Source: Actinomycetes bacterium
GTDB lineage: Bacteria; Actinomycetota; Coriobacteriia; Anaerosomatales; Anaerosomataceae
DNA: 29,077 bases
Reading direction: 5' to 3'
Assembly (NCBI GenBank): GCA_021850085.1
Contig: JAJZRZ010000001.1
Span: 1-29,077, forward strand
Of this stretch, positions 1 to 29,077 are shown one piece after another. How positions within the stretch are numbered: position 1 is the stretch's first letter; the number at the start of each line of letters is the position of its first letter. Under the pieces are notes generated by a model. It was not told the DNA's origin, ran no database searches, and saw nothing but the letters and a program-made list of their open reading frames with translations. The translations under genes and the position numbers were made by a program.

Positions 1-2
1 GG

Positions 3-131
3 GCCATCGCCGGCCGCTCGCTATGGAAGGACTGTGTCTCGTTGGACCCGGCCGTCATGCAGTCGCGGCTTGAGACGATCGCCATTCCACGCCTGCGCGA
101 AATCCTGGCCGTGCTGGATTCGCACCGGTAA
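3..131 (+). CDS. 3' end (partial, runs off the window) of a probable LacD/tagatose-bisphosphate-type class I aldolase
   Basis: Not in the ORF track. Frame from base 3 reads AIAGRSLWKDCVSLDPAVMQSRLETIAIPRLREILAVLDSHR-stop (TAA 129-131). AGRxxW followed by a terminal helix matches the C-terminus of DeoC/LacD-family aldolases, and a sugar-kinase gene follows directly. Confidence 0.55.
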   Translation, partial: AIAGRSLWKDCVSLDPAVMQSRLETIAIPRLREILAVLDSHR

Positions 132-156
132 AGTCATCAGATTCTGGAAATCGAGC

Positions 157-330
157 ATGGAAAAGAACTCAGAAGCCATCGGCATTGACCTTGGCGGCAC
201 CAATATCCGCGTGGCGCGCGTCGCCCGGGACGGGCAAATCCTGGAGCGAATCCAGCAGCACGTCCCACGGGGGCGCGATGCCCAGCTCGTGATCATCCGC
301 GATTCGGTTCTACGCATGCTCACGCCGCAG
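157..330 (+). pseudogene. 5' fragment (about 58 aa) of a ROK-family sugar kinase, truncated at about 330
   Basis: ATG 157: MEKNSEAIGIDLGGTNIRVARVARDGQILERI. IGIDLGGTN is the ROK/glucokinase phosphate-1 motif. The expected following IGIGxPG motif is missing; after LTPQ the frame is simply the antisense of the genes to the right. Confidence 0.7.
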
Positions 331-422
331 AGCGCCCTTACCTCGCCGTGCTCCAGGAAGTACGACTTCGTGACCTCGGTGGTCTTAAGTACGCTGGTGA
401 CGTGTCTCGCGGAAGCGGGCAT
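315..422 (-). pseudogene. 5' fragment (about 36 aa) of a MacB/LolD-like ABC transporter ATP-binding protein, truncated before Walker A
   Basis: ATG 422, 1 nt after the adaptor stop codon: MPASARHVTSVLKTTEVTKSYFLEHGEVRALCGVSM, the typical pre-Walker-A segment (LxxxxVxKxY...VxALxGVS). The sequence then turns unrelated, with no GPSGSGKS. Confidence 0.65.
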
Positions 423-423
423 G

Positions 424-1944
424 TTACTCAGCCTGCACCCGCGAGCCGTCCTCAAGGCCGCTCACACCGCTCACGATGACGACGTCCCCTTGGGAAAGCC
501 CCGACCGCACCTCCACCCTTGTGTCGGTGAAGCGACCGGGCTCTATCTCTATCCTGCGAGCCCTGCCGTCGCGTACGACATACACGTACGAGGCCGCGTC
601 CTCCTCGAACAGCGCCTCGACGGGGATGGTCACGACGTCGCCGATCGTCTCGATGCCGATTTCGACAGAGCCGTTCATGCCCAGCAGCACTGGGAGCGTC
701 CGCGCACGGAACGTCAGCCTCACCGGAAAGGCCGTGCCGCCCGTGGGCGTGGTAACGGCACGGATGCCCACGCTGGCCACCCGCGCTTCGAGCTCCTCGT
801 CCGGCAGACCGTCGAGCGCAATCACAGCGGGCATGCCGGGCTCCACTCGCACGATATCGGTCTCGTCGACGAGCGCTGTGAAGGCGAGTGTGTCGAACGA
901 TACGATCGAGAAGATCGCCGAAGCGGGGCTGACGGAACTGCCTGGCGCGAGGTCCGCGCCGTCGGCCCCGAAGCCTGCGAGGCTCGACGAAGCCGACAGT
1001 GCCGCTCCCGCGGTACCGAACAGCACGATGCCGTCCGCTGGCGCCACGATGGTCGCCCGCGCAAGCGTGTCGTTCGCCAGCGCCCGGGCCGCAGCCGCGG
1101 CATCGATTGCGGCGTTCGCCGATTCGAGCGCCCCGCCGACGCTCGATGCCCGAGCCAGGGCGTCTTGTTGCGCCACAGCACCAAGCCATGCGGCGTACGC
1201 CTGGTCTCGGGCGGTCTTAGCGGCAGCTACGGCCGCGCTGTTGTCAGAGGTGGCAAGCAGCGCGGCAAGGCTCTGCTGCGCGGCCTGCAGGCTGGCAGCG
1301 GCCTGGTCCCTCGCAAGGGAGAGCGTCGCGAGCGCGGTCTCCATGTCGGCAGGCCTTGGCGGACGGGTTGGCAGATAGACGGTTGTGTAATAGTCCTCGT
1401 ACGCGGTCTGCGCGATCCGCGAGCCTGCCTCGGCAGCGGCGAGAGCAGCCGCAGCCCGCGCTCGGTCCTCCGGAGAGGGCGCTCCCGCCCCGGCGAGGGC
1501 GGCTTGGTACCGGGAATCCGCGATCTGGTACGCCTTCCGCGCTGCGTCCGCGCCCGCAGCCGCAGCTTCCCGTTCGGCCGAGCCCGGAGCGGTCCGTGAG
1601 ACCGCCTCACGCTGTGCGAGGGCACCGGCGTACGCCGCCTCGGCCTGCGCAGCCTGGACCTCGAGTGGCTCGGCGACCATCCGGGCGAGCACCTGTCCGG
1701 CAACGACCCGCGTCCCTTCTGTGACCTCGACGCTCGCGAGCGTCCCGGCCGCCGGCGGGTGGACGTCAACGCGTCCGTCGTCTTCCACCTCGCCCGAGGC
1801 GGATACCAGCACCGAGAGATCCTCCCGGAGCACATCGGCGACTTGGACCCGCGTCGCACGAGCGTTGGTGAGTGCAATGGCCGCCGCCGCTCCCAGCACG
1901 ACGACCGCTCCGATGAGCGCGCCGATCAATCTGCCTTTACGCAC
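424..1944 (-). CDS. Efflux RND/ABC transporter periplasmic adaptor (membrane fusion protein)
   Basis: N-terminal hydrophobic anchor (RLIGALIGAVVVLG), lipoyl half-motifs (VHPPAAGTLASVEVTEGTRVVAGQVL and IVAPADGIV), Ala-rich coiled hairpin, VDETDIVRVEPGM, IPVEAL, VEVRSGLSQGDVVI. Start placed at GTG 1944 behind a GGAGG SD rather than at 1995. Confidence 0.85.
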   Translation of the reverse strand: MRKGRLIGALIGAVVVLGAAAAIALTNARATRVQVADVLREDLSVLVSASGEVEDDGRVDVHPPAAGTLASVEVTEGTRVVAGQVLARMVAEPLEVQAAQAEAAYAGALAQREAVSRTAPGSAEREAAAAGADAARKAYQIADSRYQAALAGAGAPSPEDRARAAAALAAAEAGSRIAQTAYEDYYTTVYLPTRPPRPADMETALATLSLARDQAAASLQAAQQSLAALLATSDNSAAVAAAKTARDQAYAAWLGAVAQQDALARASSVGGALESANAAIDAAAAARALANDTLARATIVAPADGIVLFGTAGAALSASSSLAGFGADGADLAPGSSVSPASAIFSIVSFDTLAFTALVDETDIVRVEPGMPAVIALDGLPDEELEARVASVGIRAVTTPTGGTAFPVRLTFRARTLPVLLGMNGSVEIGIETIGDVVTIPVEALFEEDAASYVYVVRDGRARRIEIEPGRFTDTRVEVRSGLSQGDVVIVSGVSGLEDGSRVQAE

Positions 1945-2644
1945 GTGCCCTCCCGCCGCCTGATGCGCTGATACCGAGCAATCCCGGCAGGTCACCTATG
2001 TCGCCTATGATGGCGTCCGGGGCGGCCTCAGCGAGGCTCTCCGTGCTCGCCACCCCCCATGCCGCCCCGATGGTCGCCGAGCCCGCACTCTTGCCGCAGG
2101 ATATGTCCGCCGGGCTGTCGCCCACATACACCAGCCGCCAGGGGTCCATCCCGAGTAAAGCCGCGGCGTGCACCAGTGGTAAGGGGTCCGGCTTGTGGCA
2201 ATCCGTGTCGTCCGCCGTCACCACGACCCGGAAGAACCGTCCGAGATCGAACAGTGATAAGGCCCGCTCGGCCATGTGCCTGCTCTTCGACGTGACTATC
2301 CCCATCGGGATGCCCGCACCGTGGATTGCCGTGAGGGTGCCGAGGGTGTTCGGGTACAGGCGCGCCATCTGGTCATGCGTCGCATGGTTGAAGGCGCGGT
2401 ACGCGGCGAGCAGGCGGTCCGCTTCGTGCTCGTCGTCCGTGAAATAGCGCATCTGCCGGGCCAGCGGCACACCGACGTGGTGCAGCAGCACCTCGTCGGT
2501 GAGAGCCGTGCCCATGACCTCGGCTGTCGCGTGCCGGAAAGACGCGAGGATGTGCGGAATCGTGTCGACCACCGTACCGTCGAGATCGAACAGCACGGCA
2601 TCGACGGAGTGCAGCCGCGCTCGGTTTGGCCTGTCCGCGTTCAT
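1937..2644 (-). CDS. HAD-superfamily hydrolase (PpaX/phosphoglycolate-phosphatase-like)
   Basis: Motif I FDLDGT, motif II VTSK, motif III KPDP, motif IV VGDSPAD. Start at ATG 2644; the ORF-track extension overlaps gyrA. Confidence 0.9.
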   Translation of the reverse strand: MNADRPNRARLHSVDAVLFDLDGTVVDTIPHILASFRHATAEVMGTALTDEVLLHHVGVPLARQMRYFTDDEHEADRLLAAYRAFNHATHDQMARLYPNTLGTLTAIHGAGIPMGIVTSKSRHMAERALSLFDLGRFFRVVVTADDTDCHKPDPLPLVHAAALLGMDPWRLVYVGDSPADISCGKSAGSATIGAAWGVASTESLAEAAPDAIIGDIGDLPGLLGISASGGGRARA

Positions 2645-2666
2645 CTCAGGGATCTCAAGAGATCCG

Positions 2667-5231
2667 CTACTCCTCGTCCTCCTCGAAGTCCTCACTGGCG
2701 AGATCCTCGGCCGCCGCCTCGCGGTCGGACATGCCCGGCACACGGCTCTCGTCGTGCGCGATGAGCGTCTGCTGGCCCTCCACTGCGGCAGGTCGCTTCT
2801 TCTTCTTGCCAGACACACGCGCGATCGCCGAGACGCGATCGTTCTCGTGGACGTTCATGACCTTCACACCCTGCGTGGACCTGCCGAGCTGGCTTATGTC
2901 TTCCGCCTTCACGCGGATGACCACGCCTTCGTCCGAGATGAGCATCAACTCATGACCCGGCATGACGATCTTCATTCCCGCGAGCCGACCCTTTTTCGGC
3001 GTGACCTGGATGGTCTTCACGCCCATGCCGCCGCGGTTCTGTATGGGGTACTGATCCACCGGAGTGCGCTTGCCGTAGCCGCGCTCGGTAACGACGAACA
3101 GCTCTGAGCCGGACGCGGCTATCTCCATACCGAGAACACGGTCGTCGCCCTTGACGTTCATGCCGCGAACCCCGGTGGTGTCGCGCCCCATCGGACGGGC
3201 ATCGGCCTCGTCCCACCTTATGGCCTTGCCCTCGGCCGACACCATCATCACGAGCTCGCCGTTGCGAACGCGTCGCACGGCGATGAGCTCGTCGTCGTCG
3301 CGAAGGTTGATCGCGATGATGCCGTCTCTGCGGCTGCGATCGTACGCCTGGATGGCGGTCTTCTTCACCATGCCGTGAGAGGTCGCGAACAGCAGGTACT
3401 CGTCCGGAGTGAAATCGCGGGTAGTGATGACCGCCGCGATGCGCTCGTCTTGCGCAAAGGGCAGGAGGTTCACCACTGCCGTCCCGCGCGCGTGTCGTGA
3501 CCCGACCGGCAGCTCGTGCACCTTCAGGCGGTACACCTTGCCCTTGCTCGAGAAGAAGAGCACGAAGTCGTGCGTGGAGCTGATGAAGAGATGCTCCACG
3601 AAATCGCTGTCCTTCAGATTCACACCCGAAATACCTTTGCCGCCGCGCTTCTGCTGGCGGTACGTGGCGACCGGGAGGCGTTTGACATAGCCGGCCTTGG
3701 TGATGGTGACCACCATGTCTTCCTCGGCGATCAGGTCCTCCACGTCAAGGTCGCGGGACACGCCCATGATCTCGGTCCGGCGAGGATTGCCGTGCTTCTC
3801 GCGAATTTCGCTCATCTCGTCTTTGATGATCTGGAGCACGAGGTTCATGTCGCCGAGGATCTTCTTGTACCAGGCGATCTTCTCGCGCAGCTCGGCAAGC
3901 TCCTCTTCGATCTTGGAGCGCTCGAGACCCGTGAGGCGACGCAGGCGCATCTCGAGGATGGCATCGGTCTGCGCCTCAGAGAAACCGAAACGCTCCACGA
4001 GCTTGGCTTTGGCTTCCACGTCGTCCGCACTGCCGCGGATGATCCTGATGACCTCGTCGATGTTGTCGAGCGCGATGATGTACCCGTCGAGGATGTGCGC
4101 CCGCTCCTCGGCCTTTCGAAGGTCGTACCGCGTCCGCCGGACGATAACGTCCTTTTGGTGCTCGATGTAGTGGAAGAGAATCTGCTTCAAGGAAAGCTCG
4201 CGCGGCACGCCGTCCACAAGAGCGAGCTGGATGATGCCCATGCCGGTCTCAAGCTGTGTGTGCTTGTAGAGCTTATTCAACACCACTTGTGGGATGGCGG
4301 TGGTCTTTAGCTCGATCACAACGCGCATACCCCTGCGGTCGGATTCGTCGCGTAGGTCCGAGATCTCCGGAAGCTTCTTCTCGCGCACCAGCTCGGCGAT
4401 CTTCGTCACGAGCTTGCTCTTGTTGAGCGCGTAGGGGATCTCGGTGATGATGATGCGCATCCGGCCTGTCGACGTCTGCTCCACGTGCGCCTTGCCGCGC
4501 ACCTTGATGGAACCGCGGCCCGTCTCGTAGGCCGAAACGATGCCCTCGCGGCCCATGATCGCGCCGCCGGTCGGAAAGTCGGGCCCGGGTAAGTGCTCCA
4601 TGAGCTCCGCTGTCGTGATCTCGGGGTTGTCTATCAGCGCGATCGTCGCGTTGATCACCTCGCCGAGATTGTGCGGAAGGATGTTGGTGGCCATGCCGAC
4701 CGCGATGCCCGCCGAGCCGTTGACCAGCAGGTTGGGGAAGCGGGCGGGCAGCACGCGGGGGTCCTGGAGCGACTCATCGTAGTTGGGGCCGAAGTCCACC
4801 GTCTCCTTCTCGAGGTCACGCAGCAGTTCCATCGCCGGTCTAGCCAGGCGTGATTCGGTGTAGCGCATGGCCGCCGCCGAGTCGCCGTCGACCGAACCGA
4901 AGTTTCCGTGGCCATCCACAAGCGGTGTGCGCATCGCGAAGTCCTGTGCCATGCGCACCATGGTGTCGTAGACCGCCGAGTCGCCGTGCGGGTGGTACTT
5001 GCCGATGACTTCGCCGACCGTCCACGCGGATTTTTTGAACGCACGGCTGGGTGTGAGACCGGATTCATGCATCGCGTACAGGATGCGGCGATGAACCGGC
5101 TTGAGGCCGTCGCGCACGTCCGGGAGCGCGCGGGCGACGATGACGCTCATCGAGTACTCTAGGAACGATCGTCTCAGCTCATCTTCGATATCGATCGGAG
5201 AGACGTTCGATGCGATCTCGTGGTCACTCAC
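2667..5231 (-). CDS. gyrA: DNA gyrase subunit A
   Basis: [29 protein letters not shown], catalytic AAAMRY, GyrA-box QKRGGKG, beta-pinwheel repeats and an acidic tail. Confidence 0.99.
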
Positions 5232-5247
5232 GTAAGGTTTCTCCTCG

Positions 5248-5745
5248 TCAGCGGTGATACTTGCGGAACAGCAGCACGGCGGCCGTCATGAAGCCGAGGC
5301 CCGTCGCTAGGACGACGAACGACATCGTGGCAGCGACCATCATCGCGACAGCCTCCGATGTTCGCGCATTGACGAACAGCACTGCGGACTGGATGACGAT
5401 CAGGACACCGGCGAGCCCCAAAGCGACGGACACGCCGTTGATGAGCGGCATGTTCGTCCGGACCGCCTGCTGCTCCTCGGAGCGAAGCTCCACAAGCATC
5501 GAGTCGATCTGCGCGCCCAAGATCGCCGGAGTATCCTTGTTTGGCTGCGACTGCGCCCCTTCGTTGGCCAGGAGGCCCGCCGCATCGGGACGATTCGGCT
5601 CGTCTTTGCGCAAGCGAACGAGCCGAATCGCTTCGTCGAGCTCTTCGGAGGCTCGCTGACGAGCCCGCTCCTGCTGGAAGTGGTCGAAGGCCTCTTTCTC
5701 CCACGGCGGCGGCTCGAAGTGTGGTTTCTTGTGCTGGTCTGACAT
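5248..5745 (-). CDS. Hypothetical membrane protein (charged N-terminal region, two C-terminal TM helices)
   Basis: 165-aa ORF filling the gyrB-gyrA gap, co-oriented, with 24-nt and 16-nt spacers. Hydrophobic stretches [25 protein letters not shown] and [28 protein letters not shown]. Confidence 0.75.
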
Positions 5746-5769
5746 TTGATGCCCTGCGGTCGGTCACCC

Positions 5770-7749
<1,980 letters not shown>

Positions 7750-7762
7750 TTATCCCTGCTAG

Positions 7763-7771
7763 ATTATACCA
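7763..7771 (-). promoter_or_regulatory. Extended -10 promoter (TGGTATAAT) for gyrB
   Basis: Minus strand reads TG-G-TATAAT about 85 nt upstream of the gyrB start. No clear -35 element. Confidence 0.6.
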
Positions 7772-7803
7772 CACGTAGTGCTACCAACCCTGCGGTCCGT
7801 GTT

Positions 7804-8334
7804 TCAAGATGACGCACCTGGGGGCGGATTGGGGGTACTCCGCCTTTTACCCTTCTTGAGCTCCAAGTCCTTCACCATCGCTCGTAAGGCGGCTTCTTTG
7901 AGGGTTTCATCCTTGATGATTGAGGCCACTTTTACGGCCTGTGAATACTCGATCTCATCGAGGCCTATCGGCTTTGTGTCGTCCAAGACATAAAAGCCAG
8001 TGGTGTCCACTTCTGCGACCTTCATGAGCGCTCCCTCTCTCACCTTCTTTGAGATAGTGAAGCGCAGTGATGTGACTGATTCTTGATTCAGATGTCTATT
8101 AAGGCACTCTGTGAGTTCCGTTGACATCAGTGAGAGTTGATGTGCCCACGCCGAACTGTCCACGTAGACTATGAGTTCACCATTGTCGCGGAGCGCGAAT
8201 CCTTGGGTGTGTGCAGCGATCTCGATGCCGACCACATCCGCCCACACCTCAACGGCGGCAGCCGCGTGCCTTTTCCCTTTCTTGTCGACACGACCGAGCA
8301 TCTTCTTGGCCAATTGGTCGAGTGACTGAGTCAT
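7804..8334 (-). CDS. DUF721-domain protein (DciA-like replicative helicase loader)
   Basis: WADVVGIEIAAHT...GELIVYVDSSAWAHQL...LNRHL...LRF pattern, and the canonical position between recF and gyrB. Start is 8334 or 8349. Confidence 0.8.
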   Translation of the reverse strand: MTQSLDQLAKKMLGRVDKKGKRHAAAAVEVWADVVGIEIAAHTQGFALRDNGELIVYVDSSAWAHQLSLMSTELTECLNRHLNQESVTSLRFTISKKVREGALMKVAEVDTTGFYVLDDTKPIGLDEIEYSQAVKVASIIKDETLKEAALRAMVKDLELKKGKRRSTPNPPPGASS

Positions 8335-8350
8335 GCGCGATCGGGGCATG

Positions 8351-9442
8351 TCATCTCCCCATCATGACGATATTCGCCTGCTCAAGAAGATCGGAATCGA
8401 AGTACGACGTGTTGGTGGTGGTCACGAACGTCTGGATACCTCGCTGCATAAGGTCGGTCAGTGCCGTACGGCGGCTCTCATCGAGCTCCGACATGACATC
8501 ATCAAGTAACAGCACCGGTGTTGTGTGTAGCACCTCACCCACCACGGTCAGTTCGGCCCACTTCCAAGCGAGAGCTATCGTGCGCTGCTGGCCCTGGCTT
8601 GCGTAGACACGCGCTTCCTTCCCGTTGACGAGAAACACGATGTCATCTCTATGGGGCCCCACTAGTGATATCTTCCGAGAGCGCTCTTCGGGCCGCCTTC
8701 TTGTGATCTCGGAGCGCAGCACCTCTTCCACCACCTGTTTGTCGCTCTCGCCGACATCACGAAGAACCCCACCGTTGTCGATAAGTGAGAAGGTGAGATC
8801 CTCGCCCCCGGAAAGACGCCCATAGATCACGGAGGCTGCCTTCTCGACGCGCTCTACGAGCCTCCGGCGGTGCATATGGAGACTAGCCCCAAGTATCACC
8901 AGTTGGTCGTCCCATGGATCAAGGTTTGTCTGTTGGGCCTCTTCGCGCAGAAGAGCGTTTCTTTGTCTCACAACCTTTGAGTAGTCGCGCCGCAACGCTC
9001 CAAATGTGGCCGAAAGCCCTGCGCCGAGATCATCGGCGGCGGTCCGGCGTTGTTCCGCTGGCCCCTTGACCATCATGAGGTCATCAGGTGTGAAGGTCAC
9101 AACCGGCACGAACCGTGTCGCCTCTGAAGCTCGTTTCTTTACAACCCCACCCACTCGCCAGGACCGCGCCCCCTCCGCGTTGATCATGACTTCCACGTCA
9201 GTGTTTGTGCCCTCACCGGTAATGGACATGGTGATTGAGGCATGTCGTTCGTCCCAGCGCACGACATCAGCCCATTCAGGCCTCCTGAAGGATGTGCCTG
9301 TGGTGACGATCTGGATCGCCTCGATCACATTGGTCTTACCGACCGCGTTAGGACCTGAGAGTATAGTGAGCGCTTCATCGGGGTGAAGTGACCAGCGCGC
9401 GCAGCTCCGGAAGTCGTGTAGTTCGAGGTGTGTGATCCTCAC
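8351..9442 (-). CDS. recF: DNA replication and repair protein RecF
   Basis: Walker A GPNAVGKTN, GPHRDD, signature SQGQQR, Walker B LLLDDVMSELD. Confidence 0.97.
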   Translation of the reverse strand: MRITHLELHDFRSCARWSLHPDEALTILSGPNAVGKTNVIEAIQIVTTGTSFRRPEWADVVRWDERHASITMSITGEGTNTDVEVMINAEGARSWRVGGVVKKRASEATRFVPVVTFTPDDLMMVKGPAEQRRTAADDLGAGLSATFGALRRDYSKVVRQRNALLREEAQQTNLDPWDDQLVILGASLHMHRRRLVERVEKAASVIYGRLSGGEDLTFSLIDNGGVLRDVGESDKQVVEEVLRSEITRRRPEERSRKISLVGPHRDDIVFLVNGKEARVYASQGQQRTIALAWKWAELTVVGEVLHTTPVLLLDDVMSELDESRRTALTDLMQRGIQTFVTTTNTSYFDSDLLEQANIVMMGR

Positions 9443-9458
9443 TCCCTTAGGGACCTTT

Positions 9459-10559
9459 TCAGCTGAGACGGACCGGCATCAATAAGTATGTGAACCCATC
9501 ACCTTCAGCGAATCGGATGACGCCAGGTTTTAGTGGACTTGTGACCTCGAGCGAGACTGCCTCACTTTCGGCGACAGAAATCCCATCGAGAAGGTAGGTG
9601 TGATTGAACGCGATCTCCACATCCTCCCCGTCCGGGGTGACCTGAATATCCTCGCTCGCGTCACCCACGTCCTGCGTCGCCGCGGAAAGTGTGAGTGTGT
9701 GATCTGAGACGGCTACTCTCACGCGTAAAGGAGTGCTGTGTTGTGCCATCAACGACACTCGTTTCACCGCGTCCAAGAACTCTGCTCTGTCGACCACCGC
9801 ACGGGTCGTGTGCTCCTTCGGAAGTAGTTGACGGTAGTTCGGGAACGAGCCTTCGATTCGCCGAGAAATGAACATCGTATCGCCGAATGTGAATATGACT
9901 TGATTCTCAGCAACACCCAGTGAAACGTTCTTATTCGAACCGATGAGCTTCGCCACATCTTCCATCGCTTTACCGGGAACGACTAATTCGATCTCACCTA
10001 TAACTCCTTCGACCGGTACTTCCCGGATACATAGACGGTAAGAATCGGTGGCCACCATACGAAGTGTGCCTGAATCGACCACCGTGAGGATCCCGGTGAG
10101 GATTGGTCGGGTTTCATCTCGACTCACAGATCGGGACACTTGCTGTACGACACGCGAGAACACATCACTTGGCAAGGAGACAGTCTGGTCCGGTGTCACC
10201 TCTGGAAACTTCGGATAATCATCAGGTGATAGCGTCTTCATTGAGAACGAGGATTGAACACACTGGACCGATGCCGTCCCTGGAGTGGTCGTATCAATAA
10301 GCACCGCCGCCTCAGGGAGGCTTCTCACCACCTCGGTAAGGAGTTTGCCCGGCAGTACACTTTGGCCCGTCTGCTCGATACGTCCCTTACATGACGTGCG
10401 AATCGAAACCTCAAGATCCGTGGCTTGAAAAACGATGGAATCACCACGTGTAGATACATGGATTCCCGACAATATCGGCAGCGTCGTTCTTGATGACAGC
10501 CCCCGCGACACCACCGCAAGCGCTTCGAATAACTCGCCTCGCGCTATCGATATCTTCAT
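9459..10559 (-). CDS. dnaN: DNA polymerase III beta sliding clamp
   Basis: 366 aa; ATDLEVSI, RPILTGIL, VATDSYRL, IEGSFPNYRQLLP, C-terminal LLMPVR; lies downstream of dnaA. Confidence 0.98.
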   Translation of the reverse strand: MKISIARGELFEALAVVSRGLSSRTTLPILSGIHVSTRGDSIVFQATDLEVSIRTSCKGRIEQTGQSVLPGKLLTEVVRSLPEAAVLIDTTTPGTASVQCVQSSFSMKTLSPDDYPKFPEVTPDQTVSLPSDVFSRVVQQVSRSVSRDETRPILTGILTVVDSGTLRMVATDSYRLCIREVPVEGVIGEIELVVPGKAMEDVAKLIGSNKNVSLGVAENQVIFTFGDTMFISRRIEGSFPNYRQLLPKEHTTRAVVDRAEFLDAVKRVSLMAQHSTPLRVRVAVSDHTLTLSAATQDVGDASEDIQVTPDGEDVEIAFNHTYLLDGISVAESEAVSLEVTSPLKPGVIRFAEGDGFTYLLMPVRLS

Positions 10560-10796
10560 GCCGGGCCCCTTCTATGTCTTAGAGATATCTCAATGAAACA
10601 GTCGCAGTAATAGGTGGTGTTAGTAGTGTGGAACACGGCTGTTCTCGCTGCTAGAAACCCCTGTTCTGCCTGTGCTCTACCTGTGTGAGGATTGTTCCGG
10701 TTCATCAACATCTTCACAGAGCACAGTTATTCTCCACACATTCACACCATCGCTCACCAGCCACTGCACGGGTTATACACACGTTATCAGCTACCG
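10560..10796. other. oriC: dnaA-dnaN intergenic origin segment (DnaA boxes plus a possible unwinding element)
   Basis: TTATACACA 10773-10781 (matches TTWTNCACA), TTCTCCACA 10730-10738, and minus-strand TGTTCCACA 10627-10635 directly followed by CTACTA (DnaA-trio-like). This is the usual oriC position in Actinobacteria and for B. subtilis unwinding. Confidence 0.7.
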
Positions 10797-12164
10797 CTAG
10801 TTACGCTGACGAATCTGGTTAGTCAGAGTCTGAATCTGATTGTAGACGTCGCGCTGTTCATTCATTAGCCGTTGTATCTTCTTCTCTGCATACATCACCG
10901 TCGTGTGATCTCGGCCACCGAACTCGCTCCCTATCTTCGGAAGAGAGGAATCTGTGAGTTCTCGAGCCAAATACATGGCGATCTGCCGAGGGAAAGCTAT
11001 CGACTGCGACCGCTTGTTGCCAACAAGTTCGTTCTTGCTGATCTGATAGTAACGGCAGACCTCTTGTTGGATCACCGAGATGGAAATCGGTTTTACGGAG
11101 CGCTCAGGGAAGATGTTCTTGAGTACGCTGTGCGCAAGATCGAGATCGATCGGGTGACGCGTGACGGAGCTGAAGGCGACAACGCGCAGGAGTGCACCCC
11201 ACAACTCCCGGATGTTGCTGGAGAAGCGTTCAGCTATCAGTGATAAGACATCATCGGGCACATCATGGCCCTCAGACTGCGCTTTACGCCGGAGGATCGC
11301 GATTCGTGTCTCCAGGTCGGGTGGCTGAATATCGGCCAGCAAGCCTCCACCGAACCGCGTGCGGAGCCGCTCTTCGATATCGCCGATTTCCGCGGGTGGA
11401 CGGTCGGAAGTCATAACTATCTGTTTACCAGCCTCACGGAGTGTGTTGAATGTGTGGAAGAACTCCGTTTGGGTCCCCTCTTTGCCGGCTATGAACTGGA
11501 TGTCGTCCACGAGTAGAAGGTCGTTCTCCCGGTAAGACCTACGGAAACCCTCGATACGGTTCTTATCTCGAACCGAATCAATGAAGTCGTTCGTGAATTG
11601 CTCGCTAGATACGTACTTCACCTTCATATAAGGGTAGGCCGAACGCACGTATGCGCCGATGGCCTGAAGAAGATGTGTCTTTCCCAACCCCGCCCCACCA
11701 TATATGAACAGAGGGTTATAGGCAGATCCGGGAGCTTCAGCCACCGCAAGCGCCACATGGTAAGAGAACTGGTTGGATGGGCCTACGACGAATGAATCGA
11801 ACACATATTTGGGGTTCAGTTCGGTTTCTTCCGCGCGGCTCTTCACTTTAGGTTCCGCTACTTCGGCGAACACCACCTGCTCGACCGCCTGCTGGATGGG
11901 CGTTTCGATGAGGGGGTCACCAGAAACACTGAACCGGACCTCCATAGGCGCACCTGTCACCTGTGTTAGGGCTGATGCAAGGAGACCTGAGTACCTGGTC
12001 TTGAGCCAGTCGCGGGCGAAATCGTTTTGAACCGAGACGACCAGCTCCTGATCGATGATACCGAGCGGCGCGGTCTGTTCGAACCAGGTTTTGAATGTGG
12101 GGGTGTTCAACTCCTCACGGACGACATCAAGCGTCTTCTGCCAAACCTGTTGAGCATCAAGCAT
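10797..12164 (-). CDS. dnaA: Chromosomal replication initiator DnaA
   Basis: NPKYVFDSFVVG, Walker A GGAGLGKT, Walker B LLVDDIQF, RLRTRF, domain IV FGGRDHTTVMYA. Confidence 0.99.
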   Translation of the reverse strand: MLDAQQVWQKTLDVVREELNTPTFKTWFEQTAPLGIIDQELVVSVQNDFARDWLKTRYSGLLASALTQVTGAPMEVRFSVSGDPLIETPIQQAVEQVVFAEVAEPKVKSRAEETELNPKYVFDSFVVGPSNQFSYHVALAVAEAPGSAYNPLFIYGGAGLGKTHLLQAIGAYVRSAYPYMKVKYVSSEQFTNDFIDSVRDKNRIEGFRRSYRENDLLLVDDIQFIAGKEGTQTEFFHTFNTLREAGKQIVMTSDRPPAEIGDIEERLRTRFGGGLLADIQPPDLETRIAILRRKAQSEGHDVPDDVLSLIAERFSSNIRELWGALLRVVAFSSVTRHPIDLDLAHSVLKNIFPERSVKPISISVIQQEVCRYYQISKNELVGNKRSQSIAFPRQIAMYLARELTDSSLPKIGSEFGGRDHTTVMYAEKKIQRLMNEQRDVYNQIQTLTNQIRQRN

Positions 12165-12179
12165 GATCAGTCTCGCTCC

Positions 12180-13001
12180 TTATCGCTTGAGAAGAGCATC
12201 CAAGCAACGAACGCCGTGGTCGGTAAGCATCCGTTTACCTGCTTCATCCGCCGAAATGAGCCCAAGGAGCGTCAGTTGCTCAAGATCACGGTAAGCCGTT
12301 GACAGTCCCACCTTGAGCTCGCGCGACACGACAGTCGGTCCCACAGAGCCTAGTTCCATAGCCAAAGAAAGCACCTGTTTCTGCCGAAGGTTGAGGGCGG
12401 GAGGCTCGTAATCGTCGACGACCGGCTCAAGGATGGTCTCCACACGCTGCCATTCCGATGGTTGGTCGACTCTCAAAGTGACCACCGTACCACCACCAAG
12501 GTTGTCATCGACCTCGATCGTCCCCCCAGAGAAAGTAAGACACTCCCTCGCGACCGGCAGGCCTGAACCAACCCCACGGATCACCTGCTTCATATCCTCG
12601 GTGGCCGTCGAAAAGCCAGGCAGGAACGCACGCTCCTTATCTTGAATCCCCGGACCTTGGTCCGCGAAGCGGACGACACACCCTGACTCCAGGACGCTCA
12701 CCACCACCTCATCAAAACCGGCATGGATGAAGTTCTCCACAACCTCACGGATGACCATGTATGGAATCTGGCCACCACCATCGCGAGAGAGCTGGTACGT
12801 GCGAGCCGCGACAGCTTCGATCAACTCTCGCTCAGACCTGGCGCCAACCCGCTCAACACGCGGCGGAGCGGTCATCGCATCGTATATCGCTATCAATGCG
12901 GGTGTGGGGGCTATAGGCTCACCACCGTCGCTGCCGACGCCTGGGATAACCGTTGACACACTGGCACCGGCCACCTCAGGCCCGCTGTAGAAGGTCTCCA
13001 C
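12180..13001 (-). CDS. Uncharacterised GHKL/HATPase-fold ATP-binding protein with a C-terminal winged helix-turn-helix
   Basis: N-box REVVENFIHA, G1 DQGPGI, F-box PGFST, G2 RGVGSGL, G3 GGGTVVTL. C-terminal RQKQVL...VSRELKVGLSTAYRDLEQLTLLGLI HTH. Probable start GTG 13001 behind AGGGGG (the ORF track starts at 13079). Confidence 0.85.
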   Translation of the reverse strand: METFYSGPEVAGASVSTVIPGVGSDGGEPIAPTPALIAIYDAMTAPPRVERVGARSERELIEAVAARTYQLSRDGGGQIPYMVIREVVENFIHAGFDEVVVSVLESGCVVRFADQGPGIQDKERAFLPGFSTATEDMKQVIRGVGSGLPVARECLTFSGGTIEVDDNLGGGTVVTLRVDQPSEWQRVETILEPVVDDYEPPALNLRQKQVLSLAMELGSVGPTVVSRELKVGLSTAYRDLEQLTLLGLISADEAGKRMLTDHGVRCLDALLKR

Positions 13002-13019
13002 ACCCACCCCCTGACCAAT

Positions 13020-13556
13020 CCATTCACAGAAGCATCCACATAACCCACAAGTGACGACCTTACGAAAACACCTGTTCAAGCCCGTATCCAGAAGCCTCGC
13101 GTACCACTTGAGCCGTCAAGCCTGACATACGGTGAACAGCGGCTTTCCTCTCTATCCACAAGACTTTCCACACCTGTGGATAGACTTTCCATCACGCGAA
13201 CCGAACACACATCGAACAAGCAGGTAGAGACCCCAACGGCATTGAAAAGTGCTTTCCGGACACCTAGGAGCGGTAGAGAGATGGTTGGCCCCTGTGGAAA
13301 CAATGGAAATGCTGTCAAGAGGTGATCGACTGACCTGAGCAGCGCTGTGGATAACGAACAGGAACCACCGAGCTTCATCTGTGTACGCCAGACACATGGC
13401 AGTTCTTAGCTGCGCTTTTGCCACGAAAGATGGTACAAATACGACCAAGAGAACGGAGCTGATTGTAGCAAAGCGTACCAGCGCCCAACAACGAGGCGGA
13501 ACCGGTTATCCACAGGGTCGACACGCTTGATTCCTGCGTTTTCCACATTGTCCACA
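13020..13556. promoter_or_regulatory. oriC: Large DnaA-box cluster (upstream origin/regulatory segment)
   Basis: Perfect TTATCCACA at 13506-13514 (+) and 13346-13354 (-). Abutting TTTTCCACA 13539-13547 and TTGTCCACA 13548-13556. One-mismatch boxes at 13152-13160, 13164-13172, 13175-13183 (-) and 13293-13301 (-). Degenerate boxes at 13020, 13032 and 13041. Confidence 0.9.
13462..13470 (-). promoter_or_regulatory. Candidate extended -10 promoter (TGCTACAAT) for the GHKL-HTH/dnaA operon
   Basis: TG-C-TACAAT on the minus strand, flanked by perfect DnaA boxes at 13506 and 13346. No convincing -35 element. Confidence 0.5.
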
Positions 13557-13599
13557 GATTTGCGGGTTTTTTCGGCGCACTCCCCCAAGCATCAAGACA

Positions 13600-13906
13600 C
13601 CATCCGCTCCCGCGACTATCGCCGATCCACCTCCTCGGGTCGACGGGGGCGAGTGTCTCGAACCGCGCAAGGAGCACGTCTTTGGCTCTCTTCTCGATGT
13701 CATCACGCGTTAGCAGGCGGGAACGGCAGATGTGCCACGATGTCTTCAAGCGCGGCGAAGCTCCATCTGGTGCCGGGGTGGACCCGTATCTGGCTCTTGA
13801 GCAGCACGCCGGGCTCGGTGGTCTCTCGGCCTTTGAGCGAGGTTCTGACTCGGTCCGGCGTAAGAATGAGGTCGATGGTGGCCACAGACATCGTGGAGAG
13901 CAGCTC
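13600..13906 (-). pseudogene. Possible frameshifted gene remnant
   Basis: GC3-rich codons in one frame (IELLSTMSVATIDLILT...EDIVAHLPF) continue in the +1 frame (RLLTRDDIEKRAKDVLLARFETLAPVDP) after a C run near 13720. Both ends are uncertain. Confidence 0.3.
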
Positions 13907-13926
13907 GATTACACACTAGCCAAGAG

Positions 13927-13974
13927 GAATTGCACTAACTTTGGCAATTCGGGGCATTCCTGGTGAGGCAACTC
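13927..13974. repeat. Inverted repeat plus half-site array upstream of the rpmH promoter
   Basis: GAATTGC (13927-13933)-N10-GCAATTC (13944-13950). Related direct copies GGCAATTC 13943, GGCATTCC 13953 and GGCAACTC 13967. Confidence 0.45.
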
Positions 13975-13978
13975 GGTT

Positions 13979-14008
13979 TTGACATGTCTGGTAGTGCGCC
14001 GCTATAAT
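13979..14008 (+). promoter_or_regulatory. Consensus housekeeping-sigma promoter for the rpmH operon
   Basis: TTGACA 13979-13984, 18-nt spacer, TATAAT 14003-14008; GGAGG SD before rpmH. Confidence 0.85.
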
Positions 14009-14061
14009 CACCGAGCTTGTGCCCGGCTTTACGCCGGCGCCTCGACACGGAGGATTGAGAC

Positions 14062-14205
14062 GTGAAGCGTACGTACCAACCGAACAACCGTAAGCGGGCA
14101 AGAACCCACGGGTTCCGTAAGCGGATGTCCACGAAAGCGGGCCGCGCCATCCTGGCGGCTCGTCGCCGCAAGGGCCGCAAGATTCTGTGCCCGAGCGCCG
14201 CGTAG
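14062..14205 (+). CDS. rpmH: 50S ribosomal protein L34 (absent from the ORF track, 47 aa)
   Basis: GTG 14062 to TAG 14205: [47 protein letters not shown]. Confidence 0.98.
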
Positions 14206-14229
14206 GTGCAATGGCGGCCGAGGGCCGAC

Positions 14230-14559
14230 ATGCGGACGATAACCGCACCGAAAGAGATAGACCGGCTGTTCGCCGGAGGGCGCCGGGTATCACACCCGGC
14301 GCTTCTTGTCTTGGCGCTTCCCACACCTGAAGCACGTGATCCGGGCGGGCGCGTGCTTTTCATCGCGGGCACTCGGTTGGGGGGTGCCGTGACACGGAAC
14401 CGCTCGAAACGGGTCTTACGGGAGAGTGTTCGACGTGTGGGAGGGTCATGGCCAGGGTGGGACGTCGCCCTGATAGCGCGCGCTGGTACTGAGGGTGTGT
14501 CCACAGGCGACCTGGATGCAGCTGTGAGGTACGCACTCAAGTCACTCGGCATCATCTGA
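14230..14559 (+). CDS. rnpA: Ribonuclease P protein component
   Basis: RNR motif [20 protein letters not shown]; follows rpmH. Start is ATG 14230 or GTG 14206. Confidence 0.93.
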
Positions 14560-14780
14560 TGAGAAACTCTTTGGCCATCGCGGTGAGTTGGATCATCAGA
14601 GGCTACCAGCTCCTGATATCTCCGCTCCTACCACCCTCGTGCCGGTTCACACCCACGTGCTCGACGTATGCGCTGCTGGCGATTGAGCGGCATGGTCTCA
14701 TCAAGGGCGGCTGGATGGCGCTGAGGCGCTTGGTGCGCTGTCATCCATGGAACCAAGGAGGGCACGACCCTGTGCGGTGA
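14559..14780 (+). CDS. yidD: Membrane protein insertion efficiency factor YidD
   Basis: YQLLISP...[11 protein letters not shown]...RCHPW..GGHDPV; TGATG overlap with rnpA. Confidence 0.95.
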
Positions 14781-14898
14781 GCACGACTTGGTTGGCGTAG
14801 TATAGTGTGTGGACTGAAAGGGACCCCCCGACACCCGCTCGGGAGTGGATGGAATAAGACCAAGTATCGCACGCCTCACCTGAGGAGGTTGGGATTCC

Positions 14899-15618
14899 GT
14901 GCTCGAACCAGTCGAAGAACTGCTCTTCTCGGTCCTACAATGGCTCTACGGCCTCTTGGGCGACTATGGACTTTCGATCATCGGCATCACGATCCTGATC
15001 CGAATCCTTCTACTGCCCTTGACTATCAAGCAGACGAAGTCCTTGTACGAACTTCAGCGCATTCAACCCAAGATCAAAGCTCTTCAGGAGAAGTACAAGA
15101 ACAACAAGGAGAAGTTGCAGGAAGAGACCCTTAAGTTCTACACCGAGAACAAAGTGAACCCCTTCGGCGGATGCCTGCCGATGCTTCTCCAGATGCCAGT
15201 CTTCTTCGCTCTGTTCAACATGCTTGGCACAACAGGGACCGAACCAGGGCTCTTTCCCCGTTACATAGACTCCCTCTCCGAGACTGCGGCCCAACAAGCA
15301 TCCAGATTCTGGATCATATTGCCAGATATTACCAAGTCCGCCGGCCAGGTCTTCAGTAATGAAGGGGTACTGCCCGCGCTCCCCTACATCATCTTCGTGC
15401 TGTTGTTCGGCCTGAGCACTCTCCTGCCACAATTGATGCAACCGGGGGTTCAGGCACAGCAGAAGCAGATCGCGTTCTTGATGGGGGGAATGATGCTGTT
15501 CTTCGGTTGGACGGTATCAGGGGGAGTCGTCCTCTACTGGGTCACCCAAGGTATGCTCGGCGTGATTCAGCAACAGGTGCAGATGCAGCTCTATAAGGGC
15601 CAGGAGGAGCACGTATGA
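14899..15618 (+). CDS. yidC: YidC/Oxa1 membrane protein insertase (short Gram-positive type)
   Basis: IRILLLPL..KQ..S, LQPKIKALQEKYK, NPFGGCLPMLLQMPVFFALF, LYW; AGGAGG SD. Confidence 0.95.
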   Translation: MLEPVEELLFSVLQWLYGLLGDYGLSIIGITILIRILLLPLTIKQTKSLYELQRIQPKIKALQEKYKNNKEKLQEETLKFYTENKVNPFGGCLPMLLQMPVFFALFNMLGTTGTEPGLFPRYIDSLSETAAQQASRFWIILPDITKSAGQVFSNEGVLPALPYIIFVLLFGLSTLLPQLMQPGVQAQQKQIAFLMGGMMLFFGWTVSGGVVLYWVTQGMLGVIQQQVQMQLYKGQEEHV

Positions 15619-16358
15619 TCAATGAAGTCACCACGGAGGGCCCGACTGTTGCTGAAGCGCTTGATGCTGCCTTGGATGAAATGGGTGTTCAGCAGGACGC
15701 CGTAGAGTTTGAGGTTCTCAATGAGGCAAGTAAAGGGCTTCTTGGCGCGGGAGGGAAACCCGCGCGTGTTCGTGTTTGGCTCAAGCCAACAACCGTCGAC
15801 GTCGTGTCTGGTAACGAAAATGGGGAGCTAACGGATGACCGGCCGGAGATCCAACAAGCATCTGAGGACTCCACGCCTGGCGGAATGTATCTGACAGAAG
15901 ATGAGCTGGATGCGATTGCGGACGCAGGGGTGACGGCCATCCAGGATATCCTACTCAATCTTGGGATCGAAGCTGAGGTTGAGGAGTACGAGGGGGATGA
16001 GGGGGAGATAATCTTGGATATCGTGGGTGACGACCTTGGCCTCCTCATCGGTCGGCACGGTCGGACGCTCGACGCGCTACAGATACTGGTCTCCGCTATC
16101 GCCAATAGGCGTCTTGATCAGCGCCACCCGCTCGTGGTTGATGTGTCCGGCTATCGGCACCGGCGCCGGATGAAGCTCGAAGAGATTGCTCGCAGGGCTG
16201 CAGATCGCGCGTCACGCCAGCGCCGTCCGGTCGCACTGCGCCCGATGACCAGTTTTGAGCGCCGCGTTATCCACATGCTGCTCCGGGATGACCGTCGTGT
16301 CGTCACTGAGAGCGAGGGAGACGAGCCGCGCCGTATGGTGGTTGTCCACCCAAGGTAG
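15615..16358 (+). CDS. jag: Jag/EloR/KhpB RNA-binding protein (Jag-N, KH, R3H)
   Basis: GPTVAEALDAAL N-domain, KH LIGRHGRTLDALQ, R3H FERRVIH; ATGA overlap with yidC. Confidence 0.93.
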   Translation: MINEVTTEGPTVAEALDAALDEMGVQQDAVEFEVLNEASKGLLGAGGKPARVRVWLKPTTVDVVSGNENGELTDDRPEIQQASEDSTPGGMYLTEDELDAIADAGVTAIQDILLNLGIEAEVEEYEGDEGEIILDIVGDDLGLLIGRHGRTLDALQILVSAIANRRLDQRHPLVVDVSGYRHRRRMKLEEIARRAADRASRQRRPVALRPMTSFERRVIHMLLRDDRRVVTESEGDEPRRMVVVHPR

Positions 16359-16376
16359 CCATCAACTCGTTGCTAC

Positions 16377-16407
16377 AGGAGGCCCGGCGAGATCGCCGGG
16401 CCTCCTT
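16377..16407 (+). terminator. GC-rich hairpin after jag, probable intrinsic terminator without a U-tract
   Basis: GGCCCGGCGA (16381-16390) pairs with TCGCCGGGCC (16393-16402), extended by AGGA/TCCT across a 1-nt bulge; begins 18 nt after the jag stop. Confidence 0.55.
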
Positions 16408-16533
16408 GCGTTATCCCGCTTAGCCGCTCACATCCGTCGCTTGGCGCCGGGGGGCACAAGCCAACAGAAAACCTCAATCCAATGTCCAGACTCCCTGAAG
16501 CATGGCCTTCAGACAGAAGTCATGCGAGCTGAG

Positions 16534-16549
16534 CGTTTCACGTGAAACC
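16534..16549. promoter_or_regulatory. parS: parS site (near consensus)
   Basis: CGTTTCACGTGAAACC, with a 14-bp palindromic core. Confidence 0.9.
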
Positions 16550-16583
16550 AATACCCTTGTCAGCGAGTGCTCAGCAAGCGAAA

Positions 16584-17321
16584 ATGTTTCACGTGAAACA
16601 CCACACGAGAATCCTTACTCCAGCGTGGGTTACAGCAGGTGCGGCCGAGGTGGGGGTATCGATCACCGCTTGGCAGGCGCAGCAGTTGGTTCGCCACGCC
16701 CACTTGGTTCTCGAATGGAACTCGTCGCGTAACCTCACACGGATAGTGGACCCGGATGACGTCTGTGTCCTCCACGTCGTCGATTCACTGGCGTTCTTGC
16801 CCCACTTCCCCCAGTTGCGAGGACGGATGATCGATCTCGGTTCCGGTGCAGGATACCCCGGCATTCCACTGGCGATTCTGGGACATGATGTGACGTTGTG
16901 TGAGTCGGTCCAGAAAAAGGCGGCTTTCCTTGAGCACGCAGTAGTCGCTCTCGGGCTACAGACCTGGGTGTTCGCTGGCAGGGCTGAGGACCTGGCTCGC
17001 ACGCAACCCGGTACATTCGACGTGGTGGTCGCACGCGCGGTGAGCTCCCTCGCCTCCCTCACTGAACTCGCCGCACCACTTCTCAGAGAGGGTGGGCACC
17101 TGGTTGCGCTCAAGGGCGTTCCAGACGCGGCGGAGTACGAACGGGGCAGGGCGGCCGGCGCTAGCGTTGGCATGCAAGAAATCGCACGAAAGCGCTATGT
17201 GCTCCAACGCGGAGAAGAGAGAACAGCCGTTCAGTATCTCCGCCAGGGACCGGTCCAAGTCAGGCTTCCACGGCGTGCGGGTATGGCTCAGCGGCATCCG
17301 CTGGGGGCAGCGGCCCCTTAA
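16584..17321 (+). CDS. rsmG: 16S rRNA m7G527 methyltransferase RsmG (GidB)
   Basis: NLTRI, HVVDSL, SAM motif DLGSGAGYPGIPL, VVVARAV. Start uncertain (16542, 16584 or later). Confidence 0.95.
   Translation: MFHVKHHTRILTPAWVTAGAAEVGVSITAWQAQQLVRHAHLVLEWNSSRNLTRIVDPDDVCVLHVVDSLAFLPHFPQLRGRMIDLGSGAGYPGIPLAILGHDVTLCESVQKKAAFLEHAVVALGLQTWVFAGRAEDLARTQPGTFDVVVARAVSSLASLTELAAPLLREGGHLVALKGVPDAAEYERGRAAGASVGMQEIARKRYVLQRGEERTAVQYLRQGPVQVRLPRRAGMAQRHPLGAAAP
16585..16600. promoter_or_regulatory. parS: parS site (perfect consensus)
   Basis: TGTTTCACGTGAAACA, a perfect 16-bp palindrome, about 0.8 kb upstream of parA. Confidence 0.95.
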
Positions 17322-17346
17322 CGAATCGGTGGGAGTCCCGTATACT
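17318..17346 (+). promoter_or_regulatory. Candidate parAB promoter
   Basis: TTAACG 17318-17323, 17-nt spacer, TATACT 17341-17346; a GGGAGTC direct repeat flanks the -10 element. Confidence 0.45.
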
Positions 17347-17360
17347 GACCGGGAGTCTAC

Positions 17361-18173
17361 ATGGGAGGAGGGGGTGTGGTGGAAGACAAGGGCCGCTCAC
17401 GGGGACCGGCGCTGGCATTCGTGCTGGCTGTCGTCAACCAGAAGGGCGGCGTGGGCAAGAGTACGACAGCCGTGAATCTCGCCGCGACACTTGCCGATGA
17501 GGCGCATAAAGTCCTGCTGGTCGACCTTGATCCACAAGGCAATGCCACCTCAGGTTATGGTCTCGACAAGAATCAGCGTGAGGAATGCGTGTACGACGCC
17601 CTCTTGGGCGACGTCCCGATTGAGCAGCTGATCGAGCCAGTGGGCGTCCAGGGCGTTTTCATCATCCCTTCCACCATCCAGCTTGCTGGGGCAGAAATCG
17701 AGTTGGTATCCGCTTTCAGCCGCGAGTCGAAGCTGAAGCAGGTCCTCGCTCCGGTCTTGGATGATTTCGATTTCGTCATCATCGACTGCCCGCCATCCTT
17801 GGGCCTTCTCACGATTAACGCCTTGACTGCGGCGGACGGCGTTCTGATTCCCGTGCAGTGCGAGTACTACGCACTCGAGGGCCTCACTAAGCTTCTGGAG
17901 AGCGTGCGACTGGTCAAGACCCATCTCAATCAAGGTCTCGAGGTTTTCGGTGTCGTGATGACCATGTTCGATTCACGCACCAAGCTCTCGCAGCAGGTGG
18001 TAAGTGAGGTGCGCGATTTCTTCGGGGAGCAGGTTTTCCAAACCCTGATTCCTCGGAGTGTGAGGTTGTCCGAGGCTCCGAGCTTCGGGTTGCCCGTGAC
18101 GCTATACGATCCTACCGGTCGTGGTGCGACCGCATATCAGCAGTTGGCTAAGGAGGTGATCTCCCGTGTCTAA
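17361..18173 (+). CDS. parA: Chromosome partitioning ATPase ParA/Soj
   Basis: Deviant Walker A NQKGGVGKSTT, VDLDPQGNAT, IIDCPPSLG, PVQCEYYALEGL, IPRSVRLSEAPSFG. Confidence 0.97.
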   Translation: MGGGGVVEDKGRSRGPALAFVLAVVNQKGGVGKSTTAVNLAATLADEAHKVLLVDLDPQGNATSGYGLDKNQREECVYDALLGDVPIEQLIEPVGVQGVFIIPSTIQLAGAEIELVSAFSRESKLKQVLAPVLDDFDFVIIDCPPSLGLLTINALTAADGVLIPVQCEYYALEGLTKLLESVRLVKTHLNQGLEVFGVVMTMFDSRTKLSQQVVSEVRDFFGEQVFQTLIPRSVRLSEAPSFGLPVTLYDPTGRGATAYQQLAKEVISRV

Positions 18174-19041
18174 GCGTGGACTCGGCAAAGGCCTGTCTGC
18201 TCTGATACCCGGTGCCGGTCAGGAAGTTGGCTCCGAAATCCTCGAGCTGTCCCTCGACGATATATCCCCGAACCCCCTTCAGCCGAGAACTGACATCAAC
18301 GAGGAACAGATCGCGGAACTTGCGGACTCGATTCGCAAGGTGGGCGTCCTCCAACCCATCATAGTGCGCCCTGACGGCGCCGCGTATCAGATCATTGCGG
18401 GGGAGCGCCGTTGGAGGGCTTCTAGGGCTGCAGGGTTGGAGCGGGTGCCGGTGAGGGTCATGGCCACCACCGAAACAGAGGCCCTAGCCTTGGCTCTCAT
18501 CGAGAATCTTCAGCGCGAGGACCTGAATCCCATCGAAGAAGCTCGCGGATATAAGCGCCTCATCACCGAGTACAAGATGACCCAGGCAGAACTCGCGGAT
18601 CGTGTATCCAAGTCCCGGTCGGCTGTGACCAACACCTTGAGGCTGCTCGACCTACCGGAAGACATCCAGGAGCTCCTGTATGAAGGGAAGATCACCGCTG
18701 GGCATGCGCGAGCGATTCTCTCGGTGCTGGATGACGACCGACGGCGCACTTTGTGCAAGAAGTGCGTGGACGAGGGGCTCTCTGTGCGCGAAGCGGAGAC
18801 CATAGCGAAACTCTTGGCCGCCGGGGCGCCGATCCACGGCCAGCGGATCGTGACACCGAAGTCCTACAAGATCGTCGCCCGCAGGCTGCGCCGCCTGCTC
18901 TCAACGAACGTCCGCGTCCGGCAGACTGCGAAGAAGGGCAAGATAGAAATAGACTTTCATGACGAGGATGAGCTCGAGCGTATCGTCCGCCTTCTAACCG
19001 ATGGTGGACAGGTGATGGGTGTCAAGGAGGTGGGGGTGTGA
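18166..19041 (+). CDS. parB: Chromosome partitioning protein ParB/Spo0J
   Basis: RGLGKGLSALI, NPLQPR, GVLQPI, Arg patch IAGERRWRA, ENLQREDL, HTH KSRSAVTNTLRLL. Confidence 0.97.
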   Translation: MSKRGLGKGLSALIPGAGQEVGSEILELSLDDISPNPLQPRTDINEEQIAELADSIRKVGVLQPIIVRPDGAAYQIIAGERRWRASRAAGLERVPVRVMATTETEALALALIENLQREDLNPIEEARGYKRLITEYKMTQAELADRVSKSRSAVTNTLRLLDLPEDIQELLYEGKITAGHARAILSVLDDDRRRTLCKKCVDEGLSVREAETIAKLLAAGAPIHGQRIVTPKSYKIVARRLRRLLSTNVRVRQTAKKGKIEIDFHDEDELERIVRLLTDGGQVMGVKEVGV

Positions 19042-19340
19042 GCAACAGGAGACTGGAATATTTTGTCATGGGCCTGATCGTTGGCGGTGCTCTGGGCGTG
19101 GTGGCGGGACTGCTGTTCGCGCCCGACAGCGGCATTCGGACCAGGCAGAGGCTTGCGTCCGGTGCGATCCGGGTCGCTGACGCCGCCCGGATGATGGCCG
19201 AGAGGGCCGAATCCGCAGCAGAAGGCCTTGGCGTTCGGATCGATCACTATCTGGGTCGAGACGAGGAGATGGCCTGGAAGAAGGTCCAGGAGATTCGCGA
19301 GGGCGTCCAGCGCTACTCGCGGACCGTCATCTCATCTTGA
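19038..19340 (+). CDS. YtxH-domain small membrane-anchored protein
   Basis: FVMGLIVGGALGVVAGLLFAPDSGxxTR is the YtxH-type signature; GTGA overlap with parB. Confidence 0.75.
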   Translation: MSNRRLEYFVMGLIVGGALGVVAGLLFAPDSGIRTRQRLASGAIRVADAARMMAERAESAAEGLGVRIDHYLGRDEEMAWKKVQEIREGVQRYSRTVISS

Positions 19341-19362
19341 TGTCAGTGTGTCCGAGTACGAT

Positions 19363-19384
19363 CCTCCCGTGACATGACGGGAGG
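19363..19384 (+). promoter_or_regulatory. Hairpin covering the Shine-Dalgarno sequence of the addB-like gene
   Basis: CCTCCCGT-GACATG-ACGGGAGG, an 8-bp stem whose 3' arm contains GGAGG; ATG at 19388. Confidence 0.45.
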
Positions 19385-19387
19385 GCA

Positions 19388-22270
19388 ATGACGCTGCGAG
19401 TCTTCATAGGCTGCGCGAACTCAGGGAAGACAGATGCGGTCGTGCAGGAGATTCGAAGCACGACAGCAGACCGTCGCTCGGCCCTCCTGCTGCTGCCATC
19501 TCAGCCAGAGGTGGCCAGAGCGACACTGGCCTACGCGTCCGTCGCTCCCGTGGGGCTCAGAGTCGCCACACTTGACGAATTCATGGACGAGATCTGGCAA
19601 GGGTTCGGCGACGGCCGTGAGATCATCAGCCCTGTCCAGCGGATCACACTCATAGAGGAAGCTGGCACAAACTGGCAACCCTCGTCCTTCATACTGTCAT
19701 CGGCCCACGGAACGCTCGCCCTGCTAGGCAGGCTTGTTGAGCGTGCTGCGGAGTCGCCTCGCGGTCCCGACCCAAACAGCCTGCCCGAGGGAACCGCACG
19801 CGACATGGCGGCTCTTGTCGAGCGGTACCAGGCGCTGCTGGACGCATCAGGTCTGGTTGAAAGGTCCGAGGCCCATCGCGAGATAACAGATACCATAAGT
19901 CGTCTCAGGCTCCCCGACCTCATCGCTGCGGACGGGTTCACCGGCTTCACGCGGGCGCAGGAGAAGTTCCTCGTGCGGGCTGCCGATAGGACCGCGGTGC
20001 TGGCCACTCTCCCTTACTGCGCCGGCGCACCGGCCACCGAGGGAGCGAGCGGCGTTCTCGCGCGCCTTGCGGCCGTGGGCAGCGTCAAGATCATAGAGGA
20101 CGACGGCGCTGGGTCATCGCCCACGGAACTGGCCCGCCTCGCGCGCCACCTGGGCTCGGTTGGCACTGATGCCGTGTCACCCGGTGGCGCGCTCGTCCTG
20201 TCGGAGGCGTGGGGGGGTCGGGCCGAGGCTGCCCGGATCGCGCGAGACGTGCAGGACGCACTTGAGGCGGGAATCGAGCCTTCGTCGATTGCGGTCGTGT
20301 TCCGCGAGGTGGCTCCGCACCTGCACGGTCTGCGTGCTGAGCTGCGAGACGCAGGCGTGGAGGCCGAGTATGATGCCCGCATCCGGTTCGGCGCGACGGA
20401 ACTCGGGCGCGTTCTGCTCGCCTTGCTTCGGATCGAGACTCTTCCTCACGCCGCGCTGATGGATGCGTTACGCTCGCCGTATGGTCCGAGTCCGGATCAT
20501 GTGCTGGACGAGTTCGACGAACATGTCCGGCGCCGCAGTTCCATCACGGCCCGCGCGGCGTTGGCCTGGTTCGCCCGAATGCATCCTCCGACCGCGAGGT
20601 TCCTGCGGGACGTTCAGCGCGCGCATGATGCTCCTGCAGGCGACGTGGAGCGCGCATGGTTCGGACTCGTGTCGCAGATGTTGCGGATGGGACGTTCGAC
20701 CAACGGCGGGGGCGACGAGCTCGCGATCGATGCGGCCGCTGCTCGGGTGTTCTTCGATGCGCTGAGCAGCCTTCGCGCCGCAGGAGCGGGCCGGATCGAG
20801 CCGGATCGGTTCGCGGATGTCCTCCGCCACGCGCACGTTGCCCTGAGCTCGACGGACGATCCAGCGCGGGTGCAGGTGATGGAAGCCGAGCGTGCTCGTG
20901 GCAGACGCTTCCGTTGTGTCATCCTCGGGGGCCTGACGGCCGGAGAGTTCCCCCGGACGGCAGCCGAGGACGCACTGAGCGACGCTGAAGTGGTGGAAGC
21001 CTTCTCCGAGTCAGGGATCGATCTTTCACCACGGGCTACGCTCGGGGACGAGCGCCTTCTCTTCTACCAGGTCGTGACGCGGGCCACCGAGCGGCTCGTC
21101 TTGAGCCGACGGACGCATGACGAACAGGGGCGGTCCCTGCGACCGTCGATCTTCGTCGAGGAGGTTCTCGACCTGTATCGGGACCCCGTCACGCGGGAGG
21201 GCTTTGCCGGTCTGCCGCCCGTAAGGACGCTCGGTCCCGGGTGCGCCGCCGAGCATCCGGACGGGCCACGCTCGGGCCGCAGGACTCTCCGGGCCGAGCG
21301 TGGGCGAAGGGGGCACGCGGACAGCGCGATCGGGCGCACTGGCGTCCTCAGGGCTCGTCCGCGTCCGGGGCGACTCTCCGAGACGGCTCTCAGGCTTGTG
21401 GCTGGCAGAGAGGTCTTCTCGGCAAGCGAGATCGAGACGTATTTGCAGTGCCCCTTCCGGTGGTGCGTGCAGCAGCTCGTGAGACCGAAGGAGATCGACG
21501 GGCGATTCGACCACGCGGCCACGGGCAGGCTCGCCCATGAGATCCTGTACCGCTTCTACGAGGCGTTCGCGGTTCGAGCCGGCGTGACGCGCGTCGACTC
21601 GGAAACCCTTGACAGAGCACTTCAGATCCATGACGAAGTTGCAGACTTATGTATCAAAGCATTCTCCGGCCTGACCGCAGCCGAGGCGATGGCCTGCAGG
21701 GCCGTGACGCGCAAGACACGCTCTCTCGTGGAGGCGGATGCCACGCTGCTTCCCGGTTTCGCCCCGGTCCGGCACGAGTGGTCCTTTGGGGTCGGGGGGG
21801 ACGACCATGCCGAGGCTTTTGACGGATTCTCTCTTGCCGGCCGGGTCGATCGTGTCGACTCAGATGGACAGCGCCTCGTTCTCACCGACTATAAGTCGGG
21901 CGATGTCGGCGCCGAGCACGGCTTCGTACGTTTCGAGTGCGCGGGTGTCGTGCAGCTCCCACTGTACGCCGCAGTCGCATCGCGCCGGTTCGGACTTCCC
22001 GTCGCCGCCGGAGTGTACCGCTCGCTCAAAGGAGGGAAGCCTCGTGGCTTCGTGGGGACCGACCTAGCGTCTTCGGCCTTTGTGAGGACCGATGTCGTCG
22101 CGGATGCCGATGCGATGGCGGCGCTCGTCGCCGACAGCATCTCCCGCGCCGGTAACGCGGTGGAACGGCTCCGCTCGGGAGATATCTCGGCCCAACCGCG
22201 TGGTGCGACATGCCCGCCGTACTGCGCCGCTCGCGCTTTCTGCGATGGCTGGAGGCCCGGACGTGGCTGA
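19388..22270 (+). CDS. addB: AddB/RexB-like subunit (inactive helicase fold plus PD-(D/E)XK nuclease)
   Basis: N-terminal GCANSGKT, GGLTAGEFP, ERLLFYQVVTRA, nuclease GRVDRVD...DYKSG...QLPLY, and Cys set CPF plus CPPYCAARAFC. Coupled to a UvrD-type helicase gene. Confidence 0.88.
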   Translation: MTLRVFIGCANSGKTDAVVQEIRSTTADRRSALLLLPSQPEVARATLAYASVAPVGLRVATLDEFMDEIWQGFGDGREIISPVQRITLIEEAGTNWQPSSFILSSAHGTLALLGRLVERAAESPRGPDPNSLPEGTARDMAALVERYQALLDASGLVERSEAHREITDTISRLRLPDLIAADGFTGFTRAQEKFLVRAADRTAVLATLPYCAGAPATEGASGVLARLAAVGSVKIIEDDGAGSSPTELARLARHLGSVGTDAVSPGGALVLSEAWGGRAEAARIARDVQDALEAGIEPSSIAVVFREVAPHLHGLRAELRDAGVEAEYDARIRFGATELGRVLLALLRIETLPHAALMDALRSPYGPSPDHVLDEFDEHVRRRSSITARAALAWFARMHPPTARFLRDVQRAHDAPAGDVERAWFGLVSQMLRMGRSTNGGGDELAIDAAAARVFFDALSSLRAAGAGRIEPDRFADVLRHAHVALSSTDDPARVQVMEAERARGRRFRCVILGGLTAGEFPRTAAEDALSDAEVVEAFSESGIDLSPRATLGDERLLFYQVVTRATERLVLSRRTHDEQGRSLRPSIFVEEVLDLYRDPVTREGFAGLPPVRTLGPGCAAEHPDGPRSGRRTLRAERGRRGHADSAIGRTGVLRARPRPGRLSETALRLVAGREVFSASEIETYLQCPFRWCVQQLVRPKEIDGRFDHAATGRLAHEILYRFYEAFAVRAGVTRVDSETLDRALQIHDEVADLCIKAFSGLTAAEAMACRAVTRKTRSLVEADATLLPGFAPVRHEWSFGVGGDDHAEAFDGFSLAGRVDRVDSDGQRLVLTDYKSGDVGAEHGFVRFECAGVVQLPLYAAVASRRFGLPVAAGVYRSLKGGKPRGFVGTDLASSAFVRTDVVADADAMAALVADSISRAGNAVERLRSGDISAQPRGATCPPYCAARAFCDGWRPGRG

Positions 22271-25200
22271 TCTAGACCCTCGCCAGGAGCTTGCGGTCGA
22301 TCTTGGCCCGACGGACGTGTTCGTGGCGGCCGGCGCGGGGTCTGGCAAGACCCGTGTGCTCAGCGCGCGGTTCGTGAGCGCCGTCCTTGGCCGCGGGCCC
22401 TGCGAGGCGTGCCAGTCCGAACAGCTCGTTGCCGTCACGTTCACCGAGAAGGCCGCAGGCGAGCTCGCCGAACGCATCCGGGGAGCTCTGGCCGCCGCTG
22501 GGGAACCCGCGGCGGCCCGGTCGGTGGGCGAGGCGTGGATATCGACCATTCACGGCATGTGCTCCCGCATTCTGCGGCGGCACGCACTCACGCTGGGCCT
22601 TGACCCACGCTTCCGAGTGTTGGATGAGATCGAGGCGTCCGTGCTCGAAACGCAGGCGCTCGAAGACGTCGTTCGCGATCGGCTTACCGACGAGGCATTC
22701 TCGGCGCTTCTCGGGGTCTACCGGTTTCCGGACGTGACGAACGCCGCCAAGGGGCTGAGCGACACGATGCGTTCGCTTGACCGGGCACTGAACTCGATCG
22801 GCAGAGTCTCGCGCGCCGAGGCCAGGGGAGAGGTGGCCCGCGCGCTGCAGGAGCTGCGAGACCTCGCCGGGGAGTTCTCTCAGCTGCGCCGCATCGCGAC
22901 CGTGGATCACGATCACGCCGCCGTGCGTGCGCTGCTCGAAGCGGCTGAGCACGAAGCAGCCAGTGGGTGCGAAATCGCCTCATGCGAACGGCTGCTCGAG
23001 GCCGCAATCTCCTGTCGGCTCAAGCGGCTGCGATCCGTTGAGGGCCTGAGCGAACTGGTGGACGCGTGCGAAGCGCAGATCGAACGATTGACGCAAGCCG
23101 CCGCACAGATGACCGTCGGTTGCCACGAGGAGACGTTCTTGGCCTTCGCCGCGGCTTACGACGATCGGTACCGGCGGCTCAAAGAGGCGGCCGGGGCCGT
23201 GGATTTCGAGGATCTGCAGCTGCTGACGGTCCGTTTGCTGGAGTCGCGCCCTGATGTGGCCGAGCGCTACCGGCGCCACTTCGCGATGCTCATGCTGGAC
23301 GAGTTCCAGGACACCAATGAGTTGCAGATGCGCATCATCGGGATGTTGTCTCGCGGGAATCTGTGCACGGTGGGCGACGAGAACCAGTCCATCTACTCGT
23401 TCCGGCACGCCGATGTCGAGATCTTCCGGCAGCGAGAGCGTGCGGCGACCGCCAGGGCGGAGCTCGACGTCAACTACCGGACGGCGGCGCCCCTGCTCGA
23501 AGGCATCAATGCGCTTTTCGCGCATCCGGCCCTGCTTGGCTCCCGCTACCTGCCACTGCGCTCGCCGGACGAGCCGCGGACCGCCGCGCGTCCGTGGCCT
23601 GGCCCCCTTGCTCGTTTCGAGACCCGCTTCATCGACGCTTCCGCCGGTGGCGACGATAGCCGGCAGGTGGAGGCCGAGCGCATTGCCGAGCGCGCCGCGG
23701 AGCTCCTCGCCGGCGGACTGGTTCCAGGCGACATCGCTATCCTGATGCGCTCGCTCGCAGGCGGCCGGGCCGCGACGGTGGAAGCGGCGCTGATCCGTCG
23801 CGGCATACCGGTTTTCACGACGAGCGGGGGATCTTTCTTCGAGCGCCCCGAAGTCGTCGAAGCTCGCGCCCTGCTGCGGAGCATCGCGAACGTACGGGAC
23901 GACTCCGCTGTCGCCGTCGTGCTCGCAAGCAGGCTCACGGGGCTGGGCGCCGATGGGCTTGTGCGGCTGCGCGCGCACGCGGACGAGATCGCACGGGAGC
24001 GCGGGTGTGGCGCGCGGGAGGTGCGCCTATGGGAGGCCGCGACAAGTCCGACTCTCGACTTGTGCGCGGATGACCTTGCGGCGGTGGGCAGGACGGTGCA
24101 CGCGATCGAGCAGGCGCGCGACCGCCGTGGCGCGGCGGTCCTGTCGGAAGCCGTGCTGGAGCCGTTGCTCGCGCTCGATTTCGATCTGGTGTTGTTCGCC
24201 CTGGGACGCCGCGGGCAGCGCGCGTGGGCGAACATACTCAAGCTGGCACGCATCGCCGGTGAGTACGAATCGGCCACAGGTGGGGCACTCGCGTCTTTCC
24301 TCGAGTACCTTGATCTGCGCGAGATGCATGCGTCCAGCGAGCAGGAGGCGACGCTTGACGGCGAATCCGGAGCCGTTCGGGTGATGAGCATCCACGCCTC
24401 GAAGGGGCTCGAGTTCCCCGCGGTGATCGTCGCCGGTCTCGCGGCCCCGCATGAGCGCGGTCCGTTCGTGCTCGCCCGCGACCAGGGCGCTCCCGTGCTC
24501 GGGATGACTCTCCCGCGGCCCGGCGGGTCCGTCCATACGATGGGCTCCGCCAGAGCCCTCAACGCCGCCACGTCGGCTGCGGAGGCTGAAGCGGCGAGGT
24601 TGCTGTACGTCGCGTGCACGAGGGCCGAGGAGTGTCTGACGATCATCGCGCGCACCAAGGCGGACAAGGAGGCGGGACGGGGGCTCGGCGACCTCGTCCG
24701 GCGGGCGCTCGGCATGGGGGAGGCGGGCGCTGCGCGCGCGGAGGGCGTCCGTGTGGGTTCCGCCACGATCGAGGTCACGATAGCCGCGGCGACCCTCCCG
24801 GAGCGCGTGGAAGAGCCTGAGACGTCCGCACCCGAGGAGGCGCAGACGCGGGGCACGCACTCCGCGCCAGTGACGCCCGCCCGAGGGCACTCCGGGACGC
24901 GCAGGCACGGCGTTCCACCCCGCATCTCATACACAGGCCTTGCCACCTATGGGCGTTGTCCGCTCAGGTTCCATCTCACCTCGCAGGTCCGGCTTCCGGC
25001 GCCTCCAGCCGCCCAACAAGGAGAAGCGCTGGTCTTCGGCCGTGCCGTCCACGCGGTACTCGAGCGGTGCGTCACGCCGGGCCACGACGTGGATGTGATC
25101 GTCGCCGAGGCAGCACGCGCTGCAACTCTCGACGAAAGCGCCCAAGGACGCCTCCGCGCCGCGGTCGACACGTTCTTGTCGTCGGAGGTGGCGCGTGAGA

Positions 25201-25649
25201 TCCGCGCCTCGCAGCGGGTGCTGCCCGAGGCCCGCATCGCGGTGCCGCTGTACGGTACGGTGCTCGCGGGTGCCATAGACCTGCTCGCGTGGCGTGGCGA
25301 TCACGCAATGGTGGTCGACTACAAGACGGGGACGGAGCCGCTCGCCCTCGACGCGGCCGAGGAGCGGTACCGGCTGCAGGGCGAATGCTATGCGCTCGCT
25401 ACGTTTCGTGCCGGCGCTTCGAGCGTGCGGGTCGTGTTCGCCGAGCTTGAGCGCGGGCGCGAGGTCTCGTACTCCTACGACCGCGACGACGCGAGGTCGT
25501 TGGAGGAGCGCGTCGCGGGCATCGTTGCACGCATGGCCGAGGACGGCTTCGACGCCCACGCGACCTACGAAGCGCAGCTGTGCGAGACGTGTCCCGGCTT
25601 GGGGAGCTTGTGTCCGGTCACTCGGCCGAAACGCGATGCCGCTGGGTGA
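22263..25649 (+). CDS. addA: AddA/RexA-like UvrD-family helicase-nuclease
   Basis: AGAGSGKT, VTFTEKAAGEL, STIHG, LDEFQDTN, VGDENQSIYSFRHA, NYRT, SIHASKGLEF, LLYVACTRA, nuclease GAIDLL...VDYKTG. Start GTG 22263 overlaps the addB stop. Confidence 0.92.
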   Translation: MADLDPRQELAVDLGPTDVFVAAGAGSGKTRVLSARFVSAVLGRGPCEACQSEQLVAVTFTEKAAGELAERIRGALAAAGEPAAARSVGEAWISTIHGMCSRILRRHALTLGLDPRFRVLDEIEASVLETQALEDVVRDRLTDEAFSALLGVYRFPDVTNAAKGLSDTMRSLDRALNSIGRVSRAEARGEVARALQELRDLAGEFSQLRRIATVDHDHAAVRALLEAAEHEAASGCEIASCERLLEAAISCRLKRLRSVEGLSELVDACEAQIERLTQAAAQMTVGCHEETFLAFAAAYDDRYRRLKEAAGAVDFEDLQLLTVRLLESRPDVAERYRRHFAMLMLDEFQDTNELQMRIIGMLSRGNLCTVGDENQSIYSFRHADVEIFRQRERAATARAELDVNYRTAAPLLEGINALFAHPALLGSRYLPLRSPDEPRTAARPWPGPLARFETRFIDASAGGDDSRQVEAERIAERAAELLAGGLVPGDIAILMRSLAGGRAATVEAALIRRGIPVFTTSGGSFFERPEVVEARALLRSIANVRDDSAVAVVLASRLTGLGADGLVRLRAHADEIARERGCGAREVRLWEAATSPTLDLCADDLAAVGRTVHAIEQARDRRGAAVLSEAVLEPLLALDFDLVLFALGRRGQRAWANILKLARIAGEYESATGGALASFLEYLDLREMHASSEQEATLDGESGAVRVMSIHASKGLEFPAVIVAGLAAPHERGPFVLARDQGAPVLGMTLPRPGGSVHTMGSARALNAATSAAEAEAARLLYVACTRAEECLTIIARTKADKEAGRGLGDLVRRALGMGEAGAARAEGVRVGSATIEVTIAAATLPERVEEPETSAPEEAQTRGTHSAPVTPARGHSGTRRHGVPPRISYTGLATYGRCPLRFHLTSQVRLPAPPAAQQGEALVFGRAVHAVLERCVTPGHDVDVIVAEAARAATLDESAQGRLRAAVDTFLSSEVAREIRASQRVLPEARIAVPLYGTVLAGAIDLLAWRGDHAMVVDYKTGTEPLALDAAEERYRLQGECYALATFRAGASSVRVVFAELERGREVSYSYDRDDARSLEERVAGIVARMAEDGFDAHATYEAQLCETCPGLGSLCPVTRPKRDAAG

Positions 25650-26661
25650 GCTGCCCACACGCGGCGTCGATGTCGGTCCCACGCTCGGTGCGCACCGAAG
25701 TCTCGACACCTGCGGCCTCGAGCGCAGCGGCTACCTGCGCGATCCGCGGGTCGCCCGGCCGTGACGCCTTGGTGCCGGCCACCGGATTCACCGGGATGAG
25801 GTTCACGTGCGACATCCAGCCGCGGGCGAACGCCACGAGGGCCGCGATCTCCTCAGGCGTGTCGTTCTCGCCGGCGATGAGCGCGTACTCCAGGGTGGGC
25901 CTGCGGCCGGTGCGGTGCGTGTAGTCGATCAGCGTGGACTTGAGCTCCTCAAGCGGCCACCGCTTCACGCCCGGCATGAGGCGGTCGCGCGTGGCCTGGA
26001 CAGCCGAGTGTAGCGAGGCGGCAAGCGTGAATTGTTCAGGTTCGGTCGCGAGCCGCCGGATGCCTGGTATGACGCCGCAGGTGGAGACCGTCAGGTGTCG
26101 CGCACGGATCCCGAGCCCGTCCGGCGCGTTCATGAGCCGCAACCCGCCGAGGGTGGCGTCGTAGTTCTGGAACGGCTCCCCCTGGCCCATGGCAACCGCG
26201 TTCGATGCGCGCAAGCCGAAATCCCGCGCGGTCAATGCCACCTGCCAAGTCATCTCGCCGGGCAGGAGGTCACGCGTGAAGCCGCCGCGCCCGGTGGCAC
26301 AGAACGCACACCCCATCGGACAGCCGGCCTGGGTGCTGAAGCACACCGTGAGGCGATCACCGGAGGGTATACCCACGCTCTCGACGGTCACGCCGTCAGC
26401 GAACCGCCACAGGTACTTCCTGGTGCCGTCTGAGGATCGCTGCACCTCCAAGGCGTCAGGCTGATTGAGGGTGTAGGAATTCGCGAGGTTCTCTCGAAGC
26501 GAGGCGGGCAGGTCCGTCATCCCCGCGAAGTCCGGGGCGAGGCGGCCGTAGAGCCATGCCATGAGTTGCCTGCGGCGGAAGGAGGGCTGGCCAAGCGCTG
26601 TGAGCGCTTCAGCCAGCCCCGCCGGGTCGAGCGATGCTATGTCGGTCGGAGCTTCAGCCAC
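25618..26661 (-). CDS. rlmN: Dual-specificity RNA methyltransferase RlmN (radical SAM)
   Basis: DGTRKYL, CFSTQAGCPMGCAFCATG (CxxxCxxC), MGQGEP, TVSTCG, SLH, NLIPVN, RGTDIDAACGQL. Start GTG 26661. Confidence 0.95.
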   Translation of the reverse strand: MAEAPTDIASLDPAGLAEALTALGQPSFRRRQLMAWLYGRLAPDFAGMTDLPASLRENLANSYTLNQPDALEVQRSSDGTRKYLWRFADGVTVESVGIPSGDRLTVCFSTQAGCPMGCAFCATGRGGFTRDLLPGEMTWQVALTARDFGLRASNAVAMGQGEPFQNYDATLGGLRLMNAPDGLGIRARHLTVSTCGVIPGIRRLATEPEQFTLAASLHSAVQATRDRLMPGVKRWPLEELKSTLIDYTHRTGRRPTLEYALIAGENDTPEEIAALVAFARGWMSHVNLIPVNPVAGTKASRPGDPRIAQVAAALEAAGVETSVRTERGTDIDAACGQLTQRHRVSAE

Positions 26662-27157
26662 CCTGCCCCTGGACCTTCCGGTAGCCGTCCCGGTGCTTGC
26701 GCTCGAAGCCGCCCACGCTTTGGAAGTAGAACGCGACCTCGGGGAAGCCCTCCTCTTCGGCGACGCGAGCGAACTCGGGATACATCGACACGAACTCGTA
26801 GTCCTCACCCTCGGCCGCCGCTGTCAGGTTCTGGGCAGTATCCCCGTACGCGGACATGTACGCGAGATGGCCGAGAGCGTGAGCCGTCTCCTCCTCCGCC
26901 GCCAGATCGAAAGCGGCCTTGGCCTCCACATCACCCTCCAGTCCGGCGATGCGCGAGAACAGCGCGTAACGCCTGTTGGCCTGCGACTCTCCGGCGAACG
27001 CGGCCTGCAGATTGGCAAGCGTCCGGGTGCCGCTCAGGTCCTGAGGCTTTTCATGCGGTGCGAACAAGGACCGTGGCGCGCCGCAGACAGGACAGCTCTC
27101 CGGTGCCGGTCCCACGTGCAGGTACCCGCACCCCTTACACCGATACAGCTCGACCAT
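26654..27157 (-). CDS. Reverse rubrerythrin (N-terminal rubredoxin-like domain plus di-iron ferritin-like domain)
   Basis: CKGCGY...CPVCGA, then AFAGESQA, EETAH, EGEDYE and ERKH di-iron ligands. Start ATG 27157. Confidence 0.92.
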   Translation of the reverse strand: MVELYRCKGCGYLHVGPAPESCPVCGAPRSLFAPHEKPQDLSGTRTLANLQAAFAGESQANRRYALFSRIAGLEGDVEAKAAFDLAAEEETAHALGHLAYMSAYGDTAQNLTAAAEGEDYEFVSMYPEFARVAEEEGFPEVAFYFQSVGGFERKHRDGYRKVQGQGG

Positions 27158-27209
27158 GCTCTCTCCTCTCCGCGGACCCGGCTGGTCCGGCACACTGGTT
27201 AATGTGGGG

Positions 27210-28427
27210 CTATTCGGCCTCCACCGCAGGCGGCTTGGCGCCCACCTTCATCGAAAGCTCCAGCTCCTCGCCATCGCGCCACAGTCGCAGCGTGACCTCG
27301 TCGCCGACGGCCCGGCGCCGCACCGACAGGATGAGGTCGTCCATCGACCGGATGCGGTCCTCGTCCACCCCCACGATCACGTCACCGGGCTGTAGTCCTG
27401 CGCGCTCGGCCTCGGTCCCGGGGGTTGTTTCGACCACATATGCGCCTCGCTCCACCGGCAGGTTCTCCTGCGCCATCAGATCGGGTGTCACTGTCTGGCC
27501 GAGCACGCCGAGGAAGGGCGTTTCCACACGCCCGGTCTCGATCAGCTGGTCGGCGGCGAGTGTCGCGCGGTCGATCGGGATGGCCAGGCCCACACCGTCC
27601 GAGACGCCCGTGTCGGTGTAGATGACCGAGGGGATCCCGATGAGTTCTCCCCGTCGGTTGACGAGCGCGCCACCCGAGTTACCCGGGTTGATCGCGGCAT
27701 CGGTCTGGATGGAGTCCACGTAGGGGTACTCGCCGTTGTCTCCTCCGAGGTCGGTGAGCGGGCGGTGGGTCGCGGACACCACTCCCGCGGTGACGGAGGC
27801 CTGAAGGCCGAAAGGCGAGCCGATCGCGATCGCGAGCTGGCCGACGATGACCTCATCGGGGTCGCCGAGCTTGATGAGCGGAAAGCTGGTCTGCACGAGT
27901 AGAACGGCGATATCGCTCTCGCTGTCGCCGCCCACCAGCTCCGCCGGGTAGCTCTCTCCGTCCGAGCCGGTCACGATGATCTCGGTGGCCCCCTCGATCA
28001 CGTGGTTGTTGGTGATGATGTACGTTCCACCGTCCGGAGCCTCCCTGTAGGCGACCCCCGAGCCCTCACCCTGTGCTGGGACGTCGGGGTGAGCCTCAGG
28101 CAGGCCACCGGATGTACCAGGGGAGCTGACGGCGATGTTCACCACGCTCGGCACCGCGGCAGCCACTACCTCTTCGGTGGAATCCCCCAGGATCTCCACC
28201 TGCTGTGTCCGCGGGTCTCTCGTTTCAACGGGAAGGTACCGGTAGGCGAGATATGCACCAGCCACCCCTGAAACGCCCCCAGCGAGCAGCGATGCCGCAA
28301 GCACGGCAACGACGATGCCGACGTGCGAGTGGCGCTGGACGGATGCGCCTTGGTCGCCGATGGCCTGTGCGTGGATCGCCGTAGCCTCAGGAGGCGGCGG
28401 TGCGGGCTGGTGCTGGCTGTTCTCCAT
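27210..28427 (-). CDS. htrA: HtrA/DegP-family membrane-anchored serine protease with PDZ domain
   Basis: N-terminal TM helix, triad TNNHVI / DIAVL / NPGNSGG, C-terminal PDZ (AERAGLQPGDVIV). Start ATG 28427. Confidence 0.93.
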   Translation of the reverse strand: MENSQHQPAPPPPEATAIHAQAIGDQGASVQRHSHVGIVVAVLAASLLAGGVSGVAGAYLAYRYLPVETRDPRTQQVEILGDSTEEVVAAAVPSVVNIAVSSPGTSGGLPEAHPDVPAQGEGSGVAYREAPDGGTYIITNNHVIEGATEIIVTGSDGESYPAELVGGDSESDIAVLLVQTSFPLIKLGDPDEVIVGQLAIAIGSPFGLQASVTAGVVSATHRPLTDLGGDNGEYPYVDSIQTDAAINPGNSGGALVNRRGELIGIPSVIYTDTGVSDGVGLAIPIDRATLAADQLIETGRVETPFLGVLGQTVTPDLMAQENLPVERGAYVVETTPGTEAERAGLQPGDVIVGVDEDRIRSMDDLILSVRRRAVGDEVTLRLWRDGEELELSMKVGAKPPAVEAE

Positions 28428-28596
28428 GATCGGCTTCCTTTCCCCACGGTGCTGCCGCGTCATACCATAGTACGCTTGCCGACCGGCTCGCACCCGCACT
28501 CGCCGCAGAATCCACGGACTCTCCACATGCTGCCACCGCGTTGTGTGACCGTGCCCGCTCGACTAGACTGGCGCGGAAGACCGAGGGGAGCACCGC

Positions 28597-29067
28597 TTGT
28601 CCGGCACACAACAAAACGTGCAGCTGGTCGTTGAGCCACAGGGCCCGGCGGAGCTTGAGTCCGCCTCCTTGGCGGCCGAGCCCGTACCTCAGGCTCCCGA
28701 TGCGGTTCTCGTCGAAGGTGTGAGTGGAGGACTCACCTGGGGTCCGTTCGCTGCCTACATGGGCTTGTGGGTCGCGCTCTCGGCCCTGTCGGCATTCTTC
28801 CTTTCAGGGGCGTCGCCGGTGACGCCGGCCCGGTGGATGCCCGAGTATGTCCCCCTGTTGTGGTCGGGTGTGGCACTCACAGCGTTCGGCCCCATCATGT
28901 CGATCGCCGTGTGGCTCGTCGCGCGTGCGCGCCGGCCAAGAGACGAGCGTCAAGGGCTCTTCGCTTCGGCGGCGACTCGCGGATCTCTCACGGCCTTCTT
29001 CGGCGTCGTCCTGTGGCTCGGCACCCTTTTCGTGCTCGAGCTTCTGGCTTCGGGATGGATGTTGTGA
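28597..29067 (+). CDS. Hypothetical membrane protein (about three TM helices)
   Basis: TTG start behind GGGAG, TAGACT -10-like element at 28564-28569, three hydrophobic segments; divergent from htrA. Confidence 0.7.
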   Translation: MSGTQQNVQLVVEPQGPAELESASLAAEPVPQAPDAVLVEGVSGGLTWGPFAAYMGLWVALSALSAFFLSGASPVTPARWMPEYVPLLWSGVALTAFGPIMSIAVWLVARARRPRDERQGLFASAATRGSLTAFFGVVLWLGTLFVLELLASGWML

Positions 29068-29077
29068 ACGTTCTTTC

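Follow-up and report, generated by a model that had tools for sequence, protein, structure and literature searches.

Detailed knowledge of DnaA control is limited to a few model bacteria. Among the origin binders, AdpA of Streptomyces, MtrA of Mycobacterium, Spo0A of Bacillus and CtrA of Caulobacter are gated by nucleotide or phosphorylation; to our knowledge, none of the four is encoded in the dnaA operon. We also know of no initiation regulator for Coriobacteriia, which include abundant human-gut genera, or for most deep-branching Gram-positive lineages. In structure, the closest described protein is DIP2311 of Corynebacterium diphtheriae (PDB 3LMM), a COG2865-type "Schlafen/AlbA_2" putative regulator that is itself functionally uncharacterized, and we are aware of no linkage of DIP2311-type genes to dnaA. 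The gene described here encodes a GHKL ATP-binding domain followed by a winged helix-turn-helix (wHTH) and lies directly 5' of dnaA in our window, the whole 29,077-nt stretch of DNA that was analyzed. Its features are as follows:

12180..13001, minus strand: GHKL-wHTH gene, read from GTG (13001) to TAA and encoding 273 aa (ORF and translation)
12462..12902, minus strand: GHKL/Bergerat ATP-binding domain, residues 34-180 (Pfam HATPase_c, invariant columns, model secondary structure, Foldseek and VIA)
12183..12410, minus strand: MarR-type wHTH, residues 198-273 (VIA superpositions, Pfam in relatives, NCBIfam)
12165..12179, minus strand: spacer of 15 nt from the TAA stop to the dnaA ATG, reading TAAGGAGCGAGACTGATCATG (sequence)
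10797..12164, minus strand: dnaA, 455 aa, second gene of the presumed operon (ORF; DnaA in relatives)

The GHKL-wHTH gene is a real gene. Its longest frame extends to 13079 (TTG, 299 aa), and we take the GTG at 13001 as the start because the database protein P0002, 100% identical to the product, has 273 aa, because the N-terminus of the homologs is conserved (M-[KRE]-[ST]-F-Y), and because a GAGGGGG-like Shine-Dalgarno sequence precedes the GTG in 11 relatives. Residue numbers in the motifs below are those of P0002, and the AF2 model of the protein has a mean pLDDT of 85. The span originally predicted, 12164-13001, was right at its upper end; at the lower end, 12164 is the first base of dnaA and the gene ends at 12180. 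The gene is uncharacterized, with no paper or named family found for it: a search of one literature library, which included the presumed locus tag of an Eggerthella-type homolog, returned nothing relevant on the protein, and database annotation agrees with the original statement that similar proteins are named just "ATP-binding protein [Coriobacteriia bacterium]."

The ATP-binding domain matches Pfam HATPase_c (PF02518) with E = 4e-12 and 47 bits against a gathering cut-off of 26.4, and all 55 family members score above the cut-off. It contains an N-box (E86-V-V-E89-N90-F-I-H93, in which N90 is the Mg2+ ligand Asn), a G1 box (D114-Q-G-P-G118), a P128-G-F motif, a G2 box (G143-V-G-S-G147) and a G3 box (G171-T), all invariant or near-invariant in the 55 homologs; E86, N90, H93, D114, G116, G118, G143 and G147 are fully invariant. 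A conserved N-terminal β-hairpin ("ALIAIYD...PRVE") is also part of the domain. From these intact motifs, the protein is predicted to bind or hydrolyze ATP. However, it has no transducer or other GHL-type second domain to supply the γ-phosphate lysine, and robust ATPase activity is therefore not assured, a point against the explanation that we favor below. A Pfam scan of the protein (E<=1) gave no match to HisKA or to a receiver, and since its highest 19-residue Kyte-Doolittle window is 1.29, it has no transmembrane segment. The original prediction of a full Bergerat-fold motif set, with no His-phosphoacceptor, receiver or transmembrane segment, is thus upheld by the profile scores, the homologs and the hydropathy.

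The best sequence-profile matches are histidine-kinase CA domains (KinB 3D36, WalK/YycG 3SL2, HK853, CpxA and CheA P4; E = 5e-10 to 1e-6), which share its N, G1, F-like, G2 and G3 boxes and are also found, along with 3LMM, by Foldseek and VIA. In contrast to histidine kinases, our protein lacks the DHp/HisKA domain, the phospho-acceptor His, a sensor or membrane part and a cognate response regulator, and it adds to the CA domain an N-terminal β-hairpin and helix, a Glu at -4 in the N-box and a directly fused output domain. It does not look like a two-component kinase: HisKA is absent and its neighbors are rpmH and dnaA. A second comparison is with SpoIIAB/RsbW and PDK/BCKDK, which share the small stand-alone GHKL module and an N-box with Glu at -4 and a basic residue or His near +3/+4, whereas GHL ATPases have Asp at +3. 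The protein could accordingly be read as a GHKL-class Ser/Thr kinase or partner-switching factor that phosphorylates or sequesters a protein, with DnaA as the obvious candidate and the wHTH as a DNA tether or protein-interaction module. The N-box (E86xxxN90xxH93) is of this type, the single small GHKL domain without transducer recalls SpoIIAB, the PDB profile search ranks BCKDK and PDK chains among its better matches (E ~1e-7), and some sources name homologs "anti-sigma regulatory factor (Ser/Thr protein kinase)." We nevertheless regard this reading as quite unlikely, for HATPase_c_2 matches weakly and in only 8/55 members, TIGR01925 (SpoIIAB) reaches 15.1 bits against a cut-off of 135, the conserved neighborhood holds no STAS antagonist or sigma-factor gene, and the wHTH, which SpoIIAB/RsbW and PDK/BCKDK lack, retains its DNA-contacting features (R238 and the wing R257).

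The wHTH superposes in VIA on MarR, MepR, Hpr, Csa3 and DNA-bound MarR structures with Z 12-13 and rmsd 1.1-2 Å. Pfam wHTH models match the window protein weakly (TrmB, E = 0.1), and the NCBIfam Csa3-HTH model gives 1.7e-4; in the Eggerthella-type homolog, Pfam wHTH models exceed their cut-offs, and TrmB, HTH_IclR and HVO_A0261_N are each matched by 47-50 of the 55 family members. Taken with the superpositions, these matches in relatives bear out the C-terminal wHTH of the original prediction. The recognition helix reads "..LSTAYRDL..", with R238 invariant, and the wing is G255-K-R257. Residues 198-273 superpose on MarR, MepR, Hpr/ScoC and OhrR, and the recognition-helix Arg and the wing Arg are conserved. 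Compared with the MarR family, only the wHTH core is present: the alignments reach MarR chains at roughly positions 30-115, and Pfam MarR and MarR_2 stay below their cut-offs. The N- and C-terminal dimerization helices of MarR are missing; any dimerization would have to come from the GHKL domain. Between the two domains, the linker varies and is sometimes ~120 aa long and Pro/Gln-rich. Altogether, the domain searches support the reading of the architecture as a GHKL ATP-binding domain plus wHTH without phosphorelay parts.

At the junction with dnaA, the TAA stop overlaps the dnaA Shine-Dalgarno sequence TAAGGAG (12176-12182) and is followed at 15 nt by the dnaA ATG, just as first described. 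Across 97 non-identical related loci, the distance to dnaA is 13 nt at the median; 6 loci overlap and 57 have gaps of 1-20 nt. In Eggerthellaceae-type loci the gap widens to 60-250 nt, and a promoter for dnaA may lie inside the gene; both points speak against the explanation that we favor. A DnaA 56-85% identical follows 3' of the homolog in all relatives. Rosetta-stone fusion with DnaA was considered and rejected: the suspiciously long open frames of four loci resolved into separate frames or contained stops, and no fusion-length protein was found among the best 150 of 1.84 billion proteins. A co-fold of DnaA with the GHKL-wHTH protein scored 0.26 (mark 0.32), which we take neither for nor against binding.

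Across three phyla, neither the position of the gene nor its coupling to dnaA varies. A homolog lies directly 5' of dnaA on the same strand in 119/119 judgeable related loci (20/20, 19/19 and 80/80), the linkage across a clade for which the neighborhood check had been proposed, and coordinates agree in 38 relatives. The conserved order is yidC-(yidD)-rnpA-rpmH / ghkl-dnaA-dnaN-recF, and the gene is tied to dnaA as tightly as dnaN is. Genome surveys found it in 184/201 genomes of Coriobacteriia, in 146/401 of Actinomycetota, where it occurs in most deep-branching classes, in 79/94 of a Sysuimicrobiota-type phylum and in 17/121 of a Bacillota-type phylum; "lineage-specific," as it was first called, is therefore too narrow for a family that spans at least three phyla. 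Carriers include a Rubrobacter-type strain and an Eggerthella-type strain in whose genome this gene comes first. There is one copy per genome, a search of plasmids and phages found no copies, and ~399 clusters (50% identity, E<=1e-30) are present among 1.84 billion proteins. In degree of conservation, the ATP-binding domain roughly equals the DNA-binding domain of DnaA (mean p-distance 0.48, against 0.49 for DnaA domain IV and 0.65 for domain I). Protein distances correlate with DnaA distances (r = 0.64-0.78), which is consistent with co-inheritance, and the major lineages form clades in the family tree. In a mirror-tree comparison the highest correlation was with DnaA domain I (r = 0.73-0.78; partial r ~0.5 given domain III), which we do not take as a sign of contact because shared rate and phylogeny confound it. 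Some complete genomes within this order, such as G040 (100% complete), have lost the gene; it is therefore not universally indispensable, which counts against our preferred explanation. The ORF upstream in G040 was rejected as a gene remnant, being dissimilar (hhalign probability 0.1%).

The DNA around the gene has the following features:

13020..13049, minus strand: three degenerate reverse-oriented DnaA boxes, 19-48 nt 5' of the GTG (sequence)
13152..13183, minus strand: triple DnaA-box cassette CTATCCACA-GG-TGTGGAAAG-TCT-TGTGGATAG (sequence and relatives)
13152..13556, strand not assigned: DnaA-box cluster 5' of the gene, six boxes with at most 1 mismatch (box scan)
12994..13387, strand not assigned: metatranscriptome contig, 100% identity, word depth 4.2 (single contig, one library)
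13979-14008: perfect sigma-70-like promoter upstream of rpmH (promoter scan)
14062..14205, plus strand: rpmH, divergent from the GHKL-wHTH gene (translation)
10730..10781, plus strand: pair of DnaA boxes within the dnaA-dnaN spacer of 237 nt, either box with 1 mismatch (box scan)

The whole window contains 14 DnaA boxes with at most 1 mismatch, against 2.3 expected, and 14 or more were found in 0/100 shuffles. The two boxes between dnaA and dnaN are likely the second half of a bipartite origin. In related loci, rpmH-ghkl spacers (106 loci) carry 6.5 boxes/kb and dnaA-dnaN spacers (77 loci; 59% A+T) 7.9 boxes/kb, against 0.3/kb in coding controls, an enrichment of 20-25 fold on either side of the ghkl-dnaA pair; rpmH is divergent and 284-1091 nt 5' of the gene in 106/107 loci. 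The three degenerate boxes that had been placed shortly 5' of the start are indeed there: TGTGGGTTA (13041-13049, 2 mismatches), TGTGGATGC (13032-13040, 2 mismatches, its TGTGGA core invariant in 11/11 relatives) and TGTGAATGG (13020-13028, 3 mismatches). The metatranscribed stretch could be the leader of the presumed ghkl-dnaA operon. An Rfam search of this region gave no family match, and a structured leader RNA was rejected, as the pairing predicted by RNAalifold is confined to the invariant inverted DnaA boxes and has a covariation term of ~0.

We considered the palindromic triple-box cassette CCACA-NN-TGTGGA-N5-8-TGTGGA as the GHKL-wHTH protein's own site and rejected it, since the pattern is common in gene-less families (such as f37 with 10/10 and f36 with 13/19). 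The triple-box cassette occurs once per genome in 141/401 Actinomycetota (a tally that includes one unpublished genome, G518, used for no other claim), among them families without the gene, and it is therefore not specific to the gene; an exact-pattern search did not find it in the carrier families f24, f26 and f28. With DnaA boxes masked, searches of the rpmH-ghkl spacer by k-mers, by inverted and direct dyads (counted over 42 dereplicated loci) and by a Gibbs sampler gave no second motif common to the lineages, and yielded only rpmH promoter elements and "cGGAAAGc." In these spacers, GGAAAG mostly occurs as the DnaA-box variant TGTGGAAAG; the CGGAAAG sites left over show a modest enrichment (18 in 13/42 loci; 4 in controls) and might represent degenerate DnaA boxes.

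The lack of a second motif is unexpected for a sequence-specific regulator with such a conserved recognition helix and stands against our preferred explanation. It would suit an ordinary ligand- or ATP-responsive transcription factor, one with a replication-unrelated regulon or autoregulation, placed beside dnaA for origin-proximal dosage or growth-rate-coupled expression. MarR-type wHTH proteins overwhelmingly regulate transcription, and this reading also fits the loss of the gene, with nothing in its place, from one or more complete genomes within the order. We consider it unlikely, however: such strict synteny with operon-type spacing over three phyla is rare for unrelated neighbors, no copy was found at other genomic sites or on mobile elements, and the gene's stop codon forms part of the dnaA ribosome-binding site. 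The missing motif fits non-specific DNA binding as well. The protein might then be an origin-architecture factor, an ATP-driven dimerizing clamp or bridge in the manner of MORC or MutL that joins the two flanking DnaA-box clusters with low sequence specificity. The ghkl-dnaA pair does lie between two such clusters in most lineages, and the variable linker, in its long Pro/Gln-rich form, would suit a flexible bridge. The ExxEN form of the N-box is MutL-like, HATPase_c_3 (MutL/MORC type) matches 20/55 members, and MutL N-terminal domains are among the PDB and NCBIfam matches. With the S5/transducer domain and coiled coil absent, and with a strongly conserved recognition helix that points to a specific target, we think this idea very improbable.

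We return to the reading that we prefer. Since a conserved gene stands directly before dnaA in every inspected locus, in at least three phyla, it is a strong candidate for a new partner or regulator of chromosome replication. We propose that its product, made along with DnaA, serves replication initiation as an accessory factor that binds DNA under ATP control; judging from sequence and models, we put the probability of this reading at about 0.55. The protein would be soluble, with a GHKL Mg-ATP-binding domain that appears catalytically complete by its motifs, a variable linker and a MarR-type wHTH. Its gene would come first in a ghkl-dnaA operon that is ancient and vertically inherited and is flanked by both DnaA-box clusters of a bipartite origin (rpmH / boxes / ghkl-dnaA / boxes / dnaN), so that the protein would share its mRNA with DnaA and their translation would be coupled. 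Nucleotide-dependent dimerization is probable, as in other GHKL proteins, and by binding or hydrolyzing ATP the GHKL domain would turn the activity of the wHTH on or off, either at the origin or near the dnaA promoter. This switching would tune initiation or dnaA expression. In this scheme we infer co-transcription, DNA binding, ATP gating and the effect on initiation.

In a bolder form, the family could be an ancient and previously unrecognized class of initiation factor, in which a GHKL switch and a wHTH, co-translated with DnaA, license or restrain initiation at a bipartite origin or act on DnaA itself. We offer this tentatively, with chances that fall a little short of even. Should it hold, such a factor would work in deep-branching Actinomycetota, including human-gut Coriobacteriia, in the Sysuimicrobiota-type phylum and in some Bacillota. 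The protein bears the hallmarks of a nucleotide switch fused to a DNA reader. Action on initiation would make it a new initiation-regulator family and a new use of the GHKL fold, and the long-standing question of what ties initiation to growth or energy state beyond the model phyla would become directly testable. If the protein does not act on initiation, one of the most invariant origin-side gene pairings needs another explanation.

Compared with known systems, the best structural match, and the sole one spanning both domains, is the C-terminal half of DIP2311, with a GHKL-like domain and then a wHTH in the same order. It is the top Foldseek match (E = 5e-9, ~260 columns), and VIA aligns 215 residues with Z 15.1 (model 30-269 to chain 235-496), in agreement with the likeness to HATPase_c_4-HTH regulators noted in the original prediction. 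DIP2311 differs in sequence (16-18% identity) and has an extra N-terminal AlbA_2 domain. The latter is missing from our protein, whose N-terminal region is too short for it in the model: only ~55 residues precede the N-box helix, modeled as a disordered tail, a β-hairpin and one helix. HATPase_c_4 and AlbA_2 gave no Pfam match in the window protein (E<=1) and are not among the 25 families commonest across the 55 members. Pfam, NCBIfam, PDB profile and fold searches found no homology to YabA, SirA, Hda, DiaA, HobA, SeqA, Soj, DnaD and others, in line with the earlier claim that the known initiation regulators differ in architecture. The likeness to AdpA, MtrA, Spo0A and CtrA is a functional analogy only; their switching modules are unrelated in sequence or fold to that of our protein; the shared mode that we would expect is oriC occupancy switched by ATP or phosphoryl chemistry. 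Under the bolder form of the proposal, the GHKL-wHTH factor would do in these lineages what YabA, Hda, SirA and their like do elsewhere.

The region around ghkl is a standard origin region plus one additional gene, with the following features:

7804-8349, minus strand: DciA-family gene (helicase operator), between recF and gyrB; match to Pfam DciA at 8e-17
9459-10559, minus strand: dnaN, ORF
10797-12164, minus strand: dnaA, ORF
12180-13001, minus strand: ghkl, directly upstream of dnaA; start GTG at 13001, ORF end at 12180, 273 aa
13152-13183, minus strand: triple DnaA-box cassette, CTATCCACA-GG-TGTGGAAAG-TCT-TGTGGATAG
13201-13218, minus strand: TGTTCGA / TGTTCGG, a direct repeat of 11-nt period that follows ACCTGC
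14062-14205: rpmH, upstream of ghkl and divergent from it; its promoter at 13979-14008 is a perfect one of sigma-70 type

Further upstream, and likewise divergent from ghkl, lie rnpA, yidD, yidC, jag, rsmG, parA and parB, while recF, the DciA gene, gyrB and gyrA follow past dnaN. Since a DciA-family gene is present, helicase loading in this organism presumably takes the DciA route. The longest reading frame of ghkl opens at TTG 13079 and would encode 299 aa. Three observations point to the GTG at 13001 as the start instead: the 100%-identical database entry, whose residue numbers we use, has a length of 273 aa; the Shine-Dalgarno sequence and start are conserved in an alignment of upstream DNA from 11 relatives; and the DNA upstream of the GTG is conserved as DnaA boxes, not as codons. 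In that alignment, a GAGGGGG-type Shine-Dalgarno sequence precedes GTG/ATG-AAG-TCC-TTC (M-K-S-F-Y), and the window reads GTG-GAG-ACC-TTC-TAC at the same site. At the other end of the gene, GGAG comes directly after the TAA stop (12180-12182), and the dnaA ATG lies 15 nt past the stop.

The original prediction tied ghkl to dnaA, and the neighbourhoods of its homologs bear this out. By tblastn of DnaA on fetched loci, in sets that partly overlap and contain identical sequences, dnaA lies immediately downstream on the same strand in 20/20 loci of relatives, in 19/20 loci of other Actinomycetota families (the twentieth is cut by a circular contig end) and in 80/80 species loci. Among 97 non-identical loci, a median of 13 nt (interquartile range 9-36) separates the ghkl stop from the start of dnaA; the genes overlap in 6 loci, are 1-20 nt apart in 57 and more than 60 nt apart in 11. 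The divergent rpmH is found upstream in 106 of 107 loci. Across at least three phyla, the operon-type coupling of ghkl to dnaA does not vary. Major lineages form clades in a FastTree tree of the ghkl protein, and the pairwise distances of this protein and of DnaA are correlated (r = 0.64-0.78), both of which fit vertical co-inheritance of the two genes. The ATP-binding domain of ghkl (mean p-distance 0.48) is conserved like domain IV of DnaA (0.49) and more than domain I (0.65). We infer that the ghkl product and DnaA are made together and probably act in the same process. Read differently, the linkage could mean that ghkl encodes an unrelated regulator that is kept beside dnaA for dosage or co-expression; we rank this reading second of four and consider it rather unlikely.

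The gene is widespread and was single-copy in the genomes sampled; no copy was found in plasmid and phage collections. With the protein as query, a homolog was detected in 38 of the 40 relatives searched within the order, and the coordinates of all 38 adjoin dnaA on the same strand. Class-wide sampling gave 184/201 genomes (179/187 of those of good quality). Across the phylum Actinomycetota the count was 146/401, with some large families wholly without the gene and others complete. The 80 best species-level loci, obtained by a pattern-plus-tblastn scan, carry titles such as Coriobacteriia, Thermoleophilia, Candidatus Humimicrobiia, Ca. Hakubella, Ca. Sysuimicrobium, Ca. Geohabitans, Ca. Fervidifonticultor, "Armatimonadota" CSP1-3 and Limnochordia/Clostridia. 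The gene is present in 79/94 genomes of the phylum of the Sysuimicrobium genome and in 17/121 of that of the Limnochordia MAG. When 1.84 billion representatives were searched exhaustively with HMMER, 399 clusters passed E<=1e-30 and 969 passed E<=1e-10, clearly set apart from 67,699 generic HATPase_c matches; the best 150 matches are 214-491 aa long. In gut-type Coriobacteriia (locus L123:34-1182 and other Coriobacteriales/Eggerthellales-type loci), the homolog reaches 380-520 aa, carries a Pro/Gln-rich linker of low complexity, about 120 aa long or longer, between the GHKL domain and the winged helix (wHTH), and is separated from dnaA by 60-250 nt. The deposited sequence of one complete genome (G137; 3,632,260 bp) opens with such a homolog (L123:34-1182), not with dnaA. 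The gene can be lost: the genome G040, which belongs to the same order and is 100% complete, is without it. Upstream of its dnaA (locus L127, G040:C39:1-4500) there are a 483-aa ORF with a transposase-like HTH_38 domain and a spurious Arg-rich ORF, which suggests loss by rearrangement.

The ghkl-dnaA pair sits between two clusters of DnaA boxes, as follows from box densities of 6.5 per kb in the rpmH-ghkl spacer (106 loci) and 7.9 per kb in the dnaA-dnaN spacer (77 loci), against 0.3 per kb in coding controls (105 loci). The window itself holds 14 boxes with at most one mismatch where 2.3 are expected; six of them lie in 13152-13556 and two in the dnaA-dnaN spacer. Three degenerate boxes stand 19-48 nt ahead of the ghkl start codon; in one of them, the core does not vary among relatives. 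An ATP-driven clamp that bridges the origin is the fourth-ranked reading of the ghkl product, and we regard it as a long shot. The triple-box cassette, a head-to-head pair 2 nt apart with a third box 3 nt on, is conserved in 54/106 loci. Its pattern, CCACA-NN-TGTGGA-N5-8-TGTGGA, occurs in 141/401 sampled Actinomycetota (a tally that takes in one unpublished genome, G518), usually exactly once per genome, and the reversed control gave 0 matches in the same sample. We considered this cassette as a private site of the ghkl protein and rejected the idea, because it is also found once per genome in many families that are without the gene; being present in families with and without ghkl, it is a feature of actinobacterial origins. 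Across 11 relatives from the same family, the TGTTCGA/TGTTCGG repeat hardly varies (consensus ACCTGCnTGTTCGAcGnGTGTTCGATGG); it did not turn up as a motif shared by other lineages. Once the DnaA boxes were masked, motif searches in the rpmH-ghkl spacer revealed nothing else that the lineages have in common.

A simple scan found no sigma-70-like promoter for ghkl or inside it. In a public metatranscriptome from a subsurface metagenome, whose contigs carry no strand, a single 394-nt contig (word depth 4.2) is 100% identical to 12994-13387, that is, to the DNA just upstream of the ghkl start codon and the first 8 nt of the ORF; the same run gave no contig on the coding regions of ghkl, dnaA or rpmH. 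This contig may represent an abundant leader or non-coding RNA that crosses the DnaA boxes, or DNA carry-over. The interval showed no Rfam family match and no covariation.

The ghkl product scores 47 bits against Pfam HATPase_c (cut-off 26.4). Two alignments, of 33 and of 55 homologs drawn from several phyla, show the following residues as invariant or nearly so: E86, E89, N90 and H93 of the N-box (IREVVENFIHA); D114, G116, P117 and G118 of G1; K122, P128, G129 and A133 of the lid; G143, G145 and G147 of G2; and also G160 and G171. The gene is genuine, strong purifying selection acts on it, and its product, judged by sequence, has the complete set of nucleotide-binding and catalytic motifs. 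No HisKA, receiver or other domain was found in it, and no hydrophobic segment (maximum KD19 = 1.29). In the AlphaFold2 model built from the 33-sequence alignment (mean pLDDT 85), a disordered tail takes up about 33 residues at the N-terminus, ahead of a conserved beta-hairpin ("ARIAVYD...PRV.E" motif) and the alpha/beta GHKL sandwich; residues 181-197 form a linker modelled with low confidence, and residues 198-273 a winged helix of three helices and a beta-wing. This winged helix superposes on MarR-family domains, DNA-bound ones included, with Z 12-13 and rmsd 1.1-2 Å. In its recognition helix ("..LSTAYRDL.."), the arginine R238 is invariant, and the G-K-R of the wing is retained. The Pfam wHTH models HVO_A0261_N, TrmB and HTH_IclR match 47-50 of 55 family members and exceed curated cut-offs in an Eggerthella-type homolog. 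The protein has a wHTH that is predicted to read DNA.

We propose that the ghkl product would be a DNA-binding factor, gated by ATP, that acts at the origin or at the dnaA promoter, a reading which ranks first of the four readings, at slightly better than even odds (about 0.55). The N-box, with Glu at -4 and His at +3, would fit an ATP-hydrolysing or Ser/Thr-phosphorylating enzyme more than a histidine kinase, in a comparison with the MutL, GyrB, SpoIIAB and PDK motifs. A GHKL Ser/Thr kinase or partner-switch protein acting on DnaA is accordingly among the readings; it ranks third, and we think it improbable. Databases name the homologs "ATP-binding protein", "anti-sigma regulatory factor" or "histidine kinase"; our literature search found no paper that mentions the gene, and the AlphaFold-DB fold clusters yielded no name. 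The only solved structure that matches both domains of the ghkl product is DIP2311 (3LMM; Foldseek E=5e-9, VIA Z 15.1 over 215 residues), an uncharacterised AlbA_2-HATPase_c_4-wHTH protein. To the CA domains of histidine kinases, to BCKDK/PDK and to MutL N-termini, the ATP-binding domain bears a likeness at the superfamily level only.
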